From: Kudoa neothunni
Lineage: Eukaryota; Animalia; Cnidaria
Direction: 5' to 3'
DNA length: 64,000 nt
Assembly: GCA_964304625.1 (NCBI GenBank)
Contig: OZ199838.1
Coordinates: 1,777,927-1,841,926 of the forward strand
Shown: in pieces, positions 1-64,000 of the stretch
Position numbering within the stretch: the first letter of the stretch is position 1
How the letters are laid out: every line of letters starts with the position of its first letter
Notes under the pieces: model-generated
The model's database searches: none
What the model was told of the DNA's origin: nothing
The model's input: only the letters and a program-made list of their open reading frames with translations
Made by a program: the position numbers and the translations under genes

Positions 1-893
1 CCACATGCTTTGAAATGCTTCTTTGATTGACTTCAATAGGTAGATCCACTTCGGTCGGAAACTTGCACTCTCTTCAGGTTTAACCATGTTATCATCTGTA
101 CTGGGGTCCGACGACGGTATTACCAATATAGATGCTATAAAAAGCATCTAAATTACAGAGGAAATATTAAGATATATCGATATGAAATTAAGACAAATAT
201 TTTTGTAGACATACTGCGCATAAAACGCTTTCAGTACCAGTAATTATTAAGTATCTTTTTTGCATTTGTTGCATATCACTAGTTTGGCCCATAACAAGAG
301 GTGAAAACACAAATCCCACAGCAGTCCCCAACAATACTTCCATTTACAATCAAAGTGGTGGAAGTAAGTTGTTGATGCTCCTCAAAATATACTGACGAGA
401 CCAACGAAGGTATGTTATTTAAAACACACTGTGACAGCGAAACAATCACATTGCCGAGCATAACCACCCAAAACGAAATATGGATGTAGTCTGATGGAGT
501 GTCGTTATGGTATCCTAACAGGAAAGCCAAAGTTCTTAAAAGGCATCCAATAAATATCAAAGTGGTTCCTGCAACTATACATCGCTTGATTCCTATCAAC
601 TGAGGTAAGAATAAAGAGGGAATGGCTTGAAATGCAAATGTAACAAAAAACACCACTGAAAACCATTCACAGACAACAGAGCTTTTTTTAAAATAACTCA
701 TTGTGGAATTGTTCACCGCTGATAAACTTATCCCATATTTCGCACACAAGCAACAAACCAATAGAAAGGATTGCGGATATAAGAAATTTTCTAACCCCGG
801 ACTTTTTCGTATTAGGTACATTAGAGGTAGTAGGTTGTGGGGGGTTGTGAATCTAATGACCCATTCGGATTCGTACTCCCCCAACTTAACCAT
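1..893 (-). CDS. FLVCR/SLC49-like MFS transporter (heme/choline exporter family); 3' end runs off the window
   Basis: After correcting two homopolymer frameshifts (ccc 732-734, cccc 326-329) it reads RKFLISAILSIGLLLVCEIWISLSAVNN...CEWFSVVF...GIKRCIVAG...FWVVMLGN..SLSQCVLNNIPSLVSSVYF...IVGTAVGFVFSPLV. This parallels FLVCR RRW..FQWIQYS..VDWLS..GLR..FWVTMLGQ..VAQVFILGLPSRIASVWF..GTAVGFLLPP. GT-AG intron ~213-148; exon 147-1 stays open. Confidence 0.8.
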
Positions 894-1992
894 GCTTTTT
901 TACGCTAAGCACTCAGTGTCAATCTACTCTAACTCGATCAGACTAAGGATTAGCAATCACATTGGTATAACCAACCGATATTTCTGGCAGACAGGCGAAG
1001 GTTTTTGAATAATCTCCTACCTCTTTGGTGGTTCTTGTTGCTAATATTAGTGGGGTTAGTGATTTATATCATTTTTTATTAACGTTAATTTGAATGTATC
1101 GAGGAATTGTGAGTTATCGGTTCCCACAAGTCATTATACAATAAGATTAATAATCCTTTATTTATTCTGATTATTTTGAAAACATGGACTACGTTGAAAT
1201 TGAACTCATTCCCTTAGGTATTTCTAGCAGCAACCACAAATTACTGGATTAGCTCGTGGGATTATTGTTTATTTGCTTGTTATTCGTAAAACGTATTTTG
1301 TGAAATATGCCTATTGCGCACATTTTCGAGGATTAGAAAAAAACTGTGCAATAAATATTATTCAGTTTTTCGTTACTTTTTATTATCGATCCCATCTTTT
1401 TCGACAGAATTGATTTTTTAACCAAAATTGTTTATAACTTTAAATCAAACTTCCTGTCACATTAAAATTTGGTTTTTTAATCGAAAACTCAATTATTAAA
1501 GCTTAATAACACGGCCCCAACTCAGTGCGCATGCGCGGGGTGTGATTTTTAGAGGGCTGCGAGCGGAGTTTTAAAAAAACCCAAAGTCGAGAAAAACACT
1601 ACTTTAAGGTACACACAAAAAATAGAATCATATCTATGAAAGTTTTTAATCTTCTTCCGATTCAATAAATACGTCTTCACACATAAAATTTAAATTAATC
1701 GTCGTATGATTACGAAATTTTGGCGTGAATACTCACTCACGATTAATTACTTCATAATTCAAAATATATTTTGGAATAACTTTTAAATTATCTAAAAAAG
1801 CGCGATAATGTTTACTGAGTAATTGTGTAATCGTGTCATGTTAAACAATCTAATGTGCTGTCGTTCCATATCGCAAATGTTTTAAACCCTGCATGCCGGT
1901 GGTTCCCGCACCCCTAAGGGTATAAATTGTGGGTTTGAGGATGCGAGACTCGATTACAACAGAAAATAATATTTGAGAAAATGTGAGTCAGC

Positions 1993-2089
1993 TACACCTT
2001 ATCGTATGCAACGTATGCAACATATACAACGTATAAAACATATACAACGTACGCAAGCTGGTGCGAGTCCAATTTTAGTTGAGAAGCGC
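1993..2089 (+). repeat. Dispersed repeat; second copy at 25544-25632
   Basis: Both copies share tacaccttatcgtat ... tgcgagtcc(a/g)a.tt.agttg..a.gcgc; their central parts differ. Confidence 0.65.
2003..2056 (+). repeat. 9-nt minisatellite, 6 copies (consensus CRTATRCAA)
   Basis: cgtatgcaa cgtatgcaa catatacaa cgtataaaa catatacaa cgtacgcaa read directly. Confidence 0.85.
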
Positions 2090-2288
2090 TTCAGCATGGT
2101 ATAATCTGAATAGAATACGTCATTAAAAATATATATATTAATGCCGTACATACAAAAATTTAATCATTCTTTAATGTTTACAGGTTTTCAATGAAAATTT
2201 TCTCATTTTGTATTAAATGAGCAAAACCCCCAAGCTCTGGATTTTTATTTTATTTGTAAAGAATATTAATTGTACATATTTAAAACTA

Positions 2289-3263
2289 CAGTGGCGCAGG
2301 GTTATTACGCACATTTTGAAATAGTGCCAAAAATTCAAAATATACAAATTAACCAATGATATAAATCGGGAGATAAGAGTAAAATATATCGATAAATATA
2401 ATTGTAAAATTGAGAAATAATTTTTTGTTGGGAAAAATAGGAGTGCATGCTTATTGCGCACCCAAGTTCTGTTGTTTGATTACATTGACATGGTTGGTAT
2501 GCGGTAGGAAAATAGAGAAAATCATCACCCACTTTAAGAAAACGTTTCCAACTATTTAATAATTAGAAAAATAAGGAATTATGATTGGCTCGAAAATGAA
2601 CGAACACCGTTAAGCGTTCCCGCCTTAAATCAGTCATCACATTGAAAACAATTGTGTCAATAGAATCAAAAATATTTGCAGACTTCATTTCAGGTGATTT
2701 AAGATTTTATCGCAAAACTCAGAAAAAATTCAAACTACTCGATATAAAAATGAAAGAATGGATCTAACTTTCGAGAACGAGAAATACATAGCTGACCAGA
2801 GAGTACAATAAAATAGGACAATAAATTAGCTGATCACATCGAGGATAACACGCCTATGACTGTTTGTCGAGGATTAGTCTAAAGATAAATAAATTAAATA
2901 GAAAATCTAAAAGAAATAAATAAAGAAATTATTCAAGGTCTATGACATCGAAATGTTGAGTCACATCACAAAGTTAAATTTTTCCTTTTGTAAAATAAAA
3001 TAAGAGAAATAACAAATTTCTTATTGAAAAAATAATTCGCTCTTAAACTATCTTATTTATTTTCCAAATACTCTGTGAAAAATAAAAAAATTATTATTAG
3101 TTATTGGTACAACAAGAGAATAAATAAAAAAACAGAAAAAGTGGCCGCGCATCCACCAAATTTTCCCACATGTGCGCAGGCGCTAATGGATATTAAGTAG
3201 CGCAGGGTTATTACGCACTCGAGTCTTTGTCACAAAAAAGTGCGTAGAATCTTTGCGCAACTG
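2289..3263 (+). mobile_element. Decayed Tc1/mariner-like element with 24-bp TIRs and TA flanks
   Basis: Left end TA|CAGTGGCGCAGGGTTATTACGCAC; right end (reverse complement) TA|CAGTTGCGCAAAGATTCTACGCAC. A further left-type TIR copy sits at 3197-3218. Weak transposase-like remnants at 2570-2890. Confidence 0.7.
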
Positions 3264-3295
3264 TATCTCGCCAATTTAAATATTTTACTCAAAAC

Positions 3296-5547
3296 TTGGA
3301 TATTGTTAGAATTCAATTACTAGCAATATATTCAGTTTCCGCGCATATTTGGGCTAAAAAGTTTAAATATCATGTACGCATGTGCAAGAAATGGATGAGA
3401 CGTATAGTTTCTATCTTAGATGGCTTAAAAATAGCGGTAACCACGATCAACGTTAATTTAAAAAATATATTTAACACATTTGGAATGTTTAAAGGTTTGA
3501 CCGAAACAGAAATTAAGAAATTTGTTGAAAATATTGTTCAAGATTTTGTGACACGTGAAAATAAACATTTTTTGAGTTCACAACGGGATCTCAATAATAA
3601 TTTTATGACAAATAGTGCGCACATAGAAAAATCAGTAATAGTTCGTTTCCAAATTTGAATCTTAACTTCAAGTTAAATTAGACTGAAAATGAGGAGGTTT
3701 CTTCTTGGTTGGACAATCTTTTAGATAATGGTTCCACATGGAAAAGTTTGATTATGAATATTTTCGAAGAGAATAGCGAAAATGAACGATTAAAATCCTT
3801 GGTTTCAGTATTTGAGTTATATTAATGAGTTGCCATATGGTTATCAACTTTTAGAGTATTTACAAAAAAGAAGGTAGAAAATTGTGTCATCCCTCCATAG
3901 TGTGTACAACACCAGATCTCTTTATTGAAACTATTATTGATATGATCTTTACTTCGATGAAGAATGGATCGATTTTAGATTTATCGGTAAATCATCTCTA
4001 TCCTATTTAGATTATTTCCAATTATAAATGATTACAACCAAGGAAATAGCAACATATTCACCATTCTCATATTTGACTGTTCAATGTGTTCTAAGAAAAA
4101 TTGTTCCCAATATTCTAGATGGGTCAATCTCAGCGAATTTGGTTGCCGCATTCGATCGAATATCCATTGAAGTGCATGAATATGTTTCCAAAAAATGCAA
4201 GTGATTCTCTAATTTATTTATTTATTTGTTTGTTCAATGAGATGTGTTGTACAGTCATAGTTGTTTGCATCAAATGGATTTGGTTCTAAACTCGGGCAGA
4301 AATTTTATTGACCAACAGCAACAAGAAATATCCGAGGTGTTCTTTAATTTTCTGCAAACCGGTTCCATCACAATAAATATGGTCGAACAGGTACTAATGA
4401 CTTCGTGGTTAACATTGATATCTGTTATAATCAATTATAATAGATACATAATTATCTCCATAAATATTATCTTTTATCTATGGAAACTAAAAGTGAAAGA
4501 GTAGTTTTACAAAAAGATTGTTTGCTCTATGATATTTGTTCAAATCGATTCCTATCAAGTGGATTATTTAATATTTGATTGGTGAATTTTGTTGTATTTT
4601 TAATTTTAGAGAGATTTGTGGAGGAATTGTTTATTCATTTGGAAATCAATGAGAGAGATAACAATCCAACAGAAATACTCGCAAAAACCCTTTCGCTTTT
4701 GATTGTGTGCAACAATGATAATCTTTTTAATGATTGTAATATTGATCAATCAAATGAGAATAGCAGCGAACACCAAGATACGAATAGTTTGGATTGTATA
4801 GAAAAATACTTTTTTCCGACACTATCAGCCTCCTCAGAAAGTTATCCGAATCAGAATTAAGCATAATACGATTTGAAGATGTGTCAAAGACCCTTGAGAG
4901 ACCTCTAAAGTAAAAACCGTCTGATATTTTTACGTCTTTCTACTCTGATACCTTTGTTGGTAGGGTTTCTTCGATTGCTTACGGTTTTATGGTGTGGTTC
5001 CGGCATAATCTCGAAGTGAAGAATTTCTCAGATGCCACCCGCCATGACTACTATGCCCTATTTCTTTCTTCTTTTCGATTCAATTATCAATCTGCATATG
5101 CCTATATTGCATCGTGAGATTTTGGAAGTTTGAAATCAATTTTATTTATGACGTTTGATCATGTGGAAGCACTCACAGAAGTACAATTTTTCGGTCTTTC
5201 TTTTGTGATTTGTTATAGTTGAAACTCAAAAAATGCTGTATGAGTTCCATACTCTTTTTGATGATACATTGTGATATGATGCCGCAAGTGTACGAAGTGA
5301 TATCCAACTACAAGAATTCCTCCACGGATACGTCCTTGTTGTTCTATTTTATTAGAAAGGTTTGTTTTTTTAATTTATGGTGGTTTATTCGGTGATTAAA
5401 TATTAGTTCTTGAAAATTATAAGACCTCCATTTTCGAATGAATTCAAAAAGTTATGGGGTCCTTTCCTCAATTCTGACGATATTCAAAGTGGTTTACGTT
5501 TGAATGAAAAAGAAAGTCTAAATTTCTTTCTTAAACACATGGCTTAA
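3296..5547 (+). CDS. NELFCD: Negative elongation factor C/D (TH1-like), multi-exon; 5' end uncertain
   Basis: Spliced peptides IQLL..WLKNSGLTETEIKKFVENIV, SWLDNLLDNGSTWKSLI, IAYGFMVWF, LLHGYVL and IIRPPFSNEF...FFLKHMA* occur in the same order as human NELF-D VIQLL..EWLIQTGVEPVQVQETVENHL, AWLEQMIAHTTWRDLF, VAMGVLKWV, LLSRGYVL and IAPPYTSDF. Stop TAA at 5545-5547. Several homopolymer frameshifts. Confidence 0.8.
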
Positions 5548-6358
5548 TGGCGCCACTTTGTTTTTAAAATTGTTTCTGCAGTCATCTTCTTGATATTTGT
5601 AAAGATATTGTTTTTCTAATTGGTTCGTAGACATTTTTGGAATCTATAATTTGACAGGCAAAACAATTATTATGAATTTTAATGATACAAAAATATTTTT
5701 TATTTAAGTCAATTATTATCACAATTAGCTACAAACAAACGAAAACCAAATATATGCGATAGTGTGCTTTTTTATTTTATTTTAAATGGGTACATTCATT
5801 TACGAAATTAATCGTCTGTCGGATTATCAGGCGATTTTTTGAAGTTTCTTATTCGTTTTTATAAAAATAGAATTAACAGCTTATCATTTGGGATCGCGGT
5901 TTTCGATTTTAGTCGATTTTTTTTAAATAAACGTCGAAAACTGTGAGCACTACTTTTAATATTGAGTGAAATTCTGTGTGACCGGTTTTGAAGTTAGATA
6001 CGTTTTATAGTAGTCACAATGACCGATCAAATGTCCGTTGGTTGCGCATGAGGGTATGACAACAAATTTGATGAATTTTTACCTTCTTTAATATAATTAT
6101 TCTTTAAATTTTTTACAATGATTGAAAATTTTATATATTAATTCGATTAATCAAGGTTGTATAGACATAATTAGAAATTACTGTTAGGCGCTCTTGTATG
6201 GTTGTCGTGAATTGTGGGTCATTTTTTGCTGTGTTTAAAAATTGTTTTTCATATTTTTATAAATTCTTTATGTATGGAACGAAATTAATGTGTAGTTATA
6301 AAAGGATATACAGCGAAGTCTCGTTATAGCTCAATACATAAGTAATTTTTAAGCTTAA

Positions 6359-7190
6359 CCCATTAAAATAAAAGTTTTCAAAAACGGGAAATTTCAACTT
6401 TTAAATTAATGCTAATATTCAATGGAAAACTTCGGTTAGCGTTTGGACTTATAGTTATTCAAAAATAAACGAATGAAATTAATAATAAGATTAAAATGTT
6501 TGTTGATAGATAAATACAATACTAGAATTTATCCAAAAATTGATGGCTGTCACAATCGCTATTATACTTTATGGTTTACAAATCGATAAAAACAAAATTT
6601 TTATATTTATATTATGGGAATGTTTATGATCATTTCAATTAGAAAAACCTGGATGTTATATTAAGTTAAGTTGTGTTATATGTTATATTATATTATTCAG
6701 GTTGGCGGGTCTTAAAAACCTTTAACGAATCTTTAACTTTATTCGGGAGAGCCAATGATCCATTTTACGATTATATAATTTAAAAAATATATTTTATAAT
6801 TTATAACATTTTTATTCAAAATAGAAAACCCTTATGTTATCAATTACCCCAAAGAGTGATTTTAAAAAAAATACTAAATTAATGTATTTTTGAAAATGTT
6901 AAATCTTTAGTTTCTATAGTATTTTCCAAAATAATCATGCTTTTTAAGCTTATGTAGAAATTGATGATATAATTTAATTATTTTTTCACTTTTGGATTCC
7001 AATTACCTCTTGTGCACTAATTGTATGGTATATAGATGATAAAATTATTTTATAGCTATACAAAAGTTACATTAGAAAGATGACAATTAATTATATATTT
7101 GGTATTAATATTTCCAAAAAATTATATAGTTTTCAAAAAATATCAAGTGACGATAACTGGGTCGAAAACGACCCAACAAACTTTAATGGG
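6359..7190. mobile_element. piggyBac-type non-autonomous element (MITE)
   Basis: TTAA|CCCATTAAA ... TTTAATGGG|TTAT, with a subterminal palindrome GGGTCGAAAACGACCC near 7159-7174. Confidence 0.6.
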
Positions 7191-7846
7191 TTATTGCCAG
7201 GATTTTTTTTACGTTCAGACTGATAGAACATAATTTAATAGTTATTTTTCTCAACTCTTACCTGACGCATTTCTGAATAATTATTTAATTAAATTATTGT
7301 TTGTAAATATTATTTTTATTAATTTAATATAAATAAAAATGAACTTAAATTAGATTCATTGTGGATTTTTCTTTTATGAAAAAAATTAATACAAATAAGA
7401 AATATATTTTTGATAAATAAATGTATTAGTTTTATATATGCCATCTACAATAATAAAACATATTTAATTAGTTTAAAAACGTCCTATTTATAATTATCTT
7501 GGACTAACATTTAAAGTTAAAAATGAAAATAAATATACGTATATATGCAGATATACATAGAGGAAATGATGGATTTTGACCTACAAAGCACAAATTTAAT
7601 AAAAAATAATAAGATAAACGCGGTCATTCTAAAAAAAAGAAAGTATGAAGCGGTGGCTACAATAAGAGTAATAGTGATGAATATTCTTTTTTGCAAATAT
7701 CTAAAACGAAATGAAAATTATGCATATTCTTATACGATAACTCCAGATGAAAGTCACACGATAAAAAATTTTGGATTTTCATCATTATTTGTCCAGTAAC
7801 AATTTTCAAAGTTACGCTGACGACGCAAGCGCATGTTAACAACCTT

Positions 7847-8741
7847 ATGGGGAATTATGGCTCTAAGTCCCAATCTCCAACTTACAATCATGTCCAAATC
7901 ACTCCTAGAGATAAACAAATTTTGGTATATGTAATAAATGTTTCAATTCTAAAGTAACTATAGGAATTAAAATGTCAAAGGGATAATTTAAAAAAATACA
8001 TTACCAATGTGAGATAGATGTTAGGTTTTTTATGGGTGATAAAAGTTGATAGTTGGAGCAAAAAGTGCGATCAAATCGTGAATTTGCAAAAAAGGTTGAT
8101 AAATGAACAGAAAAGAGAGTATCGATTGTGTGCTTGTCTACCACAAATAATACCCTTATTTTAAGGAGAGCTTCAAACGTTTTAAAAATCAATAAATTTA
8201 AACAAAAAACTCATTGAAAGATGCGATTCAATGCTTCATCAAATAGAAATTTTAGTGATTAAAAACTCTATTGATTTTCCAACTAAGAATTCTAATGTAC
8301 AGATTGCTGACGTAGAAATGGCTGAAATTAATGTGACTGTCTTTGATTCATTGGGTTAAGGGTGTTGAATTACTCAAGCAATTGAATAGCGTACCTTTTT
8401 ATGAATTGTCACACTTATCGAATTCTTAATTTAGAAAGTCAATGTGGAAGACATAAAAATGGAAAATGACGAAGCCCTGCTTATGAATCAAGTTACATAC
8501 ATTTATTCTGCTAAAATATTTAATATCATTCTAACACAAGGAAATATCAAAAATTTTACTATCTGAATTGAATGAATCCGATTTGGTTGAAATCGAGCGT
8601 GAACTAGAAACAATAGTTGAAATATCTGCCGATGGGAACGTCGATTCTACCGTTGAAAATCTACCATCAGTTCCTAGTGAAAATCCTAAATCAGATGTAC
8701 ACAGTTCTATTGAGAAGAATAAACAAAAAATTATCAATTGA
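7847..8741 (+). CDS. CHMP6: ESCRT-III subunit CHMP6/Vps20 (7 short exons)
   Basis: Spliced product MGNYGSKSQ...ITPRDKQIL|ELKCQRDNLKKY...REFAKRLINEQKRE|RASNVLK...IADVEMAEINVTVFDSL...EISKILLSELNESD...LPSVPSE...KIIN*. The myristoylation start MG and the MIM2-like LPSVPSE match Vps20. Homopolymer frameshifts near 8090, 8205 and 8354. Confidence 0.9.
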
Positions 8742-9471
8742 TTTTTTTATGATTTTTATGGCCGATATTATGAAATTTTTTGCGTTATTAAATGATTAGA
8801 ATCCATTAATATAATTTACTATAAATTGTATTTTTCAGTTTATTGTATTTTTGTAATTTTTCTCATTTATTTTTTTGAACTAAATTTGCCTTTAATAAAG
8901 AGTTAATAAACATAACTTACTAAATTAATTCTTTCGTAGTAGATTTCAACGTTATTATTATTATTTTTCGAGAAGCAACGACAACTTTTTACATCAACCC
9001 TAGTTCAAAATTTTGTCATTATTTTTCTGTAGCTTCGATTTATTTAGTCAGTTGTTTGAAAAATGACTAAATTCACAATAAAAATTCGGGATTGATCACA
9101 ATTTTTGAATTTGCGTAACATAATAGCGATTTACAACAAAATCTAGTTATTAATCTGGAATATCTTTAATTCCTTGATAAAAATTATTTATTTAATTCCT
9201 GCTAAACTTTCCCTTTTAAAAAATTACTTTATTTCTGTAGTTTACTACCATAGATACGTTGAACTATGTTATCCTATTTATATATAAAATACATTTTAGA
9301 GAAATTAGGAGAATTCAAGAAAAATTTATTTATAACGATGATGTAAAAATTCCATACGATCTAAGGCTAGAAAATAAGTTTATTTTTGTATAATTGAATA
9401 AACAATTGTTTCCGATAATAAATACTATTCGTTAAAATATAATCCAATTTATATTTTGCTGAACTATTGTT

Positions 9472-12400
9472 ATGATGAATATAGCTAAAGGTGGTGTTTT
9501 CTTCTACTTTATACGTAAATAACATAAATTAATTCGTATTTAAAATAAAATTCAGTTTGTGTGCTAAAAAACTACCATGTTAATGCCACCCAGGAAAAAA
9601 CTACCCCGGATAAACTAATTTACCAAATTATTAAAGATATTGATGGAACAAATAAAGTGAAATTAAATCTTAGTGGTACAAACTATGGTGTTACTAGCAA
9701 CAAATGCCGCATAATGAGATCTAACGAGGCTGAAATCGCGGTAACTGATACTACACCAGCTGATTTTAAAGAAATCGATAATTGCTCGGCCAATGAAATT
9801 TCTGTTGGCAGTAACCAATGTGTAATTACATGTGGAACTGATGAAAATAAGCTAACGTACGATAAACTGTCTCCGAGAACTAAATACATATACGTATTTG
9901 TGGGTACTGTTGTAGATACTATCAAAGGGGAAGAACAGAAAAAAGGAGGAAAAGTGTTTGGTTACTCGATACGTAAGTTTATATAACCAATAACAACTTT
10001 TGTGAATTAAGTTTAGCGTTGATGGTGAATCCTCAAGTTACTGTAACTACAGATACAAATAAAAAACTGAAATTATCAACGATATCATGTCCTAATGTGA
10101 ATTGTCCCATTTATTATAAGGATATCCAGTATGTAATTGGAACAAAGGGAACCGATTGCAATACAGCAAATTCAGCGAATGAAGTTGAATTTGACTTGTT
10201 GTTACCTCATTATGAAATGAGATGCCAAAATTATCCAAGTTACTTTTACAATATGCCAAATGAATACATGAAAAAAAAATATTGAGATTTATAAACCACA
10301 GTTTTATGCTGCTACCAAAGAAGGAAACAAAGTAGAGATAAAGTTCACAAATTCACTCTCTTCTGAGATATGTCTCTTCAGTCTCAAAAGTGGTCTGGTT
10401 GCAGATGCTTCTACACAGTACAAGTCAATTTGTGGTGATGTAAATAAGAGTTGTTATGCACCCTGTAAAGATGTTGTTTTGGATGGTATTGAAAATAAAA
10501 GAATTTATAAAATATTAATCCAAACAAGACATCACGATATAACAGTAACTGGTACCAGCCCAGATGGTTACATTCAATATAAATTTGGTAATTATAAGTA
10601 ATATATTTTGATATTGTTATTATTGTATATAGCAAACACGGAACCAACTGGAGGTTTACTATCGGTCTACACGTCTAAAGGTGTCACATTTGATGCAACA
10701 CACTTTAAACCATCTAACGATTCAAAATTTGAAAAGTGTACTCTAAAACATTATCTAGCAGACAAGCCTAAGCCATCCTCACTTACTGATACGAAATGTG
10801 AAAATGGCAGTTCAAAAGGTGATAGCGATAACAAATGCAAGGATGATTGCAGTAAATTGGTTACAAAAGATCTGAAGGCTGGAAAAGCCTATATTATTGA
10901 AATTCAAGAACACGGAATAAGTGACGCAAATGGTTTTCAAGAACAGATATTTATAAGAACAAGTAAATTTCTAATATTATAAACTTAACTATTGTTATGT
11001 AGAAAAAATATCTGGTAAAGATTTTCAAACTACTCTCCCAACAAAGACTGATAAAAATGCTTCTCTAACAGCTATTGGAGGGTCGGTGCCGGATGATAGA
11101 AAAACCGAAGCAACTTGTGAATATTTGGTGAGTCCTGCAGGAAAGGATAGTTTCTATCCTGCCAAGTGTGCTAGCAGCAATCCATGTAGAGGTTTGTGTA
11201 GAGATCAAGTAACGATAGAAGACCTTGAACCAAACACATCTTATGATATCAGAGTAATCGCAGATAAAGATTATGAAATGATAGATCATAAAAATGTTCA
11301 AACAAGTAATTTGTTTAATATTTAGCCCAATTAATTTTATCTAGCTTTAACAACATTGGTCATATCTCACAAGGTCAAACCGGAAGGTTTGTTTGTGAAT
11401 GCACAATTATCTGCAGGGGATCCCAATACAAAATGCAGTTATATTGTAAAAGTGAAGAAGGAAAATGACTACACGGATGTTTACACTTGCCCCGCAGTGA
11501 CGGCAGTTCCAGTACCTACAATTACTAATGTACCAGCAGCTCCTCAACCATCGTCTTCGATGATACGTTCAAGCAATAGAAAATCAAATATTGCTAGAGC
11601 TGTGCTATCTACACATGCAAGTGATAATACTTCATTGGAACAAAACCAATCAGGAGGCGAATCTACACAGTCTTCTGGTGTTACTAATAGCATAGGCACA
11701 ACGTCAAACACATGTTCAGCCAATCCTTTGTGCAGTTCCATCATCTTCACTGGGTATGATGCAACAAACGAATATAAACTATTAGTAACAGCGATTGGAA
11801 AATCTTCAGAAAAAGATTTTTCTTTAGAGCCAAGTATCAAAAATCTAAATTTTTTAAATTTTACATATTTGAGGAATTTATTTTCGAAATTTTACATTTC
11901 GTTAGGTGCACCGAAAGGTAATCCCACTGATTCCTCTAAAGTAATAACAGTCATTATCACACGTGATGGGGACAGTTTCATCATAACTAACGGACTTCCA
12001 GCCAATATGGACGATAAATCAAAATGTAAATGGGAGTTACGAAACAGTAGTCTTATGTCGAGGGCGATAATAAAGTCTTGCATGGGACGGAGAGTAGATG
12101 GATGTTCTTCGTTCGTAACTTGCAAAGAATTCACAATAGAAGGTCTACCCGATGGAAATAACTATTACTTGACAGTTTACAGTGCGAAAGATCCAACGGT
12201 TTTCGGTACTGCAGATATACAACAAGGTACATTTATTGATAATTAAATAAATAATTAATTTAATTTGTTTAGGAGCCAAGAGCAGTTCAAGGTATGGTTA
12301 ATATGACACCATTATTTATCTTAATATATTTTTAGTGGAAACATAAAGCTTATGTAAAAATTATAAACTTAGTTCGTTGAAATAAGTTATATTTAGAATC

Positions 12401-12475
12401 ATTATAGTGTCAGCTATTGGTGCTTTAGTGGTAGTAATAGTTGGAGGGGTTATGTTAAAGAAGAAACGTGATTAA
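9472..12475 (+). CDS. Novel type I membrane protein (~862 aa): signal peptide, ~7 Cys-containing fibronectin type III-like modules, TM helix, 5-aa tail
   Basis: Exons 9472-9514, 9556-9972, 10017-10587 (one extra A in the run at 10271-10279), 10633-10962, 11003-11305, 11345-11833, 11906-12226, 12273-12291, 12336-12353 and 12397-12475 join in frame through GT-AG introns. N-terminus MMNIAKGGVFFYFILCVLKNYHVNA; FN3 signatures VTIEDLEPNTSYDIRVIA, LTYDKLSPRTKY and FTIEGLPDGNNYYLTV; C-terminus IIIIVSAIGALVVVIVGGVMLKKKRD*. Confidence 0.85.
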
Positions 12476-13815
12476 GCCTATTCCATAAACTAACGATAAT
12501 TTATATTATTATGAACAATTGCCATATATTTCGATACTTGTTTTATAGTTATTTAAAATAATTTCCATTTATTTGTTAAGTAAATCTGCACTGATAATTC
12601 GTTATATTTAATAAATCATTGTTGTTTGTATTGATATACTTTAAAATATTCCATAAAAATTTTCCTTCAACCTATTTAGTTTTAATTGATTGTAAAATAA
12701 TGGTAATACAATTAATATTGCACTTAAAATCTTTATATGATTGTATTAACCTTGGATATATTGTTTTGTCAATAAAATATCCATACATGGATATCTTAAT
12801 TAAAAAATTTTTTATTCCTTCTACATGAGTTACTTGTAAAAATTAAATATATTTTTTTAGTATAAATCTAAATTTTATCATAAACAATATCCAATAAATA
12901 AAAACAAAAATTTTTAAATATTTAATAAAATTTAATGATTAAATAAGGTATATAAATGATAATTTTATTATAATCTAATTTCATGGATTCTAAAAAATTT
13001 CCAAAAATGAAGAAACGCTATATAATGGTTATAAAAAATATGTGATAATTAATAAATAATAAATAACATTAGAAAGTTCTAAGGTACACATACGATGATT
13101 CATTTTACTTTTGACATAATAAAATCACACAAAGTTCCTTTACGTTGTGCAAGATATCACTTAATAAGAACGCTACAATTTAAGATATATCAAAAATTTG
13201 TATTTTAATATAAAAAAAAGGAAGCATTCTAATGTATTGAATAATTATAAATAGCTATACTTTATAACTATAAATCAGCTTTTATTTAGAAATTAATAAT
13301 TCTTAACATTAATTTAGGTTAACATTATATTATAAAATTGAATTTATAAACAAAATACCCGACAAATATTAAAATAATTTTCACAATGAAAAAAATCAGA
13401 TCATTCCTTTTGTTGCATCGTTATGCTAATTAATTTTCAAATTATATTTATGCTGAAAATTTCTAATCGATAAAAATAACTTAAAATTTAAACAATATAT
13501 TATCAATATTGTATCACAAAATAATTTTAACATACAAATTGAATTGATCATAGAATTTTAATATTGTAATTAAAATAATATAATACTATTATATAATCTA
13601 CTCATCTCTGTTATCGTTCCACAACATAAATCAAGAATAAATTATTTGTAATTTGAAAAAATAGCAAAATATAGATGCAATTTCGGTCTTATCAAATTGG
13701 AAATGCTATATTTCTATCATATGTGGGGTGGAAAAATATATTAATATTAACCATTAAAAGTATAAATATTAGCGAGTGGTTCTCATGCGCTAAATTTTTA
13801 AATTTCAATCTTAAT

Positions 13816-13835
13816 GCGCGCGCGCCCTGCGTGCG
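13816..13835. promoter_or_regulatory. (GC)5 putative core-promoter motif
   Basis: GCGCGCGCGCCCTGCGTGCG ends 16 nt before the ATG at 13852. Similar motifs precede the CHMP6, RAD51C and MBOAT starts. Confidence 0.5.
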
Positions 13836-13851
13836 ATTCCAAATATAGACA

Positions 13852-14065
13852 ATGGGTGGCCATCACGGCAAAGTTCACGGAATCTTTTACAACCGATTGT
13901 TGTATCGGTAACATGTGTAATTAACGGAATGTAATAAGCTGAAAATTTAGAGTCTATATGTTTTCACCTATCGTGGTGACTCCAATCTGCATGTTACTGG
14001 CTTACGGAGCCAAATCGTCAGTCGATTACTATAGAGATTTAGTTTCGAGGCAAAAAGCTGACTAA
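13852..14065 (+). CDS. 56-aa two-exon single-pass protein, probably a shortened cytochrome b-c1 subunit 8 (Qcr8/UQCRQ-like)
   Basis: Exons 13852-13907 and 13951-14065 (43-nt GT-AG intron) give MGGHHGKVHGIFYNRLLYRVYMFSPIVVTPICMLLAYGAKSSVDYYRDLVSRQKAD*. Size, MG start, HGIF..N...R, a Pro-containing TM and a basic C-terminus resemble Qcr8. Absent from the ORF track. Confidence 0.55.
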
Positions 14066-14170
14066 ACCGTTTTATTATGTTTTAATACTGATTTGTGCGT
14101 TTTTTTGCGAAATGAGCGTAAACTAGATGTGCGCGCGCTTAATCCAAACTCCGAGGTCGGCAAATTTTTG

Positions 14171-15455
14171 ATGTTTAAAAGGAATATTTCGTCTTTGCCG
14201 TTGTCCAATAGGAAAGTAAAAAAAATTAAGAGGTCGTACGGATATTGTGTGAACGATGTGATTGATGTGTTGCGAATTCCAGCGGTCGTTGAGGGTATCG
14301 AAGAGATTAAATCGAAAATTGGTAATTCGTTATTGTTTGATTATCTCTCAAATTATCCATAGAAAATAACCGGCCTCTTTTAACTTATTATGAACCAACC
14401 AAATTTTTTTATATTAATCCGCTGTCTGAAAGCGTCTGTGCTCTTTTTCCAATGGGACTTCCGAGCGGTTATATTTACGAAATATTTGGATCGAATGGAG
14501 TAGGCAAGACCAATTTAATGTATTAAGAGTCGTTCATTTGAACATATAAAATCTCTTTTATAGATATCAAATAATGATTTCATTAATTTTAACGAATAAC
14601 AACCCCAATCCAATTCATATTTTATATATTGGTATGTAAAATTAATTTATTGAATTGAATTATATTATATTATTATATTATATTAATTACATAAAATTGG
14701 ATTATAGATTATTTAAATAGTTTTGGGGTTGAAAAAATCGATTATATGGGTGCGAAATTGAATAAAGAGAAGGTAGGTCAGTTTTTAGATTGAATCGCCT
14801 GATAAATTGAGTGGTTGTGATTATAGTGGGAAAATTTGAGAAATAATTCTTCGCAATTTGACGAATGTTTTCAGCAAATAAACGTTTACAATTTGGCCGA
14901 ATTTATGGCTGTTTTGTACAATCTGGACAGTTTTTATCATAACTTGGACAATGCCCAAGTAAATCGAGTCAAGAAAATATTTTTAAAAACTCAGCATCTC
15001 TATCTATTTTAGAATAATTTTATTCTAATTCTACCCAAAATAACAGACTTATTTTGGATTCATCTCGACGACTACAAACATCGTTACACTATGATGAATG
15101 TAATGATGGATTTACTTCACGAATTGTGTTTGAAATATTATCTCACAGTATTTTTATATTAATATTATGTTTTTATAATTGTCTCATAAATCCAATTTTA
15201 GATATTCGTCACCAGTAACAATGTAAGCAAGTTTGAGAACGGAAAATTTTTAGGACATGTTTCTCCACTAAGTAATTCAACTCAAAATTACGAATTATTT
15301 GAAAATATTTCAATTTAGATAATTGGAGCAGGAAATTTTCCGCACGAATTGTGCTATTTTGGGAACAATCTGATCGTTGTATGATGTTGGAACGTTGTGA
15401 TTTTTACCCCAAAAAAAGAGTCCATTTTGAGATAGATGATGAAATTATATTATGA
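14171..15455 (+). CDS. RAD51C: RAD51 paralog, RAD51C-like (multi-exon)
   Basis: N-terminus KRNISSLPLS (RAD51C QRDLVSFPLS); GLPSGYIYEIFGSNGVGKT Walker A; ILDS Walker B; C-terminal WSRKFSARIVLFWEQSDR...VHFEIDDEIIL* versus RAD51C WGHAATIRLIFHWDRKQR..VLFQI. Confidence 0.75.
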
Positions 15456-15515
15456 TGCGCAAGACAAAACAACGAATTTTATTAATAAACAAATTACATA
15501 TATACATACACACAT

Positions 15516-15761
15516 TCACTTATCGTGATCAGTTTTTTTATAAAATTTGAAGGGATTAATTATTTTGTGATTGGTTTGAGTTTGATCCAACCCAAATGAT
15601 ATCTATCCTGAGGGGGTTTAAGAACGCTTTCCCAATATTCTTTTGAATCCTTTTGGTTCTTTTTCTGGCTGCTTAGTTCGAAATTGGAAATGGGTCTTTT
15701 GTTGAATGTATTGTTCAACTGTTCGAAAAAATTACATAAGTTCAAATTGAAAAATCCTCAT
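15516..15761 (-). CDS. Possible small hypothetical protein or last exon (~80 aa if two frameshifts are corrected)
   Basis: ORF 15560-15745 has protein-like composition (KDSKEYWESVLKPPQDRYHLGWIKLKP) and is convergent with RAD51C. No family recognised. Confidence 0.3.
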
Positions 15762-16009
15762 TAATTCCGATAAAGTTTAAATTAATTTTTTCTTAATATA
15801 CAAAGTCATAATACTATTTTTTATATTTTATTAAATAACTTAATCTATAAATTCATGACTTTACGTTGATTTAACCATTTTTTATTAAATATTAATCTTC
15901 ATAATATATTAATTTAATTGAGTTATAAATACAGTAAAGTAAATTATTTGAATGCATAAAAATATGTATTTTTATTTGATATGCGTGTGCGCGAAGTTTT
16001 TTAATTTAG

Positions 16010-16871
16010 CCTTCTAAGTAAAATGGGGTAGATTTCTGCCCACGATATTATAGCGTATTAACGGAATATAACTCCTCTCCAGTTTTGGGTGCTTTTTTAT
16101 CTTAATAAAAGTTTTCAGGAAAACGAATTGAAATTTTTCTTTGAAGTACATCAAAAAAGTTAATGTTATTGTAAAAACCCCCTTACATATATAATTATTC
16201 AAAATATTGATAAATGTCATTATAAAAAATCCACGGAAATTCTATTGAGTAAATAATGAATAAATAACGAAACATTGTACATGAGACTGCCGCACGCATG
16301 CGCGATGTTTATATAAGCACGTCCTTCTTTCTATAATACAACGATAGATCCTTATTCTCTCATTATTTTTATACCAGTTATTAAAAATAAGATGACTTTT
16401 CATTAATTTGCTCATTTGTATGTTGTAGAGCGCATGTTAAATCATATGTGAAAATTGTTAATCAATATTCTTAGTTTCGTATTATAGAGAGCGTTAAAAA
16501 AATATGATGTAATTGTTAAATATATTGACAAGTTGTGTGTTTTAGAAAGAGTTTAAAGACATATATGATAACTTTTTGTGAAATATGCACTGTTTTACAG
16601 TGTGTTGTTTAAAGTGCGATAAATTAATTGGCAGCTCTTATAAATTCGGACTAAACGTTAGGATTAAAAAAACCGCTGAGTCACAGCTATAAATTCAATC
16701 ATGCTCCATAAAAATGTAATAACGTAAATATTCGCGCACGCGTGTATAAATATAACGTTAATAATCGGTCATTTATTGAAAATTTACTCAATGAATTTTC
16801 CTCATATTTTGTCAGTCAATGATAAATTTTATTCGGAGGGTGTAATTTTTTCGGCTACTTTACTTAGAAGG
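16010..16871. mobile_element. piggyBac-derived MITE
   Basis: Perfect 13-bp TIR CCTTCTAAGTAAA with degenerate TTAA flanks (TTAG/TAAA). Longer internal inverted blocks (attgagtaaat..aataaat; cacgcRtgcgcga). Ends resemble those of the piggyBac at 59053-60969. Confidence 0.75.
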
Positions 16872-17186
16872 TAAAACGAAATCATTTGTTAATAAATATG
16901 AAATATTCTTAAATCAAGATATGGAAATAATTTTAAATAAATATTTAATGTGTTAAATGACACCCGAATACAGAATATTTTATCAAAAAATTGAATATTA
17001 TTGGAGAGAAAATATGAATGAATTCACCGAGGGCTCATCATTTTATTATAAATATATAATCAGAAATATATATTTATAATGAATAGGATTAAAAATTATT
17101 ATTTCGTTATAAAATTAATTATATTTATAAATTTACGATAAATAAATTAATGTATTAAACAGGAAAATGAGGTGAAATTAGAAAAT

Positions 17187-18467
17187 CTATCTTACCGTCA
17201 CAATTATGGTGTAGTCGACTTCGTAGGCAGACATAAAATCAAACACGCAGAAGTAGTCCAAAGTCACATAGGAATTTTGACGGAAAACCTGGGTGATTCT
17301 CTTGTGGCTAATTTTCTTACGTTTATTATTCAAAGTTATTGTTATATAATTGTATGGATTGGTTCTCCACTTCAAAGGGTCTACCTCGCCCATTACTAGT
17401 GAATGTATGGCCATTACCAACTTGTTAGTTTCTGGAATATATCTCATTCCAATACAGACGTAGGTTCGTTTGGATCCGGATTTACACTGAAGTCTACTTT
17501 GGTTGGTTCGATACTGTTTAATTTTGAGTGGAGGCTTCGGTAACAATATCACCATTTTGTGGGTGGACTCCAATTTGGTACAGGTGAAGTTAACATCTTT
17601 GAGTTTGACATAGGAGTAGAACCTTTCGGTGTGGCCACCATCCACAGTTTTTTTCAGAAGGATCAACTCCATAATGACATCATCAAGATAGATAGTTTCA
17701 TAGGGCACCGAGTCGAATTCAAAGCGAACATTAATTGCTGAATTTTCCTCGTTACACAACACAGTAGACGAAGTAAAGGACAAATTGGAAGAGGGTTTTA
17801 TTTTACATTTGATAGCAATTTCAATATTGGGGCTGGTAGCGGCACCAGCAGCAGTAGTAATGGCGTTATCTTTCGAGTTGTGGGTGGCCAAATTGTAACC
17901 GTTTTCTATGGTCACCAAAATTTTGCTTCGGTTCACATAATACTGAATATGCATCTCCAAACATGGTATTCCCAGCTCGGTTTGTGGATTATAATTGTAT
18001 GTCTCAATAAAGTAGATAAAATTCATCGAATCAATAGCGCAATTCTCATATAATGTTGGACCGATACATTTGTAATCTTCGATCGAGAATTTTTGTAGCT
18101 CCCCCTCAATATCATCTTTATCGGTGGTTTTACTGGATTTTTTTTCTACAACATCGGCAGATCAAATATATCAGTAAGATGATCAGAAGCAGCAACCCAA
18201 TCGCCCACTGGGATTGATATGTAGTAATTTTGAGAGAATTCCTGTCGCAAAAAAAAACAAACATTAAACTTTCTTATTCTCATATGGATGGTTTATAATT
18301 GATAAACTATATTACTTTAATTTTTCGATACAATATTCCAGCAGTCGTATAGCCTCAATACGTACACGACTCATCATACCTAGTCTATCTGCATTGTTGT
18401 GTGAGTTGTTGATAATGCCACCGGTGGTGTTTATGTTTGGTTGAATGGTGTTGTTGGTATTCTTCAT
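17187..18467 (-). CDS. Divergent synaptotagmin (N-terminal TM with Cys cluster, tandem C2 domains); ends uncertain
   Basis: TM segment QWAIGLLLLIILLIYLICRCCRKK at ~18210-18140 (Syt1 PPWALIAI..CCFCICKK). C2A LEMHIQYYVNRSKILVTIENGYNL..FEFDSVPY; C2B VCIGMRYIPETNKLVMAI..ITITLNNKRKKISHKR. The ORF end coincides with a GTAAGA donor, so a further exon is possible. Confidence 0.75.
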
Positions 18468-20009
18468 AAATCATTTCAATAAAAAAACAAGTTATGATAG
18501 TGGGTGAAAACGAAAACAATCGACAATTTAACCAAACATTGTCAAGGTTTCTCTATTGCTTCAACTTGGCACCTCTTTGACTATTCATGTTCCATACTTT
18601 GGAATTACCAACTAAATTGGACATGCAATTTTGAAAAATACGTATCTTTGGACAAATTTTACCCTCAACCCAATTAAATTGACAAAATAAAAATCCTTGT
18701 TTATCACTACGCACAAAACAAACAAACAGCCACCAGAGATTTAGAAATAAACAAATTATTTCTTAATGATGCCAATTAACTGAGATATTTTTGAATAATT
18801 TTGATTAATTGCTCTAAGTGTTGCCCATACATCAAATTCCAGCCAGAAAATAGACTATTTTAATTTATAAAGAAAAAAATTCATAATAACAAGTTCCATC
18901 TTAACTCAATTTTCAAATCGAAAATCGAGAAAACAAAATCTTATTGATTGGTCAAGAGTTTTGTTGACATTGACCCAAAAATTGTACAGCAAAGCAAACA
19001 AGGTAACAGCCAATCAACCCAAAATGACCCATAAACCCGAGTTTTCTAAAGACAATCGATCAACCAACTAAGCACTAACTACTGTTGGTTACTTCATTAT
19101 TCGGTAGCTGTCCGAAAAATTCAAAAAAATAAACGGTATAATAAAATAGATCATATAAAGCTGAGTGAGCAGCCAAGTGAGCACATCGTAGAAAGTCTTA
19201 GCATACAGATTTGATGAAAACAGTGGTCTCAAAACTCGTCTACTCTATAACAATACAATAAATCACACAGACTCCATTTGAGTCCTCAAGAAATACTCTT
19301 ATCAACGATAGAAAACTAATTTTTATTATTTCCCACGTCTCAAAATATAGAAATTGAAAAATATAGGAATATTAATGAAAATAGCATTAATCATAAACAA
19401 AGTTCCGATGAAAATATCCTCACAAAAGAAAAGGCAAAATTAGGATATATACAAATAGGTACACTAACTAAAAATAAAATTAAATATAACGTAATTAGTC
19501 AATTACTTTAAATCAAAAAATATTAAACAATTCTCTCCTTGTTCGACCGAATTCTTTAATTTTTAAAAAATTAGTTAATATAAAATTTTACGAAATTCTT
19601 AGTCCGTTTTGAGAAGTATTTAATATTTACAGTCAACCATACATAATGCACTTATCGGGGTAGCGCGTTTGCTCCAAAATACCACCACCATTCTTAAATC
19701 TTAAAAGATATTTATTTTATTGTATAAATTGTGATACAATAATTATATATTATGTTTACATTAAAATTGAAAAATACGCGGAAATTAAATAAACGTAACA
19801 ACTTAGTAACCGATTTAACCAAATACAGAGAATCACGATAAAGTACATTTACAAAAAATAGTAAAATTTAGATACCCTCGCTAGATTTTAAATATTGTAG
19901 TAGACGAATCTTTACTTAAGTATTTAAGAATGCCGAAGAAGCGTCACTCACTATTCAAACTATATTATTGTAACGGTTGGTTATACAAGGGAGCGATCAA
20001 GGTTGATAC

Positions 20010-20092
20010 ATGTGCAATCAGCAGCAGAGCGTTACGGCACAACCGCCTTTTAAGTTATGACTCGCGGTTTCGAATCCCCCTGCGACCATTCA
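20010..20092 (+). repeat. tRNA-like dispersed repeat (possible SINE head); second copy at 49365-49447 on the minus strand
   Basis: atgtgcaatcagcagcagagcg.ta.g..ac.accgcctt.aag...tg.ctcg..g.t..gaa...tgcgac.attca is shared. A-box-like AGCAGAGCGG and B-box-like GGTTTCGAATCC are present; no intact cloverleaf. Confidence 0.6.
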
Positions 20093-20208
20093 TTACAATT
20101 TTATTAGGTAGAGTCGTCTAGCACACAAACTTTAGCCCTGTTACTAATCAGATTTCAAGTTTGTCATGATCAATAGAAACAAATAATTCAACAATTTTAA
20201 ATGAATTA

Positions 20209-20791
20209 CAGTCGAACATCGATTTTCCTTCCGGATAACGACGTTCTGGTTAATAAAAAAGATAGTATTCGCGCGCATTTTGAAATTTCTACTTCAAAAA
20301 TTGTTTACTTGATTTACCAATAATTTTTACTATTTATCAAGTAAAACAATTTAATTTACTTTATTTGAATTAAAAATATCGGCATATCAACAAACTAAAA
20401 ATATGGAGACTACACAAGAAAAATAGTACATAATTACGAGAGAGGAACACGACTACTACAGAGAAGTAATCTACTTTTTTGAATAATCGGTAAATAATGT
20501 TTATTTAACGTACATATGGGCATAGGATTAGATATAGTATAAATTTATAGAAGAACTGAGTGCTTTAGTCTTAACAGAAAAATTTATAAAGAATTAACCT
20601 AAAAATATTATTGTTTTAAGTTTTACATTGGTATATAAGCTGCATTGTATACGTGGTACTATTGATAAGAAATTGTGATTAGATATTAGATAGTTGTTCC
20701 AGTTTCGGGATAATCGAAAATTTATCGACACTTTATTTCAATAAATTCAAATAAAATTCAAAATATCTTCCGAATAATCAAAGTTTAACTG
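20209..20791 (+). mobile_element. Tigger/pogo-type MITE (copy 1); copy 2 at 42055-42657
   Basis: TA|CAGTCGAACATCGATT ... AATCAAAGTTTAACTG|TA. The internal block aattaaaaatatcgg..atggagact..aaaaatagtacat.att..gagag..aacacg..agtaatctactttt is shared with 42448-42554. Confidence 0.8.
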
Positions 20792-21129
20792 TAATTAAAT
20801 ATTTTTCAACAATATTTAAAATCGCACAAGGGTGGACTGATTATTTCACACAATTTTTATTGTATATCTAGTTTTTAACCCCCGTAGAAATGGACGATGC
20901 GCACAATTAACACACTTAAAAAGTTTATATAATTCGTGGTTTAGTAGCCATTAAAAAGCCCATAAAATTTTGGATGAGAGATCAGACGTCAAATATTAAA
21001 TTGAGGAAATTAAGAATTTAAAATAAATTTAACTCCCAATTGGTGCAATTGGTGATTAGTGAATAATCAGCTGCCTTTAATAAAAGGGGGTTTAAAGTGT
21101 TTCCTGTCTTATTTAATTTCAAATTTATT

Positions 21130-22731
21130 TATTATTGTCTAACCAAACTAGAATTAATTCTATCGTGATATGGTCAGTTGGAATTAGACCAAAATATCAA
21201 TTATTTCCTGTTAATTCTCCAAAAATTGATTTGCACACTGAAAAGAGACTTCTGATGAGTGTTCAAAGCACAATCAGCAAACTCTTACTTTTCTCATAAT
21301 ATACACTGCAAGTGGGCCCGAAACAAATGTGATGTAGTAACCGGGGTAGAATCCATGCCAAATAGCGGACAATGTGAAAGCTTTGACAACACGCCACGAA
21401 TTCGAACGTTTGTAGGTCATTCTAGAGGGCGTTAGCAACCCATCAATTAGTCATAGTTACTCTCTAATCCAATTTGACGTTTGAATATTCCAATTGTCGG
21501 TAACTTGTTTGAAATTGGTGGCCATCTACACACATCGCTCTTTCAACCACCAAAACCAATGAAAAAATATACGTCAATTTTAAATGGATCAACTTGGTCA
21601 ACTAGATCCCAAGTCTGTTTGGCATCAACAGTTCGACAGCCGAACATGGATGCATTACAGCAGGCGGTCATAATAAGAAATGCCCCATAATATTGATATC
21701 GAGTAAAATAACAGATACAAAACGTATAGAAGGCGTATTGTAAAATGGAGCTGGACTTAATGAACTGTTCATCGATGGGCTTGGTAAAGTCAAAAACAGT
21801 GGTGGCAATCAAATTAATTCCTAGATAAAACAATCCTAGCGCGTATTTTCTCAACGCAGGCTTCAAATAACCAAGTTGGTCAACCTACAACTCAGAAACG
21901 AGCTTATCTTTAAAACCGCTTAACAATTGGTTACATTGGACGGAGCAGGTTTCGAATAGAGATATTCGATAAAAAGCGAATAACTACTTGAAGGTCCAAG
22001 CAGCAATGATGGATAAAATAAGCAATAAGCCAAATAATCCAACAAAAATGGAATGCGTTTTTTTGATTTTTTGGCATTGTCTAAATTTTCTAAAAAATGT
22101 TATACTCCTATTCAACAAGAGAGAAAGATCTATAACAGACGAATATCCAAACGAAAATACCTGGACTATACTCAAAGGCTACGTACGAGACTTTTTGTAC
22201 CAGAATCATCATTATTCTGCGAATAATTAAGTTGATAAAATTAAATACCAATAGACAAATACCCTGAAACATCTAATGTATATCCATTGTAATCGTAATA
22301 CATTCGATGAATGTGGCAATAGGAAAGATGTATCATTGCGTATAATAATGTTACGATACCCACCAAATTGTAATGTGTGGTAGGAATCAAATAATGTAGA
22401 CTGTATGAAATTAGAATCATTGATATGGGTTGAAAACATGAGCTAAAATTTTTAAGAACACGTCACACAGCGGTTATTAACATTCGAAGATCAATTACAT
22501 GCCAACAGTGTAATAAATGAAAAATAAACCCGTACAAATGATGAAAAAACAAGTAGATCTATGCCCGATCCTCATAGCTTTTTTCAACAAAAATCCTAGC
22601 GGAAGGCATGCCAACGAACAAAATAGGACACGCACCTAAAAAATAGACTATACTCTATTTGATAACCTAGTTACTACCCTATCTGTTGGAACGCCATAAT
22701 TATTCTCTATTGTGCTGACCAAGTCAAACAT
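21130..22731 (-). CDS. MBOAT-family lysophospholipid acyltransferase (MBOAT1/2-like); 3' end approximate
   Basis: Start MFDLVSTIENNYGVPTDR|VRVLFCSLACLPLG; YQYYGAF..ACCNASMFG; WDLVDQVDPFKI; WNIQTSNWIR; catalytic region FTLSAIWHGFYPGYYITF at 21385-21330. Confidence 0.88.
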
Positions 22732-23498
22732 CTTAACAGAAGAGATTTAATGAATTTTCGGTGTGAATTCAAACTGAAAAGGGGGTGCGCGCATCTAAGT
22801 CAACCACATCAACACTATCTTTAGCTCTAACAAATAAATACACATTACCATTAACACCTATTCACATTTTATTGTGTTTATAAGAACCTATTTTAGGAAT
22901 TTATGCTCTTATTTACGATTTGTGTCTCAAGATTATTCGATAATATTTGATTAACTATTGTTCCTTATCTTATCTTTCAGATAACACCAATGTTTCGGAA
23001 TGTATTAACTCACATTGGGTCAACCGAGCTTAGCGAAGGATAATCAAATTTGATTATATTGGATTACCCTTAATCCATTCGAAATCCCAAAGATTAATTT
23101 CTCAATATTTTAGATTAATTGCGATAAATAATTTATTTGCAATTCAACAATAATTCAGTCAGTCAATGATATTCTATTTCAAATTAAAAATTAATCTTTT
23201 CCAAAATTTAAATAAAATGATATGTATTTAACGCCGAATTGTGTTTAATATTATTTCCATGCTATTTTATTAACTATTAGTATTTATGATTTTAATTATC
23301 GCGTTGATTCTATATTTAACAGGATAAAAAAATATTGGATGATTTTAATGTGGTAAAATAACAATGAATCTTTGTGTATTTTTGGGGGAAGATAATGCAG
23401 AAAATAGAAAATAAGTATAGATTGTGAGATCAATACCAGATTTTACAATTATTAATTGGTCTTGATTATTAAAAAAAATTATTTTTTTCTCTAATTAA

Positions 23499-25400
23499 TC
23501 TACTTCTATATATAAAGTGATTAAGTTATCTGTCAGTGTGTGTGTGTGTATGCAGCAGTTTGCGTGCGCGTGTGATAGACTTTTTTTAAATACAGCTTTC
23601 AGTTCTAATTTGAATAGATTATACCGTTAATAAAATTCGTTTATTTACTATGAAGTAAAAATATAATTAATATAGCAGTCAGAAGTAGGGAGTTTCCGGT
23701 TGTCTACTCAAATAGCAGATTAAAAAGTACCTGCATAATATTGAGGTTTGTTTGTTTAACTCAGAGTAATAATCAATTAGAATGCACCTTTACTCATTAT
23801 ATACAACGAGAATCTGCCGATCATCGTGTGGAATGTTTTAGAAATGTTATATATGTCGTTTGGAGTAATTTAAGACAAATAAAACTATTAACGTCACATT
23901 TACAAGAGTTGTTGCATTTCTCTTAAAATTATAAGCATAATCAAATTATTTAGGATGTATTTTCACTTTCCAGGTGTTATAGATGTATATTATAAGCAAA
24001 ACGACTTACGATAATTTTAAATAAAACACATAATTCGAGATTAAAGTTGTTTCCACGTTGGAATAACTTGAGTCTCTTCTATACGCATTCTAAAAAGGAT
24101 GTGAGAGGTGTGTAGAGTTTTCATATAATTAAATTTTTGTGATAACTTCTAAAATTAAAATTTATTTTTATCAAATATATCGATTGAGATTGAAATTATA
24201 TTCGTCTTTCGATAAGTTTTTACTCATTTTTTGGGTTTCTTAAACTTTCCTGCAAAACAGCTGATATAACTAATTCGATAAGTTTCTATATTTGATGAGA
24301 TAATTTTTTAAATAATGTTCGAGTTCTTAGTGACCTAATTATTACTTACCCCTAGACCTTAAGGTTAATATTCAAATCAACATATAATTTTCTTTTCGCT
24401 AAAACTAATTCATTATGATATAGAAGCTGCATGAAAATATGCGATACCCCATTCTATACGTGGTTTAAGAATTTATATTCACGATTACTTTTGCACAAAA
24501 TACAATCCCCTCTAAATCTCAATACGTGTCATTTAAGTTAATAAAAAATTATGGGTCTATTCGATCTAACCGATATATTCACAAAGTTTTTGTTAATCTA
24601 AGAATAGTTCAATACAAAAAAATTTGGTAGGGCAACCAAACAGTACGTTTATTTTTAAAAAGAGTGCACCCCTTCGAGAAAACCAGTTGATATTTAAGCA
24701 TTACTGTAATTTTTCAAAATAAAAACACCTTTACATTTTAGATTTAATCGTATTTTGTTAAATAAATTTGTATATTTTTGAACCAGTAAATATTCTTGAT
24801 AAAAAAGAGTTGCATTTATTTAAAAATCGGGAAATTATGTTAAAATAGTGAATACGTAAGTTACAGTTCACAGCTTTTTAAAACATCATTATCATCCTTT
24901 ATAAAATTTCAAAAATTAAAAAAAAAAGAGTAACAATTAATATTTTTATTACTGACGTATCTTAGATAGTTTTTTATCGTTTGTAAACTAATAATACATT
25001 TAATAACCAGAATGATTAATTTTTATCGAAAAATTTTTAAAAGAACTGAAAGTCCTGTGTAAATTATTTAATGATTTTGTTTAATAAATAAATAAAATTT
25101 AATTTTCAATTAAATTACTCATAAAATTAAGTTCATTATGTTTTTGGTCATAATTTGTAAAATAAACTTAAAAATACACATTAATTTCTCTCAATACCTC
25201 TATTTATATTTGAATTGAAAATATGAGCATATGTTTATCTAAATTACCACATTGAAAAAATAATGTCAAGTTATAAAATTTACAGTGTTTTACATGATAA
25301 TTAAATTAACTTAATCGTATAATTTCTTCATTCAGAAATAAAACGAAAAGTTAAAATTTTCCATCACACAGTACCAGGCAAAGCTGGACATTAACGCTAG
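23499..25400 (+). mobile_element. Non-autonomous Helitron
   Basis: Inserted between A and T. The 5' end TCTACTTCTATATATAAAG is followed by a (GT)n tract; the 3' end has the imperfect hairpin CCAGGCAAAGCTGG then GCTAG|T. No Rep/helicase seen. Confidence 0.65.
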
Positions 25401-27878
25401 TTAAAAATGAAGATAATATATTTGAGACCAATTTTAAATATTAGAATTAAATTGGAACGGTAAAATGAATTTATCCTTACTTAGCTCTTGAAATTGGTTC
25501 TATATTGTACGTAAGATTATTACCTCGGAAATTTTAAGTGAAATACACCTTATCGTATATGGAAGGGATGCGGATTTCGTTTCCTCAACTAAAGCTAAAG
25601 ACTATGCGAGTCCGAATTGAGTTGGAAGGCGCCGACCTAAGAGAATAATCGAATTTACACTACAGTTATGATATTTCCTAATAATAATAATAATAATAAT
25701 AATGGGTTTTAATACAATCTTTTACAATTACGAATTTTCAAGCACAAAAACTAAAATCATGAAATTACGCTATGGCTGTTTTCTTGTCTATTAAATAATT
25801 GAATAATATTTCTTTAATGCATCTTCATCAAAATAATTAAAATCTTTAATCTTATCTTAATATGTGCCAGATATTTTATCCTAAAATCTGCATTGATTCC
25901 ACGTTAATTTTAAATTCTCTTATAGGTTCTTTATTATAATTAATACTAGGTAATGCGTGATTTTTATGTATAATTTTTTTTAAAACGATATAGCGCTATA
26001 TTATCCCAATCCTCGAATCCTCAACACCCACTAACTAACTTCGATATATGATATATGACAAGGCCAATAAAACTAATTATTATTTGAGAAATTTGGTAGT
26101 TAAACAATAATTTAAATTTGTTTTAAATCTAAGATTGTATTTTTATGGGGAATTTTCGAAAATACAATCTAATTTAAGTCTAAAAATAATTTTCAATGCC
26201 ACACATTTATTTATTGTACTACATTGAGAGAACGTTGACATTCCTAGACGCAATATCCAACCTAAGTGTAATTGATAATTAGGTTGATCAATGATTATTT
26301 TCTAATAGAAATTCAAAATGGAACTTAGTTTAGTCGAAATTTTGAATTAACGTCTAGGCTAGATTTGAAGAGGAATAAATGTTTTAAAGTTACACTAAAG
26401 CTCCTTTCGCCATAAAAATACTTACCGCGTCAAGCGTCCATTAAATTTCTATTATTTATTCTTATGCTAGAAGTACATTTAACAACAACCGGTTCCATGA
26501 AATTTAAAAAATTTATTTAATATTAAAAATTAACATAACTCATTTAAAACTTTTTTGTGTGATATTTCAACCAAAATTATTCCAATAATACCTTAAATTA
26601 TCTGAAAATTTCATAGTTAAAATAACGTGATTGAGTGATCGCTTTCACGTAATCCCAATATTATCGTGTGGAATTCTAAAACTGTTTTCTACGTATTTTT
26701 TTCTTATTCTTATTTGATAAAAACAACGTTCAACTCAATAAAAAGTAAGGATTAAAATCTTTTTATATTCATACATGTCCAATTGGTTGATTAATATTTC
26801 TCTCATTGGAGTATAACGATAACGACTGAAATGAGATTTAAAACCGGACTAATTGGTGAATATTGAAGTTGTTTATTTATTTTATTTTTGGATATTAACA
26901 TTAAAATTGTTTTAATTGTAGTGCGCAAGCGCTGTCGCTTATAATCCATATCTAGTCTTTACAAAAGCGATAAAATTCTAATTATTGAAAATTTATATAA
27001 AAACAAGGTGACACAACATTTCTTTATTAAAACCTAATTTATATTTTTAATTAAATTCCAATCGTTTGGAAATTTCCAAATTATAAGGTATCTTAAGTTC
27101 ATTGAAAATTATATTTTTATCAATAAGGTCATATATTTAATGTGTTGAAAAATTCAATTTTTAATCTCTTACGAAAGTTAATGTTCTTACTTCATGACTT
27201 AATTCCGGTTGAAAACATAAAATACATAGGATGACAGGTCACGCTGAACTTAATTATCAATGATTTAGGATGTAAAATAACAAAATAACAAAAATTTAGA
27301 GTGTGTAATAACTAATACAAGAAGTTGATCCCAGTCTTTCCAACTTTACCTCAAAAACAAGTTGGTAGATCTAAACAGTCCTTAACTAAAGCTAACATAC
27401 TGTTCACAGATTAACATGCAAGAAAAATAATAATCCATTCTTACAATATAAAATACTTTGATATCTGAGTGTTTAATATTTATGTTTAAAAAACTATCAG
27501 TCTAATAATAATAAAATAAAGGCATAAAAATAACTCAAATCAAGCTTTTTATTTTATGCGAAAAATCCCATAGGATTAAATATAATCCACCACAAATCAC
27601 CTATTAATATATAACTTATAGTGGTTGGATACTATTGGTAGTGGATTTATTGACAGTAGTGTCTTGTTTATACTTTACTGCATTCGGAGATTGATGGAAA
27701 TATTTTTCTGAGTATGTATATGTGAAAATAGTAGATAACGCATGGATGTGTCAATTTAATCGTTATATTGATTGTTTTCGTTGTGATTACCCTCTTTACG
27801 ACGATTTCGATATTCAGCCTAGACCAAATAGAATCAGCCAAGTTGTATTTGTGAATATATTATTTTGGTAGGTCGACT

Positions 27879-30735
27879 ATGGATTCATCAAGACCGAAAA
27901 TAAAAATTGAACGAGACGTGTTGAACGAATCTGACCTAGAAAAGCTTAGAACGCGAAGAAGCGAGTCCAGTTTGCCGAAAAAATTTGAGAAAAAATTGAA
28001 AAAAAATTATCCATCAGTCCAAAAATTCTCCTTTACAATTTATCGAATATTTCTTCCCTATTGTTCTGTGGATTCGAACCTACAAATGGAAAAGTCAACT
28101 TAAAGATGACATTGTCTCCGGTATAACCGTTGGTGTAATGCAGATTTCACAAGGTTTACCCTCTACAGCATGTGTCACAGTTGAGCTATTGAGATTGTGT
28201 TTTTTCTTAGGTTTGGCATATGGAGAGTTGGCGGGACTTGAAGCCATAACCGGTTTATATGTTTCGCTCATCCCAGCGTTAATTTATGCGGTTTTTGGAA
28301 CATCTAGATTTGTTCATTTGGGTGTGAATATGTAGTCGCGGATAATCAACTATAAACTCTGGTTCTTATATAGGGACATTTGCTGTTGTTTCATTGCTGG
28401 TTTTCGTCCGTTCTTAATCAGCCATTACCTGTCGAATATGCAAAAAAATACATAACTAAAAATCCCTCAAATTGCAGTTCCTCCATTTGAAGATGTTCTT
28501 AAAGCGAAATACATTATCTCAGCTACACTTACTTTGACAGTAGGGTTAGTACAGGTAGGCAATTTGAGGGGTTATATTTAAACACACTCTCTGCATTGAA
28601 TACTTTAGTTTTTGTTGTATATGATTAATGGCGGTATTGTTGCCAAATTACTTTCACCAACAATCGTGCACGGTTTTACGTTTGCTGTTGCGCTGCAAGT
28701 GTTCTCCTCGCAAGTTTCCACCATACTAGGTATAAGTGTGCCGATCTCCGCAGTAACCAACCCCTATGGAATAGTTGTACAAGTAATTGTGTGGATGTAT
28801 TTCGATTCTATATTAAATTAAGAAATACATATACATGTTCAAAAATATTACTCAATCGAATGTTGGTTCGATAATAATTGGACTCAGTTCCATGATTTTT
28901 CTGATATCCATAGCCCATATCAACCGTCGTTTCAGCAAAAAATTAAAAATACCTATACCTGGCGACCTTTTGTTGGTAGGGAGTTATTTAGTTGAGTCTC
29001 GTGAAATTTTATGTCTTTATTAGATAATAATTGTTACTGGGTTGTCGTACGGTTTGAAATTTAAAAAGAAATACCATATTCCTATCGTCGGTAGTATACC
29101 ATCAGGGTAACTATCTGTCCGCTCCATATTTAATATTAATCTAAGTCTAATTTAGACTACCGTCCGTGGTTTTGCCCGACTTTAAAGTATTCCCTGATAT
29201 AATCTCAAGCGCTGTGATTATTGCAGTGGTCACATTTGCGGTGGATGTGTCAATTGCCAAGCAACTGTATTCTCAGGACGCAGCCAAGAAAAGTGTTGGA
29301 TCCCGTCCCCAAAAAACCCTTTCCAAACGAAATGAATTACTAGTTCGTCCAAACCAAGTAATTGTTATTTAAATCATGTGTTTTTTACATCTAATAATAA
29401 AATTGCTTCTCACGTTTCCTTTGTAGGAATTGTTAGCGCTGGCACTCGCTAATATTATCCCTTCATTTTTCCAATGTTACGTGGCAGGATCGTCTCTTGC
29501 ACGATCAATGGTTCATTCTACCATCGGCAAATCTCAGGTATAAATTTTTCCATAAATTAAATAGAACTAGACCATATCGGTTCTAGCTGTTCTCGTTTGT
29601 TGCCAGTACTGTCATCTTGATAGTTTTGCTTGTCGCTTCCAAACTATTTTATCATCTTCCAAAAGTAATTGGGCAGGATTTATTTGTTTTTTGATGTCCT
29701 TTAATTGACTTGTAGGCAATTTTAGCGGCGGTAGTAATATCTGCATTGGTCCCAGTATTCTTGAGGGTCACCCAAATTAAAGTTTACTGGAAGCTATCGA
29801 AAGAGAATTTGTATTTTTTTAATTTCATCATTAAGTCTTCAATTAGCAATTGATTTTAGTTTATATGGATAATTACGGTTTTATCAGTCTTTCTTATTGG
29901 CATAGAAGTTGGACTTGGTATCAGTATCCTGTTCAGTCTCTTATCCTTCTTATACAATATTATGAAGTTGAAATTTACTTTTGTGTTTGGATTGAAGTAG
30001 ATTTTTTTGTAGGCCTCAAACTGTCTCTCTTGTTCCTATCAGTGACGATGACGTGTATAAGGACAGTAAATGTTACAGTGTAAATTAAAACTTTTATAAT
30101 TGTATTCACTAATCTTTCGCCAAGGCAAAATCCAATTTGATAAATATTTCAATATTCGCATTCAAATGTCCATTATTTTATTTGAACAATGAGACATTTG
30201 TTTCAAATGCTCAAAATGCTATTGATCAACTCACCATTAAGAATTCCCCAAAAGAAACCCCTACACATATCAGTCCTAATCGTGATGGCGTAAATCTACA
30301 TTTACTACATACGTTAAAGTTATCTGAAACTCTAGACACCAGTGGAATGTGTGGAGTTATCTGGAGATCTATCACATGTAGCACCCACTCGTTTTCATTT
30401 AATCCTTGATTTTTCGTCAATCCCTTTCGTTGACATGGCCTCCTATGATGCTATTAAGAAGGTTGCTTTTCATTATTTTTGATTTATGTCGGATTTTTGG
30501 AATTTCTTCCAATTATAGCTAATCTCCTACGCCGAGTGCAGAAACACAACTGTATATTTCTGTTGTACCTCAGGTAGCCCAACTGATGACTTATCGTATT
30601 ATATTTTTCATTAATTGAACTCTTTTAGATACTATATATGCAAACCTCACCAGTCGACACTTCGCACTTATTTTCCCTACTATTCAAGATGCTGTAATTT
30701 TCGCTCAAGCCAGCTCTGGTTCTGACAACTGCTAA
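27879..30735 (+). CDS. SLC26 anion transporter (prestin/SLC26A6-like) with STAS domain, ~15-18 exons
   Basis: FPIVLWIRTYKWK..DDIVSGITVGVMQISQG|LAYGELAGL..GLY..IYAVFGTSR..G|TFAVVSL; LLSPTIVHGFT; IPIPGDLL; NQ|ELLALALANI; SSLARS; LFYLN; FVDMAS; FPTIQDAVIFA..*. Confidence 0.93.
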
Positions 30736-31499
30736 TTTCCTGTTTTTATAACACATACTTATTATTAGTTGAGAAATAAATTTTTAGAATACAAATCTTA
30801 GAATTGACCTTTTTATTTAAATATATCGTACAAATTATTTACATTATTATTAAGCTTTTATTTAGAGTGCTTGAATGTAATAGTGAATTTACCTTCTATA
30901 TCAATATTTCGTTTTCAGCTTGTGATATATTTAGACCTTTTACTTTTCAGTTTCATTTTTCAAAACAGGACTTAACTATGAAGTATTGTTTGCTCAATCT
31001 GCTTCAGTAATATTGAAGGCAGCTTATTTAAATTTAAAATCATTGACTGAATGAATAATTCGTCTAATACTTATCACTCAAACAATGTTTAATCAGAGTT
31101 ATGAAAACTCTTCGACCTATATTGGAATTTTGGATACACTTTATAGCTTAATTATTGGAAAATATGATTCATGGGAAGGAAATTTTGTGAGAATTTTTAG
31201 GTTATGAAAGTTATTTGACAAAATTTATATATATATATATATATATCGCATTGTATTTTATTCTTTATTTGTAATTTATGATAATTAGACGTAAGTTGAT
31301 GGAAAATAATTTATTATCAGATAAATAAAATATAATTAAGGTTTATTAAACTTTTTTATTTCAAAAATAATCCGTTGTTTAATAAAATAAAGTTTTTACG
31401 CAATAACCAGTTTCTCGCGCGCGTCGCGAAATAAATATCTATTTTCTTGTGCTTACGTTTGATGATTATTCTTACAAAGAAGCTTTGTCAAATACAGAT

Positions 31500-32990
31500 A
31501 AAATTGATTTCAAATAAGGAAGAGTTATTAAATTCTGCCCTTTATAGGATATAAATCAAACAATCCAGATAAAGCCTCTTGAATGAAAGCTTTAGTTAAC
31601 TTGTTCACTCTTCTTTTTAATTTTGATTAAGATTTTTACTTCTTTAATAATTGGTTCGATAACAAATTAACCATTTGTGGGCAATAAGTCCACTTGATTA
31701 TGGTCCTCACATGTTGCCACATTATCATGGTCAAATATGTTTTTGCTACCTTTGATTTCATTCGAAAAAATTAATTGGGTATACGTAAAATATTACTTTG
31801 AGAATTGTTTCTGATTTGGGGTATCTTTCTTAAATCTTCTTCTTTAAAACTGATTATAACTTTTTTTATTGCAGTTGTATGTACTACTTTCAAATATTTT
31901 TAGTTTTTAAAACAATTAATTATAACTTCTAGCGCAATACCCCCAAAGTTTAGTTAATGGCAAGGTTGAACTTAATAATCTATATTTTTTCGACGATAAA
32001 AACTTCACATAAAACCATGTGTTGGGTAATTGTATTCCCTGCACCAATTTTTAATGCATTTAATGATTCCAAAATTAAGGGTTGTAGAATATTACTCGTA
32101 TTTTTGGGAGGAAAAAATATAGATATTGTTAAAAAATCAATATTTTGGGGAACAAGAGGATATTGGTCCAACTTTCTCATTATGTTTATAAATATACTAT
32201 ACATCATCTATGTGTTTTTTGAATATCATTCACTCGGTAGATGTTTAACTCAGTTAAAACTGAAACGTCTAGGATTTTGAAATCTACCAGTAAAAACTGA
32301 TGGGAGTTTACCCCTATTTAAACAAGAGTCACAGTATAATAGTGACTTTTTTGGATACTTAACTTACATTCCGACCTCATTCTTTAAAACATAACTAATA
32401 TTTTGTAATTGCTCATCAAAAATAAGTTTCATCAATGTTTATAATGTCTTTAGGACTATATACCTTAATCAAATTAATGTCTTGAACAGCCCATGAGTCA
32501 ACAGATGAAATAACTGCTTTCGCAACCTCGCCATGAAACATTTTGAAAGCTATCCTATGGCTTGATGTGAACTCTGATAGCCTCCCTTAACTATACTTTA
32601 AATTGGAGATTTCATTTTTGTTTGCAATATATAAGGCCTCTTCGATAACAGCACCTCTCGCAGAACGTTATCATTCCGTCATTGTTCAACAAACAGTCAT
32701 ACAACTCATTATCCATATTAGTGAATTTATATTAATATTCAACATAGATCACCATACCACTCAATTTAAACTTAGAAGTTGTCATTTTTCGACACCTTTC
32801 AACATTTTCGCCGAATCAAAATGATTAATGATTTCTCTTTTCTATTAACTTCTACGTTTTTAATGGGACATAACGAAGGAAAAATCTCTTAGTTTTTAAA
32901 TCGATTGGACACAAAAACCACTCGATAAACGGTTCCACGCAATAACGAGACCTTATGAATAAATAAAAAAATTTTTAATGTTAGCCATGT
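31500..32990 (-). mobile_element. Decayed Tigger/pogo (CENP-B-like DDE) transposase
   Basis: Fragments HRIAFKMFHGEVA..VDSW, DIINIDET, GRFQNPRRF and IFFPPKNTSNILQPL match Tigger RHNI..GES..VD..W, IFNADET, GKSKNPRCF and FLPPNTTS.LQP. Many stops and frameshifts. Confidence 0.75.
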
Positions 32991-33745
32991 TTACAAAATG
33001 AAAAAGTAATAACATTGCAACAAAACTAGGTTTCTCTCTAAAAAAACGTTGGAATTTTGGAATTACGCAAGGTCCAAAGATAATATATATTATGTAAAAA
33101 TGGTTAGGATTAATGATTTAAGAAGTTGGAATGTTCAAAAAAATTCTTCTCAACTATTATCGACAAATTACAGGAAAAAATGATAATTCAATACAAATCT
33201 TACTCTTTATCTGATTCGTAAACGATGACTTAAAATAATCAATATGTTTATATTGATCAATTCTTATGAGTATGCGCGCCAATTTTGGGGTCAACTTCTT
33301 ATTTTCAAAATTATATCATATCTAAAACTATTTAAAGCTGAAGTCTTTAATTACATGAAAAACAGAATAATTTTTAGTATGTATATTTTAATTTTAGTTG
33401 AAAGTAGACAATTATATAATTATGATAGTGACAGTAATGATTTATTAGCTAACATCTAACAATAATGCTTTTATAACTTATTTTAATAAAAATCTTTTAC
33501 GAAATATATTACAATTATGCATAAAAATAAATTATCTTGTTTAAAACGGCGTTATTTTTTAATTTGTAATCTATTGTTATAATTCATCAAAATTATTTTC
33601 AGTTTGTTTTAAATAGGTAAAAATCACTATGACATTGTAAAACTATGGTTGAGAAAATAATAAAATTAGAACACCATGGAAATGCATTTTTTTCTCTTTT
33701 TCGTTTAAAATTCAAATTAATATTGGATACGGATGAATTAGTTAA

Positions 33746-33891
33746 TCCATTAAGGATTTTGGGTCCCTCAGAAGATTTGTTGTATATCTGTCAGCTTTGT
33801 CATAACTTTAAAAATTGACGCTTATATAGACATTTTTGAAAAATACGTAACACACTGTTTTTAAATTTTTAAATGGTAGAATCGTAATGGG
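33746..33891. mobile_element. Very short piggyBac-type MITE
   Basis: TTAA|TCCATTA ... TAATGGG|TTAA, the same terminal type as 6359-7190. Confidence 0.45.
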
Positions 33892-34989
33892 TTAAACGGT
33901 GATAAAATAAGTCATCTTTTTATTAGTTGGTGGTCTAACTTTTAAATTAAAAATATGTGAAATACAATGTAACATTCACAGCGGGGATAATTAATATTAA
34001 TTGATTAAATGAGTGTGCGGATCTGATCATAGTTGGGGGTAGTAATAATAGAGGGTCAATCAAGGATAGGCCAATGAGCAATAATGTTTGAATAACACTC
34101 TAAAAGTTTACTTGGGGGAATAAATTTAAATTATAAAACTCAAACAATTATTTTTAAAGATCTCATTTGGGAGAATTTTCAGCATCAAGCTAGTATAAAA
34201 GAGAGACCTATTATTGGCTTGAATATTTTTGATCCTAAATGACATTTATATTTGCGCTTTGTTCATTTTTTTGATCTTAAGAACTCACATTTATGGTTGA
34301 TGTATAAAGTTTATTTTCTATAAGGGGAAACGATCGGCCAAAATTAATTAACTACTGTTAGAATTACATTCACATAGATATTATGATCGATGATGGTATA
34401 CTTACCGGCTACTAAAATTCGTTATGATGTTGTGCTTATTATTAATTAATTTTTTCACGATTATCTATATCATTATTTGAAAAGTTGTAGCATATAAAAA
34501 TTAATCACAAATTTTTCATTTCTAGCGTTTGACAATTCTTTACACTTAATCCTAAATTTGATCAAGTTCACATCGCGTGATTCTTGCATGTGGGTGGAGG
34601 AACTTTTTTAGTGTTGATTTGTGAATTATTTTTCGAATTATGTTTCAATTACTGTATGATTATTAATGTAATGATATTTTGATTACGTATTTACACAAAA
34701 TGCCGTGTGGGGATATGTTAAAGTTATTTTATCCTATGCACATTATTTACCTGAACGAAATAGCGGTGATGGTTGATATTAGAACTAACGATAAGTTTTT
34801 TATTCTCATAAACAATAGCGCTCTTCTATTTAATTTCTTAATATCAGAAAAATTCATACGCGGAATTCTAAATAGGTGTGGTGCGTCAACTGCAGAGGTT
34901 ACGAGACAATGTATATATCAGAAAGATAGTCTACAAACAAACAAAACAAACCTAATGAATTAAGCATTCCCGTAGAAAATGAGGAAAAT

Positions 34990-35305
34990 ATTACTTATAT
35001 ATGTATGTAAACGGTGTTATATACGAGTGCACGTTATTTTCCGGAATAGATTATCGGTTGAACAAAAAATTAGAATTAAAATACATTCTCAAACTTGTTT
35101 ATTAATTGTCGAGGGAGAACACAATTGAAGCAACCCTTTCAACGATTCTAATATCAAAATTGACCATCATAAACTGGTTTGTAAAAATTAGGGTAGTATG
35201 CCCAACCATTTCAATTGACGAGAAAAGTTTGTTGGCGAAGGCTACGTCATCGAAATAGATGAAAGCATCTTACATGGTAAGAGAAAAACAACAGAGGTAG
35301 ATATT
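34990..35305 (+). mobile_element. Merlin/IS1595-like transposase relic
   Basis: TIINWFVKIRVVC and FVGEGYVIEIDESILHGKRK.NRGR match the Merlin motifs TVVDW..FCREVC and IGG.G..VEIDES...KRKYNRGR. Confidence 0.75.
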
Positions 35306-36057
35306 TAATTAATAGTATTTTTATTGGGGCATGAATAAGCCATTACTTTTATGATAATATCTTGATTAAAAATAATTCCTAGTTCATATATTCTAAAAAT
35401 TATGAATATCCTATAATAATAAAGAAATAATTATTCAAGTATATGAGAACAGTTAGAGTTTAATGTACTACATGCTTGTGCCCAAAAATAAAACCAGCCC
35501 TTAAAATATAATTATTACGGTGGAATATATTATAATATATGAATAATATGAAAAAGATCCAACTTGAAATCTCCAATCCATAGTACAACATGTTGGTGCC
35601 AGTATAAACACGCATATTGTAAACCACTGAAAATCGCGTGGCTATAATAGTGGATTAAGGTGTACTTAGAACTTATCACGTAAATATAATTACGTGGATA
35701 TTCTCTATAGTTTTCCCGTGTTAATGTCAAATTTATCCTGGATATAATTTTGAGTTGTAGTATACATTGATCTCTCAATTTTGTCATAAAAGACAAATAT
35801 CACATAACCAAAAAGAATGAAAAATAATGATGGACAAAAGTTATCGTTAACTTATAAAAATAAAAGTAAATGCATGATAATTTTTTTATAGAAAACCATA
35901 TGAAAAAAATGTATAAACTAAAACAGCTGAAACCACGTTATGCCATCCCCGAATTTGATTAAAAAAGTTTATATTGTCTCCACTGCACCATTTTCATTAT
36001 TTAATTAACGCCAACTCAATTATTGTTGTTTGATATTTATAAATGATTCATGACCCT

Positions 36058-36141
36058 CAATAAATAAATAAATAAATAAATAAATTAATAATTAAGTAAA
36101 TAAATAATTAATTAATTAATTAAATGAATGAATGAATGAAT
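36058..36141. repeat. Compound microsatellite (TAAA)n/(TTAA)n/(TGAA)n
   Basis: Read directly. Confidence 0.8.
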
Positions 36142-37362
36142 ATCAGCTAATAACACATTAGAACTCACTAAATACGAGGAAAACAATAATAAGAAGGCGA
36201 TCATGTGATAGATTATATGAACAACGTTAGGATTAAATGTAAAGAACAGTCAAACGCTAGAAATGAAAATTTGTGATTAATTTTTATATGCTATAACTTT
36301 TCAAATAATGATATAGATAATAATGAAAAAATTAATTAATAATAAGCACAAAATCATAACAAATTTTGGTAGCGAGTAAGTATATCCTTACCGCTCATAA
36401 TATCTAATTGAATAAGCCCTTCCACAGAAGTTTAATTAATCTACCGCGATTCATCGAGCGACTTCGGAATCCGCGGCATTAAAGCCAATAATTCTAATAT
36501 CCACGTATATTATTTAAATCCTAAAATTTTCATAATTAAACAAACTAAACATCAAACCGACAATAAAATCTATCATAATTTCATGCAGAAATATGACTAT
36601 CATTTTAACGCACACATTATAAAGTGAATGCAAATTCGCCGACTGTTATCGTATAAGAATCACTGAAAAGTCATTTTTAAATTGTAATTTATTCCGTCAC
36701 ATTTAACTAATTATAACTTTAGAGTCCGTTAGCTTCTTACTTGATTCCATGGTAATTAAGAATAAGTATGAAAACCCCTTAGTGAATAATGTTTAATGTG
36801 TCACTCAATCCTACTAATACTCTAGGAGTGCCCAAAGGCGGATAAATACAGAACACAATGAATCACAAAGAAACTATTGGCCAAGGTATAATATGGAATA
36901 ACTTTTCTGTTGTTCAGCAATTAATGTACAGTATGTAGATAACAATTGCAGCTTAGATACCATACAATCTAAAGATTAAGTTAATGTTAGGAATAAATAT
37001 GGACTTAACATTTTGAAACAAATAGCGTCTCAAATTAATCATATCCACGGTAATTAAGGCTTAATTATACTAAGTACATTGTTGTGAGTATTAATAATTA
37101 TAAATTTTGTATAGAATACACAAAAAATTGATTACAATATCTTTGGAAAAATAGGACCAATGGTTGCTCAAAAAACTCAATCACATAAACTCGACAAATA
37201 TCAAACCGATGAAGTCGTTAAAAATCGTGCAGCAATCGTAATCCGTTTTCAGTATTAGTTGGCGTGTCGCAATTGAGCGAGACATGAGAAGTGCTTTTTC
37301 TATTGATCTTATTGCAACACGCTAGACTTTTATATTTAGCCCATCCAACCAATCCCAACCTA

Positions 37363-40300
37363 ATGGATGATGAGAATGAATATGAACGCGGCTCCACACC
37401 ACAACAATATGAAAATAGCCAACTAATCTTAACTAATAATATAGAGAGTGTAATCTCCGAGTCGGATTCTGAAAGTAATTTAGTTGGTGCATGTATTTGT
37501 TGTGGTTTTGTTTGTGTATCAATTTCAATATTACATAGGTTCCATGAACAACTTGGATGTGGTAGATCTCCACAACAATGGTATCAATATAACGCAATTA
37601 CATTCGTTGATCAATCCGAAATTGACCAAAGGAAACACCTAGTAATGATTTCTCTCAATATCAAACTATATTTATATGTTAATTTAAATGTGTATCTAGT
37701 TATGTGTTATCTCGAAGTTGGTATTCAAAATGGGAGACCAGCTACAGAAATAGAAACCAAATTCTCCCAAACTGTGACAAAGAATTCATCGATAACAGTG
37801 ACATACTCGATCCCAACAATAAACACCTACTTCAAGCAAACCTAAAACAAACTCGTTTTATTTATTTGGACGAAGATGCGTGGGCAAAATTAAGCAATTT
37901 TTGTTCAGTGATACCTGGCCAATTGTCAATAAAGCGAAAAGCGATTGAAGCCAGTTTGGATCACAATCTAACTATATTGGAGTTGTATCCATGTTTTGTT
38001 AAGTTGTGTGTGGATCACAACCCCACCGAAGTAGTAGAAATAGTGGTGAGTAAAAGTGAGCGCCTAATCTCACTCTACCATCAATCTATGGAGATGTTTA
38101 AACTGGATCCACCAAGTGACAACAATCACAATCAAGTGACTTTGTGGTTGATTGAGGATGCGGGATTAAAATGGAGAAAAATCGATTCAACCTCTGATTC
38201 TTACGTGGCTCAACTGTTACAACCCACCGAAAGAGTTGCACCTTCCGTTACCTTGACAGTTGTTATCACCCTTAACAGTGAACCTCCCAAAAATGGCATA
38301 TGTGCTTTCAGTGTTGTTGTGGAGAATAGTTGGAAACCCCACCCTAAAACTCTATCCAAATCATCGCTCTCGCTGTCGCCGTTACCCTTCCAAGCCACGC
38401 GATCTCACATTTCTGGTAATGTGGGGTTGCAAAATCTTGGCAACACTTGTTATATGAATTCGGCTATTCAGTGTCTTTCTCATGCCATGTGTTTGACTCA
38501 ATATTTTTTGGGTGATATTAATGGTGGTGTGATTTGATTGTTGAGCTGTCATTTGTCATTAGATGACAAGCACTTATCTGAAGTGAACGAGATGAATCCC
38601 CTTGGAGCTAATGGCAATCTCGCGCGCGCATATGGAAACTTAATTAAAAAATTATGGCAGACAAACTGCGACTCAACTTGGCCATGCTTCTCACCAAACG
38701 AAATGAAATACACCATTGGCCTATTCTCATCGCAGTTTGCTGGCTATGGGCAACAGGATTCCCAAGAATTGTTGGTTACTCTTCTGGATGGTTTGCATGA
38801 GGATCTCAATCGAGTGAGGCGTAAACCATACATTGAGTTGACTGATGTCACCCATAAACCGCTGGATGAGGGAGCACTACTCGCATGGAATGTACACAAA
38901 GCTAGAAATGATTCGATTGTGGTGGACAATTTTCACGGTCAACTTCGATCGACGATCCAATGTCCATCTTGTCATACTGTAGGTTTGAGTTGAACTTTAG
39001 CTTTTGTTTCTAATGACTAATTGAAAATGTCTAATTTATCAGTTATAATGACCAATTTAGGTATCGGTGACCTTCGACCCTTTCGTATGCTTATCGTTAC
39101 CGTTGCCAGCGTTGTCAGATGTTAAAATTATCGTGTCAGTAACCCCATATGATATAAACAAGAGTGTCAAAATCGTATTTTTATCCGCCATCTTTTATAA
39201 CGACATTTGAGTATTTAGTACAAATTCAAAGCACCCATCGGATGCTCCACGAGAAACATTGCCGATTTTGTGAAAGAACGCGTTGGACTAACTCATGACA
39301 ATGTTATTCGCTATTGATTTTTGGCGCGTGTGTGATTCGACTGATTCTCTTTAGTATTTTGTACATCCTCAGTATTCGTCAGCCGTCGTGTTGTTGTCTG
39401 TGTTCCCTACGTTGAATATCGACCTGAAATCTTTGACCAAAATAGATTTGTAATCTAGTTGAGTGTAATTTGTCTAAATTGGATGAATTTTTTAGCTTTG
39501 AGTTTGATCCTTCGTTTACCGTCGATGATGTTCGCGCCGATCCGTTTCGTTGCCGCTGGGCACTTATTAGACATAATGTTTCGAATGAAACGTATTACGC
39601 GTGAGAAAGAAGTATGGGGTTTAATCTATTTTAGCTGTTTTGGAAGTCGACTCTTCCCGAATTCGATGCTCGTCCCTTTACCTAATGGTTTTGTCGCTGG
39701 TGTGAACAAGCCTTTAAATGTTCAGATTATTTACAATTCGGTTGTGAATAGATTGAGGTTTTTTAATTTGTTGATATTTATTTTTATATCTATATCGATT
39801 TTAGGGAATTTTTAGAAAAACACAAAAACACAGCTGCTTTTAACTCTATGCCCTTGACGAACAATCTACAAATGTCCAACGAAAGTAAATCCTTTTAATC
39901 TGCTATGCGGTTTTTATAGTTTTTCAATTAGATGAAAATCATGTCTCACCCGCAACAGTATATTTTTGTTTAGTCGTTGTTGGTTGATGTTGACTTGGGC
40001 TGCTGAGCTAAGATTTTGTATAATTTATTTTTGCGCTAAATTATATGCGATGCTCTTTTATTTTAATATTTTATTCGCGTGCTAATCATTATTCCTTAAT
40101 TCCTTACAATGTATCAAATTCTGACAATGTAATTGGTCTTTTGTATTATATTTCTACTTTTAAATTAAATTTGTTGGCGGATAATATTGTCTTGTCACAC
40201 AATTAAATTATTTATCTTAGCTAATATCGGCTTCAACCAACAATGTCTAATTACTGTTTAATTGATTAATTATTTGATGATTTAATTGCGTATTAGACCA

Positions 40301-41335
40301 TAATGCTGCTGGAACGAGATGATTTATTCACGGTTGCAAAAACAAAGTATCAGGGATTCTTTGAAAGTAGTCGTGATGCACAACCCAAAGGTCGGTCTCT
40401 TATTTTTGATTGTTTTTTTACTGTTTTCGTTAATCCAGGCCCCATACCTATTATTGTTGATATTAATTGGAATGAAGGATTAAATAATGCTTTGTTTTCT
40501 AATCATGCCCCGTATGAAGTAACCATATTTTTATTTGGTTGATTAAAATTTAATTATGATTGTCGCCAATTCAGAGTGAAGATAGTGATTTATCCGGTGA
40601 TTTTTCCTCGTCGTGGGATCACATCAACTCTGAGTCCAGCAGAACTGATTCCAACTCGTCCACCGACGAATACACTCTGCAGCGATGCTTGGACAGCTTT
40701 CTTACCAAAGAAACTCTTTCATACAACAACTCTTGGTATTGTCCCAAATGCAAATCTAACCAGTTTGCCTCAAAAAAGTTCGACATCTACAAACTCCCCA
40801 AAATACTCATTATCCATCTTAAACGATTCAGCTATAACAGGTACGTGTAAGCCTTTGAAATCGGCTTCTTTTTGCAAGCCTATTAAATTTATCCTCTAGG
40901 ATTATGCGAGGCAAAATCACCAAGCACATTGTGTTTCCTATTGATTATCTTGATATGTCCCCGTATGTGCTAAACAAAACACACTCAACTCCCAACAAAT
41001 ATAGTCTTTTTTCAGTTTCAGTAATTTCCTTTGTTGTTATTACAATAGAGTAATTAATCACCTTAGAGACATATTGGAAGTCTTAGCGGCGGACATTGTA
41101 TTTTCACCTTCTAATGTCTACTAATTCCTCTTTTTGAAATCAATATAGATACCGCCTATGCGAAAAATTATCTCAATAATAAATGGTACCATTTTGATGA
41201 TAGCCGTGTTAGCGAAGTGAGTAATGTGAAATCTTTGGTAACAAATTTCATTTTGAAACAATTCAACTAATTAGATTTTTTTTAACCTAGGCTGAAGATG
41301 CGTATCTTTTGATGTATCAACTTGCCGAAGATTAA
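37363..41335 (+). CDS. Ubiquitin-specific protease of the USP4/USP11/USP15 family (DUSP-UBL-split catalytic domain)
   Basis: DUSP-like [11 protein letters not shown]; Cys box [20 protein letters not shown]; [25 protein letters not shown]; [18 protein letters not shown]; [30 protein letters not shown]; His box HIGSLSGGH|[16 protein letters not shown]; AYLLMYQ..*. The start may lie slightly upstream. Confidence 0.93.
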
Positions 41336-42054
41336 TCTATTTTGTATACAACGACCTTAGATGATCATATTAGGATTTGTTTTATAAAAACTTGTGTACT
41401 TGGTTGTAAAACATTTGATAGTACCCATCTCTTAATTGATATTAACTGATATTTGGTTGAACGGTCTAATGTTCTGTTTTTATTTAATCTTCTCAGCGTC
41501 CTTGTCCTTGAGGTTAATTAGAGCTTGAACTACTTTGTGGCGTTTTTGTTTACTCAGAGAGCTTCAGTTATTTTAGAGGTTAAGCTGCTCTCCTACTATG
41601 TACAGTGCAATAGGTGTGCGTAATACTTGATCGTCTCTTTTTTACGCAAAATTGAATTTGAATTTTCTAATTCCTACTCATAATAAAGAGAATACTCTTA
41701 AATACGAAATAAATCAAAAACTGACATTCTTTCTTTGATGTCAAACCGACCTTAACCTATATTTAGTTATTTCTGATCCACCGCTTTTCTCAAGGGGACA
41801 AAAATAATTAAATATAACAGATTATGAAAAGGGAAGTCTGTATATAGTTTGTTAATAGGAATGACGAGGATTAAAAATTGACTTTATGTATGCGCGCGCA
41901 TATCATGGGGGATTTAACTTTAGACTGTGTCTATTTCACAGGCAATTAATATCTCTAAAACTAACTGGTAAAATTTATTGAAATTTCGTTTATTAACATA
42001 ATCCATAAAGATCAATCGATTTGTAAATTTTAAAACATATTCAGATATGATATG

Positions 42055-42657
42055 CAGTCGAACCTAAATAATGTTTTACGTGCGCGGTTTGTTATATTTC
42101 TATTTAAAGGATTGTATACAGTACAACCTCGGAGTTTGACCCAAAATTTTGGGTCAGAAACATTTTGGAATTCGAACACATATAGAAAGGGTATTCAGAA
42201 CAAATCCAGTTGGTGCAAATAAACAAACAAATATTATCCTATATTTCATTTTTATTATAATGTTTAATATTTATTTTTCATATTTTATAAACACAAGGTA
42301 GGCATGTTTTTTCATAAATAAGAATAAAAATAGTCATTTTTTGTTACGCGGTAACGGATTATGGTCGAAGTCCGAGGTTGCATTGTATTTGATTTATAAA
42401 CAAGTTTTATTTTTTATTAAATAAAATGGATTAACTTCTGCCATTTCAATTAAAAATATCGGTATTTTTATTAATTAAGAACATGGAGACTTGAATGAAA
42501 AAATAGTACATGATTATGAGAGAAAACACGTTTACGGAGCAGTAATCTACTTTTCTAGATTTTTGAGTATTTATTGACAAGAAACTTCAATAAAATCTAA
42601 ATAAAATTAAAAATATCTTCTGTGTGGTGAGATTTCTGGATAATCGAGGTTTGACGG
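42055..42657 (+). mobile_element. Tigger/pogo-type MITE (copy 2) interrupted by a nested MITE
   Basis: CAGTCGAACCT ... GATAATCGAGGTTTGACGG; homologous to 20209-20791. Confidence 0.78.
42119..42385. mobile_element. Nested 267-bp MITE with 23-bp TIRs and TA duplication
   Basis: TA|CAGTACAACCTCGGAGTTTGACC ... GGTCGAAGTCCGAGGTTGCATTG|TA; absent from the paralogous copy at ~20307. Confidence 0.85.
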
Positions 42658-42668
42658 CGTATAGATGT

Positions 42669-43897
42669 CAAAGTTGCCAGAGTTGATACAAAACTTTGCG
42701 AAATGGTACGTTTTCGCTCTAAATAAAGGTATTGGTACTTTCAATTCGACTTCGAAGCAAATTGGTACGTTTTAAAGTCAATGAGTTTAGTGAAAAAAAT
42801 ATTATAAATGCATTTCACATGATGAGATAATGTGTTAGAAGACTTGGCACAAAGTATCCACAAATAGCGCTCAATATAGCTCAAAACTTCAAAATGAACA
42901 TAACGAATTACAAATTTTATTTGGCACCAAATATCAGAAAATATTGCACCTCTATTTAAACTCATAAGATAAGTAAAGTGTACCATGCGTTTTTAACTAT
43001 TTTTTAAACGCAGTTATGAAACTCAACGTTGAATTACAAGATGAAAGTTTAGAGTTCTTTAACTAAGGAATTCCTTTGAAAATATCATTAAGTGAAAATC
43101 AATGATGTTGGAGAAGTCTGATAAAAAAATAACATCTTCTGAGGCTTGAATTTTAAATACTTCTTAAATTATATTCTTCCGGTTAAGTTTTTTTTATGAG
43201 TCGAAAGTAGAATCAATTTAAAATGAAAATACTACTGGAATAAGTACTTAAGATCTTGTTTTCTTTCCTACCAAAACTCTGGAGTTCCATTTATTACTGA
43301 CGAAACAGATATTTCAAAGGTTTTTAAGCATCGCAAAATTTATATGCATTTACAAATATTATTGCTGAAGATAAGTATTTAAATTTGGATATTTCATTTA
43401 AAAAGACCCCAAGAAATATTGGTATGCAGTCACAAATAAAAGAAGAGGAGAAATATTCAAGTATAAATTACTGCCAAAATTAATACTGTCTACTTGCTTT
43501 GCTTCATTCGTCTAGTTCTGCCAACAGATTATTTTCATTAGAAAATAAAAAAAGTTAACAAACAGATTTACATTGGAAGATGAAACAATAAATACTCTTT
43601 TATATCTGAATGTTTACTGAGACGCCAGTCGCATGAACTAGAATTCATCTGAACAATTAATTAAAATGCTAGAAAAAATAAACCTATCTGATGAGGAGGA
43701 CGGTGAAACTGAATTAATATTTTGATGTATAAATAGATTCTATCAACTATTGTTTCTATTTCGATTAGTTTACTGTTGCTAGAATTATATTTTTTTCTAT
43801 TATTTTTAAAGTATGGAAATTTTTTTTAAATCTTAGTACGATTTTAAATTTGTTGGTACTACTTGGTACGATTTACAAAAATCGTCTGGCAACCCTG
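42669..43897 (+). mobile_element. Internally deleted hAT element
   Basis: TIRs CAAAGTTGCCAGA / TCTGGCAACCCTG; 8-bp target duplication ATAGATGT/ATAGATGG; subterminal TGGTAC repeats at both ends; dimerisation-domain relic LLALLHSSSSANRLFS..RFTLEDETINTLLYL at ~43490-43608. Confidence 0.85.
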
Positions 43898-44589
43898 ATA
43901 GATGGATAGATGACCTTAAAATAAAGCACGTGACTGAATGTAAACAGATTTTTAACTTTAGAACCAGATTAACTACTAAATTATTTATTGTTAAATGTAT
44001 TAAAATGTTTTATAAATCACCAAAATCAATATGTTGTGGCTGTGAACTTGTTTCACATCAATTTGTGCGCTAGAGTGTTAAATCAGAATCTATTTAACGT
44101 CATTATGAAGTTTAATTTTTAATGAATTAAAAACGTTAAAGATTTATTAGCTTCCATTCGCAAATTTTTTAAAAATAGAAAAATAATAAACTCCTCTTTA
44201 TGTCTAAATGATTCAAAATGATACCATGGATATAATTAATTAAAGAAAAAGATTTAGGAAATTATGACTGGAGCCGAAAAAGTTACGTTAAATCGATAAT
44301 CCCCATTTTTATACAAAATCTCTTTATGAATTACTTATCATTGTAATTTAAGAAAATAGCTTGGACCGAAAATTATAGATAAGTGAAGAAAAAGTAAAAG
44401 AACGGAAAATGGATTATCTACAGTAATTGCTTATCTCTAACATTTTTATATTAACAAGAATTGCATGGAGTGCCCTTCTGTAATCAGCTTGAAAAATAAT
44501 AAACCGATTTTATAAAAACATTTTCTGAATTGGAAATTATACTTTTTTGAGTAAACCCCCAAAAGATTACAGAAGTGTGAAAAATCTTG

Positions 44590-45659
44590 GTTGAACATAC
44601 GTTTTCTAGTGGACTATGGATTATCGGATTTGAGTATATAATGTATTTTTATACCCTTATTTGAATAAATTTGTTTAACGTCTGGCAAATTCCTGACGGT
44701 GTTGTCGCTGGTCTTGTGGAGGAAGCTGTCGATGTAGGCTATAAACACCTTGATTGTGCATTGGTTTATCGGAACGAATACGCGTTAGGTCACGAGTACC
44801 TTTCCACCATAAAAAGCAGGGATCAACTGTTTATCACGTCAAAACTTTGGTCCATCCTCCACCAACCAGAGTTGGCAAAGGACTTCAACAAACCCTTTCA
44901 GACTTGTGTCCTGACTACCTTGATCTTTATTCAGTCCACGCTCCTGTTCTATGTGATTAAAATACTTCCAGCATGTTTGTTATTCAATATTTTAAACAAG
45001 AATGGATCGCTGAAACATGACATGCCATGGAAAAACTCTACGAAAATGGAAAATGCAAATCCATCGGTGTAAGTAATTTTTCCACCACAAAACTGCAATG
45101 GCTTATTGAAGAGGCTTCCATTGTGCCACATGTTAACCAAGGTTTTTTGTAATCTGCCAATGATATGAGCTTTTAAGTCAAATTAGTGGAGTTACACCCG
45201 TATTTGCCTCAAAACAAACTCGTTAAATTTTTCCGAGATCACGAAATCCAAGTTGTTGCCTATTCCCATTCCCCTTTTTGGCTCTCAAACTATTGGTTTC
45301 AGTAAACGGACTGATCCTGCTCTGCTTAAAAATCTCATTGCTGTTAATATTGTTAACATAAATAAAATAACAATAACCCCCACCCAAGTAATTTCCTACA
45401 TCAAGACAATTGGTTCACACTCTTAACCAAATAAGGTGCTCATAGCTTGGAGTATTCAGTGTGGGATACCTGCAGTGGTGAATTCATCGAGCAAAGCTCG
45501 TATGACAGAGAATTTCGCTGCCAAAAATATCACTCTCCCTGATGATGATATGAAGACCCTTTCAAACATGAAGACTCAATGCAGATATCACGATTATGAT
45601 TTGTTCCTAGCTGAGGGAAAACTGTGGATGAATTTTGGGATGGCGAAACATTCAATTAA
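44590..45659 (+). pseudogene. Aldo-keto reductase (AKR1-like), probable pseudogene
   Basis: AVDVGYKHLDCALVYRNE, RDQLFITSKLW, DYLDLYSVHAP, KSIGVSNF, VNQ|VELHPYLPQ, AYS, Q|VLIAWSIQ, EFWDGE. Lesions: TGA at 45018-45020 in place of the conserved Trp of ETWxAME, a first intron with no AG acceptor (tttaac), small deletions and several frameshifts. Confidence 0.75.
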
Positions 45660-46175
45660 CCCTTTCGTTTCTAATATTTTTCGAGTTGAAAATCGTTATG
45701 CTGTGTTGATTGTATTTTGTTCACTTTGGATTATTTTTAAACAACATCAATAATTGTTTTGGATTTTGTGTTTAATTTTCAACAGTTAAATATATGAGAG
45801 AATAGGAATTTAAGGAAAAAAGAAAGAGGGTATTGGCATTATAAATTTAATCTTGAATGTCATTCACGCAATCCCGCCCAGAATTTTTAATCCTAGAAAC
45901 TTTTATTCACAAACTGTATATGGATTTGATATTTTAGAGTCAGTTACATTTTATTAGTAACATGAATATTATATCCATGTCAATGGCCACTTTCGGTTTC
46001 CCCCTGGATTCACCCCACGATTGGCCCTGACTATAAAATTTTGTTTTAAATTGAAATTTTAAGTCCGGATTGGATCATAGGTCTTGTGAATTATTATTTT
46101 TCAACAAGAATAAATTGATAATTGAATGGTAACAATCTATATTTAAGGTTACTTCATTTAAACATATTTGGTTAT

Positions 46176-46209
46176 GTACCGTATGCCTCGGGATACGGAG
46201 GGTTCACTG
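46176..46209 (-). mobile_element. Solo Tigger-type terminal sequence
   Basis: Reverse complement reads TA|CAGTGAACCCTCCGTATCCCGAGGCATACGGTAC with an internal hairpin. No partner end found. Confidence 0.4.
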
Positions 46210-46723
46210 TATTAAAAATGAAACATCATATTTTATAAAGTGCTCTTTATTTTTACGTATTAAGTATAATACGCCTGTTAAAAATTAAATTAATCATGTC
46301 TAAAGGTGTAAAAATTAGCAGACATGAATATCAACTGATTTTTAAGTAAAAAAGTACAAAAATTACACCCAAATTAAAATTTCAATACGAATTAAAAACA
46401 ATAATTAGGGAATAATAATAATAATAATATAACTTAGAACTCAAAAATTTATCAGTATACATCAAAGTGTACAAATGAAGCCAAGTTTAAAATTACAAAA
46501 CAAAAAATTTTGATTTAGAAAATATATATCACAATTTTTGGTGCAAAATGACAATTATGGAGGGAAATATACCTTTGACAATGAAAAAATAGAATTCAAT
46601 AATCGAACAAGAATATACAAGAAAAATAAATCTACAAATAAATTTATAGCTATGTTTAAAGAAAATAACAATCGCTAATTTAAAACAACATATGGTCTAA
46701 ATTTAATAAATATTCCGCCATAT

Positions 46724-47479
46724 TTAGGTAGGCCTAAGGAAGTTCGGATTGGTAGACAATTTACTAATTATCATATTGAACCATTTATTTAGGCAATCCA
46801 AAGGGATCCATATTTTTTGACTGTCTTCGGGAGAGAAGGCATTGGTGGCTATTTTGTTAGGGGTTATAGAATAGGAAGATGCGTAATTGTAAAAATTCTC
46901 CAGAAGATTTTGAATTTGATTCAATTTTTTTTCATTTCCGGTATTGCTCGAATTGGTGTTGTTATCCCCACTGCTGGCAGCTACTTTGGCTTGAATTTCA
47001 GCGATCGACTCGTGCTCGAAATATAAAAATGCGGTAGTTTGTGGGAGAAATTCAGAGTTGGCATAAGCTGTAGATACTGCAACCTGTAATCCTTGTTGAT
47101 AGGAATCCATGTTTTTAATCTAATATTAATGCGAATAAGAATTATTAAGATGAACGAATATTCGAGAGAACTTGATTTAAGCGGAAAAATGCGCTGGGCT
47201 TTTGATTCGACAAGAATCCCATGTATATAAAGTTGTTTTTGTTAATTTCGGTAGTTGGGAATGATATATAAACTGCAGTGGCTAGGCCTTCTTGATGTGC
47301 CATCGTTCCAGTTAAAAATACTGCCAAACTATTGACTTCGTGATAATTTGGAAGGCACATCAGACAATGAGTGTCATCGATAATTTTTATATCGGTGCAT
47401 ACCTATTTAATTGTCTTAGATCACAAAAGTAGGCCAACTACAGTTTTACAAGTCTTCCTGGAGCAACGTATCCGTACAT
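46724..47479 (-). CDS. HIKESHI: Hikeshi/OPI10 family (Hsp70 nuclear import carrier), 3 exons
   Basis: MYGYVAPGRL|VCTD...LPNYHEVNSLAVFLTGT...AVYISFP...MGFLSNQKPSAFFRL; LLENFYNYASS; IPLDCLNKWF..KLSTNPNF. Confidence 0.9.
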
Positions 47480-49632
47480 TGGTGAATTTAGCACGTGACC
47501 AACCAGTAAGGAATCTTCCAGATTTAGTTAACCTACCTAAATAAGTACAGTATTAAATTCGATCATATTTATTAATTTCTATAAAATAGTAGATTTTTAG
47601 ACTAATCGATTGATGTATTTTTGGACTCCGTACGTTATATAATTAGTATACAATTGAATGACAAACTACCGAATGCATTTTGATTTGATGACAGCGTACA
47701 TTTTGGTGCTTGAAAAACATCAGAATTTTAAGAAATAATTATATCAAAAATTCCATTTAATAATATTTGATTAAATATTTATTTAATTTTCCATCTTAAA
47801 AAAGTTATAAAATTTTAATACCAATCAATAAACTAATATTCAATTTGATGTTTAAATCTGAGTAGACAAATATTTTAGGAAATTTAATAAGACTCCAATT
47901 TTAAATTTCTATTTAAAATTTTAAAAATATTGAAGTGAATTAATTCTTTTTATATTTTCACTTATAAAATGTTTTATTATGATTTTACTTTTATATTCAT
48001 AAAATATTGACATCGTGATATTAATTTTGTGATATTTTTTTCAATATAATACACATCAAAATATAGTTTTTAATATAAAATAAAAAATAATGGCTACATT
48101 TACCGAATAAAAATTATAATTAGTTTGTACACCAGTCCTAAATTTTTTAGATCAAATTAGTGTGATATTTGTTGAAGCTATAATTGTAGAAATGCCTGAA
48201 TTTCATCCAATAAATTATTTTGGATTTTAAAGTTATGCATATGCTACAATTAATTAGCTAATTCTCGTGTGACATAAGAAATCATTATTCTTATAGACAG
48301 GGAATCGATAGAGTGGGCAATCGCTAAGAATATCTTGTGATAATCCGTCAAAATTAGAGTTTTTCAATTTCAATTTTAGAATACATAAAACATGCGTTAC
48401 TCGAACCGGCTTAGTTGGTAGTATAGCCTGTTGAATTAATCGTGAGGGGCTAGGAATTCAACCAATATTAGATTATAGAAACTATTATTAGAATGAAATA
48501 TAGAAGTTGCCGATATACCCTACTGGGGACGCAACAGTGATACATACTCAATAATAAAATATTCAACAGGCTTGTTTTTGCCCACTGTCCCTGAGTTGGA
48601 TTACGGTCACTATTCTGCAATTTAACCATTTTTAATATTAAAATTACATACAGTAAACTATCCACACTGCTTGGCGCGGGTAATGTGTAATTTGCTATAT
48701 TTTAGCATATTTTTTGAAAATTTGAACTTATGTACATTATTTGGGATACAACTTGGGGTTAGTCGGGTAACGTCGGCAAAAGAAAAAATGAACCTTTTTT
48801 CGGCTTGTAGATTTTATACTCTACCGAAGGTATAAAGGAAAGATAGTTAGCATATTTATAAAAGAAATTATGATTAATTTCGTTATCTAAAATATTATTT
48901 TTTTGCGTTTATTATCGATCTTTGCAATTGGGGTTCCCAATAATGTAGATTAGCCCAAAACTTTGTAAATTTTTTACGCGATGGTTTATATTTTCTCGAA
49001 AATAACCAATATTTAGAAAATCAATAGTGTCTATTGTTTCTAAATAAAAAACGCACTTCATTTTAGCTGTTTCTCCGATAATTACCATTTTTTGTGAGCG
49101 CGGTCCATTATGATGTAATTTGGCCAAAATTTTATTCCGATACGGCAAAATAATAATAGTATATGAAGCCAGAAACTCATTTCTGATGTGTTAATTAAAA
49201 TAAAATTAAAAAAAGGAAAATTGATGTTCTTTCTATTACATAACTTAAATGGTTTATTTTAATCATTTTAACCCTCAAAATTTTTTACGATAAAAACTGA
49301 AAATGACTCGTTCTCAGAGAAATAGTGAGGATACAATAAGAACAAAAATAAAATTATGATCTACTGAATAGTCGCACACAGAGTTCAGACCTTCGAGCCA
49401 CTGCTTGAAGGCGGTGGTATCATACCGCTCTGCTGCTGATTGCACATATGTTAACTTTTGTCACATTCCATCCAATTAATCATTTTACCAAATATTCTAA
49501 AAATCTAAGAAACCTCACAAAATTAGTGAATATTTTAAAAAAATATCAGTATCGTTTGTGCATGTGCGTAATTTGTTGTGTCAAGCAAATTACTCAAACC
49601 CGGGAGTTTGCTGTAATATTTGTAAGGATTCG

Positions 49633-51568
49633 AGTAATCACGGAGTGTGTGGCTCCAAAATTTAACATGGTTACGAATGTACCACACTCTCAATTTCACT
49701 CAGTATGCACTTAACACAATTTTTAAATATTGAGTGATGAGAAAACAACGTCCAAAATTATAAATTAAAATTCTCATTTTTTTACTAACCGAGACCATTT
49801 GAAAATGTTACGAATCCTCGTTATCGTCTTAAATATCGTTTTACCTGGGCTTGTTCACTCTTTAATGGTCGAAAATTAGTTTTGTTTCTTATCCAATATA
49901 CATAAACGAACTTTTTTCGTTTTTTCATCTAAAGGTTAGATTTGAATGAGATATTTAGTGCAAGAATATTTCTTTGATAAAGATCAAGACTCAGAAACCG
50001 ATTTGGTGTGTGGGACTAGAATGTCAAACGGTAAATGAGGCGCGAGCCGGTTTACACAAAAATATACACCTTTAGCAGGGCCCATGCAACGTGCTAGGAT
50101 AATGCCTGTTTATTTTTATTATATAACAAATTACTTATTCTTGCCGAAATTTCATATAAAATAGAAGAAAACAAATTTTTCGATTTTTACATAATGGAAA
50201 CGTGGATAATAAACAGTTTATTACAATCATCTTCTGTTAAAGCGAGGCAATGTTTAAGTTTATTCAAATATTATCAGCTAGAATCCATTTAAATAATTTG
50301 TTGTTTTACGTGAATATTTTTTCAACAATGTTAATCTTATACATTCCTGTGTAATTTGAAAGGAATGTTTAAGTAAAATCTTGTTATTTTATGTAATGTG
50401 TAACGGATTGAAACTTTGATTAAAAATAGGACAGATCCTTCACGTTATAATAGTTGATTCATACATTTTTAATATCATCTTTTACTCTTTTGCGGGTCAG
50501 CGATTATCGGACTATTAAAAACAGATTCTTATAATTAACGGCAGTCTATAGTGTTAGTGTTGTGATTGAAGAAATTTACACCCAAAGAAAGTTTATGAAC
50601 TTCTTAATGATACCGATGAGTTAATAAGGTTTATAATTTGTGGGGTTATGGAAAAAGGTAGAAATTGAAACTAATATTTTTTCAATACAGTAAACTTTAC
50701 AAGTTTTTGTGCAATTATTATTTAATAAAATACAATGAAAGCCTAAAAAATTCTCAACTGTCTTGTATATATCTTTAAAATTATTATTAAAAAATTTTAT
50801 AAAGTATATCAAACTTTTGATCTGATATTTAAAATATTGATAAAACACGTGCTAAAAGTTTATTACAACCTAAACAGCTTTTGCAAAAACTTTGTTTAAT
50901 TGGTGGTTAATTTTTCTTGTTTGATTTTGCATACTTGGGAAGATTTAAACACAAACCTTTAGTTGTCGAAAGATATGTTACAATGTTTGTAAATAAAATT
51001 TTTAAAAGGTAGTACAATATTAAATGAATATCTGGGGAATTAAGATGGATTTTTCGAAAAACGTATTTTAAACACTCTCAAACTTTATTTTAAAAATATA
51101 TAAACTAAAAGATTCACGTAGACCTATGCTAGCAGAATTTCAAAGAAATTATTGTAAAATGGATGCATAAAATTAACAAGAGAACAATTTATTATAAAAA
51201 CTCGTTCATCTTTATGATAAAATCCACAGATACTATTAAAATATGTAGTTTAATACTATTTAAATCAAGAAAAGTAACCTTGATCCAAAAAATAAAGTTA
51301 AAGTCTACGTTTTTACGACAAACAAGTCTTCAACACCAAGATTAAGGCGATTAGGTAATCGTGCCCCGAGTACATAATCAAAATTCATGACATTTCCGCG
51401 TGGCCTCGACTAGCTAGTAAAAAAATGAGAATTTTATTTTATAATATTTGGATTTTTTTCTCATCACTCAATATTTAAAAATTGCGTCAAGTTGATATTG
51501 AGTGAAATTGAGAATGTGGAACATGCGTAACCATGTTTAATTTTGGAGCCACACACTCCGTGATTACC
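49633..51568. mobile_element. DNA transposon with ~110-bp TIRs, Merlin-like termini
   Basis: 49633-49745 and 51456-51568 are close inverted copies (RGTAATCACGGAGTGTGTGGCTCCAAAATT...TATTGAGTGATGAGAAAA). Flanks AGGATTCG/ATTATTCG suggest a decayed 8-bp TSD. Confidence 0.75.
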
Positions 51569-52360
51569 ATTATTCGTATTTATGTTATTTACAAGTTATT
51601 TTTTTACAAATAAGCTTAATATAAATTATTACTAAAAATATTACATCATTTTTATTAAATTAATTCTTACAAAAGCAATTACAGGTTATTTAGTAGACTC
51701 CCTTCAATTTCGATGTTTAACGTGGCTCTCGGTGTTTCGAAATAAAGAAAATATTTATCCAAAAACGTCATATTAAAATGATGAGAATTTTTGCATACTA
51801 TTTTTATAATATCCATCATATTAATAGACATGAATTAATGTATTTAGAAAGTTAAATTCACATGCGCTCGTATCGTTCTTTGTCTTCCAATCCTTATATT
51901 TAACTTAAAAATAGAATTCAATCTTAAGAATATGTTTTCTTAATTATTATTATTATCTCATAGTTACATTCCTGAGAGCCAGAAATAATTAAACAGTTAA
52001 AATTACACGCATGAAATTAAATTTACACGAAAGAATAATAGACAAATCTTTCGATTCAAAATTAAATAATAGCTCATGTGACTAAATCAGTTACCGAAAA
52101 CCGAATTTAACAGAGAATAATAATTGACCGATAATAAAATAATTAGGCTACACCAAAATTCGAACCCCCTTAAATGTGTTTTTGTCGTTCACCCCAATTA
52201 AAAGTATCATTGCAATAAAGGTTGGTTAAAGCCGGACAGATCACAAAAGAGCAGAATTTGGCAGAAAAAATCTCAAAATTCATAAAAACACAGGAAAACT
52301 ACCCTTCATTTTATAAAGTTCATAAAATATTTTATAGTAATAAAATGAAACTAAAAATAT

Positions 52361-53718
52361 TTATTTTTCATTTTCATGGTAATTGGGAGGTTGAGTATCA
52401 TCCCAATCCTGCCAGCCATTTTGATTATCTGTAATGTGTGTCTGCTGTGGATTGGCTCGAGTGGGTGTGTTGTATGTCTAAAATTTAATATAAATCTCGA
52501 CTACAATTGAGAAATTCTACAGAAGATGATTGAGACATAGAACTGTAAGGAGGTGGTGGCTCATGTCCAGCGATATTCGGTTGAGAGGTAGGCATATTGT
52601 TTCGACTTGAAAGACCAGAGGTCACATCGCTCCAGAAACCTACAAAGGCGCGCGAAACGCTGGACATCTACCATTTGAGGTTAAAAAAATTCTACCCTCA
52701 TAAACAATATGTACAGTATTTTCGGTAGATCGAGCAATTCTCCTAGCATCAATGCCAAGATCCTAAAAATTACGTTTCACAAAATCACACACTAAACAAC
52801 AATATGACTATAGTACATTTAGTCCTCTCTCAAAAGAATGTACAAACTAAAAGACAATAAGGTTTATTCCAACTGTTATAGAAAATTACATTATCAACAT
52901 AATTTTCTTGCCGATTAGCTAAACATAATAATTTAATATTCTGAGAGAAATATAAAGAAATTTACTGGATCTTCTTTGCTGAGTTCCATTGGGAGATTGT
53001 CTATTTGGAAATAGGTTAAAAGCCGTTCAACAAAATCAATTATCCAACTTTGAGCTAACCGAATTGTGGCTGACGCAACTATTTTGGATAGTGGTGCCCA
53101 GTACAGGTTGTGAATGAACCCTGGGAGAGTAGTTTCGTGCAGGAGATAATTCCTGCGTCCATTGTTTTCCCAGAGCTAATGTTGCGACCTATTGAAATTA
53201 TATTTTTATTTCGAGAATTCCCAATGATTCCATTATTGACTTTATCACGCAATAATGCAGCCGCACGAGACTCGTATTTTTCTTTAAACGACATAGCTAA
53301 CGAATAATCGGGCTGAGCTTCAAACCATTGTTTAGCATTGACATTTCCTCCAACCTATGCAAAATTTTATTAGTTACCCAAAGAGTGAACCTCTAAAACA
53401 AATCCATACATTCATTTTAGCTATTTCGGTATCCTTCCATTGATCCATTGTCACTGATCTCACAAAACTAAAACAAATAAAAGAAAATAACAAAAGATAT
53501 TCCAACCTTAGATGAACCCCTAAACTACGGTGTTTTCCAGAACATTGTAAACACAACCAAATTCCATAGGTTACACTAGCCCATTGGGGTGAAATATCAC
53601 CACACTCAAAACAATTCTGCCATTCCAAATAAACTAGGTAAATTATCTACAACATATATACATTGTTTCCGGGCTTGTGCCTTATTTGTTTGAGGGCCAA
53701 ACTACTGCGTTCATCCAT
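52361..53718 (-). CDS. ARFGAP1: ADP-ribosylation factor GTPase-activating protein 1
   Basis: [66 protein letters not shown]..|GGN..KYESRAAALLRDK; amphipathic SSVSRAFVGFWSDV; C-terminal GWQDWDD..EK*. Confidence 0.9.
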
Positions 53719-54317
53719 AATCCGTAATCCGAATCGTAACGTCTCAATACGATTAAAACTTTATTGATTTGATATTTGGTAATAATTGTCAACTAGACGT
53801 GTGTACAAATACTTATTATATTTCTAACCAATTTTAGGTATTATTATTTCTAAGATAATTATCCGACCATGTTAAATCTCACGCATGTTTGAATTAGGAT
53901 TTAGAAGATGGATAACGAGGGGATTAATGCGTTTTATCTTTACTTTGGTCTCCAATAAGTTTAATAATTTACTTTATAATATTTTTTTAATTCAAATAAC
54001 TTAATGTGATAATATATAACCGTATGTTAACACGATTTATTAGGTCGTTGTATGCATTAATTCTACATATAAGTGTTAAAATAATGTTTATTATTTAAAA
54101 TCATCATTATTATATACTAAAATAAGCTTCAGTAAAATTCGAGTAAATTTAATATTTAGAAATTTTAATTTTCAACCACAAGAATTCGTTATTTATCCGA
54201 AAATTTGAAGAATGTTTTTAATATTTAAAATAAAGCTAATATAACTGATATTTTTATAATCAAAAATTATTTCCTGTGCAACCAATATTATTTATAACTG
54301 ACTGGAAGTTTATGTAT

Positions 54318-54985
54318 CAGATATACTAGAGTATTAGCCGCACTTTTTTTTAAAATGCTTCAAAATCCGCATGTAACTTACACAAGCTTACAAATAAGTA
54401 TAGTTGGTAGTAATAATATAATTTTTACGTAATTAATTAATTAATTAATTTTCTAATTTAAATGTATAGTTCGCGAGCAATGGCGGATTAAATGGATGTC
54501 GGAGTGATTGGCAAACAAGACACCTTCAGGGAAGTTTAAACGACCTGCATTATCTATCGTAGCTGGTTGGTGGAAAAATTCATGAGAATCAAGAAGTTCA
54601 GAAATTATCCAAAGATTATCCAAAAAATGTAGCATATCAAATTTAATGAATGGGAGCGAAAATGATATACTTTGGGAGGATAAAAAATAGAAAGTAACGA
54701 TGAAGAGATCGGTGAGATATATGATGACACCATAATTTCGGAGCAAAGAATATGTTTACTTGAGGAGAGCGACTCGTCAATCCGATTTACTCGATGAAAA
54801 CCATTAATATTTGAGACTTGTTTTTTTTAGAAATACTACCATTATATGAACCCAAAATAAATATTTCATGTTGTATTCTATAAATTTTATTTTTTGTTCA
54901 TTACTTTAAACTAATACACCAACCAACCAAAATCATGAAAAATTACTCCAAAACCCCCCTGCGACTTATACTTGAATACATACGG
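54318..54985 (+). mobile_element. Tc2/pogo-type deletion derivative
   Basis: Ends CAGATATACTAGAGTATTAGCCGCA / TGCGACTTATACTTGAATACATACGG. Transposase C-terminal relic TPSGKFKRPALSIVAGW..KKCSISNLMNGSENDILWED (pogo TP.G..KRP..W..FKKCGISNALDGSEDD.LW). Confidence 0.75.
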
Positions 54986-55251
54986 TTGTTAAAATATGAA
55001 ATTCTGACTCTCCCCTCTCCTCGTTCAACCTAATTTTTCCAACCTTGACTGGTCACTCTGCCAAAATATAGAGATTAAATAGTTTAATACAGAAGGCTCC
55101 TAACACACACTAGTTTCATAGATGCTAGGGGATCAAGATATCGAAAACAATATTATTTTAGATTCAAAAGATTAAAATTGGTATGCCGAAACAAAAAATG
55201 TGTCCTTAATTTTAATACCAAGTTATTTATGTTGAGAATAACAACAAATAC

Positions 55252-55254
<3 letters not shown>

Positions 55255-55288
<34 letters not shown>
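55255..55288. repeat. (AT)n microsatellite
   Basis: About 17 dinucleotide units read directly. A shorter run lies at ~31226-31246. Confidence 0.9.
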
Positions 55289-55290
<2 letters not shown>

Positions 55291-55432
55291 AAAATCATAC
55301 ATTATTAGAAAATAATAAAATTAACTTAATAATACTAATAAAACTTTAAAGTTGATAATGAGGTAAGGTCGCGTGATTGAGTTTCTTTAGCACAGCCACT
55401 CAACTTTTAGTTATTTCATCAATGCGTAAAAG

Positions 55433-57147
55433 TTAGACTTCAAAATGAGTCACATGTATTCCAATATTTAATCCATAGAAAAGCTTTTGCCATCGTTGCA
55501 AATAAGCTATTTGAATTGTATGAATGGGTTTGTCTAGTGTTTCTTCGACAATCACAGCAGCAAATATAGAACTAATAAGATTGATCACGGTGAATAGGTA
55601 GAATGTACGCATAATGAGATTGGTCTAAAAGAATGATGAATGAATATGGTGGGCGGCAAAATTAACATTTTCACGGAGAAAAATGTACATATAGGGTTGG
55701 TAAAAATAGATAAACAATGGAATCTCCAATCCAACAAAACATCGACAAAAATCCTTGGGCAGTAGCCAAATAATTCGAAGGGAAAATTTCCTCTGAGATA
55801 TACCATGTGGTTGGCCCTTTTGACATAAAAAGCTTAGAAATGAGGCTACTGAGTAAAGCTTTAATCTTCTTACCTATACCCACCTGAAACACACAAACAA
55901 ATAGAGAAATAAGAGCCAAATAGGTTTCATATTGTACATCCCACACATAACAGATTGAAGTTGATGCACAAACGATGGTTAGTAACGCGAATGATAGTTC
56001 GACCTGTATTTTTCTTTCAGCAAACACATTCCATACATACTAGATAAAGATTGAAGAGTAGATCGAATATTTGGCAACGTGTTAAATCAAAAATAGGAAC
56101 TTACAAAAAAGAGCGAACTCATTAATGCAACCACTCCAACAATGATAGCAATGTATTTTTCGGTAGGAGAATCTTTCACATCGTCCCCGAAATATCGAGT
56201 GAAACCAATGATTGCGTTGATACCTGAAGCGTGCTTTAGAAAACACACTATACACCAACTGGCCACTGAAGCAAGTGACCGTTTGTTAGAGAGAAATTTC
56301 CTGATGGAGATTTCAGTGGAGTCTTTTTGTTCTTCTATCCCACTAACTACACGATCCAATTCCATGACAACGTAGGCATAGCCACGTAGTTTCAACAGAG
56401 CATCTCTAGTTAGCTCTTTATCTCTGGTGAAAACATAGATGTACTTGTGGCTTTCAAACACATAAAACGTTATTAAAGTTAGTAGCACTCCGAAAGCTAT
56501 AGGCACAAAACACAATAAATACCAACTTTCGCCAGCGTTTAGCATTACATCCGCCACATTTATAATTAATATACCCGCATTTATAGAAACTTGGATCAAT
56601 ATTTTGTAGTATTTTAATATTTGGGTTGGAATAATTTCCATTAGCCACACAGTCGAAGACACTATAAGGAGACTAACTGCGAATCCGTCAACAGCTCTCG
56701 AAAAGTAGAATAAAGCCAACGAAGTTTTGTAAGAAAAAATTTTAAAACAACTAGATATTATAACCAATTGGGTTGAAAACATTGTAGTATACCGTCTAGA
56801 CAAATTAAACTTAGCTCACTTAAATTAATCTACCTTCCAAAACTATTTGTTGCTATCGCGCCAAATAACGAACCAAAGATACCGAATATAGGAAAAAGAC
56901 TGTTTAACGTGTAGAGCTTGTCAGCTTGTTCCGTTGGAATACTGAATGTTTTCCCTATTCTCTAGTTGGAAATAGTTACAATTAAAAATTACGATCAACT
57001 CACAAATAGATAATACAGATAAATCATTCCCGCTTGATATTTTGATACCCATAAGGAACGGGCCCAGTAGCAGGAATGAAATGCATACTAAACCTGTTTT
57101 CGACTGTTTACTGTCTTCAGTTTTCGAAGAATTGTCGCGTTTATCAT
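55433..57147 (-). CDS. Divergent SLC2/GLUT-family sugar porter
   Basis: LNSLFPIFGIFGSLFG..NSFGR|R; SRAVDG; WLMEIIP; ESHKYIY; ALLKLRG; KHASGINAI; GPTTWYISEEIFP; EETLDKPI. These are degenerate forms of the GLUT motifs FGRR, EISP, PESPRY, QQLSGINA, GPIPW..AELF and PETKG. Start inferred across one frameshift. Confidence 0.85.
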
Positions 57148-58719
57148 TATCCTTTATTTTAAAATAATCGTACAAAATTGGAAGTGTATTAAATCACTGT
57201 GATTCGTATTTTATTGACTAAAATGATATTTTTATAGTAACTTAATTTTTTGTTATTTTGAATTTACCGTTCGCTTTTTTCTTTTCGTTCTCTTTGTTAA
57301 ATAATTTAATTTCTTTAAAAAATTCTATAAAGTATCATTAAATGTTATATTCATACTGGAAAAATTGAAATATTAAGGATTATCCGTTGGCTTTGTTTAC
57401 CTTTTTGATTCTTTCCCTTCATCAGGTATTGAAAAACAACTAAAAAATATTTATTCTTTAATTACTCCTAGAATACATCGTATCTGAGTCGTTAATCTAT
57501 TAAAACCTAATTTAAATTTTGTAATAACGCCTTTTTAATCTTGAATAACATATAGGTCAATTCAAGATGTACGTCCTGCGGATACATCAAACAAAAATTC
57601 GATAATAGGCTGCTTGTAAGGGAATAATTTCGTAAATAATATATAAAAATTAGCATCTATTTTGTCAAAAATATAAAAATAAACGTGAAGAAAATTTATC
57701 GCCAAAATCGTTTGTGCTGATAGTCACCTATACTATTGCATAAATAATATAACAAACTCATTTACATTTTCTAGGTCCCCTGAGTCTATAAGCCCACCCA
57801 AGGATTAAATTATTTTAGAGATCAACAATTTTGGTAGTTAAAAAATATTTTTTTATATTATTAAAATTATTAGAAAATTAAATGTAATTTTAAACCAGAA
57901 AATATTACTTTTATTGGTGTATAATCATCGCGGGAGCAATATACGGGGTTCAAATAGTGGTTTTAAATTTTTTTAAATAATTTAAATGAAAATTGTTACT
58001 TTATTTAAAGTAATCATTGAGATGTTTGTGAAAGTTGATTTACTAGAATTTGAGTAAAGCATGTAGTTTATTTATATTCGATAGTTATACAATTCTTATG
58101 AATCACTTCTAATATTAATAAAGAAATTGTAAAAATAATCAACAAATATTCCATTAAATAGGGGTTTATGAATATTAAATTATAAATAATTCAAAAAAGT
58201 TAATTAGAGCATTCAGACTAGCTTTATTGGGAAACATAGAAATCTTTATAATTAAAAAAAAGACTCAAAAGGAATCAGATATCTACACCTTTCCACTAGG
58301 ATCAATAGAATTATTTACCATTTGGGTAACAATTATAATAGTAACGCACCCTGCGCGCGCATTCCGGTTTTATTTGTGTTTTTTTCTTTAAAATGTATTT
58401 ATTTTCAACGATAAACAATAGAATCTTCTTTAATATAAGTTGAATGAAACATATTCTTTCCTATTCGTTAGAGCAAAATTTTTGATATTCAGAAAGTAAC
58501 CGATAACTATAGACTTACTTATTTAAAATTATTATTTGAATATTTTAAACAAAACGTGTAGTCTTATTTTTAGTCTTTTAGAATAATTTGCATAAATTTA
58601 AAAAATTGAACAGTAAAAATGTTTTTTCCTTTTAGTTTTCGCGTAACCGATTTTCCATAACTTTTTGGCTTCAAACTAATTTATCGGAGTATGTTTTGTT
58701 ACTTTTATAATTTTTTTGG

Positions 58720-61700
58720 AAACTTTAAAATTGAGAACAATAAAAGAAAATTATCAATTTTCTACAAAACTTATGGAACTAGTTTGTAAAAAATGTTACT
58801 GTTGGTAAATTTAAACTTCCCTTACTTTCTACTCTTGATCATATCTTGAGTGAATAAAGAGATATAGTTTTCTCAAATGTAAGGGGTCTGGTGTTTTCTA
58901 ATGGAAAAAATTTTAAACAAGATTCAAATAACAACACCGATGCTTTAGTACATGACTGGATTATCTGTTTGAGATAAAAAAATTAAACTTTCTGCCCATG
59001 ATATCGTACATAAACAGAAAATTGGCAAAAGAATTAAAAATAAACTTATTAACCTTCTAGGTCACTTGAAAATTTACACCTTCCGAGCAAAATTGGGGTA
59101 TTTTTACACCCAATATTTTGTTGGCTCCAACGATTTAGAATTTAAAAATAATTATTTTTGTAAACTTTGAAAATTTTTTATCGATTAAACTTGAAATTAT
59201 AGGCCAACATTTCCAGCTAAGAACTAAAGCGCAAGCGCACACCCCAAAAATTTATCGTCTGGTGTAGAATGTGTATTGACATTACGTTTACAAGATCCTA
59301 TTTTCTAATTTAGGAAAGCTTTTAAGTAGCATTAGAATTATTCTATTAAATATAAGATCAAAAGAATAACATTAATAATAAGACAACATTGACATAAAGT
59401 TATCGGTTAAAACAATTAAAACAAACATGACTGGAATAGAATTTGCAGCAAGATTAAGCGTAAATGTCGCGTTTTATTTTTGCTTTGCTATCATATTTCC
59501 TATCGCAAGATCGGCATCTCCTATAACTACTTTACCCAATTATAACAGATATAAGGAAGGAGTCTTCATTAACTGTCCTATTTTGTTTCTGCCTCAAAAG
59601 TAGTCGATGTGTCATGTGTCAATGGGGTTGTCATCATTTTCAAAGATTCTCTCCTGAGTAATTTATTTATTAGACTGATATCAACCATGCTAAAGAAAAT
59701 AATTAACGACCAACGACAAATTATTCGTCTAACATTTATCGCTGCCAATAATATGGAAATCGGATCAACTCCGCCCTTTACTGCATTATAATGCCATACA
59801 ACACTAGGTTTAAATGGCTTTTCTGTCGATATTTGGATGTTTATCGAGGGGGAACAAAGCATATATCTTAGTATCCTTTTTTTTGTTCAAAACAAAAAGA
59901 GATGAATGAAGAGGAGTCATTCTATCTGATCTCAAATATGGTGGTATCTCCCTCTTATTTGAACGCATCGTTCCAACAATTGTAAGTTTTTTTGTAACAA
60001 TTCATCCGCCATTTCAATCTCAATGGATGTGAAAAAATTGTCACATAACACATTTCGACCAGAACGTTCAAATGGTTCCACTAACTTTAAAACAATATTC
60101 CTCCCAACATTCACAGCCCTCGTGTCATTTTGAGATCGTTTTCCCAAATAGACAATCGCATTGCAAACAAAAGTTGACTTTGGGCCAGTTATTCAAAAAA
60201 ACTTTAGTTCATATTTTGAAGGCTTTCGGCATATATTGTTTGAATTTACAACGACCTCTAAAAGCTAGTAAGTAGTTGCTCGTCGATGCAAAGATCCTCG
60301 AAAAGTCGAAACGAAGAGCTCTCTTGATTTGCCAGAATCTAATTAAAGATAATAGGTCACAATAAACTTGTCTGCCCTCTTCTAACCCAAACAATTATTT
60401 GACTGGTCGTTGATTATCGTCAAATATTCCCCTTAAAAATAAACATCTGATGAATCCATCGAATTCTACAGTATCTAATTGCTTCCAAGCATCACCAAAA
60501 ATTTTTTTACCATATTGATTTGTATATTTTAAAGTGAAATCAATAATTTCATTTTAATTCTGCAAAACATAAGATGAAACACCAATACGACTGATCAAAA
60601 GATTTTCGGCTGCAGTTCTAGAAGTCGAGGGTTTTTCAATTGTCCATAAGGTTACATTCTTATCGTTAGAGAGTCAGGTGAAGCGTTAATTTAAACTTAA
60701 GAATTATCTGATGACGTATCACGCATAAAGGAATAACCCATCTCTGAAGAATCAATATCAGAATAGTTGCCGCTATATTAAATTGAGCTCATTTCACCAA
60801 TGTCTGCTGACGAAAGCGCACTGCAGAGATGTCCAGCAATATTTGTTGATTTGAACAATAATTTGTCGACGAAAGTGTATGAAATTTCCCCAAAAAATAT
60901 TATTTTCTATTCGGAACAATTTAATCTAAAAAAATGTGTCGGATAAAAATAACCCCTTTTACTTGGAAGTTAATGATCCATGGTTGTTTTCGTTGTTTAA
61001 CTGACGATTAAATTTAAGATATGTAACTTTTCATAGTAAGGTTGCATGTATCGACTCAAATGTTGTAGAAAACTGGCCCACTAAATTGAATGATTTAATC
61101 AAAGATTACAATGTTTATTGTATCTATAATGTTAACGAAACCGTGCAATTTTACCAACAACAAAGAGGTATATTATTATTTATTCTAAGTGTTGATGCTT
61201 TTAAGGGGAATTTGTTGTTTCGCCGCTATAAACAAATTCTAGCAGAGAGAACAAAGTTAAAAAAGGTTATTATTTGGCTTTGTGCCTCTATGTCTGGAAG
61301 TAATATTTAACCTCGTGTAACTAGAAATCACAAAAAAACTTCGTGTTTTAAAAACGTAAAAAAATGCCCGGTAAAATTCGAGACAAACAAAAAACCTGGA
61401 CGACTGGATAAATATTTAAGAAATATCTTGCTAGGTTGAACAACGTATTCAGAACGAATAACTGTAAAGTATTGCTATTTCTCAATAATTCACCTTGTGT
61501 TCCCGAAATTCAATTGTCCGATATCTCCCTTGTATTCATTCCAAAAAAGTCAACTAGCGTTTTACAATCTTATTACCAATGCATAATTTTCTCGTCCAAA
61601 TCAAATTACAAAAATAATTTGATAAAAAGTCATATTCTTGCAGTTAACAATGATATAAATCTATTTTCCTAATTAAAAAATCATAAGATGGTGTTTCTAA

Positions 61701-61720
61701 GGATACCATATTTAAATTAT
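58720..61720 (+). mobile_element. Decayed Tigger transposase split by a piggyBac insertion
   Basis: Left of the piggyBac: HTH relics KFKLP.STLDHIL and DALVHDWII..AKELKI. Right of it: WLF..RLNLRYVTFHSKVACID..VENW, IYNVNET, LCASMSG, KVLLFLNN..LSDISLVFIPKKSTSVLQ. Confidence 0.72.
59053..60969 (-). mobile_element. piggyBac element with decayed transposase
   Basis: TTAA on both sides (59049-59052, 60970-60973); ends CCTTCTAGGT / CTTCCAAGT. Motifs LRFD, LLAFRGRCKFKQYMP, GRNVLCDNFFTS, YNAVKGGVD, RW..IFF.MVDI..IN and the C-terminal RCRSCDRK. Confidence 0.9.
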
Positions 61721-62917
61721 TCCGAAAATCTGATTTTTCTGTAGTCGATGAATGCGAGCGTATATCAAATATCAATATGAGCAATAGTGAGTTCTCAGTT
61801 GAAATTTCCGAACTGCTTCAAAAGGAAATCATTATGCCTACACCATAAAACTTTGACGAGCCTACTCCTTTGATTGTTGAATCTGCTAATTCTGAATTTG
61901 ATGTGAGGGATGAGAGAATTTATATCATCAAAAGATGTATTTAAATGTTTAAACATTGAGGAGATGTATGAACCAAAAATGAAATTTAATATGTAGATGA
62001 AATAATGAACTTTAACACAGAATTGCAGCACATATGTTACAAAAAAACAACGTATTATTTCAATAAAAATAAATGTAGTGTTTATTTAGAGCGCACAGAG
62101 AGGTAAGGGGAAATTACGCGATGACGTATTTTCAATAATTTTTCCATAGTCTCAAGGATTTACAGAAAATCGATTATTCAATGTATATTAGTTTTCCTAT
62201 AGATATTTGGACTAGTGGTCATTCATCAATATCCATCATTAATTTTACTGGCTAATGGATTACCATCGAATTCGCTCTCAAACAGACTGTCTTTGACGTA
62301 AAAAAATTAAAGAATTCCATATGGGAGAAACGATTACCTCAGTAGTTTAAGAAATATCTGACACTTGGAATATTAAAAAAAATTATATTTATGTAACTGT
62401 TAAAGACAATGCAAGAAATATTGCCATTGGAATAAATAATATTCATATTCTTAACCTTCCACATTTTTGCTCATTCTCTACAACTTGTGATGGTGGATGC
62501 TGTTATAACCAGAAAAATATTGTTGGTGTATTAACGAACAATAAAAAATTGTTGAACACTTAAACATTCCTAGCTACCATACTTACGGCTTGAAGAAATT
62601 CAAATTAAAATATACGCAAAGATGTGGTTTCGGGGGAAACCCAAATATTAAAACGTAATAAACTCAACTTTCGAATCACTTCACCCTATCGAGGCTATTA
62701 TTTATTAGTTTCGAATCATGATTATAATATAGATAATTAATATATATTTTTTAAATGAATAAATAATATCTTAGAAGTAAAGGTGTTTTCTCAGCACGTC
62801 ATAAATATGTTACTCTAGATATTACTGATAATATTATATTATTATAAATATAAAGTGTTTGAATGAGTTGTGATAAAGATATTGTTTTCGATGAAGAGAA
62901 AAAGTTGAGCCAATTAT

Positions 62918-64000
62918 CTAAGGAATTTTATTGTACGACTGCATCTGTTTGTTTTTCATAGAAATATAAGAACGACGTTTTACGAATCCAATGATAATGA
63001 TAAGTATAAGTACCCACATCACACCAAATCCAACACTTGCTTTTATCAGCGATGAGATGCATCGATTTTGTTTCGTCTCAATTTCAGAGTAAGTTTTCAT
63101 GTTTGTATTTGATTTGGCCATTATAGACTCAAACAGATTCTTGTTGTATTCTGAGTTTAAGTTAATCTAAACAGAGAGGGTTTATTTTGTATCCATTAAT
63201 TATGAACGACAATGACTACCTCTTTTACGCTTAATTCATTAGAAGGAGTAAACAAATATCCAATTGATTGAATAAAATATCTGAGAATACATCTATTAAA
63301 TTTTGTTGCATACTATAATTTAATTAAAAAGGCTAAAAATCAAATAATGACGGGTTTTAGGTGAAGGGGATTCGTTCCATGTAATATTGCTTCGCTGGTG
63401 TGGATAAAATCGTCAGATTTTAGATGTATCTCGGGTTTTAAGTAATAGCTGTAATAAAATACCTAAAATATTACAAGGAAAAAAAATATAAATTTTATAT
63501 ACTTTTAAAGGACTCAAATGTACATTATTTTTCTTAATGTTTGAAGAATGGGAACCAAGTGGGATACAATAATTTCTCGGTTCCCATTTATTTGGATTAT
63601 TTAAACATTCCTTTTTAACTTCAAATAAAAAATCTTTAAAATTTTAAATTAACGCTAATAATTTTCAGGCGATCAGCTTAAATGACATTTACTAACGTAA
63701 CTTGGACTTCCAGTAGTATTCGTATAAGTTTCACCAACAAGCATTGTTTTTAATAGTGCACAATCATGAGAAGAGTTGGTTAAACATGATTCCTAAATAT
63801 TTGTATTATAGGTGATAAATTATGAATAGAGGGGCTCAAAACAAACATAATTAATAGACTTACAATGTCATAAAAAGAATAAAGTCCCAACTCACGATAA
63901 ACAAAATCTATGTCACCGATTTTTTTATTGAGATTTGGGAAACTTCTATGTCGTCCAGTATCCTCCCCTAGACTGTCGAGAACGTTTCTATCAATATAAA
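62918..64000 (-). CDS. 3' part of an unidentified type I membrane protein; 5' end outside the window
   Basis: Several short exons with GT-AG introns (YIDRNVLDSLGED..FYDI|ESCLTNSSHDC..; IIVSHLVPIL; TSEAILHGTNPL). The last exon has the TM ASVGFGVMWVLILIIIIGFV, stop-transfer KRR and tail ..SYNKIP*. Confidence 0.6.

Follow-up and report, generated by a model that had tools for sequence, protein, structure and literature searches.

Module-scale mosaicism in a large family of predicted membrane proteins with four-cysteine FN3-type modules from the myxozoan Kudoa neothunni

INTRODUCTION

Canonical FN3 arrays (PF00041; contactin, NCAM2, Dscam, titin, fibronectin) share several features with the gene described here: the seven-strand sandwich predicted for its module M5, the Leu...Tyr motif (E-F loop/F strand) of M5, M7 and M3, and the build of an apparent type I membrane protein with head-to-tail modules on phase-1 exons. 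The Kudoa modules differ from them in having four Cys each and almost no Trp, none of it at the usual B-strand position; M5 scores 18 bits, where Pfam sets its cut-off at 25, and the other modules lack curated-level recognition; the tail has 5 residues; and the expansion is lineage-specific, to several hundred members when candidates are included. Class I cytokine receptors, too, carry four conserved Cys in an FN3 domain, the N-terminal one of their homology module with its two conserved disulfides, and they share with the Kudoa protein the four-Cys FN3-type sandwich and the type I membrane topology; the Kudoa protein departs from that module in Cys spacing and lacks its WSxWS partner domain, its Box1/Box2 tail and a sequence match to it. 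In genomic behaviour the apicomplexan 6-Cys and SRS families and the Giardia VSPs are similar, with many copies, arrays partly near chromosome ends, gene-conversion mosaics, Cys-stabilised ectodomains and a tiny cytoplasmic tail, although Kudoa is an animal (a cnidarian), its module appears to be FN3-derived, and Pfam gives no match to those families.

Kudoa neothunni is a myxozoan (jellyfish relative) parasite of yellowfin tuna muscle. The fish diseases that myxozoans cause are costly, and fillets of tuna and other fish are spoiled by Kudoa; to our knowledge, almost nothing is known of myxozoan surface molecules. VSP-like and RIFIN/STEVOR-like families have been put forward as candidate variable surface proteins in the myxozoan Sphaerospora molnari, a likeness to the family treated here; the proteins there are CXXC-rich VSP-type and Plasmodium-like, with fibronectin/FN3 unmentioned (bioRxiv 10.64898/2026.02.11.705288), and the Kudoa fold is different. 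The Kudoa genome paper makes no mention of fibronectin, surface proteins or gene families (bioRxiv 10.1101/2024.11.01.621499), and literature searches linking fibronectin to Kudoa or to myxozoa brought up no relevant paper.

Here we analyse a gene in a 64,000-nucleotide stretch of the K. neothunni genome (the window, to which coordinates refer) and the family to which it belongs.

METHODS

Gene model. Exons were placed from the genomic sequence itself and by comparison with paralogs.

Searches. Sequence searches were run exon by exon; the genome searched consists of four contigs, 40.26 Mb in total. Paralog comparisons rest on the ~30 closest paralogs.

RESULTS

Gene structure

The protein that the gene (Table 1) would encode opens with a signal-like segment; seven modules follow, then the product of two micro-exons, a membrane span and a short tail. 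This agrees with the preliminary description of an 862-residue protein with signal peptide and membrane span; the signal-peptide assignment rests on the hydrophobic run GGVFFYFI in exon 1, which goes on as L-C-V-L in exon 2. The nine introns, of 39-72 nt, all have GT..AG ends. Phase 1 holds for introns 1-7, and the module exons have the lengths that had been proposed from the window (417, 570, 330, 303, 489 and 321 nt); introns 8-9 are phase 2.

Table 1. Features of the gene, in window coordinates
Feature	Position	Strand	Description
Whole gene	9472-12475	+	10 exons; 862 codons by arithmetic from exon lengths; predicted type I membrane protein
Conserved 5′ flank	9380-9471	+	Immediately upstream of ATG; candidate promoter or 5′ UTR
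Exon 1	9472-9514	+	ATG and first 14 codons, signal-peptide-like hydrophobic start; phase 1 intron after
Exon 2	9556-9972	+	417 nt; signal sequence end and module M1 (membrane-distal, most variable)
Exon 3	10017-10587	+	571 nt as assembled, 570 by the reads; M2, with atypical Cys spacing, and M3, with the typical one
A9 homopolymer	10271-10279	+	Breaks the frame; assembly error, true length A8
Exon 4	10633-10962	+	330 nt; module M4, fast-evolving
Exon 5	11003-11305	+	303 nt; module M5, four Cys; by sequence and model a true though divergent FN3 domain
Exon 6	11345-11833	+	489 nt; module M6, with an insert of 67 residues, rich in Ser, Thr and Pro, between its second and third Cys
Exon 7	11906-12226	+	321 nt; module M7, membrane-proximal, most conserved
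Exon 8	12273-12291	+	19-nt micro-exon, G-A-K-S-S-S
Exon 9	12336-12353	+	Predicted 18-nt micro-exon, G-x-K-T-K-L type
Exon 10	12397-12475	+	Transmembrane helix (~20 hydrophobic residues), tail K-K-K-R-D, stop

At the 5′ end, the flank and exon 1 are kept at 88-96% identity in four genes, and no more, across the genome (the present one and those at C1:3.33 Mb, C2:5.68 Mb and C2:6.99 Mb), and the exon 1 ATG and GTAAAT donor recur in each of the four close paralogs. Toward the 3′ end, both micro-exons are ungapped in a 27-paralog alignment and keep their length in the 18 copies parsed (19 nt for exon 8, 18 nt for exon 9). Variation in exon 8 falls mostly at third codon positions, with the splice signals kept; exon 9 has a conserved TTTAG acceptor and GTA donor, and in the 18 parsed copies it is in frame with the membrane-span exon, its flanking introns then being 42-48 nt, like the other introns. 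The layout of exon 10 is identical in kind across the 27 paralogs.

Three other readings of the splicing were rejected. Paralog comparison replaced a single 105-nt intron 8 (a nine-exon model) by two introns of 44 and 43 nt around the 18-nt micro-exon. A nested 'twin intron' in the tail would put a stop in the membrane-span frame and needs a base that is not conserved in paralogs. A joint between 10967 and 11116 in a contig of run X1, with TT..CT ends, seen in one contig and with 20 letters on its shorter side, was taken as an assembly-graph artefact rather than splicing.

Splice sites are all kept in the paralogs, and indels come in multiples of 3 in the exons but not in the introns. The pattern is more than chance, since it combines invariant Cys, kept splice sites, exon indels in threes and dN/dS below 1; sequence comparison thus confirmed the locus as an intact gene under selection. 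In the RNA runs listed the gene was absent, RNA run X10 and DNA run X9 gave no match to it, and few RNA reads map to the Kudoa genome (bioRxiv 10.1101/2024.11.01.621499).

The frameshift in exon 3

As assembled, exon 3 is one base too long, and a corrected length of 570 nt had been proposed from the window. The reads bear this out: all three read-derived contigs covering position 10271 lack one A, two of them from DNA run X1 (depth 21.6 of 21.6) and one from DNA run X2 (16.5 of 16.5), and three full-length paralogs also have A8 at this run. An intron that would repair the frame was rejected, since the only two GT candidates, at 10201 and 10239, do not agree in phase with the AG acceptors 10286 and 10301. 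Homopolymer errors are expected, because the assembly was made from ~7x k-mer coverage (bioRxiv 10.1101/2024.11.01.621499). Single-base indels of their own occur in two paralogs, L012 (in M3) and L024 (in the membrane-span exon).

Cysteine pattern and conservation of the modules

Each of the seven modules has exactly four Cys. In six of them (M1, 50/76/88/92; M3, 29/49/56/60; M4, 35/55/68/72; M5, 38/55/61/65; M6, 30/48/123/129; M7, 40/58/66/72) the spacing is shared, C-x(17-26)-C-x(6-13, or 75 in M6)-C-x(3-5)-C followed by an L..P...Y.I.V stretch. The repeated four-Cys pattern noted in the preliminary description therefore stands for these six, but not for M2, whose Cys (24/29/47/69) are spaced unlike the others; because of this difference exon 3 is read as one atypical and one typical module.

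The Cys of M1-M5 and M7 are invariant among 25-29 paralogs: all four in M1 and in M4 (29 paralogs each), all eight of exon 3 (25 paralogs) and all four in M7 (27 paralogs), where mean column identity is 80%. The M6 insert (11497-11697; S+T+P 39%) is the least conserved part among paralogs, at 35-55% identity outside the four-gene clade. Of the FN3 hallmark residues, the E-F loop Leu and the F-strand Tyr are kept, with L74 and Y80 of M5, Y86 of M7 and L65 of M3 invariant and Y74 of M3 present in at least 90% of paralogs, but the B-strand Trp is absent, the whole ectodomain having one Trp. Aligned with hhalign, the module profiles match each other weakly, mostly in register, at a probability below 15%.

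Fold of the modules

Sequence and predicted structure together firmly identify M5 as a divergent true FN3 domain. Its AlphaFold model (pLDDT 81, pTM 0.73) has seven strands; among the Foldseek matches listed from the PDB almost all are FN3 domains or FN3-derived binders, and FN3 domains, those of cytokine receptors included, prevail among the best 50 VIA matches (Z 8.2-10.1, rmsd 2.2-3.5 Å over 83-93 residues). TM scores of 0.62-0.74 were obtained to fn3 clusters of the ESM Atlas. At the sequence level, M5 of this gene matches Pfam fn3 with 18.0 bits (E 0.0035), below the curated cut-off of 25 bits, and its profile matches titin (4.4e-5) and NCAM2 (6.8e-4) in the PDB. The protein had been called unrecognised, which is overstated for M5, since Pfam fn3 matches 28 of 28 paralog copies below or near threshold (E<=0.1, best 4.8e-6). 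M3 and M4 have no Pfam or PDB sequence match.

The FN3-like character earlier proposed for all modules is thus secured for M5, and graded for the rest. For M1 and M7 there are faint hints of an FN3-like sequence, in NDNF-FN3 matches in 5 of 29 M1 copies and a weak match of M7 to titin FN3 (E 0.026, PDB profile search). A low-confidence model suggests FN3/Ig-like sandwiches for M2 and M3: exon 3 of a paralog is predicted to have 7+7 strands, but at pLDDT 59, and its structure matches are generic Ig-like or FN3-like ones with Z at most 7.5. M4 and M6 may be FN3-like, to judge from their Cys/motif pattern.

A large lineage-specific family

Searching the genome with M5 gave at least 150 scored matches, all with E<5e-18, and 461 first-look candidates; all but 3 of the 150 matches listed are free of stops. 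An exon-3-type query from another species likewise gave at least 150 matches and 445 candidates, and M7 gave 304 candidates; the counts above 150 (300-460) are of unscored first-look candidates. By these searches what appears to be an undescribed, lineage-specific family numbers at least 150 intact copies, this gene among them, far more than could be seen from the window, where paralogs had been predicted. Lineage specificity, also predicted, agrees with a search of 1.84 billion representative proteins, in which the matches were 26 short metagenome fragments, singletons without names.

Each of the seven modules is present in 24-29 of the ~30 loci examined, and their order is the same in all ~30 paralogs. 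The family lies mostly in arrays, several of them near chromosome ends (C3:0.05-0.46 Mb; C1:16.3-16.9 of 17.15 Mb; C2:9.8-10.9 of 12.04 Mb); many copies, including the gene at 9472-12475, are internal. A (TAAACC)n telomere is present at one chromosome end only. Together with the four contigs, the nuclear-receptor zinc fingers that the genome has and contig sets of host-like size (~0.83 Gb), this agrees with the published Kudoa genome (bioRxiv 10.1101/2024.11.01.621499).

Mosaicism and selection

Within one gene, the closest paralog changes from module to module. The trees of the modules conflict, AU tests rejecting a single tree with p from 0.017 down to 1e-11 for clades that were picked after viewing the identity tables, with which the tests agree. 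L024 and L040 are sisters in M1 (support 100), a grouping rejected in M4 (p 4e-8) and M5 (p 1e-11), where L024 is instead sister to L023, a grouping rejected in turn in M1 (p 0.017). Judged from these trees and identities, the paralogs are module-scale mosaics. For the gene at 9472-12475 itself the sign of mosaicism is only a ten-fold difference in dS between exons, its distance from the nearest paralog being 0.54 in exon 2 and 0.43 in exon 4 against 0.04-0.06 in exons 5-7. In-frame swapping of modules had been proposed in the preliminary description; it holds at the evolutionary scale, in that closest paralogs differ by module, but the module order is unshuffled.

Between close paralogs dN/dS is 0.16-0.63, and the crude, whole-module medians are 0.24-0.58 (M1, 0.58; M4, 0.58; M7, 0.24). 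No module pair exceeds 1. The module values are still 4-10 times the Kudoa median of 0.058 (bioRxiv 10.1101/2024.11.01.621499), and highest in the distal module.

DISCUSSION

The explanation we favour, with some reserve, is that the gene encodes a type I membrane glycoprotein of a lineage-specific, recombining family, acting as a variable adhesin or decoy at the host interface. Behind its signal sequence the protein would form a rod of seven ~100-residue beta-sandwich modules, six with the four-cysteine FN3-type pattern and M2 an atypical Ig-like module. M6 would carry a mucin-like loop, the micro-exons would supply a short conserved juxtamembrane peptide, and one membrane span would lead to a basic tail of 5 residues, which cannot signal alone. 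Each sandwich would be stapled by its four cysteines to withstand the protease-rich conditions outside the cell. The family, of at least 150 and possibly 300-460 genes with a shared module order, largely in tandem arrays and several near chromosome ends, would diversify in module-sized pieces by gene conversion or recombination, an exchange expected to be frame-safe because phase-1 introns lie at every module border; the distal M1 and central M4 evolve fastest and the membrane-proximal M7 slowest. We infer that the proteins coat the parasite surface, be it of the plasmodium, a migrating stage or the spore, and act there as variable adhesins or decoys.

The tails bear on where these proteins reside. 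In 22 of the 27 paralogs they end in K-K-x-x or K-x-K-x-x, the dilysine ER-retrieval consensus, which is a caveat to the surface exposure proposed here. Kudoa plasmodia also live inside muscle fibres, and there disulfide-rich ectodomains would face reducing cytosol. The same tail ends would suit proteins that serve the parasite's own biology, in nested-cell adhesion or recognition during spore formation, in spore-valve structure, or as ER/Golgi residents held by the dilysine tail. Arrays of FN3 domains are typical of metazoan cell adhesion, contactin, NCAM, Dscam and titin are among the structure matches, and dN/dS is below 1 throughout, as this second reading would have it. Hundreds of arrayed paralogs with module-scale gene conversion would nevertheless be unexpected for housekeeping adhesion or spore-wall proteins, as would dN/dS so far above the Kudoa median; the membrane-distal module evolves fastest, and a basic tail right after a membrane span may be a mere stop-transfer signal. 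We rate a role in the parasite's own biology as unlikely, though a serious possibility.

Doubtful, and more so, is an extension of the favoured adhesin or decoy explanation in which Kudoa runs protozoan-style antigenic variation, several hundred FN3-array genes being re-assorted by module-scale gene conversion across phase-1 introns and one or a few variants being expressed in each plasmodium or stage.

A diverged member of a known FN3 receptor family, either a class I cytokine receptor or an adhesion receptor of Dscam/contactin/RPTP type, might be suspected from the FN3 fold of M5 and from IFNGR, IFNAR1, IL-22BP and gp130 among the structure matches. This is very improbable: no module has WSxWS, there are no Ig domains, the Cys spacing differs, and the tail (K-K-K-R-D) amounts to no cytoplasmic domain and has no Box motifs. 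A full-length match to a known receptor family, named at the outset as the result that would speak against a lineage-specific family, was not found, nor was any named homologue (Pfam; 1.84 billion representative proteins). Equally hard to credit is a pseudogene or decaying repeat-family member with open frames as leftovers, which the exon 3 frameshift, the indels in L012 and L024 and a genome called nearly half repetitive (bioRxiv 10.1101/2024.11.01.621499) might suggest, but against which stand the removal of the frameshift by read-derived contigs, the ~7x k-mer coverage behind the assembly, at which homopolymer errors are expected, the near absence of stops among the M5 matches listed, invariant Cys and splice sites, and dN/dS well below 1.

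If the adhesin or decoy explanation is right, Kudoa would have a variant-antigen-like repertoire of a kind rare in an animal parasite, made from a cysteine-stapled FN3 variant re-assorted by gene conversion. The family, which may account for several percent of the genes, is a clear candidate for a part in host interaction and for use in diagnostics and as vaccine antigens. Because the published annotation rests on protein hints and ~7x coverage (bioRxiv 10.1101/2024.11.01.621499), family members are likely missing from it, masked as repeats or broken at homopolymers.

Gene model

The sequence, its three-frame translation and paralog alignments give a ten-exon gene (see table) in AT-rich DNA of ~30% G+C. 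Its introns are very short (41, 44, 45, 40, 39, 72, 46, 44 and 43 nt, in order), all GT..AG, with introns 1-7 in phase 1 and introns 8-9 in phase 2, and with exon 3 counted as 570 nt the exons sum to 862 codons. A preliminary description had given a protein of ~862 residues, seven phase-1 introns from the signal exon through the last module, and module exons of 417, 570 (corrected), 330, 303, 489 and 321 nt; the ten-exon model agrees throughout, with exon 3 at 570 nt in read contigs. Database searches used one exon at a time.

Features of the gene, its surroundings in the window and the family arrays (dN/dS, module medians over paralog pairs with dS of 0.05-0.6)
Feature	Position	Strand	Length	Content	Median dN/dS
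Gene	9472-12475	+	862 codons	E1-E10	
Flank directly 5' of ATG	9380-9471			Candidate promoter or 5' UTR	
E1	9472-9514	+	43 nt		
E2	9556-9972	+	417 nt	M1	0.58
E3	10017-10587	+	571 nt in assembly	M2; M3	0.31; 0.33
Homopolymer run in E3	10271-10279			A9 in assembly	
E4	10633-10962	+	330 nt	M4	0.58
Contig jump	10967-11116		148 bases	Ends TT..CT	
E5	11003-11305	+	303 nt	M5	0.29
E6	11345-11833	+	489 nt	M6	0.44
Single ORF	11356-12246		296 residues	Spans intron 6	
Insert in M6	11497-11697		67 residues	Ser/Thr/Pro-rich	
Intron 6	11834-11905		72 nt	Stop-free, in frame	
E7	11906-12226	+	321 nt	M7	0.24
E8	12273-12291	+	19 nt	Micro-exon	
E9	12336-12353	+	18 nt	Micro-exon	
E10	12397-12475	+	79 nt	Membrane span, tail	
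Tail	12460-12475			Dilysine-type	
ORF pieces matching ordinary genes	279-893, 37291-38993, 44671-45072, 46724-47110, 56087-56803				
Family array	C3:0.05-0.46 Mb			25 of the 150 M5 matches listed	
Family array	C1:16.3-16.9 Mb of 17.15 Mb				
Family array	C2:9.8-10.9 Mb of 12.04 Mb				
Family array	C3:9.75-10.8 Mb				

In the assembly the exon 3 frame shifts at the A run. An intron cannot mend it, since the only nearby GTs are out of phase. Logan contigs from two DNA runs of the source sample, which are known to be DNA because they run through introns, have one A fewer in every contig covering the site (2/2 in X1, depth 21.6 of 21.6; 1/1 in X2, depth 16.5 of 16.5); apart from the missing A, a 214-nt contig over the run is the same as the window copy, and three full-length paralogs have A8 at the matching site. 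The assembly was built from HiFi reads at ~7x k-mer coverage (bioRxiv 10.1101/2024.11.01.621499). The shift in frame is thus an error of the assembly and the gene is intact; the earlier correction of exon 3 to 570 nt was right. The runs containing the gene have host-sized contig sets (~0.83 Gb); it was not found in the Logan contigs of DNA run X9 or RNA run X10, and the genome paper reports few RNA reads (bioRxiv 10.1101/2024.11.01.621499).

Two paralog loci have frames broken by single bases, L012 by an indel in a homopolymer run near the site matching window 10522 and L024 by one extra C in the membrane-span exon; by sequence, these look like the same kind of error. On this assembly, such indels will lead to family genes being wrongly predicted as broken. 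The jump in a single X1 contig was rejected as a splice form, given its non-canonical ends and a shorter side of 20 letters; an artefact of the assembly graph, joining paralogs, is the probable cause.

The micro-exons E8 and E9 align without gaps in 27 paralogs, with TTTAG acceptor and GTA donor kept. In 18 parsed copies they keep their lengths, hold most variation at codon third positions and encode a conserved G-A-K-S-S-S-G-x-K-T-K-L in frame with the membrane span; E10 supplies a stretch of ~20 hydrophobic residues followed by the tail K-K-K-R-D. Intron 6 is identical in the nearest paralog and, if retained, would lengthen the link from M6 to M7 by 24 residues. The 5' flank and exon 1 are common to only four genes in a genome search, and among these closest paralogs the flank is conserved above the introns; it may be a promoter or 5' UTR specific to this small clade.

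Modules and fold

All seven modules contain exactly four cysteines each, invariant in M1-M5 and M7 (all those checked, in alignments of 25-29 paralogs). The repeating pattern described earlier, here resolved as C-x(17-26)-C-x(6-13)-C-x(3-5)-C with Leu...Tyr-x-hydrophobic-x-hydrophobic after it, holds for M1, M3, M4, M5, M6 and M7, with the M6 insert falling between Cys 2 and Cys 3, but M2 is spaced differently; exon 3 thus contains two modules, as had been proposed, one atypical and one typical. The cysteines would staple each module sandwich by disulfides.

M5, modelled from an alignment of 28 paralogs, is predicted to have seven strands (pLDDT 81, pTM 0.73). Nearly all rows listed by Foldseek against PDB were FN3 domains or binders derived from them, including NCAM2, monobodies, sDscam, EphA2 and neogenin (TM 0.5-0.6); in VIA-align against 48,161 chains, FN3 domains, including those of cytokine receptors, predominated among the best 50 (Z 8.2-10.1), and ESM Atlas matches were nearly all fn3-bearing clusters (TM 0.62-0.74). 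Pfam fn3 matched 28/28 M5 copies (best E 4.8e-6; the window copy scores 18 bits, below the cut-off of 25), and the M5 profile found titin (4.4e-5) and NCAM2 (6.8e-4) among PDB sequences. On these structure, Pfam and profile matches, M5 is a divergent true FN3 domain.

The FN3 assignment earlier given to all modules is less secure elsewhere. M7 has a weak titin match (0.026, profile against PDB), and the language-model clusters nearest to it are fn3 (0.80); M1 has faint NDNF-FN3 matches in 5/29 copies, and M3 and M4 have no match in Pfam or PDB sequence searches. The M2+M3 model shows 7+7 strands at pLDDT 59, and its matches, with Z no higher than 7.5, are only generically Ig-like or FN3-like. 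Profile comparisons of one module with another give weak matches, most of them in register near the C-x3-C...L..Y segment.

Family

The genome assembly searched comprises four contigs (40.26 Mb). M5 as protein query gave at least 150 scored matches, each at E<5e-18 and only three with stops, among 461 unscored first-look candidates; an exon-3-type fragment from another species gave at least 150 matches and 445 unscored candidates, and M7 gave 304, also unscored. The proposed family is thus very large. Many copies are chromosome-internal. The window gene itself (C1:1.79 Mb) is solitary within its 64 kb, with a distant relative 30 kb upstream, and stands outside the arrays amid housekeeping genes. 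The neighbouring ORF pieces match an MFS transporter, a ubiquitin hydrolase with DUSP domain, an aldo/keto reductase, Hikeshi and a sugar transporter.

The family is also lineage-restricted, as had been suggested: phmmer with a 443-residue M2-M5 frame against 1.84 billion representative proteins found 26 relatives, each a short unnamed singleton of ENA or Logan contigs and none in annotated proteomes. It is unmentioned in the K. neothunni genome paper (bioRxiv 10.1101/2024.11.01.621499) and in a Sphaerospora genome preprint (bioRxiv 10.64898/2026.02.11.705288). A 7.3-kb Logan contig from a related organism (run SRR31175926, 1-7256) has one member beside SNF5/INI1-like and ribosomal S14-type genes, whose DNA is 67-72% identical to C3:1.35-1.39 Mb; there the two anchors stand 41 kb apart with three members between, so the family predates the split between the two organisms. 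The arrangement suggests local expansion or rearrangement.

Selection and mosaicism

Every exon has a dN/dS of 0.16-0.63 in comparisons between the four closest genes. No module value exceeds 1 over the paralog pairs compared, and the medians stand 4-10 times above the 0.058 given as the Kudoa median (bioRxiv 10.1101/2024.11.01.621499).

Paralogs have diverged as mosaics. Compared with its nearest paralog, the window gene shows a dS of 0.54 in E2 and 0.43 in E4 but 0.04-0.06 in E5-E7, with nearly identical introns 4-8; in other paralogs, identity tables show the closest relative differing module by module. L024 and L040 group as sisters in M1 (support 100), but AU tests reject that pairing in M4 (p 4e-8) and M5 (p 1e-11); L023 and L024 pair in M4 and M5, a grouping that is rejected for M1 (p 0.017). 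These p values are optimistic because the clades were picked after viewing the identity tables. In-frame module swapping, earlier raised as a possibility, is thus borne out as module-scale recombination between paralogs, but all seven modules keep one order in the ~30 closest loci.

Where the protein may act

We conclude that the gene is intact and under selection and encodes a multi-module type I membrane protein, with one true FN3 module and four invariant cysteines per module. The earlier description is confirmed and its interpretation partly supported: the module is FN3-derived, and the genes would form a multigene surface family of the parasite, whose exposed proteins may act as variable adhesins or a coat at the host interface. 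Against surface exposure and such a role we count dN/dS below 1, the growth of Kudoa plasmodia within muscle fibres, and the cytoplasmic tails, which are 3-5 residues long and in 22/27 paralogs end in K-K-x-x or K-x-K-x-x, the classic dilysine ER-retrieval consensus. Such a tail may be a plain stop-transfer signal, or may retain the protein away from the surface. The main rival, a parasite-internal adhesion or structural role, fits both the dN/dS below 1 throughout and these tails.

Other features of the assembly

A (TAAACC)n telomere-like repeat occurs only at the end of contig 2 (C2:12039536-12040069), in agreement with the published genome, recovered from yellowfin tuna, which has three chromosome scaffolds, a mitochondrial circle and one TAAACC telomere (bioRxiv 10.1101/2024.11.01.621499). 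Three tandem nuclear-receptor zinc-finger (zf-C4) exons at C1:10296485-10306767 are the only such matches in the genome, whose nuclear-receptor set is very small for an animal.
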